The notes under the pieces are model-generated. The model did not search any database. It worked only from the letters and a program-made list of their open reading frames with translations, and was not told the origin of the DNA. Below are positions 1 to 64,000 of a stretch of 64,000 bases of DNA, in pieces. Made by a program: the position numbers and the translations under genes. Numbering within the stretch: position 1 is the stretch's first letter; every line of letters begins with the position of its first letter. Source of the stretch: an uncultured delta proteobacterium (GTDB lineage: Bacteria; Desulfobacterota; Desulfobacteria; Desulfobacterales; JAHEIW01); contig CAVPNL010000006.1 in assembly GCA_963706575.1 (NCBI GenBank), forward strand, positions 224,001 to 288,000, read 5' to 3'.

Positions 1-1440
1 AATAATGCCGGTGGTGTCTTTTTCACAATCAAGATCAATACGGATCTTTTTTTCTTCGGCCTTGGGCTGGCACAAATGAATGGCCGCCTGACATACATCA
101 ACAATTTTAGCCGGTTCAAAGTTAATTTCTTTTTGTTCGTCTTTTTGCTCAATACGTGCCAGTGCCAGCAGATCTTCGACGATGGAATTTAGGCGGTCGA
201 CATGTTTTTGTATGATTCCCAGAAAGCGGCTGTTTTCTTCAGCTTTATCGACCTTTCCCTGCTGCAAAGTTTCCACAAAGCCTTTAATGGCCGTCAACGG
301 CGTCCTAATCTCGTGGGAGACATTGGCCACGAGATCGCGCCGCATGTTTTCCAGGCGCCGCAGCTGGGTGACATCGTTAAATACCACGAGGGTGCCTATT
401 TGCTGCTGGCCGGCATCCAGAAGCGGCGAGCTTTTCACATCGATGACGCGCTCTTCATTCTGATACACGGTGATATCTTCTTCGGCCGGGTTCGGATTGT
501 TTAAGGCACTCTGGATAAACTGTTGCAGGGCCGGAGATCGAATGACTTCCTGAATACTTTTGCCCTGGCAGGTAGTTGGCTCATTATCAAATAGCTGCGC
601 GGCGGCTCGGTTGATACTCACGATGCGCTCTTCGCTGTCAACCGCAATCACGCCTTCCAGCATACTGGCAAGAACCGTTTCGAGTTGATTGCGCTGGCTG
701 ATAATGGTTTCAATACGACTATCCAGCTGGGCTGCCATCTGGTTCATGGCGTCGGCCAGGCCTGCCATTTCTTTGGTGGCAGGGGAGGCCAGCCGGTGAC
801 TTAAATCGCCGCCGGCAAACTGCTCAGCGCTTTTTTTCATCTGCTCGATGGGCCGACTGATGCGGCGGGAGATGACCCAGCTGATGCCGGCCGCCAGCAA
901 TGCGATGATGCATCCGCCCAGCGCAATTTTTAGCTGGATAGATCGGATTTCAGTCTGCACTGCGGTTGCCGGCAATGATGTCCGTAACACGGCCACAATT
1001 CCCCGGCCATCTCTGATCGGTACGGCGACATAAAGCATATCCTGCATGAGCGTGTTGCTGAATCGCAAAGATTTGCCGGTTTGGCCGGCCAGCGCGGTGA
1101 TGATTTCCGGCCGGTTGGCATGATTGTCCATCAGGCGCGGTGTTTCACGGGAATCACCGATCACTGACCCGTCTGGCAGGATAACGGTGATACGCGTTGC
1201 CGAAAGTCGCCCCGCTTCTTTGCAGATGGCGTCGATGGCTTCACCGCGCAATGGTGAAAGCAGCTCCTTGATCTGTATGTCCAAAAGAGCGGCTCTGGCT
1301 TTGAGGTCTGTGGCGGTCTGGTCCAGAAAAAATTGGCGCATAGCCTCAGATGCATACCAGCTGACGGCCAGCAGTGAAATCAGCGTGATCAGCAGATAGG
1401 ATGGGAAAAGCTGCCAGAGCAATCTTTTGCGTCTGTTCAT
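1..1440 (-). CDS. phoR: Phosphate regulon sensor histidine kinase, runs off window edge
   Basis: Hand translation from ATG 1440: MNRRKRLLWQLFPSYLL...MDNHANRPEI, H-box RDLVANVSHEIRTPLTAIKGFVETL near 270-345. Overlaps the phoB stop. Confidence 0.85.
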   Translation of the reverse strand, partial: MNRRKRLLWQLFPSYLLITLISLLAVSWYASEAMRQFFLDQTATDLKARAALLDIQIKELLSPLRGEAIDAICKEAGRLSATRITVILPDGSVIGDSRETPRLMDNHANRPEIITALAGQTGKSLRFSNTLMQDMLYVAVPIRDGRGIVAVLRTSLPATAVQTEIRSIQLKIALGGCIIALLAAGISWVISRRISRPIEQMKKSAEQFAGGDLSHRLASPATKEMAGLADAMNQMAAQLDSRIETIISQRNQLETVLASMLEGVIAVDSEERIVSINRAAAQLFDNEPTTCQGKSIQEVIRSPALQQFIQSALNNPNPAEEDITVYQNEERVIDVKSSPLLDAGQQQIGTLVVFNDVTQLRRLENMRRDLVANVSHEIRTPLTAIKGFVETLQQGKVDKAEENSRFLGIIQKHVDRLNSIVEDLLALARIEQKDEQKEINFEPAKIVDVCQAAIHLCQPKAEEKKIRIDLDCEKDTTGII

Positions 1441-2129
1441 GGGGTCTCTCTGAACCGATACCCGACACCCCGGACCGTTTCGATATATATGCCATAGGTG
1501 CCGAGTTTTTTGCGCAACCCGACGATTTGGACATCCACACTTCGATCGGTGACAGGATAATCGTTGCCGCGAATCGAATCCACAATATGAGAGCGGGTAA
1601 ATACCCAGCCGGGTCGCTTTGCCAGAAGTAAGAGTACCTGAAATTCGGTGTAAGTTAAATCGATTGGGTTGCCTTTGGCCAGCACGCTGCGCCGGCCGGG
1701 ATTGATTTCCAGGTCATGGATTTTCACGATCGCCATTTCATCTTGCGGTTCTTCCTTATGGCGGCGAAGGGCCGTGCGCACCCGGGCGATCATGACCTTG
1801 GGGCTGAAGGGCTTGGTAATATAGTCATCCGCGCCAAGTTCCAGGCCGGTGACGATATCGGATTCTTCCCCTTTGGCGGTTAACATGATGATCGGAATGC
1901 TGCGGAGTCTGGAATCATTTTTCACGGTTTTGGTAAATGCCAGCCCGTCCATTCCCGGCAGCATCAGATCAAGGACAATTAAATCAAATGTATCCGAACG
2001 TACTTTGCGAAGTGCATCTTCACCCGTCAGGGCTCCGGTGACGTGATACCCCTCGCGCGACAGGTTATAGCGCACCAGTTCGAGGATATCTTCCTCGTCA
2101 TCGACGACCAGAATTTTTTCCTTTGCCAT
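1437..2129 (-). CDS. phoB: OmpR/PhoB-family response regulator
   Basis: Receiver domain (VVDDE, LDLMLP, KPFSP) plus winged helix (IETVRGVGY). GGAG RBS before ATG 2129. Confidence 0.85.
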   Translation of the reverse strand: MAKEKILVVDDEEDILELVRYNLSREGYHVTGALTGEDALRKVRSDTFDLIVLDLMLPGMDGLAFTKTVKNDSRLRSIPIIMLTAKGEESDIVTGLELGADDYITKPFSPKVMIARVRTALRRHKEEPQDEMAIVKIHDLEINPGRRSVLAKGNPIDLTYTEFQVLLLLAKRPGWVFTRSHIVDSIRGNDYPVTDRSVDVQIVGLRKKLGTYGIYIETVRGVGYRFRETP

Positions 2130-2206
2130 TTTATACTCCAAGATTGTTATCGGGTTGATTAACTCGAAATAACACGTTTTGAATATTCGTATTCGGCCAA
2201 GGAAAT

Positions 2207-2245
2207 TATGAATTTATTGTTATCATAAAGTTAAGATATTGTTAA
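2207..2245 (-). promoter_or_regulatory. PHO-box-like 11-bp-period direct repeats upstream of phoB
   Basis: Minus strand TTAACA-n5-TTAACT-n5-ATAACA-n5-TTCATA. Confidence 0.5.
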
Positions 2246-2515
2246 ATAATTATTAGGAACTGGTCAAAAAATAGTCGGACACATTTTTTGGTTGAGCCGG
2301 TTGAGCCCGTTGCCCGCTGCGCCCGGTAAAAAAAATAAAATCAGATAGTTTTCCGATTTCAACGGGCAACGGGCCAACGGGACAACCGATATCATTCGAG
2401 TATGAGAGCGTTGAGATACCTACCAAAGAATAACATAGAGCTTGACAAATTTGTGGGCTGCCTTCTCCAGGCTTACTTTCAACCGGAACATGACCGCTCA
2501 ATAATAACTTAGGGC

Positions 2516-2566
2516 TTGACAAATTTTTAGAACGAGATATATTTGAATATATGTTCAGATATTCAA
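2516..2566 (+). promoter_or_regulatory. Sigma70 promoter with overlapping ArsR/SmtB operator
   Basis: TTGACA 2516-2521, TATATT 2538-2543, inverted repeat TTGAATAT-n8-ATATTCAA 2543-2566. Confidence 0.65.
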
Positions 2567-2952
2567 GGAGTGGGTATGGGTTCTATGCAAGAGCCAAATG
2601 TTTAGATGGGGATGACTGCCAGGTGCGGGTGATTCACCTGGATCGGGTGGAACGGGCGCGCAGAGAAACGGTTTCCGGAAAAGAACTGAACCGGCTGTCA
2701 TCGATTTATAAGGTTCTGGGTGATCCCAGCCGCCTGAAGATTGTCATGGCACTGCGAAACGTTGAAATGTGCGTATGCGATCTGGCGGCATTTCTGGGAC
2801 TGACGGAGTCGGCCATATCGCATCAATTGCGCCGCTTCAAAGATCTGGCATTGGTCAAAAGCCGCCGCGAAGGCCAGGTGATCTATTATTCACTGGATGA
2901 TGAGCATGTGGCGGAGCTGTTGAATATAGGACTTGCACATGTCACAGAATAA
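2551..2952 (+). CDS. Metal-sensing ArsR/SmtB/CadC-family repressor (start uncertain)
   Basis: LGDPSRLKI, EMCVCDLA, SAISHQL, YYSLDDEHV. AGGAG+ATG at 2576 is out of frame, suggesting an indel. Confidence 0.85.
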   Translation: MFRYSRSGYGFYARAKCLDGDDCQVRVIHLDRVERARRETVSGKELNRLSSIYKVLGDPSRLKIVMALRNVEMCVCDLAAFLGLTESAISHQLRRFKDLALVKSRREGQVIYYSLDDEHVAELLNIGLAHVTE

Positions 2953-3096
2953 TTTTTCGATGCCTAAAAAAGGCCTTTTTCCGAAATGCGGCGTTCTCCG
3001 CGGGCTTAATTCGTCAACGTACGATGAGTACGCCTCCTCGCAAACCCTTGTGCGGCCTTGCCTTTCGAAAAAACTCCTTATTTATGCATCGAAAAA
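2953..3096. repeat. ~145-bp MITE-like palindromic element
   Basis: Terminal IR TTTCGATGC...GCATCGAAA, central CGTAC-n5-GTACG. Confidence 0.5.
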
Positions 3097-3132
3097 ACTT
3101 TTTTAAAAAAATATTAAAGTAAGGATAAAAAA

Positions 3133-4318
3133 TTGAATTTTATTGTCGATATTTTGCTTGCAAGTTGGAATTTGCTTGTTGATGCTTCGGTTTACATTTT
3201 ATTCGGTTTGCTGGTGGCCGGGCTTTTACGGGTATTTTTAAATCCGAATTCGATTGCCAAACATTTGGGCCAGGGGCGATTTAAATCCGTTATCAAGGCC
3301 GCTTTTTTTGGAATACCGATTCCGTTGTGATCGTGCGGTGTTCTGCCCGCAGCCGTGTCGCTGCGCAAACAGGGAGCCAGCAATGGCGCCACCACCGCTT
3401 TTTTGATTTCAACACCGGAATCCGGCGTGGATTCCATTTCCATTACCTACGCACTGCTGGATCCGATCATGACGGTCGCCCGCCCGTTGGTGGCCTTTGT
3501 GACCGCTGCGGTTGCGGGAATTACGGAAAATCTTTTTGGTTCAAACAACCAAACAGCACGGATTACCCCGGATTTGAGCTGTCCGGTGGATGGCTGCTGC
3601 GACGGACAAAACTGCTCCCCTGAGGAACACCGGCAACATCATAGTTTCTGGGAGAAATTTTCCGCCGGAATGCGTTTTGCCATCGGTGATCTCTGGGAAG
3701 ATCTGGCAGCGTGGTTTCTGATCGGACTCATATTGGCCGGATTGATTACCGTGCTGATCCCGCCGGATATGTTTGGTCAGATATCTGGGAGCCGGCCTTC
3801 CGGCCATGCTGATCATGCTGGCCATCGGCATTCCCTTGTATATTTGCGCGACGGCCTCCACACCGATTGCCGCCGCCCTGATTCTAAAGGGCGTCAGCCC
3901 GGGCGCAGCTCTGGTATTTCTTTTAGCCGGACCGGCGACAAACATGGCGTCTTTGACGGTCCTTACCGGCACGCTGGGCAAGCGGGCCACCGCCATTTAC
4001 CTGGCATCCATAGCGGTATGCGCCGTCTTGTTCGGTTTAATCGTTGACCAGGTTTATGCGTCTTTAGGCATTTCGGCCCAGGCGGTGGTGGGCCAGGCTT
4101 CTGAAATTGTGCCTGAATGGGCCGGTTTGCTCGGTGCCATTGCTATTCTGGGGATGTCAATCAAACCCGTCTGGAGCGCCATCCGGGCGCGCTTCAAACC
4201 GGCAGTGCCGCAGGAAGATGTCGAACATGAATTTAAACCTACCCGTCAAGAACCGCTGCCGGTGATTTCCGATTGTTGCCCGAACTGTGATTCTTCATCC
4301 GATTCAGGGCGATCCTGA
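3133..4318 (+). CDS. DUF318/SO_0444-type metal(loid) efflux permease, predicted selenoprotein (TGA 3328-3330), one frameshift near 3777
   Basis: GIPIPL-TGA-SCGVLP...ISTPESGVDS, where the family has PLCSCGV. The second repeat PLYICATASTPIAA lies in the 3773-4318 frame. Confidence 0.85.
3348..3365 (+). promoter_or_regulatory. SECIS-like hairpin (permease)
   Basis: CGCAGC-cgtgtc-GCTGCG, loop about 23 nt after the TGA. Confidence 0.6.
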
Positions 4319-4527
4319 ACGCATCTACCTTAACTATCGTTTCAAATTAGCCACGGACCCGGCTTCGCTCTTGCAAGCTTCGCCGCGGCGGGCCCCACAC
4401 AGACCCACACAAAAATTTTGGCCGAGCCGACATTGCTCGGCCAAAAACTGTCATCCTACAACGCATTAAGTGTATTCCCACGACCATAGTGTCGTCACAA
4501 TATGAAATTGTCCGTGTATGTCCGTGG

Positions 4528-5349
4528 CTAATTGAATAATCGCTCTTCACCGCAGAAGACATACAGCCCGGCATCATCATCATCCAATGATGCCAGGGTG
4601 ATGTTGAGGCGGCCAGCCAGTTCTACCGCCAGCGCAGTGGGACGGGAATGGGCCAGGATAATCGGAATGCGCGCCCGGGCGGATTTCTGGACCAATTCAT
4701 AGCTGATACGGGATGAGAGGATGAGAAGCTCGGCCTGGTCGAGCCGGCGCTCCAAAAAGATTTTACCGATGGCCTTGTCGAGGGCATTATGGCGCCCGAC
4801 ATCTTCCGCAACCGCCAATAGTTCCTGGCCGGCACCATAAATCGCCGCGGCATGGGAGGCCAGGGTTTGCGTACGCAGGGGCTGGATATTGGGAAGTGCC
4901 TCCAGGCAGGTCAGGGCTTTTTTCATGTCAATCGATTGGCTGTTCTCCAGCGGTTTAATGATCTGGAAAAGGTCTTCGATCAGCTCCTTGCCGCACAGAC
5001 CGCAGCTGGTCTGACTGATAAAACCCCGTCGATCCATTATATCCGATATTTGTTCACGCCGCGCCGGCGTCAGCGTTATCGTCACCACATTGCTGTCATC
5101 ATCTTCGCAAAATCCGATGGACGTTAAATCATCCGGGGTATCAATGATGCCTTCAGTCAGGCAAAAACCGGCCACATGAGCGAATTCATCACCCGGTGTG
5201 CGCATCACCACGGCATAGGGTTTGCCCTCAATGCGAATTGAAAGCGGCTCTTCTCCCAACAGTTTCTGGTTCGTGGCAGTTTTCGTTCGGTTGTTCCAAT
5301 GAATCAATTTTTGGTTAAAAACTTTATCCAAGTCGACCTCCGTTGCCAT
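4528..5349 (-). CDS. fdhD: Formate dehydrogenase accessory sulfurtransferase
   Basis: EEPL, MRTPG, TSCGLCG, EDVGRHNALDKAIG, SSRISYELVQK. Confidence 0.92.
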   Translation of the reverse strand: MATEVDLDKVFNQKLIHWNNRTKTATNQKLLGEEPLSIRIEGKPYAVVMRTPGDEFAHVAGFCLTEGIIDTPDDLTSIGFCEDDDSNVVTITLTPARREQISDIMDRRGFISQTSCGLCGKELIEDLFQIIKPLENSQSIDMKKALTCLEALPNIQPLRTQTLASHAAAIYGAGQELLAVAEDVGRHNALDKAIGKIFLERRLDQAELLILSSRISYELVQKSARARIPIILAHSRPTALAVELAGRLNITLASLDDDDAGLYVFCGEERLFN

Positions 5350-5589
5350 GCGGATATGCGGTTCGGGTTTGCAGCGAATGATATTCGCTTTCAGCTCATT
5401 TTCCCCTGCGATCTTTTCAGGCTTGCAGTCTTATGCGGCGCGCGGATATGCCCGCCAGGTTACACACAATATATGACCATTTAATAATATGTCCAATTTG
5501 AAAGAAAATTCAACTTTTTCTTGACAAATTTCTCTAAAAGATTAATATTTCAGAGTTTTAGAACCGAAAAAACAGTTAAGGAGGCCGAT

Positions 5590-6246
5590 TTGATATACGC
5601 AGTAATAACTTCAGGCGGAAAACAATATAAAGTTGAAGAAGGTGAAACCTTAAAGGTTGAAAAGATCCCCGGTACTGTTGGCAGTTCGGTTAAGTTTGAC
5701 CGGGTGTTGATGATTTCTGACGGCGATACGTCCAGTATCGGTCAGCCCGTTTTGGATGATGCGTTGGTTGAAGGGCATATTGTTGAGCAGGGCAAATCCA
5801 AAAAGATTATAGTTTTTAAGTATAAACGTCGCAAACGCTATCGCCGTAAGCAGGGACACCGGCAGCAATATACCGCAATTAAAATAGACAGCATTAAGGC
5901 CAAAGCCATAAAGGCCCGCGAAAAGGTCGAACCCGAAACCGAAACAGAGGCCAAGAAACCGGCAGTTGAAAAAGTGGCGGCCAGGGAAACAGCCGCCGGG
6001 ATTGAGGCTAAAAAACCGGAGGCCCCAAAAGCCGCGGTAAAGAAAAAAGCAGCCAAGAAGCCTGAAGCCAAGGCAGAAACCAAGAAAAAAGAGACAAAGA
6101 AGGCTGTTAAACCCAAAGCCAAGAAAGCAGAAGCCAAATCCAAGGCCAAAAAAGCGACACCCAAGAAGGAGGCCGCCAAGAAAGCCGCAGCTAAAAAGCC
6201 TGCAGCCAAAAAAACAGCGACCAAATCAAAGAAAAAGACCGACTAA
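5590..6246 (+). CDS. rplU: 50S ribosomal protein L21 with long Lys/Ala-rich tail
   Basis: YAVITSGGKQYKVEEG...KQGHRQQYT. AAGGAGG RBS then TTG 5590. Confidence 0.95.
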   Translation: MIYAVITSGGKQYKVEEGETLKVEKIPGTVGSSVKFDRVLMISDGDTSSIGQPVLDDALVEGHIVEQGKSKKIIVFKYKRRKRYRRKQGHRQQYTAIKIDSIKAKAIKAREKVEPETETEAKKPAVEKVAARETAAGIEAKKPEAPKAAVKKKAAKKPEAKAETKKKETKKAVKPKAKKAEAKSKAKKATPKKEAAKKAAAKKPAAKKTATKSKKKTD

Positions 6247-6411
6247 TTTATTTGAAATAAGCTTTTATTAAAATGCTTATATCCTTATAATAACTTTAGT
6301 CACTTTAGTTCATTTTAGGCATTTTAGGCACTTCTTCGGCATAAGCGAAAAATTTGGCCATCTTGCCTAATTATAATTTTGATAATTTAGATTTCTAATA
6401 GGAGTATAACC

Positions 6412-6666
6412 ATGGCTCATAAAAAAGCAGCTGGTAGCTCAAAAAATGGACGCGACAGCAATGCCCAACGGCGCGGTGTAAAACGATATGGCGGTGAAAA
6501 AGTAAAAGCTGGTAATATCCTGATACGCCAGGTGGGGACACGGATCCATCCGGGTGACAACGTCGGAATGGGCAAGGATTATACCCTTTTCGCCAAAATT
6601 GACGGTACTGTTGCATATGAGAGGGTCGGCCGTGCGCGCAAACGCGTTAGCGTATACGCCGAGTGA
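6412..6666 (+). CDS. rpmA: 50S ribosomal protein L27
   Basis: [16 protein letters not shown]. Confidence 0.98.
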
Positions 6667-7668
6667 AATTTATTGATGAAGCCATTATCACTGTTGAGTC
6701 CGGTGATGGCGGCCGGGGGTGCGTCAGTTTTCGGCGTGAAAAGCATGTTCCCCGTGGTGGTCCGGACGGCGGTGACGGAGGAAAAGGCGGCGATGTTACT
6801 TTTAAAAGTACATCACGCCGACGTACTCTTTTTCCATTCCAATTAAAGCGCCAGTTTAAAGCCAAAAACGGCGTCCACGGTCAGGGAAAACAAAAAACCG
6901 GAAGAAACGGTAAAGACCTGATCATCGAAATCCCACCCGGCACCCTGGTCAAAGATGCCGATACCAACGAAGTTTTAAAAGATTTTACCGCGGCCGGTGA
7001 ATCTTATACCGTTGTGCCTGGCGGTAGAGGCGGCCGCGGGAATGCCCGTTTTAAAACATCCACCAATCGGGCCCCCCGCTATGCTCAACCCGGTGAAGAA
7101 GGTCAAAACCGTCGGCTTAAACTCGAGCTCAAGCTTTTAGCCGATGTCGGAATTATCGGACTGCCCAATGCCGGCAAATCGACCCTGATCAGCAAGATTT
7201 CCTCCGCTACCCCTAAAATCGGTAATTATCCTTTCACCACCCTGACGCCGACGCTGGGTGTTGTCGAAACCGAGCTGGAGTGATCCTTTTGTCGTTGCCG
7301 ATATCCCCGGCTTAATTGAAGGCGCCCATGAAGGGGCCGGTCTTGGCACCCAGTTTTTGCGGCATATTGAGCGGACCCGGATTTTAATCCATCTCATCGA
7401 TGCCGGAACCATTGACCGGGAACATCCCCTCGATCAATTGAAAACCGTCAACCGGGAAATAGAATCTTTTAATCCGCAGTTGATCCAAAAACCGCAGATC
7501 GTAGTGCTGAATAAAATGGATTTGCCGGGTGCACAAGAGGCGGCAGATGCCTTTGCTGCTGCGCTGGATACAGAATCAGTCGTTTTAATTTCGGCGCTCA
7601 AAAAAAAGGGGATGAAGCGCCTGGTTTCGCGAATAATCGAATTGCTGGATAAACCCGGCGGTGGATAA
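6663..7668 (+). CDS. obgE: GTPase ObgE/CgtA, frameshift near 7272 (probable sequence error)
   Basis: [28 protein letters not shown] in frame 1. [10 protein letters not shown] and NKMD in frame 2. Confidence 0.93.
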
Positions 7669-7755
7669 CCGGAGTTGGTCTGCCAAAATATAACGATTGG
7701 CAATCCTGTTAACAAGCGTTTGATTTGCGTTTGATTTATATGGTATTGAAATAAC

Positions 7756-8421
7756 ATGCGCATTGGATTATTCGGCGGCACGTTCAACCCCATCCATCGG
7801 GGACATCTCCGGGCTGCGTTAGAAGTTATAAAACGATTCAACCTGGACCAGATCTATTTGATTCCAGCTGCATTGCCTCCCCATAAAACGCCCGGCATGG
7901 TGGCCAAAGTAGATGATCGTCTAAAGATGATCAATCTGGCCATAGCAGATCTTTCCGAGTTAACGGTTTCCGACGTTGAATTAAATCGTCCCGGCCTTTC
8001 TTATACCATTGATACGATTCGACATTTTAAACATACGCTTGCGAAGGACGCTCGAATCTATCTGATTATGGGACTGGATGCATTCCTTGAGATCCATACA
8101 TGGAAATCTCACCAAGACCTGCTAGAACAGATGGCGTTTATCGTAATGGCGCGCCCCGGTCAGGATTATCCGGGCGCTCAACAGGGATGGAGAATCCTGG
8201 AAAGCTATCTTAAATCCACCCTGTCGGCAAATTATCAATTTGATGCGGCACAGGCCTGCTATACGTCAGAAGGAAAGCAGCCGGTTCATATCTGCGACAT
8301 TAAGGCGATGGATATTTCCTCGACGAAAATCCGCGAAAAGGTTAAAAGAAACCAAAGCATTGAAAATCTAGTAACCCCAGAAGTAGCTGATTATATTCGA
8401 CTAAAAGGACTTTATAAATGA
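7756..8421 (+). CDS. nadD: Nicotinate-nucleotide adenylyltransferase
   Basis: GGTFNPIHRGH, PPHK, SYTIDT, ISST. Confidence 0.95.
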   Translation: MRIGLFGGTFNPIHRGHLRAALEVIKRFNLDQIYLIPAALPPHKTPGMVAKVDDRLKMINLAIADLSELTVSDVELNRPGLSYTIDTIRHFKHTLAKDARIYLIMGLDAFLEIHTWKSHQDLLEQMAFIVMARPGQDYPGAQQGWRILESYLKSTLSANYQFDAAQACYTSEGKQPVHICDIKAMDISSTKIREKVKRNQSIENLVTPEVADYIRLKGLYK

Positions 8422-8774
8422 GCACAGATGCAGTTTCTCCTCTGGGCCTATACATTGAGGCGGCATCGGAAAAAAAAGCGTTAAATTTGATTGTATTAGA
8501 TGTGGGCGACCTCACCTCGATTGCAGATGCATTTATTATCTGCAGCGGGAAGTCCAACCGCCAGGTGAATGCGATTGCTGATTCTATTGTTGCCAAATTA
8601 AAAAAACATAAAATCAAGCCGCTCAGTGTAGAAGGAACCGGCGAGGGTCATTGGGTGTTGCTGGATTACGGTCATGTGGTCATCCACGTTTTCTACGAAC
8701 CAGTTCGAGAATTTTTTGATCTTGAAGGGCTGTGGGCAGATGCCAAACGAATAGAGACCCGCACCTTAAAATAA
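8418..8774 (+). CDS. rsfS: Ribosome silencing factor
   Basis: WVLLDYG, REFFDLEGLW, adjacent to nadD. Confidence 0.95.
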   Translation: MSTDAVSPLGLYIEAASEKKALNLIVLDVGDLTSIADAFIICSGKSNRQVNAIADSIVAKLKKHKIKPLSVEGTGEGHWVLLDYGHVVIHVFYEPVREFFDLEGLWADAKRIETRTLK

Positions 8775-8802
8775 TTAGCAGACAGCGATAAAGCCTCCAA
8801 TC

Positions 8803-9354
8803 ATGTCTAAAACCTCAAAACCATATTCAATGATCACCGATTTTGTCACTGGAAAAGAGATTCCCAATATTGGTGCCGAAGAGAATCGGCAACTGGTTGA
8901 GCGATTTTTGGTGAATGAAAAAGGGTTTTCAAAAGAAGATATAGCGGTCGATGTCGATATTGAAATCACCATTGCCGGAGAAACATACCGTTCTCAAATC
9001 GACCTTGTGGTCAGTGTTGAAGATGAATACGGATCCACCCGCTTGATGGCCATCAAATGTGCGGCGGCCTCACTGGGATCCCGGGAAAGAGAAATTTTAG
9101 CGGCCTCGCGGCTGCTTGCCGAAAACCAGATCCCTTTTTCAGTTGCATCCGATGGTAAGACTGCCATTGTTCTGGATACGGTTTCCGGCAAAAAGCTGGG
9201 GGAAGGGCTGAAGGCAATACTTTCAAAAGCGCAAGCACTAGAAAAATTAAAAGAAATAAAACCATTGCCTTTCCCGAAAGAAAAGCGGGAACGCGAAAAA
9301 TTAATATTTCGATCCTTCGACAGTATGAATGTCAATGTGGGCAGGAATTTGTGA
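8803..9354 (+). CDS. Stand-alone HsdR N-terminal-like domain protein
   Basis: EENRQLVERFLV..KGFSKEDI, IDLVV, ASDG pattern. Confidence 0.55.
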   Translation: MSKTSKPYSMITDFVTGKEIPNIGAEENRQLVERFLVNEKGFSKEDIAVDVDIEITIAGETYRSQIDLVVSVEDEYGSTRLMAIKCAAASLGSREREILAASRLLAENQIPFSVASDGKTAIVLDTVSGKKLGEGLKAILSKAQALEKLKEIKPLPFPKEKREREKLIFRSFDSMNVNVGRNL

Positions 9355-9373
9355 TGTAGAAATGCACTATGCG

Positions 9374-9763
9374 TTATACGCTGGCGCTGTTTATGTGAGC
9401 GTGTTCTGATTTTTGGTGCTGATAGGCTTTAATCACCTTTTTTGCAAACCGAATGTTTTCTTCCTGGCTTCCCTGAAAATTAATGCCGCTTTTAAAATTG
9501 CCCTTTTTATTTTTTACCGAAAATATCACCCGTGCGGCGATTCTGATCAAATTGTTTTTCATATCAACGAAGATCAAATAGATATATTTGGATTGAATCA
9601 TTTGAGCCGTTTCTAACAGTATTCCGTTCTGGCTGATATCCAGGGCTATTCCCATGTTCTGATCCAACTGAATCCCATTCTGATTCACACTATCATAAGA
9701 AATCGGATTGCAGATTTTTATTCTCGGAAATTTTCTTCGATCAAGTTTTTCAAGTAAAAACAT
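9374..9763 (-). CDS. PilZ-domain protein (5' end uncertain)
   Basis: RRKFPR and DISQNG match RxxxR / DxSxxG. Confidence 0.7.
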   Translation of the reverse strand: MFLLEKLDRRKFPRIKICNPISYDSVNQNGIQLDQNMGIALDISQNGILLETAQMIQSKYIYLIFVDMKNNLIRIAARVIFSVKNKKGNFKSGINFQGSQEENIRFAKKVIKAYQHQKSEHAHINSASV

Positions 9764-10384
9764 AACGGTGATACCACTCAGGGTTGATGTTTATCAGGTG
9801 ACCGCAGGTGGTGTTAAAGAGAAAATGGATGAGTGGTGCACGCAGGCGAAAAGGAATGTGCTGACAGCCATTGAGGATGAGCTTGAAATTTAGACCGTTG
9901 CTCAACCTAAAATCCTTTCCTGAAACGCTCATGTCGGAAGATCGGAGGATCAATCTTAGAACAAACCGGTGCGCTTTTCGAAGCGATGAATTCAAGTATT
10001 ATTATCCACACATATGGTCAACCCATACATCTATTTCCGGAAAAAGTTCAAAATTTTGATTACACGCTGGGACCCGAGGTCAGACAATTGTCAGACCAAA
10101 CGGATGCCCTGCTCTTGGTGCGAGGGGTGGATAACATAGCGACTGCGGGACGCAAGGCCGTACAGGCCGGGAGCGTAATTTTAGGCGCACTGGTGGGGGT
10201 TCAGGTAACTCCTATTATGGGCGCTACGGCGGTGAACCTTGCATTAGTGGACGCCAATACGGGTGAAGTTTTGTGGTATCAATTTCCACGCTTCTGCCGG
10301 GGATCACGATTTGCGCGACCCGATAAATACCACTGCCATGGTAATGGATATTCTTAAAGACTTTCCCATTAAAAAAGCGGTGAA
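9764..10384 (+). pseudogene. 5'-truncated, multiply frameshifted putative lipoprotein gene
   Basis: Fragments VDVYQVTAGGVKEKMDEW and ALVDANTGEVLWY in shifting frames, no start. Confidence 0.5.
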
Positions 10385-10389
10385 ATGAT

Positions 10390-11050
10390 TTGATTAAAAG
10401 ATTTTTAACCGTTGTCCTAGTTTTAATGGGGATGATGGCTTGTGCCACAACCCAACTACCCCCTGTTGGAGAGATGGACGCGCTTCAACTTCAGGCAGAT
10501 GAAAAACGAATATGGAATCGATCTAGTGAAGAACAAAGACGACTGAATAACAGCTCTTACATATACGAAGATCCTGTCTTATCCGCGTATGTAAACGAAG
10601 TGGCCCAAAATCTCATTCCACGAGGATATCAAAGGGAAAGGACTTTCCTTTCAAGGTTTGGATTATCCGCAATCCCCTTCTGAACGCATTCGCCTATCCC
10701 AATGGGGCGATTTATGTGCACACCGGTCTTATATCTAAAATGGAAAACGAAGCTCAGCTGGCATGGAATTGGACGGTTTCTGGAAATCGACTCCTCAAAA
10801 TTCCAGAGCGCATTTTTACATGGGCGAGCTATACCGGCAAAGAAACGATGAGGCGGATAGAGAAAAGGCCATAAATGAATATAGTTTGTCCATTACAGTA
10901 TGATCCTTCGAATCCCGCGCCCCATAAAGGCATCGGTCTGATCTACTACAAGCTGGGACGACCCCTGGAAGCAAGGTCAGAATTCGAGAAATACCTGATC
11001 GTTTTCCGGATGCGGACGATGCGGCATATATTGAACAATATATTGAAGCG
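10390..11050 (+). pseudogene. M48 peptidase/TPR lipoprotein with internal deletion and frameshifts
   Basis: Lipobox MMAC, NAFAYPNG..ENEAQLA jumps directly to TPR sequence. No HExxH. Confidence 0.6.
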
Positions 11051-11078
11051 ATGCCTACAAAATAACAGGAGGTTGGCA

Positions 11079-11640
11079 TTGAAAATAAAAAGCGGATTTT
11101 ATCTGTTATTTGTCTTTATGCTTTGCGGTTGTGTAGCAACCTGGGTGGCGGTAGGTGGTAACTATAAAACCGACTCTGAAAATTACGCAGTGGAACTGCC
11201 TGAAGGTTGGCGGCAGTATAATCCAGCGAAAGGATAAACTGCTCATTACTAAAGACGGATTTGCGCTTCAGCGGATACAAATCATGAGGTTAAAAATTGA
11301 TACCGAACTGCTGCATACCAAGAAAAAGTTTGAAAAGGGAATGCTTCCGCAAGAGGCGGCAGAAGTGGTTATTGATAATCTACGCTCCAACCCCAACATA
11401 TTGAACCAAAATGTCGTCGAGAATAAACCGGTGCAGATTGGCGGCCATCCCGGGTTTAAAATTGTCTATACTTACCAAAACAAAGGACGGATTAAATAAA
11501 AAAGGTGTTTTTTGCGGCTTGCTGACGACAAACTGGTGGTATGAGATTATTTATGAAGCGCCTGAAAGACATTACTTTGCAAACAGATCTTGCCGCTTTC
11601 GAAAAGGTTATAGAAACCTTCAGGCTGATTAAAGATGCCG
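11079..11640 (+). pseudogene. Frameshifted putative lipoprotein
   Basis: LCGC lipobox, coding-like fragments over three frames. Confidence 0.45.
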
Positions 11641-11834
11641 CTGCTGAGCCGCGATTCGTCTATGGCGATTGTATCAAAAGATTGGGCTGTCAGACACAAT
11701 GCAAAGGGCTCAAACTGAAATTTATTGCTGATGAGAAATATGGCCGGCGGATTGCAATTGATATTGTAGGGGATTAATTAAATTTGTTTAATACTTGCCG
11801 ATTCGCAAGAAATGGACTGCTGGTCAGCACTTTT

Positions 11835-12512
11835 TCACTGACCGGCAACCTCTTTTTGACAATGCTTGCAAATTTTAGCCCGCTTTTTGATAATCTCGGC
11901 ACAAAAGGGGCACTCCCGGGTAAAAAATTTTTTGTGAATCTTGCTTACGGCTTCATCGACCTTTTTTTGGAGAATCTGGTTGCCGAATGTTACGTTTCGG
12001 ATGGGCTCGATGGCTTCCAGCTCGCCGATATCCCCTATCATTTCAGCGGCTTTAGCCCTTACACGCACCGGCTCGGTTACATCGAGTAACATCTGCAGAA
12101 CCTGGGGGCCATCTTTGCTGACGTAGCAGTCTGCCAGAATTGAAAATCCTTTTTTAATTGCCTCTTTGAGGGCTTCCTCTTGGGCCAGCACCTGGTCATC
12201 GATGACCTGGCCCCGCCCCCCCATGGGGCTGAATACCGGTATTATTTCGAAAGTTTCCGTTCCCGGATAGTTCATGGACCGATAAGAGGCGGTCTGAGCA
12301 TAGTTTTCTTTCATGTTATCCCACCCCTGCTGGTAACAGGAACAATCGTCGTTAAAGCAGATGTACAAATAAGGGGTTCCCCATCCGAGGCCATCGCCAA
12401 CATTGACCGGAGGGACCTCCCATAAGTTCATTTCTTCACCGCAATGTGGGCAGCTGGGTTTTGGATGGGTAAGGATGCGTTCCAGCACCTGTTCTTTTGT
12501 TTCAAAGGTCAT
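11835..12512 (-). CDS. Zinc-ribbon-containing conserved protein with HEAT-like segment
   Basis: CPHC near N-terminus, CPFC/CKHC at C-terminus. Confidence 0.65.
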   Translation of the reverse strand: MTFETKEQVLERILTHPKPSCPHCGEEMNLWEVPPVNVGDGLGWGTPYLYICFNDDCSCYQQGWDNMKENYAQTASYRSMNYPGTETFEIIPVFSPMGGRGQVIDDQVLAQEEALKEAIKKGFSILADCYVSKDGPQVLQMLLDVTEPVRVRAKAAEMIGDIGELEAIEPIRNVTFGNQILQKKVDEAVSKIHKKFFTRECPFCAEIIKKRAKICKHCQKEVAGQ

Positions 12513-12793
12513 TCGTTTAATGTCTCCGAATTATTACAACAAAATGAAAATACGTTCTTGTCTCCGCATGTGCCAACACAGCGCCGGTTTTTTTGCATAG
12601 ATGGGCGTCGTTGGTTGTTAAATTAAGCTCTGTAAACGAATTGTCAACAAATCAGAACTGATTTTAAATCCTGTTGCTTTTTACTTCCGGGTTCAATATG
12701 GTTTCAGCCCAGCTGTGATCCGACATCTTGGTTGACCCGATTCCGTCCGATCGTTATCAGATGTAATCCTGCTAAATTTATAGGTTTATAATC

Positions 12794-13222
12794 ATGACTG
12801 ATTTTAAGGTTGTCTATCGTGAAAAACTGCCGACCCTCGCTGCCTATCATCAGCTGTTTGAGACCACCGGTTGGAATCAAGCCTATCGGGCGGATAAAGA
12901 TGAGCTTTATGAGGCCATTTCATCGAGCTGGTATGGGCTGTCGGCCTATGACAATGATGACCTGGTCGGCTTCGGCCGCATTATTTCCGACGGCGTTTTG
13001 TATGCCTTAATCTGTGATCTGATCGTCAAGCCGTCCTATCAGGGACAGGGTATCGGGAGCACCTTGCTGAATAAATTAATCGTTAGATGTCGCGCACAAC
13101 AAATCCGGGTTATCTGGCTGTTTTCAGCCAAAGGAAAAAGTTCCTTCTATAAAAATTTCGGTTTTGTCGAGCGGCCGACCGATGCACCGGGCATGCAAAT
13201 GCTGACATCCGCGCCAGAGTAG
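12794..13222 (+). CDS. GNAT acetyltransferase
   Basis: VKPSYQGQGIG, FYKNFGF. Confidence 0.9.
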   Translation: MTDFKVVYREKLPTLAAYHQLFETTGWNQAYRADKDELYEAISSSWYGLSAYDNDDLVGFGRIISDGVLYALICDLIVKPSYQGQGIGSTLLNKLIVRCRAQQIRVIWLFSAKGKSSFYKNFGFVERPTDAPGMQMLTSAPE

Positions 13223-13273
13223 ATATCGATAAAACCATTCTCTTATATTCGATTTAACCCAAGGGAGGCACTG

Positions 13274-13603
13274 ATGCCATACAATGCAGAGATTGATGCC
13301 CGCATCCGAAAGATCGTTACCGGCTGGAAAAATGCTGAAGCAAAAAAAATGTTCGGCGGTGTCTGTCACCTGCTGAACGGGAATATGGTATGCGGTGTTT
13401 ACAAAGATTATCTTATTTTGCGCCTGGGCGAAAAAGCGGCGGCAAAAGCATTGAAGCAATCCCATACCAGGCCCTTTGATATTACCGGAAAACCGATGAA
13501 GGGCTGGGTGATGGTGGATGGTACGGGGTTTAAGACTGACGACAGCCTAAAATCCTGGTTGAAAAAAGCCAAAACCTTTGTCAAAACCTTGCCGCCCAAA
13601 TGA
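13274..13603 (+). CDS. TfoX N-terminal-domain protein
   Basis: KKMFGG, PMKGWVMV. Confidence 0.8.
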   Translation: MPYNAEIDARIRKIVTGWKNAEAKKMFGGVCHLLNGNMVCGVYKDYLILRLGEKAAAKALKQSHTRPFDITGKPMKGWVMVDGTGFKTDDSLKSWLKKAKTFVKTLPPK

Positions 13604-14130
13604 ACACGATCGGCCAAATCCCGCAGATTGCCCAACTGCTTAAGGGCTCAAACTATATTGATGTAAAAACGATAGAGGGGCAAACCTCTCTGCGCCAGTT
13701 TATTGCTGCGATGCTGTCTTACTATCCCCGGTGGATCGTATTTCTATACCGTATTCGCACCATCCTCGTTAAACTGCTCGGCCTGGTTAAACATCCGGCG
13801 CCGGAAGCACTCCCCAAACTTGGCCCGCAAGATGTCTCTTTTGTGGTGGGTGAAGCGGTAACCTTTTTCACGGTGCGGCTGGCAGAAGAAAAACGCTTTT
13901 GGGTCGGCGAAACGCCCGAGGATAAGCACCTGAGTGCCTATTTTGGTGTGGTTGTCGAACCCTTGCAAGATCATCGCAAACGCTTTCACGTGGCGACTAT
14001 CGTTTATTACAAACACTGGACCGGACCGGTATATTTTAATTTGATTCGCCCATTTCATCATTTAGTAGTTGGCAGAATGATGCGGGCCGGCGTTCAACAG
14101 GCCCATCGGGGCGAAGCCCCTAATGCGTGA
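13600..14130 (+). CDS. DUF2867-like protein
   Basis: DKHL, YFNLIRPFHHLVV. Confidence 0.7.
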   Translation: MNTIGQIPQIAQLLKGSNYIDVKTIEGQTSLRQFIAAMLSYYPRWIVFLYRIRTILVKLLGLVKHPAPEALPKLGPQDVSFVVGEAVTFFTVRLAEEKRFWVGETPEDKHLSAYFGVVVEPLQDHRKRFHVATIVYYKHWTGPVYFNLIRPFHHLVVGRMMRAGVQQAHRGEAPNA

Positions 14131-15487
14131 TTTTTATCACCACCAAAGTCATATCGTCTTCGAGTTTAACGTCTTTCTGAAAATGCTTTAATGAATTCAG
14201 GATCGCATCCTGGATGTCGTTTGCGGTCTTTGTGGCATTGCGGCGGATAATTTGGTGAATCCGCTCCTTGCTGAACATCTCACCTCCTGGATCGCGAGCT
14301 TCCCAGATGCCGTCTGTGGCGATAAGGATGATTTGTCCCGCTGCGAGTTCTTGTTTCGCTTCCTTGAAATCCGTATCTTCAAAAACTCCCAACGCTAAGT
14401 TGTTGCCGCCATTAAGGTCGCTAAAGGTATCTGTAGCCGGGTCAAAAATCATAGCGGGCTCATGTCCGGCATTTACCCATCGTATGGTTTTATTGGGTCT
14501 TTCGATTTCGGCATAAAACAATGTCATAAAGCGACCCGAGTCTTTGACGTCTTTTGCAAGCTGCCGGTTTACATCTGAAACCACCCGGTCGATGCGGCCG
14601 AAAGCAGAACACCGCTGCCGGATAAGGGCACGTGCAGTCGCCATTAACAGAGCCGAAGGAATGCCGTGGTCCGAGACATCTCCAACGACCACACCGATTT
14701 TTCCCTCCCCGGGGGTTCCGACTTCCAGAAAATCATAATAATCGCCCCCGGTTTCATCACAGTAGATACTTTTTCCGGCGATATCCAGCCCCTCAATTTG
14801 CGGATTTGTTTTTGGCAGCAGATTTTGCTGGACCTCCATAGCCAGTGAAAGTGAATGGCGAACCCGCTGATGCTCTTTGTCCAGGGCGGCCATGGCCTGC
14901 TCTCTGGCGTGAACAAAATACCGCAGGAGAATAAAAACGATTGCAGAAACGCCACCGATGTTCATTACAAATGAAAAAACGACAAGGGTATTCGAAAGCG
15001 CGCCCTGCTGCCAGCCGCTGCCGCAGGGTTGAAGGCCTGAACTAATCATTAGCAGAACATAGGCAATAAACCAGGGGATTGATCGGGTGGTGCCGGCAAA
15101 CATTAAGGCACCGATTGGCGCAAGGATTGACCAGAGAACGACTGCACCGGAAGCGGTAAAGCCTCCGAGACTCCACTGGAGTAAAAAGGGCAGGATTAGA
15201 ATGAGTGTCAGCTGGCTGCGGCAGAAAAATTTATAGTGCTTTGTTTTAAAAAAATACAGCAGGCTTACCGCTGAAATGAAGGAATAGCTTAAGGGAATGC
15301 TCCCCGACACCGGGAGGCCAAAAAGTAAATATCCAAAGCCCCAGACGATCCCCGCGATAGTGTAGATAACTGCCAAAAATATCAGAACGGCTTTGCGTAC
15401 CCGTTCTTCTTCGGTGTCCGTTGTGAAGCTGCCCGCTTTTGAGAGGCGCTCGATCCAGAAATCAATTAAGTTTATTAATTTATCCAA
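14120..15487 (-). CDS. Membrane-anchored PP2C/SpoIIE phosphatase
   Basis: N-terminal TMs, GGDYYD, GDVSDHG, NAGH, TDG, DDMT. Confidence 0.88.
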   Translation of the reverse strand: MDKLINLIDFWIERLSKAGSFTTDTEEERVRKAVLIFLAVIYTIAGIVWGFGYLLFGLPVSGSIPLSYSFISAVSLLYFFKTKHYKFFCRSQLTLILILPFLLQWSLGGFTASGAVVLWSILAPIGALMFAGTTRSIPWFIAYVLLMISSGLQPCGSGWQQGALSNTLVVFSFVMNIGGVSAIVFILLRYFVHAREQAMAALDKEHQRVRHSLSLAMEVQQNLLPKTNPQIEGLDIAGKSIYCDETGGDYYDFLEVGTPGEGKIGVVVGDVSDHGIPSALLMATARALIRQRCSAFGRIDRVVSDVNRQLAKDVKDSGRFMTLFYAEIERPNKTIRWVNAGHEPAMIFDPATDTFSDLNGGNNLALGVFEDTDFKEAKQELAAGQIILIATDGIWEARDPGGEMFSKERIHQIIRRNATKTANDIQDAILNSLKHFQKDVKLEDDMTLVVIKITH

Positions 15488-15631
15488 AGCGCTGATTAAT
15501 TCTCCTGTTTCTGCAATACCATTCCAGTTCCTAACTTTTTCGATATAAACATAGATCCTCGGGCCACAAAATTTGTATCGAACCGCAATTTTGAAAAAGG
15601 TTACATTGTTTATTTGTAGATTTTTCCAGAT

Positions 15632-16834
15632 TCAGAACACGGGCATGGGCATCTGGCCCCAGTAGTTTCGCGGTGCCGTGGATTCAACATTCTGCACTTT
15701 TCCATTGGCGGTATCCACATCCACCCGTAGCAAGGGTAAGTGTTTGACCGTGAAGGCCAGTGCTTCGTTGCCTGAAGCGTACTCCCCGTTTGGCCAGGTC
15801 AGTTGAGAGAAAATCAGCCGCATGGTGCCATCCCCCGTTGCGCCCATCATCTCATCGTGACCGCGGCGACTTAAAAATGGAAAAATAAACCCGATTACAG
15901 CGCCAAACGACCGCCGGGACCGCATGCGCATAACGGACATATCAGGCTGGGCAAAAAGAGCTTGCATCATGTATTGTTTGGGCATGATATGTACCATGAA
16001 TCCTTTTTGCCCCTGCTGTTGTAATTTTTCGATAGCGGCGGCAACAGCTCTGTCCTGAAAGGCGAAATCGATAATACTTTGCATCGATTCATCGGTCTGG
16101 GGCATTATCGAAACCGCCGTTAGCTTTTTTTCAGGAATATATAGTATGGATGTTTTGGAAATTGTATAACCGTGCAGACCAAACGCCCCCGCAGTAAACA
16201 ACACCAGGCAGACCCAATAAGCCAGCCCCAGCGCCAGCTTTTTCGAACGGATCCAACCGAACAGAGAGCGAAAAATTTTAGCGCCCGGCTCACCCGGGAG
16301 AAACATGGCCGTGTGCTCCATGTACGCGCGGTAGCTTTCCCCATGCTTTGCCAGCATACGCTGTTCCTCATACCGCGCCAGCAGATAGTAGACAAATAAC
16401 ATACTGACATACAGGATCAGGATAAAAAAGCGCGGCCAGAACAGGAGCAGGCCCAATCCGGCGATGGCGAGAAACAGATACTGAGGATGGCGAATCCATC
16501 GATACAGAATTCCGGTCACCACACCTTTGCGGCGAAACTTGGCCGCGTAAACCTGGAAAGCGCCGATCAAAAATGCTAGAATTCCAAGGGAGAACAGGGT
16601 TCGACCAAAACCGTTGACAAAATTGAGAAGACTGCTTTTGGAGACGACGGCATGGGGTAAGAAAAAGCCGGTCAGCCAGGCAGTGGCCGGAAAAGCATAG
16701 AGCGCGTTAAGTAACGGGCCATACCCGGCATAGAAATAGGCCGCAAAGGGGCTGATCATGATGATGATTTCGAGCCCGATTAACAAATAAAAAATCACGA
16801 CAGAAGTGCGAACAACTTTTCCTTGCAAACTCAT
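15632..16834 (-). CDS. Isoprenylcysteine carboxyl methyltransferase-family membrane protein with C-terminal extension
   Basis: GILYRWIRHPQY, EEQRM..HGESYRAY. Confidence 0.75.
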   Translation of the reverse strand: MSLQGKVVRTSVVIFYLLIGLEIIIMISPFAAYFYAGYGPLLNALYAFPATAWLTGFFLPHAVVSKSSLLNFVNGFGRTLFSLGILAFLIGAFQVYAAKFRRKGVVTGILYRWIRHPQYLFLAIAGLGLLLFWPRFFILILYVSMLFVYYLLARYEEQRMLAKHGESYRAYMEHTAMFLPGEPGAKIFRSLFGWIRSKKLALGLAYWVCLVLFTAGAFGLHGYTISKTSILYIPEKKLTAVSIMPQTDESMQSIIDFAFQDRAVAAAIEKLQQQGQKGFMVHIMPKQYMMQALFAQPDMSVMRMRSRRSFGAVIGFIFPFLSRRGHDEMMGATGDGTMRLIFSQLTWPNGEYASGNEALAFTVKHLPLLRVDVDTANGKVQNVESTAPRNYWGQMPMPVF

Positions 16835-16894
16835 GAGATCATTTGCTTCCTTTTTTTTTAGTTGAGGGGTCGGGGAGTTTTTTATTCAAAGCGT

Positions 16895-16967
16895 GTCATT
16901 CCCGCGCAGGCGGGAATCCAGAAATGTTCTGCTGAAAAAGCTGGATTCCCGCCTGCGCGGGAATGAC
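16895..16967. repeat. REP-like inverted repeat pair
   Basis: GTCATTCCCGCGCAGGCGGGAATCCAG...CTGGATTCCCGCCTGCGCGGGAATGAC. Second copy near 56460-56530. Confidence 0.8.
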
Positions 16968-17014
16968 GGGAAAAACTCCCCAACTGCTCATTTATTTAGC
17001 TTGTCTAATGTGGT

Positions 17015-17761
17015 TTATTTTCCAGCACGGATTAATACCCCTTCTGTAGCTGGTGAGCTGTTGAAACCCGTTTTTTTGACCAGTTCAGCATTCACAAAGC
17101 CGGCCCTTTGAAGCATTGCCAGGAAATCCTTTCCCGGTATAGCCCCGCCCTCTCATTGAGCCCAACTCTTAATTATTTTATCTTTTTCCTCGGGCAGCTC
17201 GCCAATGAGAATTTCGTCTGCCACCATCAGGCGGCCGCCGGGTTTTAAAACGCGGTAGATCTCACCAAAAGCCCTGGCTTTGTCGGGGACAAGGTTTAGG
17301 GCCCCATTTGATGTGACAACGTCAAAGTCTTCGTCTGCAAACGGCAAATTTTCAGCAGATCCTTCCTTAAAGACAACATTTTTTAAATCAGTCTTTGAAA
17401 GATTCTTTTTCGCCCGTTTAAGCATCGCCGGTGTTAAATCGACCCCTACCACTTTTCCCGTTGGCCCTGTCATCATCGCGGAAAAGAGCGTATCGACGCC
17501 GGCGCCACAGCCCACATCCAGTACCTCATCCCCTTTATCGACGGACCCCAATGTGAATGGATTGCCCACCCCGCAATATGAAGCGGCAACTTCCGCGGGT
17601 AACGCCTGCAGGAGTTCAGGATCATATTTTAGAGTTTTAAGTCCCTCATGGCCCGTGGGATAGCGAAACAGGCCATCCGGATTTTCAGCGGCCTTCGAAT
17701 ATGTTTTCCAAATCGTTTTTTGAATCCATTTTTTATCTTTAACCGTAAATTGAGTTTCCAT
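17015..17761 (-). CDS. ArsM-like SAM methyltransferase, predicted selenoprotein (Sec203, TGA 17153-17155)
   Basis: SYCGVGNP, LDVGCGAGVD. KSWAQ-TGA-EGGAIPGKDFLAMLQRAGFVNAE...GK-TAA parallels ArsM WxxC.xGA. Hairpin CCGGGAAA-gga-TTTCCTGG at 17119-17137. Confidence 0.82.
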
Positions 17762-17788
17762 GCATCCACCCTCTTTTGCAAAGACGAT

Positions 17789-18052
17789 TTACTGAAGGCC
17801 TGCCCGGATAGCCGCTTCCAGTTTTCTTTTGGAAATGTCCGTCCCTTCGACGACAATTTCATCCCCTACCATTATCGCAGGCGCAACCGGCAGATCAAGC
17901 TCGAAATATTCGTCGGTCATATATTCATCTTTTGGTTTTTCGATCGTTATCATCTCGATGTCGTATTTGGCACCCAGCCTGGGCATCATTTTTTTAAAGT
18001 GCTTTCAGGGCTTCCCATTGGGCAGGTTCATGAAAAATCTGACCTTCAACAT
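17789..18052 (-). CDS. Small thioredoxin-fold protein, predicted selenoprotein (Sec16, TGA 18005-18007)
   Basis: AGGAGG RBS + MLKVRFFMNLPNGKP-TGA-KHFKKMMPRLG...LPVAPAIMVG. Hairpin at 17971-17985. Confidence 0.8.
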
Positions 18053-18088
18053 GAAATCCTCCTTTTTGAAAAAGTGTTAATTTCTTAA

Positions 18089-19828
18089 TTATTCAGTTTT
18101 CCTAATTTCTGCCATTCGCACTAGAAATTGATCGGCCGGCAAAAAATCAACCAGGCGCAGATCGCGTCGTTCCTTTCCCCAACTGTCCAAAAAGATAACC
18201 GTGGGGACACCTTTAACGTTAAATTGACGCAATAAATCTTCATAGACCGGATTGCCTTTTCGGGTGAGGTCAATCTTTATCATGCTAAAATCTGTTTTAG
18301 CCTGTTTGACGATTTCAGGATTATGAAAAGTGACTTCATCCAGTTCGCGACAGGGAGCACACCAGTCGGCATAAAAATCAAGGATCACCGGCTTTTTCAA
18401 TCTCTGGGCATCCACCAGTAACGGTTCCGAGTAGGGCTGCCAGGCGACACCGGGACCGTGCATCACCCATGAACCAATAAGGGCCGTGGCGATGATCAGT
18501 CCGGTTATGGCTGTACCGGTTCTAAGCCACTCGAATCCCCGAAACTCGGCCCGGCTCCGATCTATCCAGCCCAGGTGTAATGCTGCTGCCAAAGCCACGG
18601 CGGACAGTAAGAACACTTTTACGGTACCGGGTAATAACGGCTGAATAAAATAAGCGGCCATGCCCACCAGAATCCAGCCCAAAAGTTTTTTTACCCACAG
18701 CATCCACTCACCGGAGCGGGGAAGTTTGCGCAGCTGTCCTGAAAACAGGGCCAGGAAAAAAAGAGGCAGACCCAGACCGAGGCTCAATGTAAAGAAGATT
18801 AAAAATCCGATCCAGATGCTTCCGATAGTGGCGACCCAGGTCAGCAGACCCAGGATAAACGGGCCGATGCACGCGGAGGCCACCACGCCTAATGTCATTC
18901 CCATAAACAGGCTGCCAAAGTAGCCGGAATAGGATTTTGACGCGGCCTGTGACAAACTGTATGGGAGTCGCATTTCCCAGAGTCCAAAGAGACTGGTGGC
19001 AAAGAAAATGAGTACGGCGGCCACCAGGACGAGCACGACGGGGTGTTGCAGTAAACTTCCAAGCATCCCGCCGCTCAAGGCCGCAATCACCCCGAGCACC
19101 GAGTTGGTGATCGCGAGTCCTCCGATATAACAGGTCCCGTGGATCAACAATCTTCTCTGGTTTTGACCACTTCTACCGCCGAAATAGGAAACCGTAATCG
19201 GGATTAAAGGGTAAATACACGGTGTCAGGTTCAGGGCGATTCCGCCGGCAAAGATTCCCAGAAGTGTCCATATCATCGCCCAGCCCTCTAAGGGCCGTGA
19301 CTGCTGGGGCGCAAGCGATGTTTCAGAAAGCCCGGCCGGAGAGCTGACAACGGGCAAATTCTTTGCGTGCCACTGCGGATAGCCCATGGGATCGCGAAAG
19401 ATATTTTTATAACCCAGTGTTACGGCCACCCGGGCCGCCGAGTCACTGCGGACTCATGCCAGCCCCGCTCAGTAAAACACGATGAAACGATTTTTGTCCG
19501 GCCCCAGAAATTTCTCAAGGGCGCCTTTATTTCGCCAGCGCGACAACCAGGTCGGCTCCATGGGGAAATTAAGGGCGCCATTGATGTGCCCGGTGCGGTA
19601 TTCCCATTCCTGACGGGTGTCCACCAGGAGTACCGTTTCAGGGTCTTTTTGATAGCGGTCCCATAATGCATCGGTGTCAATAATCCGGTAGCCGCCCTGC
19701 TGGGCCTCGGCCAGCACATCGTTCCAGGTTGCCGCCTTGGGGGTGACCACCCGGTTGGTGTGCCAAAGGTAACCGGCAGTAATGGTTATGGCGACTAAAA
19801 CGAAAACAGTTTTTTTAATTGCACTCAT
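18089..19828 (-). CDS. Rhodanese-DsbD(beta+gamma) fusion, predicted two Sec (TGA 19469-19471, 19454-19456), 579 aa
   Basis: IVFY-TGA-AGLA-TGA-VRSDSAARVAVTLGYKN joins two ORFs in one frame. LTPCIYP, ACIGP and WCAPC are DsbD motifs. Two hairpins at 19440-19455 and 19422-19438. Confidence 0.88.
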
Positions 19829-19919
19829 CTTGCCTATTGTCCGGTTGTCGATTCTGAAAAATAATTTATAATATTTTTTGGTAGTACTCCTGGCCAACCG
19901 CCATAAGGCGACATCGGAG

Positions 19920-20597
19920 CTATGCCTCTTTACCTACAGAAATTGGAAACCCCAGGGCTCGCAAGTCCTGGATTCCCTCTTCGAGCCGCACTGCCTGAAA
20001 ACCCCTTGAACGAAGCATCTCCACGGCCTGGATCGAAAGCACGCAGTATGGACCCCGGCAGTATGCCACGATTTCCTGATCGCGAGGCAAATCCAACAGG
20101 CGCAGTTGCAGCTCTTTAAGCGGGATGGAGATGGCCCCGGGGATGTGTCCGGCGTTGTATTCTTCCACCGGGCGGACATCCAGAACCGTGACTGCTCCTT
20201 TCCCAACCAGCTCCAGAAGCGATTTGCGATCAACCGGTTCCATACCCTCTCTTCCCTCCAGAAAGCGACGCTTGATTTGTTCCACCTCCGCCAGTCTGCT
20301 TTCGGCCAGAACCCGCATGGTGAGGAAAAACTCGCAGACCTTTTGATCGGCAAGACGGTAGTGAACAAATAGCCCCTCTTTTTCGGCCTCCACCAGGCGG
20401 GCTGTCCGCAGAACCTGCAGATGCTGGGAGGCATTTGCGACCGTCAAGCCGGATTCTTTGGCCAAAACCTCGACAGTTCGCGGGCCCTGGCACAGCAGAT
20501 CCAACAGCTCCAGTCGTTTCGGACTGGAAACCGCTTTTCCGATTCGTGCAAACTGCTCATAAATTGCATCTTTAAACACACGATTTGGATTTTTCAT
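19920..20597 (-). CDS. ArsR-family regulator fused to rhodanese domain
   Basis: SSPKRLELL, NASQHLQVL, DVRPVEEY..GHIPGA, YCRGPYC. Confidence 0.92.
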   Translation of the reverse strand: MKNPNRVFKDAIYEQFARIGKAVSSPKRLELLDLLCQGPRTVEVLAKESGLTVANASQHLQVLRTARLVEAEKEGLFVHYRLADQKVCEFFLTMRVLAESRLAEVEQIKRRFLEGREGMEPVDRKSLLELVGKGAVTVLDVRPVEEYNAGHIPGAISIPLKELQLRLLDLPRDQEIVAYCRGPYCVLSIQAVEMLRSRGFQAVRLEEGIQDLRALGFPISVGKEA

Positions 20598-20612
20598 TTC
20601 ATTCCTCTTTAG

Positions 20613-20660
20613 TATTCAATAGATTAATTGAATATTAAAATAAACCGATTCCTTTGTCAA
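20613..20660 (-). promoter_or_regulatory. Promoter and ArsR-type operator for regulator/selenoprotein operon
   Basis: Minus-strand TTGACA-17-TAATAT, perfect IR TATTCAAT-n6-ATTGAATA 20613-20634. Confidence 0.7.
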
Positions 20661-20780
20661 GAAAAAGGCGACTTAGGTTAAAAAATGTTGGGTCAAAGAC
20701 CTATCGGAAAGATTTCGACCCATAGAGGAAAATCGTGTAGGCGGAAAAGATCTTACCATCAAATGCAATTTATGGAGAAT

Positions 20781-21346
20781 TTAAAGGCTGGAATTCTGAT
20801 ACATTTTGAGGATTTCTACTTCGCGTGAAAGCCTTATCATGGTGTTCGAAAGTGCGTTAATCAGGCCGTCACCCGTACGAAAATGCTCCTTGTCAGCCCA
20901 GCTATCTTTTAATTGATGCATCCAGCTGTTGGGTGCAGGCGGTACCTTATTCCAGCCGGCATACGGAGCATAAAATAGATAAATATCCCAGGCAACGTGC
21001 CCGTCCCACCCAATACTCTTTGCGATCTCTTTTCCAACAATTTGATCTTGATCGTAAAAATGCCGGAATCTTTTATCACTTAAATACTTAACAGATGGAA
21101 GTGCGGCTTCTATAGAATCATTATCAAGTATTGGAATCCAAACAATTGAAGCAGCGATATCCGCATCCGGAAATTTTGTGATAATTGTCTCGTGTACCGC
21201 CCGGGCACCCTGGTCGCGTCACAATGGACAAGTCGGCGAGAGTAAGGCCAGAAATCGTATTTTCTCCTATTGTTATTAAATTGGTCTTTGAGCGGGTCTA
21301 AAAAGCTGTTCAGCGTTACTATATTGTTTGATTGGTTGATCTCCAT
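20781..21346 (-). CDS. Thioredoxin-fold protein with CxxU (TGA 21219-21221), frameshift near 21260
   Basis: ...LKDQFNNN / IRFLALLSPTCPL-TGA-RDQGARAV...VWIPIL...RHFYD...AWDIYLFY...WMHQL, open to TAA 20781. Confidence 0.75.
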
Positions 21347-21375
21347 TAAACTGGGTCCTTACTTTAAATCTTTTT

Positions 21376-21891
21376 TCAACGAATCATATTAAAAGAAATT
21401 TTACCATTCAGTTTATCCACCACCTGGCGGACGTCAGCCAAACATCACCTGCCTTTCGGATTCTTGTTGGCGCAATCGCAAGCACCGGCCTTCTTCTCTG
21501 CTGCGATTTTTTCAATGATCAACGATCGCCCATTTTTGATGAAATCCTGTTCGATATCATTTACGGTATATCCAAAACAGTAACATATTAGATCATCTAA
21601 CTTATAATCTAAATTCTCAGGAGGTTTATCGGAAATATCAGTCGAAGGTGTTTTGTCATTGGTTTTCAGATTCGCAACATACCCGACTTTAAGCAATGTT
21701 TGACAGATTTTCTCTACTGAAACTGTGGATTTGTCATACGATACGATAGCTTTTTTTTCCGGATAACTTGCAAAAGCCTTTTTAACTCCTGGCAGCTCTT
21801 CCAGAGCGCTTACCACTTTGGGCTCTCAGCCCATTCAGGTCATACCCTGTACCTCTAATTCAATCTCATGGGTTCCGTCTGTTGTCTTCAT
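21376..21891 (-). CDS. HMA domain + CopZ-like Cys-rich (putative 2Fe-2S) domain protein with three predicted Sec (U19, U22, U149), 171 aa
   Basis: LEVQGMT-TGA-MG-TGA-EPKVVSALEELPGV, ICYCFG, CDCANKNPKGR-TGA-CLADVRQVV. Hairpins at 21790-21815 and 21415-21432. Confidence 0.85.
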
Positions 21892-22078
21892 ATTTGGTGC
21901 TCTCAAGGCTAATTATTTGGCTTTCAAGATTTATACAAAAAGGTTATAATCTACCGTTTAAAAGGTCAATTCCAAAACTTAATCGACTTCCTTATATCAA
22001 ATATCTGCCTTAATATGCTTGCCACCTTCTAAATCGTTATAGACCTGATATGATGGTCCGGCTTGCGCACTATTAGTA

Positions 22079-22555
22079 CTAGTGCGGAGAAATCAGACGG
22101 CCAAAGCAGCTTCTGCGATTGCCTTCAAATAGAAAAATCTGCATACCGAAGACGAAATAAATGACATCCCGCACCAGCGTCAATTCGGGAGAGCTGGCAT
22201 ATCCGCTCTGTCCGGTGGAAAAACACCCGCAATCAAATTCATGGCCACGGATCAGATTGATGGCCAACACAGTGACAAAAGCCAGAAGCAGGGCGTTAAT
22301 GATAATGGCCGCCGAGCGTGGATAAAGACCGATGATTAAGGCGAATCCGGCAACGAGTTCCAGAAAGGGGATGACGATAGCAATCAGGTTGATGAACATT
22401 GCCGGAAAAAGATCATATCCGTATACGATTTTGGCAAAATCCGCGGGTGAAATAATTTTATGCAAACTGGCATAAATAAAGGTGATGCCAAGAATCCAGC
22501 GTCCCGCCAGCTCGATCCAGCTGTTGTTTTTTATGAATTGTGCCCGATTATTCAA
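22079..22555 (-). CDS. MauE/DoxX-family membrane protein
   Basis: GITFIYASLHKI, FDCGCF. TTG start overlaps the upstream stop. Confidence 0.85.
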   Translation of the reverse strand: MNNRAQFIKNNSWIELAGRWILGITFIYASLHKIISPADFAKIVYGYDLFPAMFINLIAIVIPFLELVAGFALIIGLYPRSAAIIINALLLAFVTVLAINLIRGHEFDCGCFSTGQSGYASSPELTLVRDVIYFVFGMQIFLFEGNRRSCFGRLISPH

Positions 22556-23042
22556 TTGGATACCCTTCGGCTTCCCAGCCCGGAAATCCGTCAATAAAAA
22601 TCCGCACATTGGTGAATCCAAGGTCTGAAAGAAGCTGGGCCAGCTTGTGGCTATCTTCACAAGTTCTGCCGGAACAATAGGTCACAATGGGCTGTTCGGG
22701 TGGATAGCGGTTGAGGAAGGACTCGATCCGCTTTTCAAATTGGCCTACCGGCAGCGATACGGCTCCCGGGATATGGCCGTTTCCGTAATGGTTTTGCGAA
22801 CGGGCGTCTACAAAAAGAACGTCACCTTTATCAAATAGGGTTTTGGCCCGGGCGACGCTGTCAATTTCTGCTGGCTTTCCCTCTGCAATTCCGCCGGGGC
22901 TGGCGGTAATCACGCCTTCGGCGATATCCCACTGTCCCACCAGGGCAATACCCCTTGGCGAAAGCGTGTTAACCGCCAGGGCCAGGGCCAGCGAAACGCC
23001 CACCAGGATGATGATTTCCTTGATTGTTTTGCGAATAACCAT
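22548..23042 (-). CDS. Membrane-anchored rhodanese
   Basis: VDARS..GHIPGA, TYCSGRTCEDS. Confidence 0.9.
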   Translation of the reverse strand: MVIRKTIKEIIILVGVSLALALAVNTLSPRGIALVGQWDIAEGVITASPGGIAEGKPAEIDSVARAKTLFDKGDVLFVDARSQNHYGNGHIPGAVSLPVGQFEKRIESFLNRYPPEQPIVTYCSGRTCEDSHKLAQLLSDLGFTNVRIFIDGFPGWEAEGYPIE

Positions 23043-23197
23043 CTATCTGATCCAGGTTCAGTATGATTAAAACGGCCAGAGATAATCCGCTAATCTACAA
23101 TTATAACTCCTGAAATGTTCGGTATCAATATTTTCTATTGCGTTTGCATGCCAAGTTGCCACCGGTCGAAACGGGCCAACGGTGCAACTCGCTAACC

Positions 23198-24058
23198 CTA
23201 TTTTATGAAGGTGCCGTTTTTAATCTCCTCCAATGTCTGTTCAATTTCTTCCTGGGTATTCATGACAAACGGCCCCCAGCGTGCGATGGGCTCGTTTAAA
23301 GGTTTGCCTGAAACCAGCAAAAACCGAACACCCGGTTCCGCTGCCCGCACGGATGCCTGATCACCGTCCCCAAATACAATCAGACGGGGATGAGGAATCG
23401 GTTTGCCGGGTTTTGCGTCGCCGGTTTCAAATACGCCCTCGCCCTCAAAAATATATGCAAAGGCAGCGTGATCCCTTGCGATGGCATGGGAAAACGCTCC
23501 ATTAGGTGGAATCGAGATATCCAGGTAGGTGGGTTCGGCCACGATCTCTTTTACGGGGCCGTGTACACCGTCCACCTCACCGGCGATAACACGGATTTTT
23601 ACGCCATCTTCATGCTGGATTTCCGGTATTTGATCAGACGTAATATTCTGATAGCGCGGGCTTGTCATTTTAAGTTTGGCAGGCAGGTTCACCCACAGCT
23701 GAAAACCGACCATTTCGTCCTCATGGGGCTGGGGCATTTCCTCATGCATAATACCGCGACCGGATGTCATCCATTGAACGTCGCCGTCGGTTATGCTTCC
23801 CGAATTGCCGATGCTGTCCTTATGGTTCACATGTCCGCTGATCATATAGGTTACGGTTTCAATTCCCCGATGGGGATGCATGGGAAATCCCTTCATGTAA
23901 TCGGCAGGATCCTTGGATCCGAAATGATCAAACAGTAAAAAAGGATCGACATGATCCAATGTATTGGTAGCAATACTTCTGATGAGTCTTACCCCGGCAC
24001 CTTCCATTACGGCTTGCGGTTCAATTATCTCTTGAACTTTTCGGGTTTGATTGGTCAT
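23198..24058 (-). CDS. Pirin-family protein
   Basis: DPFLLFD, HPHRGIETVTY, GIMHEE, FQLWVNLP. Confidence 0.93.
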   Translation of the reverse strand: MTNQTRKVQEIIEPQAVMEGAGVRLIRSIATNTLDHVDPFLLFDHFGSKDPADYMKGFPMHPHRGIETVTYMISGHVNHKDSIGNSGSITDGDVQWMTSGRGIMHEEMPQPHEDEMVGFQLWVNLPAKLKMTSPRYQNITSDQIPEIQHEDGVKIRVIAGEVDGVHGPVKEIVAEPTYLDISIPPNGAFSHAIARDHAAFAYIFEGEGVFETGDAKPGKPIPHPRLIVFGDGDQASVRAAEPGVRFLLVSGKPLNEPIARWGPFVMNTQEEIEQTLEEIKNGTFIK

Positions 24059-24080
24059 AATTATTACCTTAATTTGCATT

Positions 24081-24158
24081 GTGGGAGCGGCTTCCAGTCG
24101 CGAATACAAGAGCAAATATCACCGTGTTCTGGATATCGCGGCTGAAAGCCGCTCCCAC
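24081..24158. repeat. REP-like GTGGGAGCGG...CCGCTCCCAC pair
   Basis: Also near 31325-31396 and 44981-45040. Confidence 0.7.
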
Positions 24159-24210
24159 GTTTGTGAGGAAACCTGTTAAACAATTAAGTCCTTATTTTCT
24201 TAAGTCCTCC

Positions 24211-24822
24211 TTAATTTACCAATTTGGATGCAATGCCGGCCACGTGTTTGCCCTGAAAGCGTGCAGCTTCCAATTCGTTCTCGCTGGGCATTCTGGAGCC
24301 GTCACCTCCGGCAATTGTCGATGCTCCGTATGGGGACCCGCCGGTAATTTCATCTATTCGCATTTGACCCTGAAAGGAATAAGGCAGACCGACTACCACA
24401 AAACCGTGATGAAGCAGGGTGACATGAAACGTAAGAATGGTGGATTCCTGCCCGCCGTGCTGGGTGGCGGTGCTGGTAAAAACGCTGCCGACTTTGCCCA
24501 CCAGGGAACCATTTGCCCACAGCTGTCCGGTGGCATCTAAAAACTGGCGCATTTGCCCGCACATATTGCCGAAACGGGTTGGGGTGCCGAAAATAACTGC
24601 ATCGGCTTTGGCCAGATCATCCACCGCCGCCTCCGCTATCTGTGAAAATGCTTTTTGGGCGTCAACCGCTCCCATTTTTTCCAGAACCTCCTGCGGCAGC
24701 GTTTCGGGTACTCGTCGAATTTCAACTTCAGCGCCGGCAACGGTTTTTACGCCTTCGGCGACGGCTTGCGCCATTTTATACACATGTCCATATGTCGAAT
24801 AGAAAACGATTAGTACTTTCAT
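24211..24822 (-). CDS. wrbA: NAD(P)H:quinone oxidoreductase
   Basis: [30 protein letters not shown]. Confidence 0.93.
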
Positions 24823-24845
24823 GTTCAAATCCTCCTCTATAAAAT

Positions 24846-25298
24846 TTATGATTCCCCGCTGAGGCCCAGTTTTTTGCACAATCGCCCTAGCGCATCCTGT
24901 TCGGCCGCCGTCAGCACCCCCAAATCTTCAGCGATCACGGCGGCATGCGGGGGAAATATTTTGTTGATGAGGTGGTATCCCTTATCGGTCAGATGAACGA
25001 TAAAAAACCGGCGGTCGGTTTCACTGCGCTTGCGCCTTACCAGTCCGCTTTTTTCGAGGTTGTCGATCACCATTGTAATATTGCCGCTGCTTCTAAGGAT
25101 TTTTTGCCCGATTTCCCTCTGGGACAGGGGGCCTAATTGATACAGCGCCTCGAGCACGGCAAACTGACTGATGGTCAGGCCCGTCGAAGACAGATGCCGG
25201 TGGGTGCGGGCGGTCACCGATTCTGCCGCTCTCATCAGCTTTACATATGTCCTTAATGCCCGGGTTTCCGCTTTGTTCCCCCGATATCGGCCCCTCAT
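24846..25298 (-). CDS. MarR-family regulator
   Basis: [27 protein letters not shown]. Confidence 0.92.
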
Positions 25299-25313
25299 AA
25301 TTACCTCAACATT

Positions 25314-25337
25314 AATTAGTTTAATATTAAAATAATT
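25314..25337. promoter_or_regulatory. Putative MarR operator
   Basis: 24-bp palindrome AATTAGTTTAAT|ATTAAAATAATT (1 mismatch) between TTGACA (minus strand) and the RBS. Confidence 0.6.
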
Positions 25338-25386
25338 TGGTTTCATTTATTTGTCAAGTGCATTACCAAATTAGTGGGAACCGAAC

Positions 25387-25402
25387 ATTATCAAATGGTA
25401 AT
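25387..25402. promoter_or_regulatory. Palindromic box ATTATCAAATGGTAAT (copy 1 of 3)
   Basis: Near-identical at 27072-27087 and 29398-29413. Confidence 0.65.
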
Positions 25403-25583
25403 GTTTGGGTAAGTTTGACATAATTTAGTTTTGATAATTAATTTGATTTAACTTTGCTAATTGCTAAGATTAGGCTGATATACGGGTCACATTGATAATT
25501 ATGGAATATATGAGGAACAAGTGGATTTCGTAAATTTCACCATAGCCTAGCATAGTTCTTTCAGCGCTCACGCCGTTTACCGA

Positions 25584-26825
25584 ATGAGATTTCACACACC
25601 ACATTACTTAAAAGAAAAAGCAAAATTTTCAAAACCGATAAAACAGGTTTCGAGGGGTTTTGTATTCTTTGCCATTGTTGTTTTTATTTTATGGCCGGTT
25701 CTTTCGGCAAAGGCTGAAAACAATGAAGGAGACCACGAAGCCAAACAGCGGCTAAAGCAAATTGAAGAAATAGAAGAAAAAGAGGAAGAAGAGGAAAGGG
25801 TAGGCACTTTAAATCCAATCATTCAAGAAATTTTCGGTGAAAAGGTCAGGCTCAATGGCGTCGTCGAGCTTAACTATGAATATCTTGACGTGGAGGATAT
25901 TGGTGACGAAAATAGTGACAGCAGTTCTGATTTTTTTATGAGCACGGCGGAACTTGCACTCCGGGTTTTTTTTAACGAATGGAGCAAGGCCAGAATCGTG
26001 GTCACGGCAGAGGATGTCGGCAAGCAAGGTGAAGACGGCAAAATACGTCTGGATGAGGCCATCGCCACCCTGAAAAGCCTGCATGTACCCTTGTACTTGA
26101 TCGGGGGTAAAACCGTGATGCCGTTCGGCGTTTTCGAAGACCACCTGATCGAAGGCACGCTTGCCGAAGATTTGTATGAGATCGATGAGTGGGGGGCCAC
26201 CATCGGCTATAATCCCGATTTTTACGGGCTGGACATCTCCTTTTCGGTCTACCGAAATCCGCAGGTCATGCGTAATCTGGAAGATTTCGACACGCATGAT
26301 TTCAGCACCGCACCCAAAAATGAAGATAAATTCAGGTCCTATATCGCCAATATCTCGCTTGAGCCGATTGAAGACACCCTGATCCTGAGCGCTTATTACG
26401 ATAGCGAACCCGGCGATGGCAGACGCAACCAGACCATCGGCGGGGCGTTTACCGTAAATTATTGGAAGTTCACCCTGGATGCTGAATATATCACCGCTCT
26501 AGCGCGGGAGAAGGGAGAAAACGAAGAGGAGAACAAAGAAAGCGCCGGGGTTGTGGGGCTTGCTTTTGAACCGCTGGAATCTTTGCAGCTGGCAACGCGC
26601 TATGCCGTTTTCAGTGATGACAACCCTGGAGATCAGGACGAAGTTTTGGATTACCGTATCGTTGCCGGATTCAACTACTCACTTTTAGAGTTGGTCGACG
26701 TCTCCTTTTTAACCGATGCCACGATTTTCTTTGAATACCGATATTCTAAATATGAAAAAGAAACCGGCAGTGAGGCCACTAACTCACAAAATATGTTTCA
26801 GTTTCAGTTGGTCCTGGGATTCTAG
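25584..26825 (+). CDS. LbtU-like outer-membrane porin
   Basis: Signal peptide, LNGVVE, GKTVMPFG, C-terminal QLVLGF. Confidence 0.7.
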   Translation: MRFHTPHYLKEKAKFSKPIKQVSRGFVFFAIVVFILWPVLSAKAENNEGDHEAKQRLKQIEEIEEKEEEEERVGTLNPIIQEIFGEKVRLNGVVELNYEYLDVEDIGDENSDSSSDFFMSTAELALRVFFNEWSKARIVVTAEDVGKQGEDGKIRLDEAIATLKSLHVPLYLIGGKTVMPFGVFEDHLIEGTLAEDLYEIDEWGATIGYNPDFYGLDISFSVYRNPQVMRNLEDFDTHDFSTAPKNEDKFRSYIANISLEPIEDTLILSAYYDSEPGDGRRNQTIGGAFTVNYWKFTLDAEYITALAREKGENEEENKESAGVVGLAFEPLESLQLATRYAVFSDDNPGDQDEVLDYRIVAGFNYSLLELVDVSFLTDATIFFEYRYSKYEKETGSEATNSQNMFQFQLVLGF

Positions 26826-27140
26826 AACCCATCTCAATCCGTCTGGAGGACTAACGCCCGGTTGCAAAGTTTTAAACCTATGACAAGTGCTTATAACAAC
26901 AAGTGAGCTAAAATTAAAAATGAGCTAAAATGCCTAAAGTTATGGTGTCGCTCGCGCAGCGCAGGCGCTTGCGCCGCGTGGCGCTCCATCTTTTAATTTT
27001 AATATGATAGAATACCTCAACTTTAGGCATTTTAGCTCATTTTAGTCACTTTAGGCACTTCTAAATCAGATATTATCATATGGTAATCTGAAGATAATCT
27101 TATCATAATTTTTTTATGATACACTATTTAAAATAATGCC

Positions 27141-27818
27141 ATGCGATTATTATTAGTAGAAGACGACATCAAGATTGCTCAATTTGTGGTGAACGGACTC
27201 AAGGAGGCCGGTTTTGCGGTTGATCACGCCGCAAATGGCGAGGACGGACTGCACCTGGCGTTGACCGAGCCCTATGATATTGCTGTTGTGGATCTGATGT
27301 TACCCAAGGTCGACGGCCTGACACTCATCGAAGAGGTCCGCCGAAACGACATCAATACCCCGGTTCTGATTTTAAGCGCCAAAAGATCGGTTGATGATCG
27401 GGTCAAGGGTCTCAAAACAGGCAGTGATGATTATCTGGTCAAACCGTTTGCCTTCGCCGAGCTGCTGGCCCGGGTCCAGGCCCTCATTCGTCGGTCAACC
27501 CACGTCACCGCTCCGTCCGAGCTTAAGGTCGCTGATCTGACGTTAGACTTGAATTCGCGTAAGGTTTTCAGGGCCGACGAGGAAATTATGCTGCAGCCGC
27601 TCGAATTTTCCCTGCTCGAATATCTGATGCGCAACGCCGGTCGGGTCGTTTCCAAAACCATGATCATGGAACATGTCTGGGATTATAACTTCAGCCCCCA
27701 GACGAATGTTGTCGAAGCCCGCATATGTTATCTGCGGGATAAGATTGATAAGAATTTTGTTAGAAAGCTGATCCATACGGTTCGGGGTGTCGGATATGTT
27801 CTTAAGGAAGCTTCATAA
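27141..27818 (+). CDS. CusR/CopR-like response regulator
   Basis: LVEDD, DDYLVKPFAFAELLARV, TNVVE, HTVRGVGY. Confidence 0.9.
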   Translation: MRLLLVEDDIKIAQFVVNGLKEAGFAVDHAANGEDGLHLALTEPYDIAVVDLMLPKVDGLTLIEEVRRNDINTPVLILSAKRSVDDRVKGLKTGSDDYLVKPFAFAELLARVQALIRRSTHVTAPSELKVADLTLDLNSRKVFRADEEIMLQPLEFSLLEYLMRNAGRVVSKTMIMEHVWDYNFSPQTNVVEARICYLRDKIDKNFVRKLIHTVRGVGYVLKEAS

Positions 27819-29195
27819 TTTTAAAAATTCGCTGTTATTTCGCTTAACGATTCTGTATGCGGTGGCATTTACCGTCCTGTCAACCATCGGTTTTCTGATT
27901 TTTTATTACCGTATTTATGCCGTCACCATGGAGGGTCTGGATCTTGAGTTACTGGATAAAACTCGAAAGTACGCGGACCTGACGAAAGAAGTCGGTCTGG
28001 AAGGCGTCCTGCCTGAAATTGCGGATGAGACTGAATCTGAAGACCCGCAAGAAGACTTTTACCGTCTTTTCAATTTCAAAGGGGATATTCTTTTCACCAC
28101 CGATATGTCCTTCTGGGGGGTCATTGACAGGAAGGACATTCTGTTAAAAATGCAAAATGAAGGCTTGAGTTATGCATTCCAAACGCAGACCTTCGAGGAG
28201 CGCGATGATAAGGCCCGCATGATAACGGCAATTGTCGGCCCGGATACCGTGTTGCAGATCGGAGAGAGCCTTGAAGAAGTCGATGAATATTTGGATATTT
28301 TTCTCGAATTGGTTTCCATCCTGGTTATCAGTTTAATTATCGTGTCGACGATCATTGGATGGTTGCTGGCAAGGCGGGCTACAATTGACATGCAAGAAGT
28401 CGCTGAAACCGCAGAAGAAATAGCAAACGGTTCCTATGACAGGCGCGTGCAGGTCAAAGGCCGGTACAGGGAGATCGAACGGCTGAGCGCCGCGTTTAAC
28501 AGCATGCTGGACCGTATTCAGAGTTTGCTGAATTCCATGAAAGAAATTAACGATAATATCGCCCACGACCTCAGAAGTCCCCTGGCCAGAATTCGCGGCA
28601 TCGCCGAAATGAGTCTGCTCAAAGAAAAATCCATTGACGCATACAAAGACATGGCCGCCAGCACCATTGAAGAATGCGATACTCTGATTGGTATGATCAA
28701 TACCATGCTGGACATCACGGAAGCTGAAGCCGGTGTCAACGGCGTTGAGGCTGAAGAATTTGAACTGGTCACCCTTATCCGCGAGGCCTGTGAACTTTTT
28801 CGCCCAATAACTGAGGAGAAAAAAATAAATTTGAAAACCGATCTGCCCGAATCCCTGACGGTAATGGGCAACAAAAAAAAGATGCAACGGATCGTGACCA
28901 ATCTGCTGGAAAATGCCATAAAATACACCCCCGCAGACGGAACCATTGCTGTTTCCGCCGCAGCGCAAAACGGCGAGCTTCGAATCGAATTTGAAGACAC
29001 GGGGATGGGTATTTCAGAAAGCGACCTGCCCCACATCTTCGAGCGCTTTTATCGCTGTGATCGCAGCCGATCCCAGGGCGGCGTAGGCTGGGCCTCAGCC
29101 TGGTCAAAGCCTATACCGAATCCTTAAACGGCACGATTCAGGTCGAGAGCACCCTGAATCAGGGCAGCCGCTTTGCGCTCAGATTTGTTCGTTGA
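27796..29195 (+). CDS. HAMP sensor histidine kinase, frameshift near 29088
   Basis: IAHDLRSPL, NLLENAIKY, DTGMGI. G2 box GLGLSLV continues in the shifted frame to TGA 29195. Confidence 0.88.
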
Positions 29196-29551
29196 GCCTT
29201 CAATCCCGATGAAACCGCTCATGAGATTCCCCAGCTTCACTCATGCCGGTACAAATCTGATCCGGGTCATTGCGAGAAATCATAAGAGCATGAAACTGCT
29301 CTGGATTTCCGGGTCAGGCCAGAAATGCCAAACAAGACTAACACCTGCCATCATTTTCTCCCCAGTAATCGAACGGATCTCCATTTTCTTACGCCACATT
29401 ATCAAATGATAATTTCTGGAATAATCTTCCGGTAAAATTTGTTGTTTATACTCGGAAGCCAGAGTCGGAAGTCAATTTTCGATGGACTCCTGGAAATAAT
29501 TCCTTGAGTCTAAGACTCGACAACGGATTTCTGCAGCGCCGAGGTATTCTG

Positions 29552-30107
29552 ATGAATTCCAACCGGTTCATTAAACATCGTTCCTTCTGGATATTGTGCG
29601 GCATTCTCTATCTTATCAATCGGATTGACAGCTGTTCAAGGAGCTGAAATCAGCGATCTGGTGATGAACACCTCCCAGGGCTATCTGATGTTAAGCGTTA
29701 AAATCAGCGATGTGATCGCTGGTGATGTCAACGCCTCCGCGGCCGATGCATTATCCGCTACCATCATTTTTTCGATTGCCCTGTATGAGGTCAAACCCTT
29801 GTGGTTCGATAAAAAAATGGCGCACCACACCGCAACCAATACCATTATGCACGAGCCCGAAAAAAATGAATACCGCCTGCTGCGCTCCTGGGACAACGGG
29901 CCGCCGCCGGTGGTGGACTCTTTAAGTCAGGCACGGCTTTTGATGACTGAAGTCAACAACCTGAAATTGATGCCGCTGGCAGGTCTTGAAAAGGGCCGCA
30001 ATTACCAGATCCAGGTACAGGCTGTCTGCCAGGATAAAAACGCTTTTGTTTTCAGCCCGTCGGGCTGCTTCAAAACCGACTGGCACACCGTGGATTTTAC
30101 TTTTTAA
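29552..30107 (+). CDS. DUF4390-like exported protein (likely indel in signal region)
   Basis: LWFDK, KGRNYQIQV, FKTDWHTVDFTF. Confidence 0.6.
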
Positions 30108-30266
30108 GCGATCGATTCGGCCGGCTAACGGTAGCCTGCCCGACCACTGAGAAGTCATCATTAACCCGGGCGCTTTTTGAATATGAAGCGTCCACAAACA
30201 TCACACATGGAGGAAATTATGTTATCAACAAAGGTTAGAGAAAAATCAGGTGGAAAGTTGATATCC

Positions 30267-31002
30267 ATGCGATTGTTGACCATCATTCTGTTAACAGCAG
30301 TCGCTGTATTCTTCACGATGGGCGAATCTGCGTTAGCAAAGGGATGGAAGAAAAAAGCTGAGGAACTCGACAACTGTCAACGTGTTCATCGAGTATAACT
30401 CGACAGATGAGGATAATGGCCTCCAATTCTTCTGGGATTCCGATGGTTTCACACGGATGATGGTCTTTAATGCAAGCGGGAAAAAGGTTCTGGACATCGA
30501 AACCAAAAAAAACGTAAGAGACCAGGGCCTTACCGAAGTGGCTATCGAGAGCGTCGAGCCGGATGAAAGCGATCAGACACAGGAAGAGTTCTTTGCTCGT
30601 TTTCCAGAAGGAACCTACAAATTTTGGGGCAGATCGATTGAAGGTAGCTGGCTGTACGGCGAGGCTGAATTTACCCACGAGCTTGCGAATCCGGTTGCCA
30701 TAAATCTTTCGGATTGGCCGACCATCATGTGGACGCCGAATGGAGGTGCAGATGTAGTCGGTTACGAGGTCGTCGTCGAGATGGTGGTCAAGGAGGTCGT
30801 TGAGGACGGCGAGGAACGCGTATTCAAGCAAACCACAACGCTCCCGGAATTCGTAGAACAATTAACGGTTTCAGATGAATTCGTCCGCTTGATTGGGTTC
30901 TATGAAGGAAGTGAAGATTGGCAAGTGGAGGAGTTGAAGGTTGAGATCTTAGCGGATGAGGAAAGCGGAAACAGGACGATCACCGAGGCAGACGTGGACT
31001 AG
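30267..31002 (+). CDS. Acidic exported hypothetical protein, frameshift near 30372
   Basis: Signal peptide ending ALA, then FIEYNSTDEDNGLQ in the next frame. Confidence 0.6.
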
Positions 31003-31429
31003 GTAATTCGGGCCAAGCATTAATTGGATTTGATCAACGGGCTCCATTCGCAACTTACTGTTCAGTATTTCTTGGGCGAATGGAGCCCCTCTTACCATAT
31101 GCCGCTGAAAGCTCAGCGCGGAACCGTTTAAGAAAAACGGAGCGTGTAACCATTGAAATTATACAGAAGCAGAAAGCGGAATTTCAAATTTTAATTTAAT
31201 AGATTAATGTGTTCAAAAGTAGGACGGGCCTCTGTGCCCGCCTCAATTTTATCATTGCAGGGGTCGTTCCTACACCGTTTTAGGTACTTCCTGTCAAATA
31301 TAAAGGAACCAGACAAATTTTACTGTGGGAGCGGCATCTTGCCGCGATCAATCGTGCAATGCGCAAGGACGAATCGCGGCTGGAAGCCGCTCCCACAATC
31401 CAGTCCCACAATCTGCCGGCTTCCTTTAT

Positions 31430-32672
31430 TCAGATCCCCTTCAAATATTCCCGGATCATCAATGCGGCGCTGCCGCCTTCGCCGGCGGCGCTGACGACCT
31501 GCTTGGTGCTTTTGTCGCGCACATCACCGGCGGCAAAAATTCCGGGTATGCTGGTTTCCAGCAGCAGGGGGTCGCGCTTCTCAAAGCCGGCCTGGCCGCT
31601 TTTCCTCGTGCAAGAGGGCATGGCCGGTGACGACAAACCCCCATTCGTCGAGCAGAATGCCGCTGTCGGCCAGAAACCCGGTGTTGGGCACCAGGCCGAT
31701 AAAAATAAAAACCCCGTCCACCGGCATTTCCTGCTCTTCATCGGTCTGATTGTTGTGGACCCGCAGCCGGTTGAGCTTTGCATCTTTTCCCATAAATTCC
31801 TTGACTTCGGTGTGCCAGCGCACCTCAATTTGCGGATGGCTGAGGACCTTTTCCTGAATGATTTGCGTCGCCTTGAATTCGCCGCCGCGCACCAGAATCG
31901 TGACCTGTTCGGCGAATTTGGTCAGCAGCAGGCTTTCTTCGGTGGCGCTGTTGCCGCCGCCGACCACCGCCACCTGTTTGCCTTTGTAAAAGGGTCCGTC
32001 GCAGGTCGCGCAAAAGTGAACGCCGGCACCGATGTACTCGTTTTCGCCCGGCACATTCAGGCGTTTGTAGCGGCTGCCGGTGGCGATCAGCAGCGCGTCG
32101 GCACTGTACTGGCTGCCGTCTTCGGTTGTGACACCATGGTAATTATCGGTGCTGCTAACGGCGGCAATCTGCTGAGCCTGCAGCAGTTCCACGCCGAAGC
32201 GTTCCGCCTGCCGGCGCAGGCGCTCGGAAAACTCGATTCCGGCAACGCCATCGGGAAATCCGGGCATGTTATCCAGTTTTTCGGTTCCGGCGGCCTGGCC
32301 GCCGAAGGCGGCGCGCTCGATCACCAGGGTGTCGATGGCTTCGCGGGCCGTATAGAGGGCCGCCGTCAAGCCGGCGGGCCCGCCGCCTAAAACGATCAGG
32401 TCGTAATGGCTGCGGGCGGCTTTGGTCTTCAGACCCAGTTTGGCCGCCAGCTCCGCATTGCTGGGCTCCACCAGAAAGGAGTCGTCGGCAAATGTAATTG
32501 TCGGAATGATGCGCTTGCCGTCGTTTTTTTCGATCACAAACGCTTCGGCCTGTTGGTCCTGTTCAATATCCACCCAGTTGTAGGGGATCTGGTGCTCGCC
32601 CAGAAACTGCTTGCTGCGGCGGCAGTCCGGGCACCAGTGGGCACCGTATACGGTGATTTCCGCATCGGACAT
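31430..32672 (-). CDS. trxB: Glutaredoxin-like domain fused to thioredoxin reductase, frameshift near 31590
   Basis: WCPDC, GGGPAG, CATCDG, GGGNSA. TSIPGIFAAGDV in the shifted frame. Confidence 0.85.
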
Positions 32673-32693
32673 GGCGATTCTCCTTTCAAATAT

Positions 32694-33656
32694 CTAATGC
32701 GCCGGCTCGGGCTGAACCAGACAAGGATCACTATCACACGAATTGACCTCCACGGTGACATGGGCGATCTCATCATAATCATCCAGCAGCTTCTTGTAAT
32801 GGTCGGGCGATTTGGGGAAATGGGTGACGATTGAAACGATAGCCGATAGATGATGGGAGCCCACCCGCCACAGGTGCAGATCGGATACGCGGTTGTCTGA
32901 ATCTGCTTCGATGATCGCGCGAATTTCCTCGACCGCCTCCGGATTGACATCGCGGTCCAGCAACACCTTACCGGTGTCCACCAGCAACCCGTAAGCCCAG
33001 CGGCTGATGATCACGGCACCCACGATGCCCATGATGGGGTCCATCCAGACCCAGCCGAATGCTTTGCCGGTAAACAATGCAATGATGGCCAGCACAGACG
33101 TCAGGGCATCGGCCAGCACATGAAAATAGGCGGCCCTTAAGTTGTGGTCGCGGAATTTTTTGGTATGCTCGTGGTCATGCCCGTTGCCATGATCGTGACC
33201 ATGCTTTTCCTGCAGCAAAAAGGCGCTGATCACATTGACCACCAGGCCGACGAATGCCACCGCAATGGCTTCGTTGAAACGAATGGGCTGGGGTGAAACC
33301 AGCCGCTGAATAGACTCAACGCCGATGAGTATTGCAATCACCGCCAATACCACCGCGCTGGTAAACCCTCCCAGCACACCGACTTTTCCGGTCCCAAAAC
33401 TGTAATTGGGGTTATCCGAGTGCCGGCGCGCGTAATAGTACGCAAAGGCAGTGATGCCCAGTGCGACGGCATGGGTGCCCATGTGCCAGCCGTCGGCCAG
33501 CAGGGCCATGGAGCCAAACAAATAGCCCGCGGTGATCTCGATAATCATCATCGACAGGGTCAGCACAATCACCCGGCGGGTATTGCGCTCACCGTGCCCG
33601 TCTTCGATATTATAGCGGTGGCGATGTTTCCATTTTTGTAAGGTGTGTATATGCAT
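32694..33656 (-). CDS. dmeF: CDF Co/Ni efflux transporter
   Basis: SMALLADGWHM, His-rich loop, DHNLRAAYFHVLADALTS. Confidence 0.88.
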   Translation of the reverse strand: MHIHTLQKWKHRHRYNIEDGHGERNTRRVIVLTLSMMIIEITAGYLFGSMALLADGWHMGTHAVALGITAFAYYYARRHSDNPNYSFGTGKVGVLGGFTSAVVLAVIAILIGVESIQRLVSPQPIRFNEAIAVAFVGLVVNVISAFLLQEKHGHDHGNGHDHEHTKKFRDHNLRAAYFHVLADALTSVLAIIALFTGKAFGWVWMDPIMGIVGAVIISRWAYGLLVDTGKVLLDRDVNPEAVEEIRAIIEADSDNRVSDLHLWRVGSHHLSAIVSIVTHFPKSPDHYKKLLDDYDEIAHVTVEVNSCDSDPCLVQPEPAH

Positions 33657-33958
33657 AATAATTTTTTAACCTGAAGAGTTCATGTAGATATGGTTAAACC
33701 CGGTATTAAAACTGCCTTTATTATATTTAAGCAGTAAGCGTTTTTTTTCAACTCCAAACTTTACAATTTTCAGCCGTGAAAATGAATGCTGTGAGATATC
33801 ATTCGGGCTCCCCTGATAGGGATAAAGATATATTGAATTTCTTAGCTTTTATTCCGCCAGCACCCTTGATATGGTGGAGAAGGCAAGAGGGAGCAGTCGG
33901 AAGCAAAAGCGATGGCGGGGAAATCCAGCCTAACCCACAAATATAGGAGGCAAAGAAG

Positions 33959-34744
33959 ATGGGGAAGCTTGATGGGAAGACAGCCATTATTACAGGGGCA
34001 GCAGGCGGAATCGGTCTTGAAATCGCCAGGCGGTTTAACCAGGAAGGTGCCGGGGTCATGATCTGCGATCGAAAACAAAAACAATTGGAGAATGCACAAG
34101 AACAGATTTCTGCCAGCAGGGAACGAGTTTTAACTGTAAGCGCAGATGTAACCTCAGAAGAAGACATTCATCAGGTGGTTTCCCGGACCGTAGAACATTT
34201 TGGTGGCATTCACATTCTGGTCAACAATGCCGGTGTTGTCAGATTTGGCAAGCTGGAGGAGGCAGACCACCTTGCCTGGCGGGATGTAATGCGAACCAAC
34301 GCCTATGCTCCGTGGCAGTTTATGGTTGCCGTGTTACCTGAGATGCGCAAGGCTGGCGGCGGATCAATCATTAATATATCTTCTATTAATGGCATTAAGG
34401 CTTTTCCGGGAATGGGTGTCTATAGCGCTTCTAAAGCCGCACAGCAAATGCTTTCGCAGGTAATGGCTATGGAAGTTGCCGCGGATAACATTCGGGTTAA
34501 TTCGATTTTACCCGGTCTGGTCGAGGATACAGAGTTTCTTTATGAAGAGATTGGCGAAGAAAATTTAGCCGATTTTTTTGCTTCTCTCAGGTCTCTTCAC
34601 CCTTTAGGGAGGAACACCAAACCCAAAGATGTAGCAGATGCCGCCTTGTTTTTGGCATCGGATCAAAGTGAATTTATATCCGGTGTGCTGCTGAACGTCG
34701 ATGGTGGACGTCACCTGGCTACCAATCGCCCTCCGGCGGCCTGA
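33959..34744 (+). CDS. SDR oxidoreductase
   Basis: TGAAGGIG, NNAG, YSASK. Confidence 0.93.
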   Translation: MGKLDGKTAIITGAAGGIGLEIARRFNQEGAGVMICDRKQKQLENAQEQISASRERVLTVSADVTSEEDIHQVVSRTVEHFGGIHILVNNAGVVRFGKLEEADHLAWRDVMRTNAYAPWQFMVAVLPEMRKAGGGSIINISSINGIKAFPGMGVYSASKAAQQMLSQVMAMEVAADNIRVNSILPGLVEDTEFLYEEIGEENLADFFASLRSLHPLGRNTKPKDVADAALFLASDQSEFISGVLLNVDGGRHLATNRPPAA

Positions 34745-34840
34745 GGGTTTTTTTCTATCTTTTGCAAAAAATCTTGCCTTCCTTAGAATGGTATGTAATC
34801 CTTTTGGTAAAAAAAAACAGAAAGAAATCGAGAAAAACAG

Positions 34841-35437
34841 ATGAACAAATGGATGGTTAAAGTATTGTTTTATACGTTATTAAGCTTCGTTTTTTTAAGT
34901 CAGGCGGTGACGGCTGATGATAAAAGTGCCGCCGAAGAATTTATAAAAAGCAACCTTAATGCCGTATTTACGGTTTTGCAGAAAGAAGATCTAACGCAGC
35001 AGGCCAAAAACAGCCAGGTCGTTGAAATCGTTACCCCCATGTTCGATTTTAAACTCATGGCCAAACTCTCATTGGGAAAGAAATACTGGCCGGATCTATC
35101 CCAGGACAAAAAGGAGCGATTTACCGAACTTTTTATCGAGCGCCTGCGGCAATCCTATCTGAATAAACTGACGGCCTACACGGATGAAAAAATTTCTTAC
35201 GAATCGCCGGTGGCGATCAATAAAAAGGTTCATATGCCCACCCAGCTGATTTCAAAAGGCAATAAAATTGATATGTTATATAAGCTTTATCCATCAAATA
35301 ACGGCTGGAAGATTTATGACGTCGAGATTCAGGGTGTCAGCATTATCCGCAGTTACCGGTCTCAATTTAATGAGATTTTGCAGAAAGGCACTTTTGACGA
35401 ACTCCTGCAGAAAATGCAAAAACCGGCGGACAACTAG
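34841..35437 (+). CDS. MlaC/Ttg2D-family periplasmic protein
   Basis: FDFKLMAKLSLG, WKIYDVEIQGVSII.SYRSQF. Confidence 0.88.
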   Translation: MNKWMVKVLFYTLLSFVFLSQAVTADDKSAAEEFIKSNLNAVFTVLQKEDLTQQAKNSQVVEIVTPMFDFKLMAKLSLGKKYWPDLSQDKKERFTELFIERLRQSYLNKLTAYTDEKISYESPVAINKKVHMPTQLISKGNKIDMLYKLYPSNNGWKIYDVEIQGVSIIRSYRSQFNEILQKGTFDELLQKMQKPADN

Positions 35438-35580
35438 AATCCATCTCAAAAATAGGATTTTGGTTCAAGATCGCGGCGGGGCCGAGTTTGAAACCGCAGG
35501 CATACTGTTGTATGTCGAGGATTTGAAACGAGGCACCAACAAAGATATGGGGCCAAAAGACATTTTTGAGATGGGTTCTA
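35435..35580. repeat. ~145-bp MITE-like element
   Basis: TAGAATCCATCTCAAAA...TTTTGAGATGGGTTCTA, central GCATAC-n4-GTATG. Confidence 0.65.
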
Positions 35581-35611
35581 AAAACCGCTTTCTTATGAGC
35601 TAAGCGATCCT

Positions 35612-38128
35612 ATGGCAAAACCGCACTCTTTGGTCACTCGTTTTTACGATCGGATTGTTCTCGAGTATCCGAAAATCGTTATACTCGGCATACTGACAGT
35701 GGTCTGCTTTCTGGGCTATAAAGCAGCGGACTTCAGACTCGATGCTTCGACCGAAACCCTGATTATCGAGACCGATGAAGACTTGCGATACTCGCGATTG
35801 ATTAAGTCGCGATATGGTGGATATGATTATTTATTGATGACATATTCCCCTAAAATCGATTTGTTTTCAGATGAGTCCTTGAAAAAACTTGCCCAGTTGC
35901 GCGATGACTTAAAGCAGACGAAACGGGTCACTTCGGTCGTTTCCATACTGGATGCCCCCTTGCTGGAAAGCCCTCCCGTGCCGGTCAAGGAGCTAACCAC
36001 CAGCCTACAAACGCTTGAATCACCAACAGTCGATCGCAAACTGGCGAAAATTGAGTTCAAAGACAGTCCCCTGTACCAAAATCTGCTTGTCAGCCCCGAT
36101 CTGAAGACCACCGGCCTTCAGGTCAATTTCCCTATCGACGAAGTCTACAAGGACTTATTGGCCCGTACCGACCATTTTCGAGAAAAAGCAGCCAGCAGCG
36201 CGCTAACAGACGCAGAAATTATTGAATTCAAAGACCTCAAAAGGCAAATCCAAAGGCGCCGGGAAATACGGAGGCAAATCCGAAGTGAGGATATCGCCGC
36301 CATCCGGGCCATTATGGACAACTACCGCCAAGATGCCCAGCTTTTCCTGGGCGGAATCAGCGTTATATCAGACGATTTAATTCGCTTTGTTAAGCAGGAT
36401 TTGAAAATATTCGGCATCGGAGTCGCATTTTTTCTGATTGTTACCTTAAGCATTATTTTTAGCAAAGTTCGTTGGGTCGTATTACCAATGCTCTGCTGTG
36501 TTTTTTCCGTCATTGCCATGATGGGTCTTCTGGGAATGTTTGGTTGGAAGGTCACCGTCATATCTTCCAATTTTATATCGTTACAGCTGATCATTACCAT
36601 GGCGATTACGATCCATTTGATCGTGCGCTACAAGGATCTTTCGTTGCGTAATCCTGAAGCTGAACAGCGTCAGCTTATCCTTGATACGGTGAGTTCAATG
36701 CTGACACCCTGCCTGTATGCCGCTCTGACGACGATCGCAGGATTCAGTTCGCTGCTGCTGAGCGATATTCTGCCCGTCAGAACATTTGGCTGGATGATGA
36801 GTGCCGGTATCGCGGTTTCGCTGATCACAACATTTCTACTCTTTCCGGCCGGGCTTATGTTGCTGGGCAAAGAAGCGCCGCAGGTCATAACGGCAAGACG
36901 TTTTTCCTTTACGGCTGCTCTCGCCAGGTTTACCGAAGCACACGGCACCTTGATAATCATCGGGAGCTACCTCATCTTAATTATGAATGTCGTCGGCTTT
37001 ACCAGACTCGTTGTTGAAAACAGCTTTATTAATTACTTTAAAGATAACACCGAAATTTATCAGGGTCTGAAAGTCATCGACGAAAAGCTTGGGGGTACAA
37101 CCCCTTTGGATGTGATCGTCGAACTCGAGGTGCCGCAAGCATCGGCAGTTATGGCGAAGAAGAAAACCAAAGGGCAGGGCGACGAAGAATTCGATCAGTT
37201 TGATGAATTTGAAGAAGCCAATGATGAAAAATATTGGTTTACCGCTGACCGGATGGCACTGGCGACGAAGATCCATGATTATCTTGACAGCCTGCCGGAA
37301 ACCGGCAAGGTGCTGTCGCTGGCAACGATGCTGAAGATTGCGAAGAAATTGAACAATGGTCAACCGTTAGATAATTTTCAGCTGGCCCTGGTGTACAGCG
37401 AACTGCCTGAGAAATTTAAGCGCATCATATTAAAACCTTACGTATCTCCGCAACACCATCAGCTGCGCTACTCCATCCGGGTCAAGGATTCCGAAAAATC
37501 TTTGAGACGCGACGCCCTCTTGAAAAAGATCCGTCATGACCTGGTTAACAAACTGGGGATAAAAGAAGACAAGCTCCATTTAACCGGCTTGCTGGTGCTC
37601 TATAACAATATGTTGCAGAGCTTGTTTAAGTCGCAGATTCTTACACTGGGAGTGGTCGTGCTGGTGCTGTTGGGTATGTTTCTGATTTTATTTCGGTCTT
37701 GGAAATTAGCGCTGATCGCGATTGCACCGAATCTGCTTGCGATTTCAGTGGTACTCGGGGTCATGGGGTGGCTGAATATTCCTCTGGATATGATGACGAT
37801 TACCATTGCGGCCATCAGTATTGGGATAGCGGTCGATAACACCATTCACTATATTTACCGCTTCAGATACGAGTTCCAGTACGAGCCTAGCTATACCAAA
37901 ACCGTTCATCAATGTCACGGCAGCATCGGCCGCGCCCTGTATTACACATCGCTGACGATTATCAGCGGTTTTTTGATTCTGACCCTGTCCAATTTTATTC
38001 CCAGCATCTATTTTGGCCTGCTGACGGCATTGGCCATGTTGATTGCCCTGGTGGCCGCCCTGACGCTGCTGCCGCAGCTCATCATTGTATTTAAACCGTT
38101 TGGGCCTGGGGCTAGGGCGAACCAGTGA
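35612..38128 (+). CDS. RND/MMPL-family transporter
   Basis: Two TM blocks, LGGTTPLDV, GIAVDNTIH. Confidence 0.88.
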   Translation: MAKPHSLVTRFYDRIVLEYPKIVILGILTVVCFLGYKAADFRLDASTETLIIETDEDLRYSRLIKSRYGGYDYLLMTYSPKIDLFSDESLKKLAQLRDDLKQTKRVTSVVSILDAPLLESPPVPVKELTTSLQTLESPTVDRKLAKIEFKDSPLYQNLLVSPDLKTTGLQVNFPIDEVYKDLLARTDHFREKAASSALTDAEIIEFKDLKRQIQRRREIRRQIRSEDIAAIRAIMDNYRQDAQLFLGGISVISDDLIRFVKQDLKIFGIGVAFFLIVTLSIIFSKVRWVVLPMLCCVFSVIAMMGLLGMFGWKVTVISSNFISLQLIITMAITIHLIVRYKDLSLRNPEAEQRQLILDTVSSMLTPCLYAALTTIAGFSSLLLSDILPVRTFGWMMSAGIAVSLITTFLLFPAGLMLLGKEAPQVITARRFSFTAALARFTEAHGTLIIIGSYLILIMNVVGFTRLVVENSFINYFKDNTEIYQGLKVIDEKLGGTTPLDVIVELEVPQASAVMAKKKTKGQGDEEFDQFDEFEEANDEKYWFTADRMALATKIHDYLDSLPETGKVLSLATMLKIAKKLNNGQPLDNFQLALVYSELPEKFKRIILKPYVSPQHHQLRYSIRVKDSEKSLRRDALLKKIRHDLVNKLGIKEDKLHLTGLLVLYNNMLQSLFKSQILTLGVVVLVLLGMFLILFRSWKLALIAIAPNLLAISVVLGVMGWLNIPLDMMTITIAAISIGIAVDNTIHYIYRFRYEFQYEPSYTKTVHQCHGSIGRALYYTSLTIISGFLILTLSNFIPSIYFGLLTALAMLIALVAALTLLPQLIIVFKPFGPGARANQ

Positions 38129-38302
38129 TAAGCGGAACTATCCTGGCCTCCGTCAAGTTTTAAGTCAATCAGCCGTTTTTTAAACTTTTCCATCCATTGT
38201 ACCTTGCCGGTCTATTCTCGATTGACACTCCTAGCGGTTTATTCATAATATCCCACAAAAAAATTGAATCTCGATTACTTTGAGATTAGCAGGAGGTCAT
38301 TT

Positions 38303-38821
38303 ATGGACGGAGTTGAAATGGTTGCCCAGTTAATGGCGATTTCCGCTACTACGGCGCCCAAAAGCAAGGGCGAAAATTTTGTAAAGACCCGTGTTCTTAA
38401 GGGAAAAGTTTTAAAGGAGCTCGCCGATGCCATGTTGGCATATGGTCAACGAACGAAAAAAAAGGACTTTGATCGCGATTCTAAAAATGTCGCCGAATCG
38501 GATGCGGTATTGCTGATCGGGTTGAAAAAAGCCAGTGTGCTGGGCCTCGATTGCGCTGCCTGCGGATTTGCGGATTGTAAGACGTTTCAAAAGCAGGAAA
38601 AAGAATCCGGTGAATTTGTCGGCCCGACCTGCGCTTTCCGTCTGCTGGATATGGGGATTGCGCTGGGGTCGGCAGTCAAAACCGCCAGCATGCTCAATGT
38701 CGATAACCGCATTATGTACCGGGTTGGCGTGGCGGTGCGCGAGATGGATCTGGTGGACTGGGAATTTGTAATGGGAATTCCGCTTTCGGTCACCGGCAAA
38801 AGTATTTATTTTGACAGATAG
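38303..38821 (+). CDS. DUF2148 ferredoxin-like protein
   Basis: TAPKSKG, CAACGFADC, DMGIALGSA, VDNRIMY. Confidence 0.8.
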   Translation: MDGVEMVAQLMAISATTAPKSKGENFVKTRVLKGKVLKELADAMLAYGQRTKKKDFDRDSKNVAESDAVLLIGLKKASVLGLDCAACGFADCKTFQKQEKESGEFVGPTCAFRLLDMGIALGSAVKTASMLNVDNRIMYRVGVAVREMDLVDWEFVMGIPLSVTGKSIYFDR

Positions 38822-39099
38822 GGACAAGTAAGGGCTTTCGTCCCAACCTGTCGAGAGCCTCAAGGTCGTGCGATTGGAATGTTGGAATACTGGAATACTG
38901 GGTATTGGGACTTTGCAAGGATGGGTTAATGTTCTTCCGAAGGCGGAACGAACAAAAAATTTAAAATGGATAATATCCTTTAAAAAACCATTATTCCATC
39001 CTTCCACTATTCCATTATTCCATGAATGGGGCCAAAACTCAGGCCTCAAATAGCACCACATACGTTTAATAAGTTATATAAATTCAGGGACGGTAAATC

Positions 39100-40335
39100 A
39101 TGCCATATTTGATGGAAGATGATCCGGAGGTGGCCCGTCTCATCCGGGATGAAGAATCCAGGGTTGAAAATACGCTGGACCTGATTGCCGCGGAAAATCA
39201 TGCACCGGCATCTATTCTGGAGGCTCAGGGGTCGATATTTAACCTGAAAGCCGCTGAAGGTTTTCCCGGAAATCGGTTTCATGCCGGCTGCCGGCATGCG
39301 GATGAGCTGGAACAGCTGGCTATTTCCAGGGCCAAAGATCTTTTTGGGGCCGAGCACGCCAATGTTCAGCCCCACAGCGGTGTTGCAGCCAATCTGGCGG
39401 TCTATTTTTCGGTGCTTGACATCGGTGATCGCATCCTGTCCATGAAATTATCCCACGGCGGGCATCTGTCCCATGGCGATTCCGCATCGATGACAAGCAA
39501 GTGCTTTGACTTTCAGCATTACGGCCTCGATCTTAGCACCGAACGCATCGATTACGACGCGGTCGAAAATCTTGCAAATCAATTCAAGCCCCGCATGATC
39601 GTCGCCGGTGCCAGCTCTTACCCCCGTTTGTTCGATTATATCAGATTGGCTGAAATTGCGAATTCGGTTTCGGCCTTTTTGCTGGTCGACATGGCTCACA
39701 TCGCGGGTCTGGTTGCTGCCGGGCTCATCCCCAGCCCGGTTCCCCATGCTGACTTTGTGACCTTTACCACCTACAAAACCTTACGGGGCGGCCGCGGCGG
39801 GGTGATTTTGTGCAAGCAGGACCATGCCGACAGGATTAACAGGGCCATCTTTCCCGGCGGGCAGGGTACCCCCGCGCTTAATTTTATTGCCGCCAAAGCG
39901 GTCTGCTTCCATCTGGCGATGGCTAATGATTTTGTCGAGCTTCAAAAGAAAACATTAAAAAACGCGGCCTGCTTTGCCGACGAGTTTGAACGCCGGGGGT
40001 ATCGAATCGTTTCCGGCGGGACTGACAATCATCTGGTGCTGATCGATTTGCGGCCAAAAGGCTTGACCGGGGCGCTGGCTGAAAAAACACTGGAATCCGT
40101 AGGAATTATCGTAAACCGCAACGTCATCCCCGGAGATCCGGAAAGACCGGATGTGACCAGCGGCATCCGCATTGGCAGCCCGGCCGTCAGTTCCAGAGAC
40201 ATGGCTGAACCGGAGGTGCAACAGATTGTGCGAATCATGGATACGGCCATGTCAAACGGCGAAAATTCACAGATCCTGGGCCAGGTGGCTGATGAAGTTA
40301 AGGATCTGTGTAAAAAATTTCCGGTTCAAAAATAG
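39100..40335 (+). CDS. glyA: Serine hydroxymethyltransferase-family enzyme, divergent
   Basis: ANVQPHSG, GGHLSHG, DMAHIAGL, TTYKTLRG, SGGTDNHL, SGIRIG. Confidence 0.8.
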   Translation: MPYLMEDDPEVARLIRDEESRVENTLDLIAAENHAPASILEAQGSIFNLKAAEGFPGNRFHAGCRHADELEQLAISRAKDLFGAEHANVQPHSGVAANLAVYFSVLDIGDRILSMKLSHGGHLSHGDSASMTSKCFDFQHYGLDLSTERIDYDAVENLANQFKPRMIVAGASSYPRLFDYIRLAEIANSVSAFLLVDMAHIAGLVAAGLIPSPVPHADFVTFTTYKTLRGGRGGVILCKQDHADRINRAIFPGGQGTPALNFIAAKAVCFHLAMANDFVELQKKTLKNAACFADEFERRGYRIVSGGTDNHLVLIDLRPKGLTGALAEKTLESVGIIVNRNVIPGDPERPDVTSGIRIGSPAVSSRDMAEPEVQQIVRIMDTAMSNGENSQILGQVADEVKDLCKKFPVQK

Positions 40336-40573
40336 TTTTCAGTTGAATTGGTTAAATTAGTTAAATTGGTTTGATTTGTTTGATTGGTTTTATTAGTTTG
40401 ACTGGTTGCTTTGATTTGTCTGTTGGAATGGCCGAATATCTGATTTTCGCTTAACCAATTGAACCAATAAAACCAAATAAACCAATAAAACGATTTGTTG
40501 ACACCACCAAAACTCTGGGAAACTTAGCAGTTTGTAAAAGCGATAAGATAGCATAATCTAAAACGGAGGTTTT

Positions 40574-41281
40574 ATGGACAACAAGAAGTTAAAAAAAGCA
40601 TTTTCCGAGCTTTCGACCCCTTTAATTGCCGATGCGTGTTTGCGGTTAGGCGTTTTTATGCGGGTTGCGCCAATCGGGATCAAACCCCTGGTTGCGGGGT
40701 GGAAAATTGCCGGGCGCGTATTACCGGTTCGACATTCCGGAAGCGTGGATATTTTTCTGGAAGTCATGGCAAAAGCAGATGCCGGTGATATTCTGACCAT
40801 TGATAATGCCGCCAGAAAACATGAAGGCTGCATCGGGGATCTTACCGCTCTGGAGGCGCAGGCAATGGGGCTGGGAGGTATTGCGGTCTGGGGATTTCAC
40901 CGGGATACGCCCCAGCTTATTGAGATCGGCTTTCCGGTTTTCAGTTACGGATCTTATCCGGTAGGACCCAAGCGCGCCTACCCGAGGGGGCGAGATGCCC
41001 TTACCACCGCAAGGTTCGGTGATTTTAAACTAACCGCCGATGATGTGGTTTTGGGCGACGACGACGGGGTGGTTTTTGCGTTGTTGCAAGATGTCGAGGA
41101 GATTATTTCGTTGGCTCGCAAGATTGCCGAAACCGAGCAACGCCAGGCTGAGAACATCAAAAAAGGGAAGACCCTTTCGCAACAAATTAAGTTCGACGAA
41201 TATTTGAAAAAACGCAGCAAAAATTCGGCCTATACCCTTCGCGAGCATCTGCAGAAAATCGGCGGAGCGATTGAAGTTTAA
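40574..41281 (+). CDS. RraA/HMG-aldolase-family protein
   Basis: IADA, CIGDL, HRD, GDDDGVV. Confidence 0.82.
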   Translation: MDNKKLKKAFSELSTPLIADACLRLGVFMRVAPIGIKPLVAGWKIAGRVLPVRHSGSVDIFLEVMAKADAGDILTIDNAARKHEGCIGDLTALEAQAMGLGGIAVWGFHRDTPQLIEIGFPVFSYGSYPVGPKRAYPRGRDALTTARFGDFKLTADDVVLGDDDGVVFALLQDVEEIISLARKIAETEQRQAENIKKGKTLSQQIKFDEYLKKRSKNSAYTLREHLQKIGGAIEV

Positions 41282-41451
41282 TTTCACCGCAGAGGCGCGG
41301 AGTTCGCAGAGTTATTTTTAGGGCTGATTTCCTGAGAGGGGATATCAAATTGGTAATCCCTCGGATTTAGGCAGGGCCTCTCAACGAAAAACCCAAAGAT
41401 ATTTCTCTCTGCGTCCTCTGCGCCTCTGCGGTGAAAATAAAGGCATCCAAT

Positions 41452-42110
41452 ATGATCAAATTTATAGAGCTTAGCCACATCCTCGAAGATGGCATGATCA
41501 CTTACACCGGTCTGCCGGGGCCCGTAATCAGCGACCATCTGAGTCGCGAAGACGCCGTGTCCCATTATTCGAAAGGCACGACATTTCAGATCGGAAAAAT
41601 CGAAATGGTCGCCAATACCGGCACCTATATCGATGCCCCCTTTCATCGCTACGCGGAGGGAATAGATTTAGTCCGGACTTGAAATGGCGTCGATCGCTAA
41701 TCTTGACGGTATCGTCTTTCGAGCCGCTCAGGGAATGCGTTCAATTGATAAGGATGTTTTCGAAAACGATAATGTTGCAGGGCAAGGCTGTCCTTATCCA
41801 TACCGGTTGGGACCGGCATTGGAGAACCGATGCGTATTTTGAAAACCATCCCTTCCTTACGCGGGATGCAGCTGAATATTTAAAATCCTCCGGTGCTGCC
41901 CTGGTGGGGATCGACTCGCTCAATATCGACGACACCACCGATGGATCACGACCGGCACATTCCATTTTGCTGAAGGCCAATATTCCGATTGTCGAACATA
42001 TGTGCCACCTGGGCGCGTTGCCCGAGAGTGGATTTAAATTCTTTGCCGTGCCCGCCCCGGTAAAGGGCATGGGGTCCTTCCCGGTGCGTGCTTTCGCGTT
42101 GATTGATTGA
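41452..42110 (+). CDS. Cyclase/kynurenine formamidase-like hydrolase, frameshifted
   Basis: NTGTYIDAPFH, VLIHTGW, VGIDSLN, IVEH, FPVRAFA. Confidence 0.8.
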
Positions 42111-42155
42111 ACTATCCTCACGCAAAGCCGCAAAGGCGCAAAGAAAAGATTTTTT

Positions 42156-42542
42156 ATGTTAAAAGAAAATAAAATTGCGAAGCTGGTTGTCGATGCAGCA
42201 TATCATGTTCATACAAAACTTGGTCCAGGTCTTTTGGAGTCAGTTTATGAAGTGGTGCTGGCCCATGAAATAGAAAAAAGAGGATTAGAACTCGAAAGGC
42301 AGGTATCGATACCTATTCAATATGACGGTTTGGCTTTTGATGAAGGATTTCGGGCTGACATGATTGTCGAAAACTCTGTTATTATTGAGCTTAAATCAGT
42401 TGAATCGGTGGCTCCTGTCCATAAAAAGCAGCTTTTAACTTATCTTCGATTGGCTGATAAAAAACTCGGTCTGTTGCTAAATTTTGGAGCACCGCTCATA
42501 AAAAAGGGAATCTTTCGGATAGTTAACAAACTTGAAGAATAA
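42156..42542 (+). CDS. GxxExxY protein flanked by inverted repeats
   Basis: GPGLLESVYE, RADMIVE..IIELKS, QLLTYL, GLLLNFG. Confidence 0.92.
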   Translation: MLKENKIAKLVVDAAYHVHTKLGPGLLESVYEVVLAHEIEKRGLELERQVSIPIQYDGLAFDEGFRADMIVENSVIIELKSVESVAPVHKKQLLTYLRLADKKLGLLLNFGAPLIKKGIFRIVNKLEE

Positions 42543-42597
42543 AACTTAAAAAAAACTTTGCGCCTTTGCGTCTTTGCGTGAGGAAATTCAAATTAGC

Positions 42598-43218
42598 ATG
42601 GATAAATCATCCGTATTTGAAGAAACCTACGCGAACTATCTGGCCCGGATTGGCAGGCTGGATTTCAAAAAAATCGCCGATCGACTCGGGGCGGAGATGG
42701 TCGCTGAAGAATTGATAATCCCTTTTTTCGGGAAACCCATACGGGTATCCACTGCCGGGATCAGCGAGCCATCCGGCGGCAGACCGAATTTTTCAGTATG
42801 TGTGGTTCTTTTTAAATACCTGCTGCTGTGCCCTGAGCATGATCCGGCTGAAAATGACTGGGTGAGCTTTAAGGATTTCAAAGATTCGGCGCCCTTTGCC
42901 GGTGCCTTCTTCAATTACACCGAAGTCCCGCTGGCCAAATATTTTTCAGGGCGCCTGAAAGATCTGGAGACCGCCTGCCGAGGAATCCAGGGTCATCCGC
43001 CGGCCGCAACGTTCTCCTATGACCTGTGCATGCAGTTCAATGCGCTGCCGAAGATTCCGGTTCTGATGCTTTTCAACGATGCCGATGAGGAGTTTCCGGC
43101 CCGGTGTGCGGTACTCTTTGAAAGACGCGCTGAAAATTATCTGGATATGGAGTGTCTGGCCATGGTGGGCATGCTGCTGTTTGAATACCTAAAACCGTTA
43201 GCAACCCCGTCGGCCTGA
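42598..43218 (+). CDS. DUF3786-family protein
   Basis: WVSFKDF, ALPKIP, DEEFPA, YLDMECL. Confidence 0.8.
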   Translation: MDKSSVFEETYANYLARIGRLDFKKIADRLGAEMVAEELIIPFFGKPIRVSTAGISEPSGGRPNFSVCVVLFKYLLLCPEHDPAENDWVSFKDFKDSAPFAGAFFNYTEVPLAKYFSGRLKDLETACRGIQGHPPAATFSYDLCMQFNALPKIPVLMLFNDADEEFPARCAVLFERRAENYLDMECLAMVGMLLFEYLKPLATPSA

Positions 43219-43294
43219 TCGGCCGGCAGGGCTGTCGGCCCGTTGTACCCTCAGGTGGCCTTTGCATCCGCCGGTACCTATAAGTGCCGCCAGG

Positions 43295-44796
43295 TTATTC
43301 CCAGTCCAGCAGGCGCTGTTGACCTTCCAGTTTGCGGATCTGGGCCAGGTCCTGGCTGACCTCCAGGCATCCGCGGTAGTATCCCTCGGCATCCCGCACG
43401 GCAAAGTAGCGGATGTAAATGAATTTGCCGCCCAGTTCGATCCAGAATTCGGCCGTGTCCCGTGAGCCGGACTTGAAGGCGTCCAGGATCTGGTTGACGA
43501 GATGGACGCTTTTGGGCGGATGGCAGTTGCGAACCTCCCGGCCGATGATCGCGGGACTGCGCGGGAAAATCCGCTCGGGCCCTTCGGAGTAGTAAGCGAC
43601 CCGGTCGGTTTCATCCACGAAGGTTAAGTCCACCGGCAGATGGGTGAGCATCAGGTTGATCTGCTCCAGGGTCATGCGGCCCGTATCCAGTCCCAGGGCC
43701 CCGGCCACCTCTTCCAAAACCTCCGTCGGTTCGGGGGGCACGTCCTCGGGTTCCTGTTCCAAAATGATATCTTCGGGCCAACCCGTATCCGGAACGACCC
43801 AGGCAAAACCGATATCCGCCTCACCTTCTTTGACCTTGATCCATTCCTGATCGGTTAACATATCCAGGCTGGCGGGATAAAGGATATGCTCTTCTTTGTA
43901 GATCATGTCCCGAATCGCCTGGATGGCTTCTTTCAGCGGCGTGAGTGTGCCTTCCGGATCGGCATTTGCAAATGCTTCCCGGGCCTGCTTGAGGCCGGCG
44001 CGAATATCATCGTGGATGGACCACATTACCTGGGAAGGCCCTGTAAAATGATGGGCTTCCAGCATGGGAAAAAGCTGATTCTCCTTGCGGGTGTAATGAA
44101 TATCGATTTCAGATAAACGATCCATAAGAGATCCCAGTGCCTGGCTGTTCTCCTGAAAGGCTTCAGACCGGGGAGGGGATCCGATGCGCCCCATGAGCAT
44201 GCTGGTTTCACTCATGATCTTTTCGGAAGCCCGGTTCTCCTTCATAAAGGTGTGGATGGGATGTCCCATTGGCGGCTCCGGCCGATCCTGCTCCTCCAAT
44301 GCTTCTTTAAATATTTCAACGTGGACGTCGCACAGGCGCTTGATTTCTTCGGCGGGCAGGCCCTCTTCCATAAGGGCTTGCTCCATTTTTGCGATTTCGG
44401 TGGCCTCAACGCCGCTGATCAACTGACTGAATCTTTGTTTGAGAACCGCCATATCCTCACCGGCGTGAAGGGCCTTGATAATTTCCTTGAGCGCCGCCTG
44501 CTTTTCTTCAGGGTCGCTGATAGCGTCCTGCGGCTCCGTCGGGAGCAGTTCCGTCCGGTGTTGCAGCTGCTGCCCGTTTGCCGGTCTATTTCCGCTGCCA
44601 GGTCTGCCAAAAAATCGTCCAGGTCCAGACCGCCGATACCGGCGATCTTGCTGAGGCTGGCCACTTTGCCGATGGTTTTGCGCATAATCGGATTTTTGAG
44701 ACCCTTAAACTTGGGCGACAACCTGACCAAAAAATCTTCCAAAAAAGGGTACTCTTTCAACAGATCGTCGATCTTGGTGTTGGCGTTGATTTCCAT
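43295..44796 (-). CDS. DUF1858/DUF438 hemerythrin-PAS protein, frameshifted near 44450-44580
   Basis: LCDVH, GHPIHTF..EN, HYTRKEN.LFP, MWSIHD, NCHPPKS. Confidence 0.85.
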
Positions 44797-45185
44797 GGCA
44801 AAGTCTCCTTAATTCTTTTTGCAAGATTTGATAATCGATAATTTTCTGGGAGAGATCATAGAGAAAATCGAATGGTAAGTCAATTTTGTTATGTTGTCTT
44901 AAAAAGCTGGACGAATATTTGATGATCCACCGATGGGGGTCGATAGGCGATCCTGAAAATAGTAAAGTGCGACCGGTTTTCGTGGCTGGAAGCCACTCCC
45001 ACATTTCATTATAAACAGTGGGAGCGGCATCTTGCCGCGATATACGATGCAGCGGCCTTCGACCTCCAGCCTTAATCTCATCCCCAATATCGGAAAATTG
45101 AACGAGTGAATTGTGTGTAGTAGATTTGAAACATTGAATGGCAGGTAAGCACGATAAATATCCAATTATAGGATCTGATTTCGAT

Positions 45186-46436
45186 TTATTCCCCCGCCTC
45201 ATAGCGCTGCTCAATGATCAGCGCCGGTTTGAGCAGCAGCGAAACCACAAAGATGCCCAGGGCCAGGATACCGAGGGTAATGCTGACCTCCACCCAGCTG
45301 GGTGCGTAATTCACCACCTCCCCCAGGGGTGACGGCACCAGGCCGGGTACTATCAAACCGATGCCTTTTTCGATCCAGATCCCTAAAAACAGCAGTACAC
45401 AGGCCGGTACCAGTACTTTGGGGTTGTTCTTGCCCGGGTTAAACGCCATTGTCAGGGTGCCGATGACGTTCATGACGATGGCGGTCCAGATCCACGGGAC
45501 CAGGGCGGTGTGGCCCTTGAGGCCGAAATACAGGTAGATGGCCGGCTGACTGTGATGGGTGGGCAGATAGAATTCCTTGAAAACCTCGGAAAAGAGCATG
45601 ATCAGGTTAATGATGGCGGCGACCACGCTGATACGCCGGATTTTGTTAAAGACCTGGTCTTCAACCCGAAATGAAGTCGTGGACTGAATGATGACCAGCA
45701 CGATAATGATCAAGGCCGGGCCGGCCGCAAAAGCGGATGCCAGAAAGCGGGGGCCCATCAAAGGGTTGTTCCAGAAAGGCCTGGCCGGCAGTCCCTGATA
45801 CAAAAAGGCGGTCACCAGGTGGATGCCGAACGCCCAGAATATGGAGATAAAAACGAGAGGCAAATATAATTTATCTTTGGGCTTACGGTGGTAATAATGA
45901 CAGTACAGGATGTAGGCCGGCACCAGCAGGTTCAAGACCAGATAGCCGTTTAACACCAGAACGTCCCAGGTCAGCAGCGATGTCGGCCAGTTGAACAACC
46001 CGATAATCGGCATCATGTGCCAGGCGTTCCAGGGGGCACCCAGGTCCACAAAAACAAACATCAAACACATGACCAGAGCGCCGATGGCTACGCATTCGCC
46101 AATGATCACCACCTTGTGCAGGTCTTTGTCTTTGAAAATATAAGACGGTAAAATGATCATCACGGCGGCGGCGGCGACACCCACCAGAAAGGTGAAATTG
46201 GCGATATAAAATCCCCAGCTGACGATGTCCGACATGTTCGTGGCTGCCATGCCTACTTTTAGTTGAACAAAATAGGCATAGACCCCCAGCACCATCAAAG
46301 CGGCCAGAATGCACAGATATATTTGATATATCAGCCCGCCTGACAGGCTCCAGGTGATGACATCTTTGACAAATGCGGTGACTTCCTTGATAATCGACAA
46401 TTTGTGCGTCATAATTTTTTCTTGGGTCGTTTCCAT
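45186..46436 (-). CDS. NrfD/PsrC-family membrane quinol-oxidising subunit (nap operon)
   Basis: WGFYIANFTF, VDLG.P, GIHLVTAFL, RFLASAF. Confidence 0.88.
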   Translation of the reverse strand: METTQEKIMTHKLSIIKEVTAFVKDVITWSLSGGLIYQIYLCILAALMVLGVYAYFVQLKVGMAATNMSDIVSWGFYIANFTFLVGVAAAAVMIILPSYIFKDKDLHKVVIIGECVAIGALVMCLMFVFVDLGAPWNAWHMMPIIGLFNWPTSLLTWDVLVLNGYLVLNLLVPAYILYCHYYHRKPKDKLYLPLVFISIFWAFGIHLVTAFLYQGLPARPFWNNPLMGPRFLASAFAAGPALIIIVLVIIQSTTSFRVEDQVFNKIRRISVVAAIINLIMLFSEVFKEFYLPTHHSQPAIYLYFGLKGHTALVPWIWTAIVMNVIGTLTMAFNPGKNNPKVLVPACVLLFLGIWIEKGIGLIVPGLVPSPLGEVVNYAPSWVEVSITLGILALGIFVVSLLLKPALIIEQRYEAGE

Positions 46437-46451
46437 AGAGCCTCTGCGGGT

Positions 46452-47423
46452 TTAATCGACAAAATACCAGAATTTGGGATCCGTTCCCAGATCCTCCTTC
46501 CACCTGAAAACCTTCTTGTGCTTGAGGACAAACCGGATTTCACTGTCGGGGTCCAGAAGATTCCCGAACACCCGCGCGCCGGTGGGGCAGGCTTCGACGC
46601 AGGCGGGCAGCCTGCCGGCTCTGCTCCTTTGTATACAGAAGGTACATTTTTCCATCTGTCCCCGTCCGCGCATGCGGTTGCCCAGATAGTGCTGTTTTTT
46701 GGTCATTTCATCCTTCGGCACCACCGGGTCGTTCCAGTTGAAGCGGCGCCCGTAATAGGGGCATGCGGCGATACAGTAGCGGCAGCCGATACACCAGTCG
46801 TAATCAACCACCACGATTCCATCCGGTTCCTGCCAGGTGGCCTTTGTTGGGCAGGCCTTGACACAGGGTGCGTTTTGACAGTGGTTGCACTGCACCCCCA
46901 TGTAGAAATGATCTTCAACCGGTACCTGGTGATAGAATTTGGCGTTGCCGACCTCCGGGGTCAGTTGACCGTGTTCCATCTCGAAAATCCGGATATATTG
47001 CATGCTGGATTTGCGGTCGAGGTTGTTTTCCTTCACACAGGCGGCCACACACTCCATGTAGCCTTCGCACCGCGTGACGTTAAAGGCATAGCCGAATAGG
47101 ACGCCTTCGATCGGCGGTGCGGAGCCCATCTGGATATTGACATTATTTTTGATTTTAGCCAGCTGCTCCAGGCGCCGGACCGTCTCATCTTTTTCCTCCT
47201 GGGTCATGAGGCGGTAGTGTTTCTTGAAGTATTCCTTCCAGCGCAACGAAAGCTCCTCTTTGGAGCCCAGCATGCCGCCGCCGCAACCGGCGAGCATCGC
47301 AGCCCCACCGAGCGCAGCGACTCGGGCGGCGCCTTTCAGGAATTCCCGTCGCCCGCATTGTTGGGTCTGCTGGCAGTCTTTTTCCTGTGGCTTCTGACAG
47401 ATCTTATTTTTCCGGGGATCCAT
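46452..47423 (-). CDS. Tat-exported NrfC-like 4Fe-4S protein
   Basis: RREFLK, CNHCQNAPCVKACP, CIGCRYC..ACP, KCTFC. Confidence 0.88.
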   Translation of the reverse strand: MDPRKNKICQKPQEKDCQQTQQCGRREFLKGAARVAALGGAAMLAGCGGGMLGSKEELSLRWKEYFKKHYRLMTQEEKDETVRRLEQLAKIKNNVNIQMGSAPPIEGVLFGYAFNVTRCEGYMECVAACVKENNLDRKSSMQYIRIFEMEHGQLTPEVGNAKFYHQVPVEDHFYMGVQCNHCQNAPCVKACPTKATWQEPDGIVVVDYDWCIGCRYCIAACPYYGRRFNWNDPVVPKDEMTKKQHYLGNRMRGRGQMEKCTFCIQRSRAGRLPACVEACPTGARVFGNLLDPDSEIRFVLKHKKVFRWKEDLGTDPKFWYFVD

Positions 47424-47432
47424 GTAATTTCC

Positions 47433-48062
47433 CTATTTGCCTTTACTTAAAGGAGGTGAGTATGTTGCCGGCCAGCGCTTCTTAAAGCGCGGCGAGTGGG
47501 GATCGTGACAGCCGGTGCAGTTTTTAACCACCCGCTGGCCGGCCCAGTGGGAGATGCGCTTGCCGTGGGCACCACCCACCCAGTCTTTTTTCTGCCGGAA
47601 GTGGCACTGGCCGCACATCTGGTAGCTGTGATCCATATCGATTTTCGTGCCCTCTTCGGTTACCAGAAAATCCCGCTCATCTTGTTTATGGCAGGTATAA
47701 CAGGACAGGGGCCGCGCCTCACTGCCATGGTTCAGGAGGATTTCACCGTGGGCGATTTCAGCGGCCCGCGCCACCCTGACCGGTTTGTTATTGTGGCATT
47801 GACTGCATTTAAAGCGCTGGATCTTGTCCTTGCGGGTCTCGGTCCGGAAGCGCCCTCCCTGGTATCTTTCCGTCACCAGAACGGAAGGTATCGGAAGCGC
47901 CAGGGCCGCATCAACCTGCTTTTCATTATCAAATGGAGCCGTTGCATTTTTGTAGATTTGAACGACGCCGTCCTCTGTGGAATATGCAAGGCCGGTCGCA
48001 AAAATCAGCAGCAATACCGGCAATATTCCCCAGAAGTGATTTTTAAATATTGGTGTCTTCAT
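47433..48062 (-). CDS. Tetraheme cytochrome c
   Basis: CSQCH, CYTCH, CGQCH, CTGCH, signal peptide. Confidence 0.85.
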   Translation of the reverse strand: MKTPIFKNHFWGILPVLLLIFATGLAYSTEDGVVQIYKNATAPFDNEKQVDAALALPIPSVLVTERYQGGRFRTETRKDKIQRFKCSQCHNNKPVRVARAAEIAHGEILLNHGSEARPLSCYTCHKQDERDFLVTEEGTKIDMDHSYQMCGQCHFRQKKDWVGGAHGKRISHWAGQRVVKNCTGCHDPHSPRFKKRWPATYSPPLSKGK

Positions 48063-48077
48063 ATCGACCCTGATGGT

Positions 48078-48776
48078 TTAGGATTTCGGTTTTCTTTCAA
48101 ACAGCGGTGCATTGGTTTCCGGCACATGGCACTGTCTGCAATTGCCCCGTGAGGGATGCTCCACCCGAATGGTGGCAACCGTTCCCGGTCCCACATGACA
48201 GGAGATGCAGTTGCCTCGCATCTGAATATCATGGGGAATGGGCGGCGGCGCCCCCGGTAAGGAGGCCCGTCCCAGGCGGGGCGGTGCCACGCTCATCCAG
48301 TCGGTTTCGACAAAAGGTTTGGCCTCGGTCACGGTGATATGGCATTGCCGGCAGGCCACCTGCTCGGGGTGCGGTGTAATGGGTGTATTTTTCTTGAGTT
48401 CATCCGTCCAGCCGCCCCGGGCGTGACAGGTCAGGCACTCGACTGCGGCCAGATCCGGCTCTTCGACCTTGTGGGGAATAAACGGCGGTGACCCCGGATA
48501 CTGCCTGCGGGAGTAGTATTCTTCGAGTGTGCGCCCGGTGGAAGTGCCCGCCAGATAGTCTTCAGATATCTGGTCATAGTTTACAAAAATGGCTTTCCCG
48601 TTATTATCAAAGTCCATGTCCTGGGTTTCCGCAACGGTTGTTCCCGTTTCCATTTCTTGCGGCTCGGATGAAAAGGCCGAAAATACGATCAACGGTAACG
48701 CCACGATGCAAATCCCGGCAAATATCAGAAAAACCTTTCCCACTTTCTGATCCCCTTTATGTTTTGGTTTTTCCAT
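48078..48776 (-). CDS. Tetraheme NapB-like cytochrome c
   Basis: CLTCH, CRQCH, CISCH, CRQCH, two PPxIPH motifs. Confidence 0.8.
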   Translation of the reverse strand: MEKPKHKGDQKVGKVFLIFAGICIVALPLIVFSAFSSEPQEMETGTTVAETQDMDFDNNGKAIFVNYDQISEDYLAGTSTGRTLEEYYSRRQYPGSPPFIPHKVEEPDLAAVECLTCHARGGWTDELKKNTPITPHPEQVACRQCHITVTEAKPFVETDWMSVAPPRLGRASLPGAPPPIPHDIQMRGNCISCHVGPGTVATIRVEHPSRGNCRQCHVPETNAPLFERKPKS

Positions 48777-51085
48777 TATACTTTCTCCAGTTTAACCGCA
48801 CATTTTTTATAATCGGGCTGTTTGGATATGGGGCAAAACGCATCCAAAGTGGCCTCGTTGATTAAATAGCTTTCATCAAAGAAAGGAACGAAAACCATTC
48901 CCCGGGGCGGGCGCCCCCGGCCGTTGATACTGGCTTTCATTGTCACCGATCCCCGGCGGGAAGAAACTTTGACCTTGCTGCCGTTGGTAATCCCCATGCG
49001 GTCAGCATCGTCTGGGTTTAATTCCACATAGGCCTCCGGTACCGCCCGGTGCAGGACCGGCACACGCCGGGTCATGGATCCGGTATGCCAGTGTTCCAGG
49101 ACGCGTCCGGTATTGAGCCAGAAGGGGTATTCGCTGTCAGGAGACTCTGCTGCCGGCTCATAGGGCCGCAGCCATATCCAGGCCCTGCGGTCGGGCTTGC
49201 CATAGAAATCAAAGTCTTCGCCCTCGGCCGCCGGGTCATACTTGGCGTTGTAACGCCATTTGGTCTCCAGCCCGTTGACATACGGCCACACGATCCCGGA
49301 TTTTGCTTGAAGGTCTTTATAAGGCGCCATGCGGTGTTTGGGATTATCGTGGAACTGGATATATTCATTCCAGGCGTCTTCGATATAGGTTTCTTCGGAC
49401 CAGGGGAACTGCTTTTCAAAGCCCATTCGCCGGGCCACCTCGATGATCTGCCAGGTATTGCTCATGCAGTCACCCGGCATGGGAACAATCTGCTCATTGT
49501 GCTGGGTGCGCCGCTCGGAGTTGCCGAAAAATCCTTCACGCTCGATCCACAGGGCAGCCGGCAGAACCACATCGGCCACGTCGTAGGTGGGGGTTGGATA
49601 TATCTCGGATACCACGATGAAGCGGTCGTCTTTTTTGGCGCCGTCCCGATAGCGGTTCAAGTTGGGCATGGTGACCATGGGGTTGGTGACTTGAATCCAC
49701 ATGAAGCGGATGTCGCCGCGATCCAGCGCCCGGAACATTTCAACCGTATGATAGGTGGGTTTGGGATCGATATTTTCCACCGGCACGTCCCAGATCTTGG
49801 CAGCAAACTTGCGGTGATCTTCATTCATGACCACGCCTTTGGGCAGCTTATGGGTTAGGGTGCCGACTTCACGCACCGTCCCGCAGGCGCTTGGCTGCCC
49901 GGTCAATGAAAAAGGACCGTTACCCGGTTGGGATATTTTGCCCACCAGCAAATGACAGTTGTAAACCAGGTTGTTGATCCAGGTTCCCCGGGTATGCTGG
50001 TTCATACCCATGCACCAGTAAGAGACCACCTTTTTGTCAGGATCCCCGTAAAGCGCTGCCAGATATTTAATGTCTTGGGCCGGCACCCCGGACAGTTTTT
50101 CAACCTTTTCCGGTGTGTAATCTTCCAGAAAGGCTTTATAGGCTTCAAAGTCAACGGTTTCGGCTTTGTCCGTGAACTTGAAATGGTCCTGGGTGCCATA
50201 GCCGATGTTGGTTTTGCCTTTATGAAAGGAGACGTGCTTGTTGACAAAATCCCAGTTGACCCAGTCATTGCGGATAATTTCATAACAGATGGAATTGGCC
50301 ACGGCCAGATCGGTCTGAGGATTGAAAATGATCGATTTGTCTGCTGCCTGGCTGGTGCGGGTGGTGCGGGTGGCAAAATCGATGATCTGGACATGATTTT
50401 TGGCTTTGCGGTTGGCGAGCATTCTGGAAAAGAGCACTGGATGCATTTCGGCCATGTTATTGCCCCAGGTAATGAAGACATCGGCCTGATCGATGTCGTC
50501 ATAGCTGCCCATGGGCTCGTCCAGTCCGAAACTGGTCAAAAACCCGGTGACGGCACTGGCCATACACAGACGCGCGTTGGCTTCCAGATTATTGGTGCCG
50601 ATACAGCCTTTAAACAGCTTGGAGGAGACGTAGCCGTCGGTAATCGACCATTGCCCGGAACCGTACATAGCCACGGCGTCTTTCCCGTGGCTCTTGATGG
50701 TTTCCTGCATTTTGCTGGCCACCAGGTCGAGGGCTTCTTTAAGGGGCGTTTCCACCATCTTGCCGTTTTTGCGAACCAGGGCCTTGGTGACTCTGTCCTT
50801 GCCGTACAGGATCTGGATTGAATGATAGCCTTTGACGCAGCACAGCCCCTTGTTGACGGTACAATTGGGGTCGCCCTTTACGGCCACGGCGCGGTCACCG
50901 GAAACACCGACCAGAAGGCCGCACCCGGTGCCGCAGAACCGGCAGGGCGTCTTTTTCCATTCAATCCCTCCTGAATCGACGTTTTTCCAGGCGCCGAAAC
51001 TAATTCCCGGAAACAGTACCGCAGCAGAAGCGACGGCGCTCTGTGCAGCTGCGGATTTGATGAATTGTCTTCTGGTAATTTCCAT
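48776..51085 (-). CDS. napA: Periplasmic nitrate reductase catalytic subunit
   Basis: [51 protein letters not shown]. Confidence 0.93.
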
Positions 51086-51257
51086 TTGCGTGCTCCTTTT
51101 GTGTTTCTCCTCTGAGAAGCGGTCTCAGAATTCTGGCTCGGGTTAGAGGGCAAGGCGCAGGATAGCGCAAAAGCGGAGCATACACGACAGTATGTGAGCA
51201 TTTTGCGCTGACCTGCAACGCAGCCATCGGGCCTGAGACGGAGTTATGTGATCGCTT

Positions 51258-51488
51258 CTATTGATCTGTATGGCCAAAGGTCATGCCTAGCGACTCCAAT
51301 GATTTTAAGGCCTGAAGTTTTTCCTGTAATTGTTTCTCGGTTTCCTCATCCGGCGTGTCGGTTACCAGGATCAAAACCTCTTCATTTTCGGCCGGTGTAA
51401 CCTCGCAGAAATCCAGGGCGGCAAGATCATTGATCAGCTGCTCCTTTGCACCCTGAACGGGATATGCCAGATAACTGAAAATCGGCAT
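51258..51488 (-). CDS. napD: NapD-like chaperone
   Basis: MPIFSYL...VLILVTD, small gene directly upstream of napA. Confidence 0.7.
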   Translation of the reverse strand: MPIFSYLAYPVQGAKEQLINDLAALDFCEVTPAENEEVLILVTDTPDEETEKQLQEKLQALKSLESLGMTFGHTDQ

Positions 51489-51728
51489 CAGTGTTTCTCT
51501 TTTAATTTTGCAGTGCGCGGGTCCGGTCTGGTGATTGGACCCGGTTAAAGACTGGTGGTTGAGTTGATGAACAAAACGATATGCCCAAACGGGTTTTTCA
51601 AAAGTTTGGGTCTAATATATTTAAAAACGAAAAACGTTTTTTGTGCTATTTCGTAATGTTATCTTTTTGCAGGTGTTACAAAAGATACTTCTATGCGGTA
51701 CACTGACTTGTAACAATTAATCCGGAAT

Positions 51729-51754
51729 AAATATTTGACTTAAGTCAAATATTT
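51729..51754. promoter_or_regulatory. Crp/Fnr-type box upstream of nap
   Basis: Perfect 26-bp palindrome AAATATTTGACTTAAGTCAAATATTT. Confidence 0.7.
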
Positions 51755-52000
51755 CATACCAGAAAACTATGAAATAAAAATAGGGTCAACACCGTATTTT
51801 TTCATTTAAAATACTGTATTTTGGTACGATCTCTGGAAAATTTATCGTTTTAAAACACCCAATCCCCTTTTTCCCTTTGATTTAAGGTGGCCTTTAAACT
51901 TTCACATCCAATAGAGTCGATTTGCACAGAACCAGCAATTTAATTAGAAGTTATTGATACTATTTAATATATTCAAAGTGCTACATGATTTTTTTGGCGC

Positions 52001-52029
52001 TTGACAGTGCCACAAAGTAGCATTAATAT
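52001..52029 (+). promoter_or_regulatory. Sigma70 promoter for tusA-iscS-iscU
   Basis: TTGACA-17-TAATAT. Confidence 0.55.
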
Positions 52030-52094
52030 TTACCTGACTAATGACGCGGCTGCCCTCTAAGTGGCCCATCAGGAAAAACAATACGGAGCACGAG

Positions 52095-52352
52095 ATGAAG
52101 TTTGTTAAGGGAAAGAAACCCGATGAATCTTTGGATTTGGTGTGTCGCATGTGCCCCATGCATCTGCTGGAACCGGGGGATAAGCTGAAATGTATGAAAA
52201 AGGGGCAGGTGCTGGAAGTGCTGACCGATTACGACGGAGCACTGGAGGATATCCCGGATTGGTGCAAAAAATGCGGCCATGAATTCATCGGCATGGAAGA
52301 AGATGACGATTACTATAAGTTCTATATAAAGAAGCAAAAAGATGAGAGCTGA
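52095..52352 (+). CDS. TusA-family sulfur carrier
   Basis: LDL....CPM, GQVLEVLTD, DIPDWC. Confidence 0.85.
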   Translation: MKFVKGKKPDESLDLVCRMCPMHLLEPGDKLKCMKKGQVLEVLTDYDGALEDIPDWCKKCGHEFIGMEEDDDYYKFYIKKQKDES

Positions 52353-52574
52353 AAGGTTTTTTACCACTTGTAAGGTGTATTGGATCAATGGAATGATGAA
52401 ATACTGGAATTCTGGAATGATGGGTTAGACGGATGGGAGATTATGAATTAGGCCATTTTCCGATTTACCCAATATTCCATTTATCGAGTATTCCATTATT
52501 CAATGGGCTGGATAAATTTAAAACGCTTATTTAAAGCGAAACCAGGTTAGAAATTTGCTAATAAGGAGAGTGTA

Positions 52575-53834
52575 ATGGAGGGCGCCTATCTGGATCATGC
52601 CTCGGCAACACCGGTCCGAAAAGAAGTTCTTGAAGCCATGCTTCCTTATTTTAGCGGACAGTTTGCCAATCCCTCAAATGTTTATGATCTGGGCTCAAAG
52701 ATCAAAGAGACAATAGAAGAAGCCCGCGCAAATGTAGCCGGACTGATCAATGCCGATCCCGCCCAAATCGTCTTTACGTCATCCGGTGCCGAAGCCAATA
52801 ATCTGGCCATAAAGGGCGTGGCTTTCGCCCAACAGAAAAAAGGCAATCACATCATCGTCTCTTCCATCGAGCATCATTCGGTTTTGAATTCGGCCCGCTT
52901 TTTGGAACGCCTGGATTTTGAGGCCAGCTTTCTGCCGGTTGATCAAAACGGCCGGGTTGATCCCGAGCGCCTGGCCAAGGCCATCCGGCCGGAGACGATA
53001 TTGGTTTCGATCATGCATGCCAACACCGAGATCGGAACCATCGAGCCCATCGCCGAGCTGGCGGCGATCTGCAAAGAAAAAGAGGTTGCCTTCCATAGCG
53101 ATGCGGTGGCATCAGTCGGCAACACCCCGGTGGATGTCAAGGCGCTCAACGTCGATTTGCTCAGTCTTTCCGGCCCGTCCCTGGGCGGCCCCAAGGGGAT
53201 CGGCGCCCTTTACTTTAACAAAAAGGTCAGATTGATGCCCCTGATCCACGGCGGCATCCAGGAAAACGGTCGCAGAGCCGGCACCGAAAACGTTCCCGGG
53301 ATTATCGGATTTGGCAGGGCCGCAGCACTGGCAAAAAAGGAGTTGCCTGAAAAAATAGACCACGTCCGCAAGTTAAGAGACCGCCTGGTGGGTGGTATCC
53401 TTAAAAAGGTCGAGAAGGTCACTTACACCGGTCATCCGCAAAAACGGCTACCCGGTCACGCCAGTTTTTGTTTCGAAGCCATCGAGGGCGAAGCCCTCAT
53501 TTTCATGCTGGCCCAGAACGGAATCTATACCAATACGGGATCCGCCTGCGCATCCAAGGCGCTGAAAACCTCACCGGTGCTCGGGGCCATCGGCTTACGG
53601 GCGGATCTGGCCCAGGGGTCCACTGTGTTTACCATTGATGCCAGCAACACCGAAGCAGAAATCGACTACGTGCTCGAAAAACTGCCACCGGTTGTCGATC
53701 GGCTGCGTGCCCTTTCGCCCATCTGGGGCAAGGAGATCCCGGAGTATGAAGAGCGATGCATGCGAGCACTGAGACAGGTTTTCACGCCGAGCGGCGCCCG
53801 GGCTTCGCTCGAGTCGCAGAGTAGGCAGAGTTAA
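52575..53834 (+). CDS. iscS: IscS/NifS-family protein lacking the canonical PLP lysine (3' end possibly mis-extended)
   Basis: YLDHASATP, FTSSGAEANN, GPKG, RAGTENV, TGSACAS. Confidence 0.85.
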   Translation: MEGAYLDHASATPVRKEVLEAMLPYFSGQFANPSNVYDLGSKIKETIEEARANVAGLINADPAQIVFTSSGAEANNLAIKGVAFAQQKKGNHIIVSSIEHHSVLNSARFLERLDFEASFLPVDQNGRVDPERLAKAIRPETILVSIMHANTEIGTIEPIAELAAICKEKEVAFHSDAVASVGNTPVDVKALNVDLLSLSGPSLGGPKGIGALYFNKKVRLMPLIHGGIQENGRRAGTENVPGIIGFGRAAALAKKELPEKIDHVRKLRDRLVGGILKKVEKVTYTGHPQKRLPGHASFCFEAIEGEALIFMLAQNGIYTNTGSACASKALKTSPVLGAIGLRADLAQGSTVFTIDASNTEAEIDYVLEKLPPVVDRLRALSPIWGKEIPEYEERCMRALRQVFTPSGARASLESQSRQS

Positions 53835-53939
53835 TTTTTTTCTATGGCGAGTGTCTTAGCGAGCAAATGAAAGAAACTTATTCCTCCGAGATCTTTGCGT
53901 CTCTGTGGTGAATACAAGTCTCAATCGGGGAGGTAAAGG

Positions 53940-54314
53940 ATGTACACTGAAAAGGTGATGGACCATTTTTCCAATCCCAGAAATATCGGAGAAATCGAGA
54001 ATGCCGACGGGGTGGGTGAGGTCGGCAATCCGGTATGCGGTGATATGATGTCGTTTTACATCAACGTCGAGGATAATAGAATCGCCGACATCAAATTTAA
54101 GACATTTGGCTGCGTGGCAGCCATTGCGGTATCCAGCATGGTGACCGAAATGGCCATGGGAAAAACACTGGATGAGGCCAAAAAAATTACCAAAAAATCG
54201 GTGGCCGAATCCCTGGACGGCTTACCCAAAGAAAAAATGCACTGCTCCAACCTGGGCGCTGATGCCCTGACTAAGGCCATTGAGGATTTTGAGAGTAAAC
54301 AGTCAACTGCCTAG
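53940..54314 (+). CDS. iscU: Fe-S scaffold IscU/NifU-N
   Basis: DHFSNPRN, GNPVCGD, FKTFGC, KMHCSNL. Confidence 0.93.
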   Translation: MYTEKVMDHFSNPRNIGEIENADGVGEVGNPVCGDMMSFYINVEDNRIADIKFKTFGCVAAIAVSSMVTEMAMGKTLDEAKKITKKSVAESLDGLPKEKMHCSNLGADALTKAIEDFESKQSTA

Positions 54315-54772
54315 CCCGGAACGAGCCGATGAAAAAAAGGCCTCACGCAAAGCCGCCAGAGTCGCAAAGATTAATTAAATTATATTCATTAATTTCCGGG
54401 AGCGGGTTGAATTCAATCATGAGATTTCTATTTCAATCACCGCTGCCGGATTTTTTTATTTGAGCATCTTGGTTTTTCACACTTTTTCACGGCTCTTTTT
54501 ATACCACAACGTGACATATTTTCCTTGACAACCATCCGTCAACAGGCTAAATTTGTGCCCTGGTATGCGATTGGACTCTTTTCCGTTGTCGCATACTTCT
54601 TGATGCGAAGGTGGATGTCCTTGCCAGGCAGCCATCAGTGTCAATCCTCTCCTAAAGAGGGGGCGGCTCCGGGTTTCCCTTTATCCAGCCTTAGATCGAT
54701 TTATTATGGATTTGGCTCACAAAACCCAGTGCCAAGGAGTCGTCCCCCTTTTTTCCAGAATCCAAAGAGTTT

Positions 54773-55679
54773 TTATATGCCAAAAAACTTCAGAATATAT
54801 TTTGATGCCACCATAATAATTACGGTTCCCAGCATCAGTTTTATCCAGCGTCCCGGCATATGTTTTTGGACTCTGGCGCCCAGATACATCCCCATCAGCC
54901 CTCCCGCGCCGAACAGGATACCCAGCAACCAATCCGGGGCGGCCACCGCCCCGTTGATCGGGATGAGACTGTAAAAGGTCACACCGGCCAGCGATGAAAC
55001 GAAGGTTCCCAATAATACAGCACCGGCAATGGCGTACACGGGTAGTCTGAAAACGGTGATTAAAAACGGTGCGATAATCGCACCGCCGCCGATACCGTAG
55101 ACACCGCCGATAATACCCACCACCAGGGCCAGTCCGAGTAGCTGTGCGGTTGCAAAAGAATAGGTGGCGTCTTTGAAGTTAAAACGGGTGGCTTTCAAGG
55201 CGATTGACGCTTCTTCCACCCTATCGGTGAGGGTGCAGCTTTCCGTGGTTTGGGATGCCGCGGTTTTACCGTTTAATGCTTCTTTTAAAAGTTTGACCGC
55301 AATCAACAATAAGACACAGCCCACAAAAAACTTGAATGTTTTCGGATCCGGCAAATAGGTGATGCGCAGATAATAACCGATAAGGACGCCGGGGATAATG
55401 CCGGCCACAATCAAAATCGCCACGGGCCACACGAAGCGGCACTCTCTGGTATAGCGGTAAACACCGCCGGGTGTGCCGGTCACATTGTACAGAAAGTTGG
55501 TGGCTGTTACCGAAGGACTCGTGAACCCCAGGACACTCATTTGAAACGGCAGCAGCAAAAAGGCACCGGAGATGCCACCCATGGAAGTAAAAAAGGAAAT
55601 GCCGAAGGCCACCAGACGGCGGGATTAAAATGGAAGTCTCCACTCCGGAGAGCGGAAATGTAAATTGTAAAAATGCCAT
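54773..55679 (-). CDS. TauE/SafE-family transporter, frameshift near 55615
   Basis: SMGGISGAFLL, GVYGIGGG, GMYLGAR. Confidence 0.85.
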
Positions 55680-55826
55680 GCGGATCAATGTAAATCGGAA
55701 GAAGTTGATTTAAGAGGCTGTCCAATAACGGGTTCTGGGGGAAAATGAAACGGAATCAGCGTCTTTTTAGCCCCTCCCCTTGATCCCCTCCCGTCAAGGG
55801 AGGGGAAACGAGTTGTGGACGGGCTC

Positions 55827-56405
55827 TCAAGGATCACTGGGAATCCAGATGAGCTCCGGGTTCAGCTTATCGGTCCAGGGGACGCCTGAATTTCTCCAGC
55901 CGTTTTCAAATCGCTTGCCGTAAAAAGAACTGGAAGTATCCTTAACCCGATCTCCTTCGAAGCCATCGGTAACCGAATAGGCGATCTTGAAACCGGCCGA
56001 TGCCATTGCATTTACGGCGGCGGCGCTGCGGTTGCCGGAGCGGCAGATCACCACAATGGTATCGGACGGTTTGAATTTCCGGCCGACTTCATTGATAAAA
56101 TTTGGGTTGGCCTTCATCAAAGGCCCTTTATTGCGTACAGCCATTTTATAATTGAACAAATGAAAAGGGATATTATGGGCCATGGGGGCATGACCGACAA
56201 AAATGTATTCTTCCGGTGTCCGGACGTCTAAAATTTTGATTTTGTTTTTGTCCGCCAGCCACATTTCATAGGCTTCTTTGGCCGTCACATAAAGCCCCAG
56301 GACGGTCTGCTTTTGTGGAGGCAAAGTTGATTTTGCCGTCGATATTGAAAAGCAGCTCAATAAGAGTAAAATCGCAATTGATATTGCAAATAACTTTTTA
56401 TTCAT
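55827..56405 (-). CDS. Exported rhodanese
   Basis: LDVRTPEEY..VGH, ICRSGNRS, DGFEGD. Confidence 0.9.
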   Translation of the reverse strand: MNKKLFAISIAILLLLSCFSISTAKSTLPPQKQTVLGLYVTAKEAYEMWLADKNKIKILDVRTPEEYIFVGHAPMAHNIPFHLFNYKMAVRNKGPLMKANPNFINEVGRKFKPSDTIVVICRSGNRSAAAVNAMASAGFKIAYSVTDGFEGDRVKDTSSSFYGKRFENGWRNSGVPWTDKLNPELIWIPSDP

Positions 56406-56554
56406 TTCATCTATCCTATATTATTTCAGAAGTCGGGGAATTTTTTCATTCCGTGGGTGTCATTCCCGCGAAAGCGGGAATCCAGAAAAGTTTTGCTGAA
56501 AACTGGATGCCCGCTTGGCGCGGGCATGACGGTAAAACTCCCCGATCACTTATT

Positions 56555-56884
56555 TTAATTAAAAATACCGCCAAAAATTTTGTCATCGGCGGACACACAT
56601 TGTGCTTTTAAAAGTTTGTACTTTTTAAGGAGCGCCTTACCCTCTTGAGAGAGGCGCGATCCCTCTTTGCGGTCCGTATGCACAATGCAGGCATTCATGT
56701 GTTTTTCAGTCGTCTTGATTTTGCTCCAAACAGCTTTGTACGACATTTTCATCAATTTGGCGGCCTGATTCATAGAGCCCGTCCGATCAATATGTTCCAG
56801 AATTTTGGCTCGGCCTTCCCCAATAATAATGTTGTTGTCTGCATCCACAATCCACTGGCTCGATTTTAATTTGAGGTTTGCCAT
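56555..56884 (-). CDS. ModE-like winged-helix regulator (DNA-binding domain only)
   Basis: IGEGR..LEHIDRTGSMNQAAKLMKMSYK. Confidence 0.82.
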   Translation of the reverse strand: MANLKLKSSQWIVDADNNIIIGEGRAKILEHIDRTGSMNQAAKLMKMSYKAVWSKIKTTEKHMNACIVHTDRKEGSRLSQEGKALLKKYKLLKAQCVSADDKIFGGIFN

Positions 56885-57063
56885 ATTCAAATCCTGATGA
56901 TGGGTTATCAAAAATGGGATATAACCACGAAGAACACAAAGAGTGAAAGTCTTTGAATAGTAAAAATATCTTCGTGAACTTCATTTTCTTCGTGGTGAAA
57001 AAGATTTAACTGTAAAAAATATTAAAGAACAAACGCTATTTCATCGCACAATGATAAGGGCAA

Positions 57064-58055
57064 TCAGCCCCGATGGCGCGCATGGCCCTCCGGCAGGCGT
57101 GTTGATGCTCTTTGGCGTTTAATTGGTGACCGGAGGGTTTTTCAGCCACCGCCTGTCTGAAAATGTTGATAATATCTTTTTGGGTTGCGCCGGTTCTCAG
57201 GGCGGTTTTGATATCGATTTCTTCCCTTGAAAACAGACAGGTTTTTATTTTTCCGTCAGCAGTCAGCCGCAGGCGATTGCAGGACCCACAAAAATGCCAG
57301 CTGATGGGGGCAATGAAACCGACTTTACCAGCCGCACCCGGAAGCCTGCAGAGCCTTGCCGGTCCGTAGGAATCGGTGGCCGGCTCGATTTGAACCTGGT
57401 CAATTTGATGTATCCTTTTCATAAATTCTTCAACCGGTATAAAAAGCGATTCATAATTGCCGTAGGCCGAGCTGTCGGTGGGCATCAGTTCGATAAAGCG
57501 CACATGGTATGGCTTATCCAGGGTTAAGCGAGCCAGATCTTCGATTTCATCATCATTGATGCCGCGTATCACCACGGTGTTAATCTTGATGGGATGCATT
57601 CCGGTCTGCTCGGCGCGTTTGATGCCGGCCAGCACCCGGGGCAGCCAATTGTATCCGGTTATTTTTTCAAACCGTTCCGGCTTTAAGGTGTCCAGGCTGA
57701 TATTGATTCTGCGAACGCCGGCCTTAAACAGCGGTTCGGCCATTTCCGCAAGATATATCCCGTTGGTTGTCAGGGCCAGGCTTTTTAAACCGTCTATCTC
57801 CGAAAGCATCCGGCAGAATTCAACCACGCCTTTTCTGACCAGCGGCTCGCCACCGGTGACCCTTATTTTGGTTATGCCGGTTGCTGCCGCCGCCCGGGCG
57901 ACGTTAAGCATCTCCTCATAGGTTAAAATTTCCGAACGCGCCAGATGACTGCGGCCTGAAAACGGCGTGCAATAATAACATTTCAAATTACAATGATCGG
58001 TGATGGATATGCGCAGGTAATCGATTTTCCGTCCGTAGCTATCAATAAGGTTCAT
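57064..58055 (-). CDS. moaA: GTP 3',8-cyclase
   Basis: YLRISITDHCNLKCYYC, FCGSCNRLRLTADG..KTCL. The expected IGG-stop end appears to lack one G. Confidence 0.95.
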
Positions 58056-58290
58056 CGTGTTTCAGCTCCAATTCCATGACATAATGAATAAAGAAAGTCT
58101 CACGCAAAGTCGCAAAGAATTTATTTAATTAAACCCGTAGAAGCGGTTCAAAACCTCAATTCGTGTTCGAGCGACAAGGCGGCCTATTCATTTGTATAAG
58201 CGGTTAGAATACTATCGAAGTATGTGAGCATGTTTAAATCGGCTGGCATACGCAGTCAATCAAATCGAGATGCAGGTTTTGAAGCCGCAT

Positions 58291-59316
58291 TTATTTGCCG
58301 AATGGGCAGTGCGGATACACACATTCTTCACAATCCTTGCACAGCCCCCCGTGGCCTAAAAAAGCAAGCTCGGCCTTGCCGATTTTTTCACCGGCTAAAA
58401 TCCGCGGAAGTATCAGGTCCAGCACGGTAATGCGGTGAAACAGGCCGCAGGCCGGCACCCCCAGCAGCGGCACATCCCCCACATAAGCCACCAGAAACAT
58501 GGCGCCGGGCAGGACCGAGGCCCCGTAGTGCATCTCACCGGCACCGGCGGAGCGGATTCCCTGGCGGGTGACATCATCGGGGTCCACGCTCATGCCGCCG
58601 CTGAGCATCAGCAAGTTACAGCCCCTGTCCAGATGGGAGCGAATGGCTGCGCGGATAAGTTCGGCGTCATCCGGAGCATAGGTCACTTCAGACACTTCCG
58701 AACCCAGGGCGTTGACCTTTTCGCTTAGGATCGGCGCAAAACGGTCCTCGATCAGACCGTGGTAAACTTCGTTGCCGGTAATCACCAGACCCACTTTTGC
58801 TTTTCGGATGGGCCGAATTGCAAGCACCGCACCGTTCTGGCGGGCGATGGCTGCGGCGCGTTGGATGGGTGCGCGTTTCATGATCAGCGGAATTGCGCGG
58901 GTGGCGGCGACCAGTTCCCCTTTTTTGACAAGGGTGTGATTGTGAAGGGTGGCGCACATAACCTCATCGACCATGTTAAAGGCAGCCAGTGCAGCGGTGT
59001 TAACGGCAAACAGGCCGTCTTTTTCTGCCAGCAGCTTGATTTTCCCTTCCCGCGGTTCGTCCTTCCAGACAATGCCGTCACCGGCCAGCGCATCGGCCAA
59101 AATGGCGGCCGCCTGGTCCTCATGAATTTCGTCGTCATCAAGGTCGATGACGTAGAGATGATTTTTCCCCATTTTCTGAAGACGGCAGAGATCTTCGTTG
59201 CAGACCGTGTGTCCTTTGTGAAAGGCTGCGCCTTTGAATTCTCCAGGTCGAATCTCGGTCATATCGTGTGCTAATTTAGTACCGACTGCATCTTTGAGCT
59301 CAATTTTTTTCAACAT
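58291..59316 (-). CDS. MoeA-like molybdopterin-binding protein
   Basis: LAHDMTEI, TGNEV, GGMSVDPDD, PGAMFL, C-terminal CxxCxxC. Confidence 0.85.
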   Translation of the reverse strand: MLKKIELKDAVGTKLAHDMTEIRPGEFKGAAFHKGHTVCNEDLCRLQKMGKNHLYVIDLDDDEIHEDQAAAILADALAGDGIVWKDEPREGKIKLLAEKDGLFAVNTAALAAFNMVDEVMCATLHNHTLVKKGELVAATRAIPLIMKRAPIQRAAAIARQNGAVLAIRPIRKAKVGLVITGNEVYHGLIEDRFAPILSEKVNALGSEVSEVTYAPDDAELIRAAIRSHLDRGCNLLMLSGGMSVDPDDVTRQGIRSAGAGEMHYGASVLPGAMFLVAYVGDVPLLGVPACGLFHRITVLDLILPRILAGEKIGKAELAFLGHGGLCKDCEECVYPHCPFGK

Positions 59317-59419
59317 AGCGAAAACTCCTTTATCTTCAAGGCAAAAGGCGCAAGGTTCAAGGCACAGGGCGAGAAGAGAACGAACCCGATATCAACCTTA
59401 GCTAGGTCGATAAGCCCTA

Positions 59420-60097
59420 TCAATAGCAATTCTTTTCAGCGATCTTTGCGTCTTTGCGGCTTTGCGTGAGGCTGCTTTCCGGTTTCCAGTTCATATCCGG
59501 CCAGGTTATTTCCGCAGCGTCTGTAAAATAGCTGTCCTGTGCACAGGGTTTGCAGAGAACCGCGCCATCTTGAATAACCTCTCTTTGGTCGCGCACCACC
59601 TGACCGCAGCGGCTGCAGAAGGTCTTGTAACGGGTGGGGCCGGGCAGGTCGCATTCGTTTATCTTTACTTTGACCTGCTGTACCCGAAAAAGCACGCTGT
59701 CGGGCATGCGTTTGTATGCTTCCAGCTGCTGCGGGTATTTATCGGCAATTTCCGGCGCATAGGCGCTGGCCAGGCTGCGCGCCGCTTCGGTGGAAACCAC
59801 CCGAAAGGCTTTGCCGGTTTCCAGATTTACAAAGGTGGCTGCCATAATGCCGTAGTCCATAAATTTGAGCGAACGCCGTCCCAGTTTGACACCGGTCACA
59901 TGCGCCACCGCATCGGCGGTACAGCGGTCCATCTCGACGTAAATGATCAATTTTTTAATCTGATCGTGACGCCTGGGCTCATCGAGGCCGATCAGACGGC
60001 AACCCAGCATGGCCATGCGGACACCCACCACCTGTCCGGGGCAAAGGTGCCCATGGGCGTCGGCCGAGCCTTCCAGCAGGTCTTCAAAAGCATCCAT
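59420..60097 (-). CDS. FmdE-family protein
   Basis: HGHLCPGQVVG, EMDRC.ADA, CSRCG/CKPC. Confidence 0.88.
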   Translation of the reverse strand: MDAFEDLLEGSADAHGHLCPGQVVGVRMAMLGCRLIGLDEPRRHDQIKKLIIYVEMDRCTADAVAHVTGVKLGRRSLKFMDYGIMAATFVNLETGKAFRVVSTEAARSLASAYAPEIADKYPQQLEAYKRMPDSVLFRVQQVKVKINECDLPGPTRYKTFCSRCGQVVRDQREVIQDGAVLCKPCAQDSYFTDAAEITWPDMNWKPESSLTQSRKDAKIAEKNCY

Positions 60098-60421
60098 GGT
60101 CGGGATTGTCCTTTCTTATCCAGGTGTCAGGATTCGGGTGTCAGGTGTCAGTCTTCGATACGATTGCTTCGCGCAGGCTGTTGTTCAATAAGGAAGTAGG
60201 GTCGGTCACCGAGCCGACCTGGATCGGCAGCCACGGTGGGCTGCCCTACTTTCCAATTTTCATCTGACCTCTGTCTTCTGACACCTGAACACTTGGGCCA
60301 CAAGGTGGCATATGTTAAAATTAACATAACTGACGGTAAAAAAAATTGAGCTGAGATCCGGGGCTCATGAAATAATTGGAGAACCCCCGTAATTATTCCA
60401 TAATAACTTGAGACGCGTGCG

Positions 60422-60441
60422 TCCTTGACTTAAGTCAAGGA
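60422..60441. promoter_or_regulatory. Crp/Fnr-type box upstream of fmdE-moeA-moaA
   Basis: Perfect palindrome TCCTTGACTTAAGTCAAGGA, same core as 51729-51754. Confidence 0.7.
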
Positions 60442-60477
60442 TGTTTTCGGTTTTACGACATCGATTTGTTTGGGTGA

Positions 60478-60789
60478 CTAAGCGCCTTCCAGCACTTCAT
60501 TCACCCAGCCCATGGCCGCAATCATGTTCGGAAAACCGATGGTTGTCAATGATAATAAAACGACATGGGCAATTTCTTCCTGGCTGGCACCCGATTCCAG
60601 GGCTTTGCGGGTCTGGGACATCACCGCTCCGCGGGAATTGGCGCCGATGGCAATACCCAGGTTGACGAGGTCCTGATATTTTTTCTCGAGCGGCCCGGAC
60701 TCGCGAGCGGTCTTGCCTAACTGCTGATAATCTTTCAATACTTCCGGAAACTTCGATGAGAACTTTTCGTAAATTTTGGGAAGATACAT
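60478..60789 (-). CDS. Carboxymuconolactone decarboxylase-family protein
   Basis: GPLEKK..LV.LGIAIG, GASQEEI, TTIGFP. Confidence 0.85.
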   Translation of the reverse strand: MYLPKIYEKFSSKFPEVLKDYQQLGKTARESGPLEKKYQDLVNLGIAIGANSRGAVMSQTRKALESGASQEEIAHVVLLSLTTIGFPNMIAAMGWVNEVLEGA

Positions 60790-60828
60790 GAGCGCTCCTT
60801 TTTGGAAAATTTCGAAACACAATCCTCA

Positions 60829-61527
60829 TTACACCCGGAGTGAATTTATTTCAACGTGTTTTTCTGAATTAAGCCGGCTGGAAACGGAATCAAGAACGGA
60901 GCACACGACCTGATAATTCTCATTCAAAAAGGCTTCGGTTGCTTTTGCCAGATTCCGGTAAAACGGGTTTTCAGCGTATTCTATGATGCTCCTGGCAAAT
61001 TCCGGCACCCAGGCCATCAGGTGATCTTCCAGAAAAAATTTTTGTTTTTGAACAAAATTCATGGCCGTTTCTACGTCTGCACGGGAGAAGGCTTCGATTT
61101 CTTTGAAAATTAAATAATACATGAATTCAAGTTCAGCGCTGATGTGATCGGGGGCATCTTTAAAATTTTTAGCGGTGTCCAATCCCGCATCCCGGTATCT
61201 GTTTTTTACGTCAAGGGTTGAGTCGCCCATAACCTTTCTTTCCTCGTCTAAATACACCGATCCGTAGGGTGCGGCGAACAGCGTAAACGGGCCGATAAAT
61301 AGTTTTGCAAAATCGACTTTTAACGGCTCAATATCCGCACCGACTTTGAGTTCTTTGCGCATGCTTTGAACCCATTGGGCCGCCGGCTCACACACATCCG
61401 CCATGTTTAATTCCAGGTTTTTCAATTTTTCAGATAACCCCGGATCCGGCAAAAAATAACAGTCGCTCAACATTCGAAATGCCTTCATTCTCGACGATTC
61501 ATAGTTTAACAGGTTTTTTGCTTCCAT
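60829..61527 (-). CDS. TorD/DmsD-family chaperone (ArrD-like)
   Basis: APYGSVY, PDHISAELEFM, HLMAWVP. Confidence 0.9.
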   Translation of the reverse strand: MEAKNLLNYESSRMKAFRMLSDCYFLPDPGLSEKLKNLELNMADVCEPAAQWVQSMRKELKVGADIEPLKVDFAKLFIGPFTLFAAPYGSVYLDEERKVMGDSTLDVKNRYRDAGLDTAKNFKDAPDHISAELEFMYYLIFKEIEAFSRADVETAMNFVQKQKFFLEDHLMAWVPEFARSIIEYAENPFYRNLAKATEAFLNENYQVVCSVLDSVSSRLNSEKHVEINSLRV

Positions 61528-61630
61528 GCTTATCCTTGTGTAAAACCTAAAAGCTTTGAGGGTGAGTTAATACGATGCCGGCCCGCTGTTCGAGTTTTCG
61601 AGCCGGCATCGCATGCCATATGTTCGTTGT

Positions 61631-62770
61631 TTATTGCGGCACTTCCGCCAGTTTCAGGTAGCGTTCTCCCAGGGTGTACAATAACAACATGATGGCCAGC
61701 GCAAACACAAACACCAGCCATTCCCAGATGCTCGGAAAATAGCCGATAAACCCCGCATACTGTTCGGCTTTGGGCCCAACCGGATGGCTTTGTCCGGCCA
61801 ACAGGATTTCCATGTGCATCATCAGCGTGCCGACCAAAATCAGAGCCGAGGTGACGATTTTGCCGCCCACGCTCTTGCGCACTGAGGGTATCAACAACAA
61901 CACAAACGGCAGAAAAAGCCCCAGCAAGACTTCAGCGTGAAAACCACGGTAGGCGCCGAAAGCATGTTTAAATTCGCCGTAAACCAGAAATTCCGGAACC
62001 ACTGTGGCCGATTCAATGGCAAATTTGACCAGCGTAAAAATTACAGCGATTCCAGTGATATACCCGAAGATGGTGGCAAACTCATTGTATAACGGCGTCT
62101 GGCTTTCAACAGCACCGTCACCGGTGACGCGATGGAAAATCATGCTGTACAGCAAAAACATAGCGGTACCGCTGAGCAACCCCAGGATCAGACTGTAAAC
62201 CGACATCATCGGACCGAAGTAAGTGACGCGCGATTCGGTGATGCCGAAAACCGAGCCGATCATCAACGGTGCGATCAGGGCCAACAGAAAAGATACAACG
62301 CCCAATGCTTTGCTGAGTCCACTGTGCCAGTCACCTTTATGCATTAACCCGAATTTAATGATCAGCACCACCAGTTCCACGCTATAGATAAAGCCCATCC
62401 ACCAGATCGGTGATGAAAAATTCGGCGAGAACAAAATCCAGAACATGTGTTCGACCGAGCCGAGCTCCAGCCCGATGGCCACGAAACCACCCAACAGGGT
62501 AGCGATGGCTAAAAACACCAGGCGTTTGGCAAACGGTTCATATTTTTTGACTTTAAGCACTAGCGGAATTCCGGCCAGCAGAGTCAGGCCGGAGCTGGTA
62601 AGGGCCAGAAATATATAGACGCCCAAAGGCAACGACCAGATGAGGACATCATTGGTATTAAAGAGGTAATGGCCCTGGGTAAAAAGCCTTATGGCGGCAT
62701 ATAATCCAAGCAGGATCGCGATACCGAGCACCACGAGCCATGTGCCGTATAATCCTTTTTTCTCGCTCAT
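61631..62770 (-). CDS. NrfD-family membrane anchor (ArrC-like)
   Basis: WSLPLGVYIF, ELG, SPNFSSPIWWM, about 10 TMs. Confidence 0.82.
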   Translation of the reverse strand: MSEKKGLYGTWLVVLGIAILLGLYAAIRLFTQGHYLFNTNDVLIWSLPLGVYIFLALTSSGLTLLAGIPLVLKVKKYEPFAKRLVFLAIATLLGGFVAIGLELGSVEHMFWILFSPNFSSPIWWMGFIYSVELVVLIIKFGLMHKGDWHSGLSKALGVVSFLLALIAPLMIGSVFGITESRVTYFGPMMSVYSLILGLLSGTAMFLLYSMIFHRVTGDGAVESQTPLYNEFATIFGYITGIAVIFTLVKFAIESATVVPEFLVYGEFKHAFGAYRGFHAEVLLGLFLPFVLLLIPSVRKSVGGKIVTSALILVGTLMMHMEILLAGQSHPVGPKAEQYAGFIGYFPSIWEWLVFVFALAIMLLLYTLGERYLKLAEVPQ

Positions 62771-63496
62771 TTAAACACCTCCTTTAGTCGGCTCGTAATG
62801 GGCCGGGTTGAAATCCCTGATGTAAAAAATATGGGGTTCGGTGCCGATTTGTTCCCGTAACCGAAACGGGCGAAATTTTCCTAAAAGAATACTGACTTCG
62901 CTTTTGGGATCGGAAATGTCACCGAAGATACGCGCATCCGCCGGGCAGGCTTCGACACAATAGGGCAACTGCTCCTTTTTGACGCGGTGGTCGCAAAAGG
63001 TGCATTTTTCCACCACGCCCTTGGGGCGGATTCCCGGAAGAGTGTCATCTCTTTCGGGGTTGTAGTACGGTACGATTTTAGCGCCCACTTTTTTGGCCTC
63101 TTCCTCTGGCGAGCTCGTGCACCCTTTGATTAAGGCTTTGTCATCGCGCCAGAACTTGTGGGGTTTGCGCCAGTTAAAGTAGATTACGCCGTAGGGGCAG
63201 TTAAATTCACAATACTTGCAGCCGATGCACTTGTCGGGATCATGCATGGTGATGCCGTTGTCCAGTTTGTGCATGGCTTTTGTCGGACAGCCCCTGACAC
63301 ACGGTGCATTTCCGCAATGATTGCAAAGCGTCGGAATATAATGGTAGCGCACATTGGGAAACGTACCGCGCGTTTCGGTGATTTTGTTGGACCAGTAGAT
63401 GCCGTCGGGCACGTTGTTTTCGTTTCTGCAGGCAATGCTGCAGGCGCCGCACCCGACACAGCGTTGTAAATCAATTACCATGGCATATCTAGGCAT
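62771..63496 (-). CDS. arrB: Respiratory arsenate reductase Fe-S subunit
   Basis: GTFPNVRYHYIPTLCNHC, NPERDDTLPGIRPKGVVEKCTFCDHR resemble ArrB as recalled. Confidence 0.72.
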   Translation of the reverse strand: MPRYAMVIDLQRCVGCGACSIACRNENNVPDGIYWSNKITETRGTFPNVRYHYIPTLCNHCGNAPCVRGCPTKAMHKLDNGITMHDPDKCIGCKYCEFNCPYGVIYFNWRKPHKFWRDDKALIKGCTSSPEEEAKKVGAKIVPYYNPERDDTLPGIRPKGVVEKCTFCDHRVKKEQLPYCVEACPADARIFGDISDPKSEVSILLGKFRPFRLREQIGTEPHIFYIRDFNPAHYEPTKGGV

Positions 63497-63507
63497 AGGT
63501 TCACCTC

Positions 63508-64000
63508 CTAAACTTTTTCGATTTTAATTCGGGTGGTCGCATAATACGCCGTGCTGCCACTCAAACGATCATATTGGGCCGGGATCAGGTCATTGCTGCT
63601 GCCGCCCCGGGGGACTTTGCCGAATTCTTTGGACGCCACCCGGCCATAGGCCCAGTGGCCCTGGCCGTAACACTTGGCGATCGTGCCCGGCCTGACGCCC
63701 TCCCACAATTTTGCCGTACAGGTCAAGCTTCCGCTCGGAGATGTCAGTTTAACCGTATCGCCATCCTTAATCCCCAGTGGCTTGGCATCTTTGGGGTTGA
63801 TCTTGGCCACGTCTTGCCAGGCCACATCACCGGGATCGACATCTTTAAAATCATAATACCAGGTGCAGTTGGCCGAGCGGCCCTCGCGGTTGAGCCGGGA
63901 TTTGTGATCCACGTGGATGAACGGATACTCTTTTTCATCCCCTGCAATAAAAGGCTCCTCATAATGGGGAATAAAGGCCATTTCCCCCCGCGCCTGGTAG
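63508..64000 (-). CDS. arrA: C-terminus of ArrA/ArxA-clade molybdoenzyme
   Basis: KSRLNREGRSANCTWY, DPGD, GQGHWAYGR, YDRLSGS. Truncated by the window edge. Confidence 0.72.
   Translation of the reverse strand, partial: YQARGEMAFIPHYEEPFIAGDEKEYPFIHVDHKSRLNREGRSANCTWYYDFKDVDPGDVAWQDVAKINPKDAKPLGIKDGDTVKLTSPSGSLTCTAKLWEGVRPGTIAKCYGQGHWAYGRVASKEFGKVPRGGSSNDLIPAQYDRLSGSTAYYATTRIKIEKV

What the first reader, a model, noticed from the sequence alone, without database searches (positions are those of the whole stretch)
17015..23042. Hidden selenoprotein island: 8 in-frame UGA codons in 5 clustered genes around an ArsR-rhodanese regulator
Seen: the ORF track fragments this region, but reading through TGA gives five complete co-oriented proteins. 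The TGAs are at 21835, 21826, 21445, 21219, 19469, 19454, 18005 and 17153. Most fall where the family has a catalytic or metal-binding Cys, and all are followed by a stem-loop with a G-containing loop about 15-32 nt downstream. Cys-form controls lie in the same locus (YCSGRTC, YCRGPYC versus YUAGLAU). Established: bacterial Sec insertion uses UGA plus an adjacent 3' SECIS. Inference: metal chaperone, Trx-fold proteins, transmembrane electron conduit and methyltransferase form a Sec-based metal(loid) or sulfane-sulfur detoxification system. Some members recall curated families (TsoB/TsoC/MduS-type, from memory, unverified). This combination may be undescribed.
Basis: partly seen in the sequence, partly recalled or inferred. 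Interest (0 to 1): 0.95.

Follow-up and report, generated by a model that had tools for sequence, protein, structure and literature searches.

The report
Selenoprotein operon hiding two uncatalogued selenoproteins
Eight apparent stop codons in five neighbouring genes of a sulfate-reducer-like bacterium are conserved and almost certainly read as selenocysteine: two genes belong to the already catalogued Tso operon, while a three-selenocysteine metal-chaperone-like protein and a thioredoxin-fold protein match no curated family and likely form an add-on module for handling toxic metals.

Summary
The eight in-frame TGAs are real Sec sites. The genome has selA, selB, selC and selD. Each TGA is conserved in relatives and followed by a SECIS-like hairpin.
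The core is known. TsoB (1007 bits, cut-off 805) and TsoC (144, cut-off 45) are curated members of the Tso operon. This variant lacks TsoA and TsoR and has an ArsR-rhodanese instead. This scan found that variant before on other DNA (e1-3586681).
The methyltransferase is an unfused Sec ArsM-like domain lacking one arsenic-binding Cys; a conventional arsM lies elsewhere.
New here is a low-GC two-gene cassette. One gene fuses an HMA domain (UxxU) to a CopZ-type Fe-S-like domain (GRUC). The other belongs to a TlpA-like 'SPT' family (CxxC, CxxU, UxxC, UxxU forms; 1,329 clusters; no NCBIfam match). Elsewhere the pair also sits beside merA or acr3.
Likely function: selenol-based reduction and handling of soft metal(loid) or sulfane adducts; untested.

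The parts
22548..23042 (-). Membrane-anchored rhodanese-homology protein with YCSGRTC loop (all-Cys form)
   Evidence: Pfam Rhodanese E 2.8e-19; N-terminal hydrophobic segment 2-29
22079..22555 (-). MauE/DoxX-family membrane protein with CGC motif (start codon uncertain)
   Evidence: Pfam MauE E 6.4e-26; follows the rhodanese in relatives
21376..21891 (-). Triple-Sec fusion: HMA domain (GMTUMGU, U19/U22) + linker + CopZ-N-terminal-like Cys-rich domain (CYC, CDC, GRUC, U149); ends at a TGA stop without a hairpin
   Evidence: HMA fold in model and fold search; full fusion with all three TGAs in 15 of 61 metagenome loci
21835..21837 (-). Sec codon U19 of the HMA fusion
   Evidence: TGA in 18 of 20 covering alignments; the other 2 are distant Cys HMA domains on L096
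21826..21828 (-). Sec codon U22 of the HMA fusion
   Evidence: TGA in 18 of 20 covering alignments
21795..21807 (-). SECIS-like hairpin (loop GGA) likely shared by U19 and U22
   Evidence: All 5 pairs kept in 15 of 15 distinct sequences, loop GGA in 15 of 15
21445..21447 (-). Sec codon U149 (GRUC)
   Evidence: 54 TGA and 4 TGC of 58 alignments
21415..21432 (-). SECIS-like hairpin of U149 (loop AGGU)
   Evidence: 53 of 66 pass at <= -7.5; G-T/A-T/G-C and C-G/T-G/T-A exchanges
20781..21346 (-). 'SPT' thioredoxin-fold selenoprotein gene (LSPTCPLU), frameshifted near 21264-21268 in this assembly
   Evidence: no NCBIfam match for 72 members; TlpA/ResA-like fold
21219..21221 (-). Sec codon of the SPT protein (CxxU)
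   Evidence: 28 distinct loci: 15 CxxU, 10 UxxU, 3 UxxC; Cys homologs read SPTCxxC
21194..21208 (-). SECIS-like hairpin of the SPT gene (loop CGGGC; weak, -5.8 kcal/mol)
   Evidence: 5 pairs kept in 24 of 24 distinct sequences, with T-A/C-G/T-G exchange
20613..20660 (-). Sigma-70-like promoter overlapped by a palindrome (TATTCAAT-N6-ATTGAATA), a candidate operator of the ArsR-rhodanese
   Evidence: Promoter scan; palindrome recognisable upstream of most of 19 ArsR-rhodanese starts; only perfect copy in the genome
19920..20597 (-). ArsR/SmtB regulator fused to a rhodanese domain (YCRGPYC)
   Evidence: NF033788 72 > 55 bits; TsoR model 47.8 < 115; Pfam HTH_5 + Rhodanese
18089..19828 (-). tsoB: rhodanese (YUAGLAU) - DsbD membrane domain (C204, C320) - thioredoxin (WCAPC)
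   Evidence: NF045694 1007 > 805 bits; Pfam domains
19469..19471 (-). Sec codon U120 of TsoB
   Evidence: TGA in 51 of 52 alignments
19454..19456 (-). Sec codon U125 of TsoB; it also forms the 5' arm of the first hairpin
   Evidence: TGA in 51 of 52 alignments; pairing
19422..19456 (-). Two tandem SECIS-like hairpins (loops CGCAGU and CGGGU)
   Evidence: 62 of 62 and 59 of 62 pass; synonymous positions fixed, e.g. GAC in 61 of 61 Asp codons against 45% background
17789..18052 (-). tsoC, small selenoprotein (NLPNGKPU), with no Cys in the sequence
   Evidence: NF045708 143.6 > 45 bits
18005..18007 (-). Sec codon U16 of TsoC, followed by a hairpin at about 17985-17971 (loop GGC, -6.2 kcal/mol)
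   Evidence: 56 TGA, 1 CGA, 1 gap of 58
17015..17761 (-). Stand-alone Sec ArsM-like SAM methyltransferase (QUEGG; SNG in place of SNC)
   Evidence: Covers positions 1-248 of NF041537/NF041536, below their cut-offs; U203 aligns with the catalytic Cys of solved As(III) methyltransferases; SNG in 8 of 8 Sec-type homologs
17153..17155 (-). Sec codon U203 of the methyltransferase, followed by a hairpin at about 17137-17119
   Evidence: TGA in 8 of 8 close homologs, TGC in a canonical ArsM; -14.0 kcal/mol
15632..16834 (-). Membrane methyltransferase-like protein (PEMT/ICMT), possibly the last gene of the run
   Evidence: Pfam PEMT E 6.7e-8; same position in L091 (95% identical), not seen in other loci

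Best explanation
This is a variant of the known Tso selenoprotein operon (ArsR-rhodanese regulator, tsoB, tsoC, Sec methyltransferase) with an adjacent, likely inserted two-gene cassette, and it likely works as a selenium-based reducing and metal(loid)-handling system. Recoding: SelB with tRNA-Sec likely reads each UGA using the hairpin just downstream (machinery, conservation and hairpins shown; Se incorporation inferred). Electron conduit (inferred from DsbD biology): TsoB would pass electrons from a cytoplasmic thioredoxin-fold donor, possibly TsoC or the SPT protein, through the membrane Cys pair C204/C320 to its outward-facing WCAPC domain. From there they would reach its N-terminal UAGLAU rhodanese loop, which stands where DsbD has its alpha domain. 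That loop would reduce or strip sulfane-sulfur or soft-metal(loid) adducts outside the membrane. Regulation (inferred): the ArsR-rhodanese likely represses its own transcription unit through the palindrome at 20613-20634. Cassette (inferred): the HMA UxxU site would capture soft ions (Hg, Cu, As). The Fe-S-like GRUC domain and the SPT oxidoreductase would keep chaperone and ion reduced. The methyltransferase would methylate a single-thiol/selenol-bound substrate rather than carry out classical As(III) methylation.
For: selA, selB, tRNA-Sec and selD all over cut-off. TGA conservation: TsoB 51 of 52 at each site, TsoC 56 of 58, U149 54 of 58 (4 TGC), methyltransferase 8 of 8. Hairpins enriched over random TGA and fixed at synonymous sites. 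TsoB and TsoC over curated cut-offs; domain order rhodanese-DsbD_TM-thioredoxin. TsoA and ArsR-rhodanese exclude each other upstream of tsoB: 26 TsoA, 8 ArsR-rhodanese, 0 both, 20 neither of 54 loci. Cassette GC 41.6%. The CopZ-N-like gene lies directly upstream of the SPT gene in 22 of 28 distinct loci, 14 of which were found through the chaperone itself. Metal contexts away from Tso: merR-like + merA directly upstream on L096 (MerA 527 > 454), a MerA-like gene cut by the locus edge (389 bits, below cut-off) plus a MIP channel on L190, acr3 on L191 (330 > 283), a MerR-like N-terminus fused to the GRUC domain on L188 (by eye). A. fulgidus CopZ, an HMA + Fe-S fusion, reduces Cu(II) (PMC7558416, passage).
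Against: No function has been tested for any Tso protein in what I could read. The metal contexts are 4 loci among 28; many others have unrelated neighbours. TsoB loci in general show no conserved metal-resistance neighbours. This genome has no MerA over cut-off. The C-terminal domain's Fe-S binding rests on sub-cut-off HMM matches (52.8 < 100; Fer2_BFD 18.8 < 26), and no solved structure matched it by sequence or fold. TsoB's N-terminal hydrophobic stretch did not pass my hydropathy threshold, so the outward location of the rhodanese is inferred. The SPT gene is frameshifted here and survives only as fragments in three same-genus genomes (G011, G013, G015).
Confidence: 0.5

Rival explanations
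1. The Tso core is a housekeeping extracytoplasmic redox or maturation pathway. TsoB, the CxGxxC rhodanese and MauE would repair or mature periplasmic proteins (disulfides, persulfides, Sec enzymes) after oxygen exposure. The cassette and methyltransferase would be unrelated selenoprotein genes that accumulated nearby.
For: DsbD-type architecture and MauE partner. wrbA, pirin and a MarR regulator lie just upstream, also in relatives. tsoB-tsoC neighbours vary widely. The review calls Tso neighbours 'otherwise unrelated'. The cassette has its own GC content and occurs without Tso.
Against: Control by an ArsR/SmtB sensor with a rhodanese domain and a conserved operator points to an inducible response to a reactive ligand. 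ArsM-like Sec methyltransferases recur beside tsoC in several lineages (L018, L027, L044, L051, L059).
Confidence: 0.3
2. The system handles selenium or sulfur itself. The rhodanese-fused repressor would sense (per)selenide or polysulfide, TsoB would reduce it, and the two methyltransferases would volatilise the excess as methylated Se or S.
For: Three rhodanese domains with CxGxxC/UxxxxU loops. The methyltransferase lacks the Cys174 equivalent needed for As(III) binding, and a Cys-rich conventional arsM lies at C6:75.6-76.4 kb. The downstream membrane methyltransferase weakly resembles MddA (E 1.3e-5).
Against: The MddA match is far below cut-off (24.6 against 270), and that gene follows the operon in only one relative (L091). 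The cassette's contexts elsewhere are mer and ars genes.
Confidence: 0.17
3. The TGAs are true stops, sequencing errors, pseudogene lesions or a TGA=Trp code, and the region is decayed or misread.
For: The assembly has indel errors or lesions: 3 of 36 testable genes are split across frames, and one gene of this locus is frameshifted. Some gene callers read these TGAs as Trp.
Against: The same TGAs occur in dozens of independent genomes at Cys-equivalent sites with conserved hairpins. Sec machinery and tRNA-Sec(UCA) are present, and tRNA-Trp has CCA. TGA also ends ordinary genes here.
Confidence: 0.02

Closest known systems
Tso 'three selenoprotein operon' (TsoA NF045695, TsoB NF045694, TsoC NF045708, TsoR NF045707; Haft & Tolstoy 2025, seen only through the review PMC13188914 and NCBIfam)
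   Same: tsoB-tsoC adjacent and over curated cut-offs, same Sec motifs, further selenoprotein genes alongside, an ArsR-type regulator upstream
   Different: No TsoA or TsoR found in the genome; an ArsR-rhodanese fusion with its own palindrome stands directly before tsoB; an HMA/SPT cassette is added
DsbD transmembrane disulfide reductase (NF001419, PF02683)
   Same: Membrane domain with two Cys and a C-terminal CxxC thioredoxin domain
   Different: The N-terminal domain is a double-Sec rhodanese instead of the Ig-like alpha domain (alpha-domain role recalled); score 259.8 < 330
Sec metal-binding HMA protein (NF041115, UxxU) and Sec CopZ-family (2Fe-2S)-binding protein form 1 (GxUC; cd10141 in the review); A. 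fulgidus CopZ
   Same: GMTUxxU loop in an HMA fold; CYC/CxC/GRUC domain; A. fulgidus CopZ also fuses HMA and Fe-S domains
   Different: Both Sec-bearing domains in one chain with three Sec and HMA first. Below all cut-offs (62 < 95; 52.8 < 100; 22.7 < 190). No such fusion in the review's table of 119 families.
TlpA/ResA/DsbE-like thioredoxin-fold oxidoreductases; loosely defined Sec Trx/Prx-like families (e.g. 'Prx-like thiol:disulfide oxidoreductase', UxxC/UxxU)
   Same: Predicted extended thioredoxin fold (Z 11-12.7, rmsd about 3 A over 123-136 residues) with a four-residue redox motif after the first core strand
   Different: 8-17% identity to these structures; own motifs (LSPT, VW..L..D, AWDIYLFY, W.HQL); 0 of 72 members match NCBIfam and at most 3 match Pfam weakly; CxxC, CxxU, UxxC and UxxU forms all occur
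Arsenite methyltransferase ArsM/AS3MT and Sec fusions NF041536, NF041537, NF047649
   Same: SAM-dependent fold; Sec at the Cys224-equivalent (UxxG); matches the whole N-terminal domain of the fusions
   Different: No fused domain; Cys174-equivalent is Gly; N-terminal Cys offset by two residues; below all cut-offs

Membership tests
Bacterial selenoprotein genes | selA, selB, selC, selD in the genome | tested here: met
   All over cut-off; tRNA-SeC(TCA) on C3
Bacterial selenoprotein genes | In-frame TGA conserved in relatives or paired with Cys, homology on both sides | tested here: met
   no Cys partner seen for TsoC U16
Bacterial selenoprotein genes | bSECIS-like hairpin (loop 3-9 nt, G in first two positions, 16-37 nt away, <= -7.5 kcal/mol, as in PMC13188914) | tested here: met
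   6 of 8 meet my script's version (spacing 15-37). SPT (-5.8, 15 nt) and TsoC (-6.2) fall short in energy but are conserved. Own script, not bSECISearch.
Bacterial selenoprotein genes | Selenium found in the protein | not testable with these tools
   Needs 75Se labelling or MS
TsoB (NF045694) | Score over cut-off; UxxxxU motif; rhodanese/DsbD fusion | tested here: met
   1007 > 805 bits over model positions 2-571
TsoC (NF045708) | Score over cut-off; GxxU motif | tested here: met
   143.6 > 45 bits; motif reads NLPNGKPU
Canonical Tso operon | TsoA (LULAxC) upstream of tsoB | tested here: not met
   Absent from the locus; no match in G000 by family search (the model found TsoA in G043) or tblastn; genome 92% complete
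Canonical Tso operon | TsoR regulator | tested here: not met
   Best 50.4 bits < 115 in the genome
Canonical Tso operon | tsoB followed by tsoC | tested here: met
   36-base gap in the window
MduS | Two Sec, CxxU motif (review table) | tested here: not met
   One Sec in QUEGG
Canonical ArsM/AS3MT | Four conserved Cys including the Cys174/Cys224 As-binding pair (PMC6138428) | tested here: not met
   Cys174-equivalent is Gly in this protein and in 8 of 8 Sec-type homologs; NF008823 206.6 < 263
ArsM-fusion selenoproteins (NF041536/NF041537/NF047649) | Fused C-terminal DUF2284, AhpD or UXPK-star domain | tested here: not met
   TAA stop after residue 248; scores below cut-offs
UxxU metal-binding protein (NF041115) | UxxU in an HMA fold | tested here: met
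UxxU metal-binding protein (NF041115) | Score over curated cut-off, single small domain | tested here: not met
   62 < 95 bits; extra C-terminal domain
CopZ N-terminal Fe-S domain (NF047645/NF045877) | Score over cut-off / structural match to the A. fulgidus domain | tested here: inconclusive
   E 4.8e-14 but 52.8 < 100, partial; fold searches were filled by the HMA domain
Thioredoxin fold (SPT protein) | Thioredoxin fold with redox motif at the start of the active-site helix | tested here: met
   Model of the L030 homolog, pLDDT 95.8; Z up to 12.7 to TlpA/ResA-like chains
Any curated Sec Trx/Prx-like family (SPT protein) | Match to an NCBIfam or Pfam model | tested here: not met
   0 of 72 in NCBIfam at E 0.01; Pfam Thioredoxin_4 2 of 72, Redoxin 1 of 72
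Literature-only Sec families without an HMM (e.g. Prx-like UxxC/UxxU WP_010940744.1; cd02966 types; BSepDB entries) | Sequence similarity to the representative protein | not testable with these tools
   Representatives not retrievable by accession here

The most novel reading that the evidence does not exclude
The low-GC cassette is an undescribed mobile selenium-based soft-metal module. It pairs a triple-Sec HMA/Fe-S chaperone-reductase with a dedicated oxidoreductase from an uncatalogued thioredoxin-fold selenoprotein family that exists in all four states (CxxC, CxxU, UxxC, UxxU). It plugs into mer, ars and Tso loci of sediment Desulfobacterota, here in an hgcA-bearing genome, and controls the intracellular Hg/As/Cu pool. 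I put the narrower claim, that the SPT family is an uncatalogued selenoprotein family, at about 0.75.
Probability: 0.3. Interest if true: 0.78.

Novelty: new variant of a known kind. Interest (0 to 1): 0.5.

Why it matters
The Tso operon has no tested function in the sources I could read. This variant adds handles: a regulator with a predicted operator for finding the inducer, and a co-located metal-chaperone cassette. Two proteins extend the selenoprotein catalogue. Gene callers cut the chaperone to a fragment of about 123 aa between U22 and U149 in some 100 database clusters, and cut the SPT family after its motif (63 of 155 alignments start after it). The SPT family, with all four Cys/Sec combinations, is a natural series for asking what Sec adds at each position. 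The locus also shows two ways of decoding close UGAs: one shared hairpin for UxxU, and two tandem hairpins for UxxxxU.

Tried and rejected
Haft & Tolstoy 2025 and Sazinsky 2007 are not held. The Tso description comes from the review and NCBIfam names only, so the original paper or its supplements may already show these neighbours.
Paper searches: ArsR + rhodanese fusion regulators gave 0 papers; 'SPTU' + selenoprotein + bacteria gave 0; the UxxU search gave 8, and of those I opened only the review and the SAO preprint. Only part 1 of 400 of the BSepDB supplement was seen; its one sheet is a genome list.
Read check: the four runs laid are contigs of related strains, not shown to be the source. 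Only 40 of 509 difference rows were shown, so TGAs were not verified in raw reads. The RNA run holds 7% of the words and shows nothing about expression.
The sequence search of the GRUC domain against solved structures gave only noise, and whole-model fold searches tested only the HMA part.
SPT profile against TsoC: no similarity. No second copy of the SPT gene or the fusion in the genome. No convincing terminator within the run.
Atlas search with a natural Cys homolog returned unnamed clusters first, then TlpA/AhpC at 0.86, a lead only.
Rejected: MduS, canonical ArsM, canonical Tso with TsoA/TsoR, TGA=Trp, and one fixed five-gene system. No complex prediction was run.

Full report
Host and setting. 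The window is G000:C6:224001-288000 of a 5.67 Mb, 25-contig genome, 92% complete. The closest named relatives of its TsoB (73-83% identity) are Desulfobacterales MAGs and the Olavius Delta 1 symbiont. Near-identical DNA occurs in estuary and marine sediment metagenomes. Delta 1 is known for an unusually large selenoproteome and for pyrrolysine (PMC1976440, parts 2-3 of 5 read), and this genome also has tRNA-Pyl. A dense Sec cluster is therefore expected in this lineage.

The observation. selA, selB, tRNA-Sec and selD are all over their cut-offs. Among 80 genome loci fetched with TsoB, 52 high-scoring alignments cover the Sec sites, and 51 have TGA at each. The rest are DsbD-only matches or are cut short, and one extra rhodanese copy on L061 has TGT/GGC. 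TsoC has TGA in 56 of 58 alignments (1 CGA, 1 gap). The chaperone's U149 has 54 TGA and 4 TGC of 58, and U19/U22 have TGA in 18 of 20. The methyltransferase has TGA in 8 of 8 close homologs.

SECIS evidence. With a script modelled on the consensus in PMC13188914, 6 of 8 sites pass at -7.5 kcal/mol and 8 of 8 at -5. Random genomic TGAs pass in 80 of 600 and 130 of 600, and the chaperone's real TGA stop fails. Stems keep pairing across homologs with some two-sided changes. In tsoB, synonymous positions in the stems are nearly fixed: Val GTC 56 of 59 (background 28%), Asp GAC 61 of 61 (45%), Ser TCG 52 of 62 sequences (17% of Ser codons). These sequences are related, so the counts overstate independence. 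UxxU motifs (HMA, SPT) share one hairpin. The UxxxxU of TsoB has two tandem hairpins, the first of which uses the second UGA as its 5' arm.

One correction. The thioredoxin-fold gene is not complete: its start (21346) is out of frame with the Sec-bearing part. All 29 non-self rows examined (24 loci) are in frame at this junction. Contigs of related strains show +1 or -2 bases at 21264-21268, both of which restore the frame. 3 of 36 testable genes in this assembly are split across frames, as are the second selD and a second hgcA-like copy. I put an assembly error at about 70%. Against that, three same-genus genomes keep only fragments of the gene, so real decay occurs.

What is known. P0003 is TsoB (1007 > 805 bits) and P0004 is TsoC (144 > 45). 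The review PMC13188914 (section 7 parts 1-2 of 3, section 9, whole-text part 2 and passages read) lists both. It describes the Tso operon as three selenoprotein genes with several unrelated selenoprotein neighbours. The primary paper was not available. TsoA and TsoR were not found in this genome. In 54 tsoB loci, 26 have TsoA, 8 have the ArsR-rhodanese, none has both and 20 have neither, some cut short. A palindrome over a sigma-70-like promoter precedes the regulator, is recognisable in most of 19 upstream regions and is the only perfect copy in the genome. An earlier agent reported the same regulator swap in another genome (e1-3586681). I had already tested it.

The methyltransferase covers positions 1-248 of the ArsM/AhpD and ArsM/DUF2284 Sec models but stops there; fused forms occur on L027, L051 and L059. 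U203 aligns with the C-terminal catalytic Cys of solved arsenite methyltransferases. The partner Cys (Cys174 of CmArsM, needed for As(III) binding per PMC6138428, passages) is Gly here and in 8 of 8 Sec-type homologs. A conventional Cys-rich arsM lies beside an arsR at C6:75 kb. Classical As(III) methylation is therefore doubtful. It is not MduS.

What I did not find catalogued, part 1: the triple-Sec chaperone. It joins an HMA domain (fold confirmed, Z 13.5, rmsd 1.1 A over 72 residues) to a CopZ-N-terminal-like Cys-rich domain. Each half resembles a listed Sec family (NF041115 UxxU; GxUC form in the review), but both score below cut-off and the fusion is not in the review's table. It is complete with three TGAs in 15 of 61 metagenome loci and in 0 of 60 related GTDB genomes, many of which carry only the GRUC domain. 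Among 120 listed database homologs most are fragments of about 123 aa; 94 end in PKGR or PKGK, just before U149. The eight full-length or near-full-length ones I read have Trp from a TGA=Trp call.

Part 2: the SPT family. An intact homolog (L030, UxxU) finds 1,329 clusters at 50% identity. Full-length hits mostly read SPTCxxC, and 63 of 155 alignments begin after the motif. At DNA level, 28 distinct loci including this one give 15 CxxU, 10 UxxU and 3 UxxC. None of 72 members matches NCBIfam, and Pfam gives only 2 weak Thioredoxin_4 and 1 Redoxin matches. The model (pLDDT 95.8) has a TlpA/ResA-like fold, Z up to 12.7 at about 13% identity. The family is patchy: 11 of 61 relatives, 6 of 401 class genomes and 3 of 401 phylum genomes, each count including G000. 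I could not compare it with literature-only Trx/Prx-like Sec families, so 'uncatalogued' is limited to NCBIfam 20.0, Pfam, the review's table and the searches. Look-ups among earlier findings by sequence returned nothing for either protein.

The two genes travel together. The GRUC gene is directly upstream of SPT in 22 of 28 loci. Fourteen of those were found through the chaperone; among the 14 others it is upstream in 8, downstream in 1 and not seen in 5, one of them at a contig edge. The pair has 41.6% GC against 50-55% around it and is missing from L012 and L044, where mauE runs into the regulator. Away from Tso it lies behind merR-like/merA (L096), behind a MerA-like gene and before a MIP channel (L190), behind acr3 (L191), or carries a MerR-like N-terminus (L188). 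Many other loci have unrelated neighbours. This genome has hgcA but no MerA over cut-off.

Mechanism. Shown: codons, machinery, hairpins, domain content, gene order, co-occurrence. From established DsbD biology (recalled): cytoplasmic thioredoxin to membrane Cys pair to periplasmic thioredoxin domain to an N-terminal substrate-facing domain. Inferred: TsoB's double-Sec rhodanese takes that last role and reduces sulfane or soft-metal(loid) adducts. The ArsR-rhodanese senses a related ligand. The cassette binds and reduces soft metals, by analogy to A. fulgidus CopZ (PMC7558416, passage). I give this reading 0.5, a housekeeping redox/maturation role 0.3, a Se/S-handling role 0.17 and non-recoding 0.02.

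Verdict. Real and well supported as recoding (about 97%), but the core is a known operon and its regulator variant was seen before in this scan. The value lies in two apparently uncatalogued selenoproteins forming a separate cassette. Novelty: new variant of a known kind; interest 0.5. Other papers seen: PMC12013277 (passages), PMC13326102 (abstract, section 11, first part of the supplement), bioRxiv 2022.07.06.499078 (passages).

Noticed in passing
window 16866-16995: A 130-nt palindromic element (DNA fold -48 kcal/mol, z -11) between the methyltransferase and the PEMT-like gene, with 128 BLAST pieces in the genome (both arms counted). It looks like a REP/MITE-type repeat; in L091 the same gap is only about 54 bases.
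   Followed up: partly
G000:C15:118432-118505: tRNA-Pyl (CTA): the genome likely uses both Sec and pyrrolysine, like the Olavius Delta 1 symbiont.
   Followed up: no
G000:C24:15398-16375 (L186) and C6:512100-513080: hgcA over cut-off (Cys form) with a ferredoxin gene behind it, and a second hgcA-like copy in three pieces: a candidate mercury methylator.
   Followed up: partly
G000:C5:349796-350719 and C3:438965-439886: Two selD genes, both with an in-frame TGA near the N-terminus; the second is split across frames.
   Followed up: partly
window 27787-29285, 3469-4318, 10390-11777: Further genes that look broken by single-base indels (sensor kinase, permease, peptidase-like region), consistent with an indel-prone assembly.
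   Followed up: partly
L056:7543-8001 and other TsoA copies: TsoA ends in a helix-turn-helix-like stretch (by eye) and excludes the ArsR-rhodanese upstream of tsoB, hinting that TsoA is itself a Sec-based DNA-binding sensor.
   Followed up: partly
L008:6237-6497: A tsoC copy with CGA instead of TGA at the Sec site but an intact hairpin: a recent loss or a sequencing error.
   Followed up: no
window 23198-25346: MarR-wrbA-pirin genes precede the rhodanese-mauE pair here and in several relatives (L008, L030, L044, L092).
   Followed up: partly
L011, L017, L018, L019, L023, L031, L037, L049, L057, L059: Two tsoC-like paralogs in tandem behind tsoB, both with TGA.
   Followed up: no
window 31581-32672 (-): A 363-aa ORF beginning with a glutaredoxin-like WCPDC domain; its upstream region looks frameshifted.
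   Followed up: no

Follow-up and report, generated by a model that had tools for sequence, protein, structure and literature searches.

The window, meaning the whole 64,000-nucleotide stretch of DNA analysed here, carries a minus-strand gene that, judged from its sequence, very likely encodes a genuine 171-residue protein with three selenocysteines (Sec), in which an HMA domain is fused to a BFD-like domain and whose UGA codons would be recoded through two hairpins. A triple-Sec protein with an HMA part and a CopZ-like part had been proposed in the initial annotation, and the proposal was borne out by domain matches, the Sec machinery of the genome, TGA codons kept together with their flanks, Sec/Cys pairs among homologues and kept hairpins. 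Both halves are known selenoprotein types and the fused form is uncatalogued; our literature search found no paper describing an HMA/Fe-S triple-Sec fusion. According to a 2026 review, nearly all families of the bacterial selenoproteome have one Sec and a small subset have two to three (PMC13188914).

Gene structure and UGA codons

The interval 21376..21891 given for the gene in the initial annotation is exact when read as a minus-strand CDS; a plus-strand reading was ruled out, as the frame is closed. The features of the locus are listed in Table 1. The start codon is backed by homologues opening with the same MK(T), and translation of the minus-strand frame gave the residue order GMT-U-MG-U, then C103-Y-C105, C138-D-C140 and NPKGR-U-C. 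Three in-frame TGAs had been reported at the HMA Cys pair and at the first Cys of an NPxGxCC motif, and these are codons 19, 22 and 149. UGA-1 and UGA-2 are 9 nt apart.

Table 1. Features of the triple-Sec gene and its downstream neighbour (positions in the window)
Feature	Positions	Strand	Remarks
Triple-Sec protein CDS	21376..21891	-	171 codons; ATG 21891, terminator TGA 21378-21376
HMA domain, residues 7-75	21667..21873	-	PF00403 45.7 bits, gathering 24.8
UGA-1 = Sec19, first Cys position of HMA GMTCxxC	21835..21837	-	TGA in every DNA-verified fusion
UGA-2 = Sec22, second Cys position of HMA loop	21826..21828	-	TGA in DNA-verified fusions except L116
Mini-hairpin UGGGCU-GAG-AGCCCA around UGA-2	21819..21833	-	in minimum-free-energy fold
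SECIS-like hairpin 1	21792..21809	-	7 bp, one bulged U, loop GGA; 25 nt after UGA-1, 16 nt after UGA-2
Disordered linker, residues 79-97	21601..21657	-	pLDDT below 50; poorly conserved
BFD-like / CopZ-N-terminal-like [2Fe-2S] domain (predicted), residues 99-164	21400..21597	-	invariant C103, C105, C138, C140, U149, C150
UGA-3 = Sec149, first of the CC pair of CopZ-N-terminal domains	21445..21447	-	
SECIS-like hairpin 2, GUCCGCC-AGGU-GGUGGAU	21415..21432	-	7 bp, loop AGGU; 12 nt after UGA-3; centroid fold
Downstream conserved partner, thioredoxin-motif protein with C-P-L-U (TrxCPLU)	20781..21346	-	frameshifted (-1) in window near 21263

A fourth Sec at the terminal TGA, which would give a C-terminus of the 'UXX-star' type, was considered because TGA ends 34 of the 68 distinct tails, frequently at a shared position within a conserved tail. 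It was rejected, as two loci (L059 and L060) carry TAA at the position of this TGA, the next in-frame stop is 0 to >33 codons away, and conservation beyond the TGA is confined to close relatives. No convincing hairpin was found 3' of the terminal TGA in the window fold.

Conservation of the UGA codons

TGA is present at all three sites in each of the 16 intact fusion loci, which include the window and of which two pairs are duplicates. All three TGAs also occur in three further loci (L095, L114 and L115), and TGA conservation extends down to about 58% identity. Site 149 is TGA in 58 of 62 non-fusion rows in addition to the 16 fusions. The C-terminal domain was detected in 134 of the 401 genomes of the order, and the inspected rows that reach residue 149 include a TGA.

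A survey of homologues for U/C variation, advised in the initial annotation, revealed Cys at the UGA positions. One locus (L116) has U-x-x-C, with a Cys codon at site 22. Distant CopZ-type relatives have C-C, with Cys at site 149 in four loci (L091-L094) and in the structure 2HU9, whose C118 aligns there. Sites 19 and 22 align with the CxxC of HMA domains. In-frame UGA thus stands over Cys, with conserved flanks on both sides, at sites 19, 22 and 149.

The TGAs were identical in contigs of three independent DNA runs (X1, X2 and X3), and UGA-1 was also found in X15, an RNA library whose contigs cover 21550-21700 and 21751-21931 and which may contain DNA. Contig cover of the stretch has a gap at about 21339-21365. 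Strain variants at 21433, 21439 and 21442 fall into the spacer before hairpin 2, outside the stem, and are synonymous by codon reading.

Predicted recoding signals and decoding of UGA

The genome encodes the Sec machinery of a bacterial selenoprotein, namely tRNA-Sec (75.2 bits, anticodon tca), SelB (376.5 bits), SelA (604.8 bits) and SelD (380.3 bits), each of the four scoring over its cut-off. Bacterial SECIS elements are subject to rules on their distance from the UGA. Two predicted stem-loops with G in the loop, as in bacterial SECIS elements, follow the UGAs at such distances. Hairpin 1 had 93.3% of cells paired among 15 sequences, compared with 30-60% in slid controls, and showed 2 compensatory pairs. 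In hairpin 2 90.7% of cells were paired among 63 sequences, compared with 33-67% in slid controls, and its 2 compensatory pairs were matched in number by 164 of 500 shuffles. For both, covariation is thin and is to be read in the light of stems that lie within conserved coding sequence and of structures derived from the same sequences. Folding z-scores of the window's own stretches were unremarkable (-1.67 and -0.24), and no Rfam SECIS family matched in the stretch, the only hit being gut-2 (14.9 bits, E 1.6). Hairpin 2 is absent from the initial annotation.

The mini-hairpin and the GGA-loop stem that had been described around and after the first two UGAs both appear in the minimum-free-energy fold, and the distances of 32 and 23 nt from the two UGAs to the GGA loop were reproduced. 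As a functional element or spacer-shortener the mini-hairpin was discarded, since it is not kept in divergent members: it is broken in L040, L045 and L047, and three of its six pairs depart only by unpaired cells. By reasoning, a function is also unlikely because the element would be inside the ribosome mRNA channel during decoding of UGA-1. It is probably incidental, a by-product of the codons.

SelB would recode the three UGAs using hairpins 1 and 2, and hairpin 1 may serve both UGA-1 and UGA-2. Such sharing of one SECIS, which we infer, agrees with the data: a single conserved hairpin is present there, in range of both codons.

It is very unlikely that the UGAs act as termination codons, leaving as product the 123-residue table-11 ORF from GTG 21816 to codon 148 or, in a decayed pseudogene, none. 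The fusion family is common in sediment metagenomes, with about 100 clusters at 90% identity, and is stored almost wholly as such 123-residue fragments. Among the database matches listed, 107 of 120 are fragments whose start lies beyond the UxxU site and whose end lies immediately before UGA-3; for some of them the source gives the name 'copper chaperone CopZ' or 'cation transport ATPase'. However, conservation spans every UGA, taking in GMT and the N-terminal strand ahead of UGA-1 and UCLADVRQVV beyond UGA-3, and a fragment of this kind would lack both the metal loop and helix four of the Fe-S domain. Termination is also at odds with the alignment of all three UGA positions with functional Cys of homologues, with the conserved hairpins at SECIS distance in a genome that has the Sec machinery, and with the absence of frameshifts or other stops from all 16 intact loci. 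Close relatives with intact Cys codons, together with other decay in this copy, had been named as signs of a pseudogene; close relatives keep TGA and have no Cys codons, and the copy is without decay. On the evidence of its sequence, the window gene is not a pseudogene.

A reading of TGA as one of the standard amino acids, Trp or Gly as in codes 4 or 25, instead of Sec has a negligible probability. Some gene callers put W at the three sites in relatives, and W occupies these sites in eight full-length database entries, which we read as gene calls with TGA=W. Yet TGA is an ordinary stop that ends 4 of 21 long ORFs, three of which then have another stop within 0-18 codons, and it also ends the triple-Sec gene itself. 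Homologues carry Cys, not Trp, at the TGA positions, and the presence of tRNA-Sec, SelA, SelB and SelD likewise argues against such a reading.

The HMA domain

The N-terminal half scored over the PF00403 gathering threshold and was modelled with a pLDDT of about 90 and the secondary structure E-H-E-E-H-E, i.e. the beta-alpha-beta-beta-alpha-beta fold of HMA domains. Its best structural neighbour in Foldseek was MerP (1osd; TM 0.94, target-normalised; rmsd 0.8), and a Foldseek search with the whole model matched the HMA domain alone. Unlike NmerA and MerP, the window protein has Sec instead of Cys, and it neither carries a signal peptide nor is fused to MerA.

The best NCBIfam match of this half, NF041115 (UxxU_metal_bind), shares the HMA fold and the replacement of both loop Cys by Sec. 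It reached 62 bits over positions 3-73 of 74, below the cut-off of 95, although the UxxU motif is present. Members of that family are stand-alone proteins of about 74 residues, membrane-anchored in a genome of the same genus (G019, a sister species), whereas the HMA domain of the window is predicted to be cytoplasmic and is fused to the Fe-S domain. In the tables of two papers the UxxU protein of NF041115 appears as 'putative mercuric reductase', with credit given to Zhang & Gladyshev 2007 (PMC13188914, PMC9312934).

The BFD-like domain

The C-terminal domain was modelled with a pLDDT of 90.6 and had Bfd (PDB 4E6K, 6E6Q; PF04324) as its best structural match, with Z 5.4, rmsd 2.5, 51 of 57 residues and 26% identity, where a Z below 8 can reflect a common arrangement; the Foldseek match had an E of 0.46. 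The fold evidence for this domain is therefore modest. Bfd differs from the window domain in that it lacks Sec and an HMA partner, and its fourth Cys is not followed by a vicinal pair. Matches to beta-2-microglobulin PDB entries in a single-sequence search (E about 0.1-0.2) were dismissed as chance. In a profile search 2HU9 was matched with E 0.0025, and its C75/C77, C109 and C118-C119 aligned to C103/C105, C140 and U149-C150. Alignment with HMA and Archaeoglobus CopZ-type domains had been suggested as a check in the initial annotation.

Family models scored below their thresholds. PF04324 gave 18.8 bits against a gathering threshold of 26, NF047645 (CopZ_Nterm_CC) 52.8 against a cut-off of 100, and NF045877 (CopZ_Nterm_CU) 22.7 against 190; none of the NCBIfam models was over its cut-off for the fusion protein. 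The description of this domain as 'Fe-S/Zn' in the initial annotation is an overstatement, as the match covers the [2Fe-2S] sub-domain alone, from position 83 to 137 of the 138 in NF047645 and from residue 74 to 121 in 2HU9. The C-terminal domain is predicted to bind a [2Fe-2S] cluster. The spacing of C103/C105 and C138/C140 resembles that of the four cluster ligands of Bfd. Sec149 as a cluster ligand is possible but not favoured, because these four other invariant Cys match the Bfd spacing.

Like the window protein, CopZ of A. fulgidus, whose N-terminal domain is 2HU9, combines an HMA domain with a [2Fe-2S] domain containing CxC...C...NPxGRCC. The domain order is reversed, with the Zn/[2Fe-2S] part preceding a C-terminal HMA domain in CopZ, and the Zn sub-domain, the first ~70 residues of 2HU9, is absent from the window protein. 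CopZ is all Cys, whereas the window protein has three Sec and an extra invariant C138 (Lys in 2HU9). A. fulgidus CopZ has Cu(II)-reducing activity.

Among catalogued selenoproteins, PMC13188914 lists a '(2Fe-2S)-binding protein, CopZ family, form 1, GxUC'. With its G-R-U-C, its CxC...CxC...UC pattern, its BFD-like fold and its profile match to 2HU9, the window domain can be assigned to this form (cd10141). Stand-alone relatives of the domain, of about 70 residues and 55-86% identical to it, would represent the cd10141 family, as judged by motif and family name. In contrast to that family, the GxUC domain of the window makes up the C-terminal half of a longer protein that contains two further Sec. 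For NF045877 the same source places Sec at the second position of the 'CU' motif (PMC13188914), whereas Sec is first in the U-C pair here.

Gene neighbourhood and origin of the fusion

The gene found most constantly next to the C-domain gene encodes a redox-motif protein with CxxU, CxxC or UxxU. In the window this is TrxCPLU, which matched no Pfam or NCBIfam model. Also encoded near the gene in the window are TsoB (1007 bits against a cut-off of 805), a fusion of an ArsR-family regulator with a rhodanese, a further rhodanese, a DoxX-like protein, an ArsM-type Sec methyltransferase and a DsbD-like protein. No metal pump or MerA was found among the neighbours at the window locus, and a pattern search for TsoA and TsoC motifs in the window was negative.

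Across relatives a syntenic slot, rhodanese-DoxX-X-TrxCPLU-ArsR/rhodanese-TsoB, has at X either a stand-alone C-domain gene (L015, L018, L020, L023, L029 and L030) or the fusion (window, L034, L035, L037, L038 and L050). The fusion gene probably arose by joining two selenoprotein genes that are separate in relatives. The HMA part was repeatedly lost while the C-domain was kept (L052/L120, L117 and L123). On the C-domain tree (62 columns) a single origin of the fusion may be questioned: 11 changes of the fusion label are required, no fewer than 2 of them by well-supported branches, and a single change occurred in 0 of 200 bootstrap trees. The tree is poorly resolved, however, and degraded fusions account for several of its 'stand-alone' rows.

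On one contig of the sister species G019 both halves occur unfused in a mer (mercury) operon, with genes for a UxxU HMA protein (NF041115, 118.7 bits, cut-off 95), a MerT-like protein, a MerR-like protein (143.7 bits, cut-off 150.85), MerA (532 bits, cut-off 454), a stand-alone C-domain and TrxCPLU. In another locus (L042) the fusion and TrxCPLU accompany a P-type ATPase fragment and a MerA without NmerA (527 bits), and a heavy-metal P-type ATPase is encoded nearby in a third (L044). The adjacent MerA proteins of L042 and G019 are without their own N-terminal HMA domain (matches to positions 98-558 of PRK13748). MerA adjoins 2 of 114 loci, and in the genome of the window, which is 91.8% complete, no MerA was over the cut-off (best 344 against 454).

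Possible functions

A metal-handling role of the fusion protein, which is predicted to be cytoplasmic, appears somewhat probable to us. The diselenolate HMA site would capture a soft thiophilic metal or metalloid, for which Hg(II) is the best candidate and Cu(I), Ag(I) or Cd(II) are possible. Redox or hand-off chemistry would come from the Fe-S domain, with its Sec-Cys pair next to the cluster, together with the downstream Trx-motif CxxU protein; this chemistry could serve to maintain the selenols in reduced form or to transfer the metal.

A more elaborate version of this role, in our estimate rather improbable, is a self-contained selenium-based soft-metal (mercury-type) relay: the HMA diselenolate captures the metal, the cluster-side Sec-Cys receives it or re-reduces the diselenide, and the Trx-motif CxxU selenoprotein completes the chain. 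The vicinal Sec-Cys would then be a Se ligand of the [2Fe-2S] cluster or a cluster-coupled selenenylsulfide. If true, the protein would represent a naturally occurring Fe-S/selenium redox-metal module and, together with the partner, a four-Sec two-gene system with MerA optional.

The same selenoprotein could instead work as a selenol/thiol redox relay and not as a metal carrier, which we regard as fairly unlikely. UxxU would alternate between a diselenide and a diselenol form, and electrons would be passed by the Fe-S domain and the U-C pair. The partners would be TsoB, a membrane reductase, and the Trx-motif CxxU protein, and the substrate a reactive sulfur, selenium or arsenic species. The window neighbours (TsoB, ArsR/rhodanese, rhodanese, DoxX-like and ArsM-type, with neither metal pump nor MerA), the redox-motif protein as most constant neighbour of the C-domain gene and the loss of the HMA part from genes that keep the C-domain are consistent with such a relay; the ArsR-type, rhodanese, DsbD-like and ArsM-like neighbours point to sulfur, selenium or arsenic redox as much as to mercury or copper. 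However, the closest models are metal-binding ones (UxxU_metal_bind, MerTP, CopZ and MerP), and in characterised examples the HMA fold with a GMxCxxC loop is metal-binding and not an oxidoreductase. The placement of both halves in the G019 mer operon and of the L042 fusion next to MerA and a P-type ATPase fragment also speaks for metal handling.

Significance

The fusion adds a three-Sec architecture to the bacterial selenoproteome and indicates that two selenoprotein modules with separate catalogue entries act jointly, whether encoded side by side or fused. A dedicated model would fix many annotations that are now fragments, some under copper chaperone or ATPase names. The gene is useful for testing whether one SECIS serves two UGAs 9 nt apart, and a natural UxxU HMA site combined with a Sec next to an Fe-S cluster would be useful for metal-selenium chemistry. 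The mer-operon context of the unfused halves, together with the CxxU partner, offers a testable lead on a possible use of selenium by anaerobes against mercury-type metals.

Anatomy of the triple-Sec gene and selenocysteine machinery

The region that the initial annotation had described as a triple-selenocysteine metallochaperone coincides exactly with the bounds of a minus-strand CDS (see table); a plus-strand reading of 21376..21891 was rejected, as that frame is closed. In-frame TGAs at codons 19, 22 and 149 bear out both proposed motifs, a UxxU in the HMA GMTCxxC position (E-V-Q-G-M-T-U-M-G-U-E-P-K) and a third Sec in NPxGR-U-C (N-P-K-G-R-U-C-L), the latter C-terminal to C103-Y-C105 and C138-D-C140. 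Table 11 shows the region solely as a 123-codon ORF (21445..21816), running from a GTG past the second TGA to the third. A fourth, C-terminal Sec at the terminal TGA was considered because many relatives end on TGA at the equal spot in a conserved tail; it was ruled out by TAA at this position in two related loci (L059/L060), by an erratic distance to the next in-frame stop and by downstream conservation confined to close relatives.

The window genome (5.67 Mb, 25 contigs, 91.8% complete) contains the full Sec machinery: tRNA-Sec (75.2 bits against a gathering score of 47; ARAGORN anticodon tca), SelB (376.5 bits), SelA (604.8 bits) and SelD (380.3 bits), which carries one in-frame TGA itself. 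SelD was matched twice, at G000:C5:349796-350719 and G000:C3:438965-439886; one copy is a Sec-containing SelD, and the second locus was matched in two pieces with a TGA in the first. Elsewhere in the window TGA is an ordinary stop, ending 4 of 21 non-overlapping ORFs of at least 250 codons, with another stop 0-18 codons on in three of these four.

Coordinates of the triple-Sec gene and its neighbours in the window
Feature	Position	Strand	Remarks
Triple-Sec CDS	21891..21376	-	ATG 21891; terminator TGA 21378-21376; 171 sense codons
TrxCPLU, thioredoxin-motif protein with C-P-L-U	20781..21346	-	
ArsR-family regulator fused to rhodanese	19920..20597	-	
TsoB, rhodanese/DsbD fusion-like selenoprotein, two Sec	18089..19897	-	NF045694, 1007 bits against cut-off 805
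Sec-containing ArsM-type methyltransferase	17015..17761	-	best 380 bits, under the cut-offs of the fused exception models
DoxX-like protein, rhodanese, then pirin-like, WrbA and MarR genes	other side of triple-Sec gene	-	

Conservation of the Sec positions

Among 41 related genomes, a match to both domains was found in the window's genome alone. The C-terminal Fe-S domain (C-domain) matched in 20 of the 41 (E <= 4.3e-19) with a TGA in each, and the extracted frames form a small ORF, MSDLICYCF...NPKGR-U-CLADVRQVV, conserved across and past the TGA. The protein database gave 128 matches. Fragments of 116-130 residues (77 of exactly 123) make up 107 of the 120 listed; they run from [M/V]V.ALEEL to NPKGR and are thus truncated at the second and third UGA. 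Both an HMA start and CxC...CxC are present in 100 of the 107. Eight full-length entries among the matches listed, 50-87% identical, have W at all three sites, which we read as gene calls with TGA as W.

Metagenome DNA yielded 61 loci. TGA occupies all three sites in 16 of 16 intact fusion frames, the window included and the duplicates L040/L041 and L047/L048 both counted; L061 is a fusion with a linker frameshift, and at L038 and L050 contig ends truncate the frame, with UxxU visible in both. The other 62 rows have U at the third site in 58 cases and C in four (L091-L094, ~40% identical, 'GKCCLKDF'). Of 401 genomes sampled from the order, 134 had a match at E <= 1e-15, and both-domain matches with three TGAs were present in the window's genome, G108 and G347. 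Both-domain matches also occurred in G296, with three TGAs and a garbled C-terminus, and in G317, where the HMA N-terminus is missing; in G228 site 22 carries Cys in place of Sec (GMT-U-VG-C, together with GG-U-C), which gives a natural Sec/Cys pair there. Species-representative genomes, scanned by exact peptide words so that counts are lower bounds, contained one further fusion (L095, a Desulfacyla MAG) and at least 16 close stand-alone forms of the C-domain gene, mostly in Thermodesulfobacteriota, with single matches labelled Armatimonadetes, Dissulfurispiraceae and Acetivibrionales.

Linker remnants alone are kept at L052/L120, and at L123 the HMA core of a fusion has been deleted. These loci and L117 are 'stand-alone' C-domain genes that are degraded fusions; the kinds of decay seen are reduction to linker remnants, a missing HMA N-terminus and internal deletion of the HMA core. 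Together they suggest that the HMA module was lost repeatedly while the Fe-S domain was retained.

Contigs of three DNA runs (three studies, 90-99% identity) cover the gene, and none has a listed difference at any of its nine TGA positions. Changes at 21433, 21439 and 21442, in the spacer between the third UGA and the hairpin that follows it, are synonymous by our reading of the codons (GAC to GAU, UUG to UUA, UGU to UGC). Coverage of 21550-21700 and 21751-21931 by contigs from one RNA library is no proof of transcription.

Candidate SECIS hairpins

Hairpin 2 (GUCCGCC-AGGU-GGUGGAY) begins 12 nt past the third UGA and is kept in 63 distinct sequences. Its cells are paired in 90.7% of cases compared to 33-67% with a slid partner, figures to be read in light of the position of both stems in conserved coding sequence and the derivation of the structures from the very sequences used to assess pairing. 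Compensatory changes occur at two pairs: four sequences have U-A in place of C-G, and two have A-U in place of C-G. All 500 shuffles scored lower for covariation, but 164 of them reached the count of double-change pairs. Hairpin 1 (GCGCUCU-GGA-AGAGC(U)GC), kept in 15 distinct sequences with 93.3% of cells paired and two compensatory pairs (e.g. GCU/GAG to GCC/GGG in L047), starts 16 nt past the second and 25 nt past the first UGA. Since no other conserved structure was found between the UxxU pair and this hairpin, it could serve both UGAs, and a single element plausibly does so. The small hairpin reported to enclose the second UGA exists in the window but is broken in L040, L045 and L047, with three of six pairs departing solely by unpaired cells; in our view it probably arises incidentally from the codons GGC-UGA-GAG-CCC. 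In the window itself the folds are unexceptional (z -1.67 and -0.24), and an Rfam search gave no match.

Domain architecture

Pfam assigns residues 12-71 to HMA (45.7 bits, gathering 24.8) and residues 101-158 to a BFD-like [2Fe-2S] domain below threshold (18.8 bits against 26). No NCBIfam model reaches its cut-off with the fusion; the best three are NF041115 'UxxU_metal_bind, metal-binding (seleno)protein' (62 bits against 95), NF047645 'CopZ_Nterm_CC' (52.8 against 100, limited to positions 83-137 of 138) and NF045877 'Csac_0668 family 2Fe-2S cluster-binding (seleno)protein' (22.7 against 190).

AlphaFold, given an alignment of 63 sequences, predicts two domains with confidence, one at residues 7-75 (pLDDT ~90) and one at 100-160 (pLDDT 84-90), joined by a disordered linker (79-97), and with a pTM of 0.43 their mutual arrangement is undefined. 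The HMA part superposes on MerP 1osd (target-normalised TM 0.94, rmsd 0.8), as well as on numerous domains of CopZ proteins and ATPases. Modelled alone (pLDDT 90.6), the C-domain had two top Foldseek neighbours, 2HU9, which is the N-terminal domain of A. fulgidus CopZ (E 0.46, probability 0.77), and Bfd from P. aeruginosa; an independent structure search placed Bfd 4e6k_G best (Z 5.4, rmsd 2.5, 51 of 57 residues), ahead of the best unrelated chain at Z 4.0 and of 2HU9 at Z 3.1, scores that are modest for a 66-residue helical domain. A single-sequence search with the C-domain returned chance matches only; 2HU9 surfaced instead with a profile of 46 C-domains (E 0.0025), aligning C75/C77 with C103/C105, C109 with C140, and NPSGR-C118-C119 with NPKGR-U149-C150.

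Gene neighbourhood and the TrxCPLU partner

The order rhodanese-DoxX-X-TrxCPLU-ArsR/rhodanese-TsoB recurs in relatives. Slot X holds the stand-alone C-domain gene in L015, L018, L020, L023, L029 and L030, and the fusion in the window, L034, L035, L037, L038 and L050; a resident gene therefore either gained the HMA module or lost it. TsoB (Sec motif FY-U-AGLA-U-VRS) belongs to a known family; tso genes were reportedly defined by Haft & Tolstoy 2025. The ArsM-type methyltransferase has one in-frame TGA (SWAQ-U-EGG) and, lacking a second domain, matches the double-selenoprotein models ArsM/AhpD and ArsM/DUF2284 over their N-terminal 248 positions only; at L040 such a gene adjoins the fusion. At 14120-16834 (-), a 400-codon membrane-protein ORF (weak isoprenylcysteine-methyltransferase-like match) ends on TGA (...MPMPVF-U-IWKNL), and another 503 codons follow in frame, reaching into an ORF for a PP2C/SpoIIE-type phosphatase, representing either one read-through protein or two genes sharing a frame by chance.

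The most widespread pairing, in more than 20 loci, is a C-domain gene followed directly by TrxCPLU. Intact copies (L037:1679-2209 and L018:910-1440) encode ~177 residues with LLSPTC-P-L-U-RD (CxxU). Searches of Pfam and NCBIfam gave no match even at an E of 1, and homologues have at the motif CPL-W, whose W we read as U, C-x-x-C (P0217, P0228) or the UxxU-like W-PG-W (P0206). No model covers TrxCPLU, a candidate selenoprotein family. The window copy is one base short in an A-run compared to L035, L037 and L030, causing a -1 frameshift near 21263; as near-identical contigs from two runs have a +1 or -2 indel at that spot that restores the frame, the shift is either strain-specific or due to misassembly. 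Alignment of TrxCPLU in the nearest metagenomic relative (L034:1300-1493; fusion protein 95% identical) stops where CPLU is expected, suggesting an internal deletion, so that the gene may be decaying in that lineage.

Metal context

At L042, a P-type ATPase fragment and MerA (527 bits, cut-off 454; GGTCVNVGCVPSK active site and C-terminal SCC, without N-terminal HMA domain) precede the fusion and TrxCPLU follows. In the same-genus sister species G019, one 7.8-kb contig (L130, G019:C22 1-7831) holds a mer-type cluster: rhodanese, DoxX-like and cupredoxin-like proteins, a membrane-anchored HMA protein with GMS-U-PA-U, a genuine member of NF041115 at 118.7 bits (cut-off 95), weakly matched MerT-like (38.7 bits) and MerE-like (38.8 bits) proteins, an ECF sigma/anti-sigma pair, a MerR-family regulator (143.7 bits against 150.85) and MerA (532 bits) without NmerA, then the stand-alone C-domain gene and TrxCPLU. 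This appears to be a selenium-rich mercury operon. At L044 a heavy-metal P-type ATPase lies 1.6 kb from the fusion. A mercury reading of the context calls for caution, since MerA adjoins in only 2 of 114 loci, with flanks of mostly just 1.5-3 kb, the window genome has no MerA above cut-off (best 344 bits) and its HMA-bearing P-type ATPases lie far off.

Proposed mechanism and relation to known selenoproteins

The anatomy, conservation, recoding signals and gene contexts of the fusion are observed in the sequences. Beyond these, we infer that the diselenolate UxxU loop is a binding site for a soft metal or metalloid (leading candidate Hg(II)) and that the C-domain carries a [2Fe-2S] cluster. 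Six Cys/Sec are invariant in this domain. The spacing of C103, C105, C138 and C140 matches that of the Bfd cluster ligands, and U149-C150 would then be a free vicinal selenol-thiol beside the cluster. In contrast, A. fulgidus CopZ has Lys at the position of C138, so one of its CC pair must complete the cluster. This use of the CC pair makes a Sec ligand to the Fe-S cluster, as raised in the initial annotation, possible, but the Bfd-type spacing, which does without U149-C150, does not favour it, and we consider a direct Fe-Se bond unlikely. Thioredoxin reductase has a vicinal Cys-Sec, MerA a C-terminal Cys-Cys and ferredoxin:thioredoxin reductase a disulfide adjacent to its cluster. By analogy, a free U149-C150 pair could accept the metal or, alternatively, relay electrons that keep the UxxU site reduced, and TrxCPLU may be its next partner.

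Most of the 119 families covered by a 2026 review have one Sec and a small subset two or three, the sole three-Sec entry among the table rows examined being an ArsM/AhpD fusion (PMC13188914). Both it and a 2022 review (PMC9312934) list two families that correspond to the halves of the fusion, UxxU metal-binding and CopZ-family form 1 GxUC. No description of the HMA-BFD fusion was found in the review table rows examined or in the papers retrieved by literature searches, and a mention in Haft & Tolstoy 2025 or in supplements is possible. Judged from its sequence, the window gene genuinely encodes a triple-Sec selenoprotein, in which two kinds of selenoprotein already known are fused. This fused variant is common in sediment metagenomes but largely mis-annotated, and its predicted role in soft-metal (mercury-type) handling is plausible.
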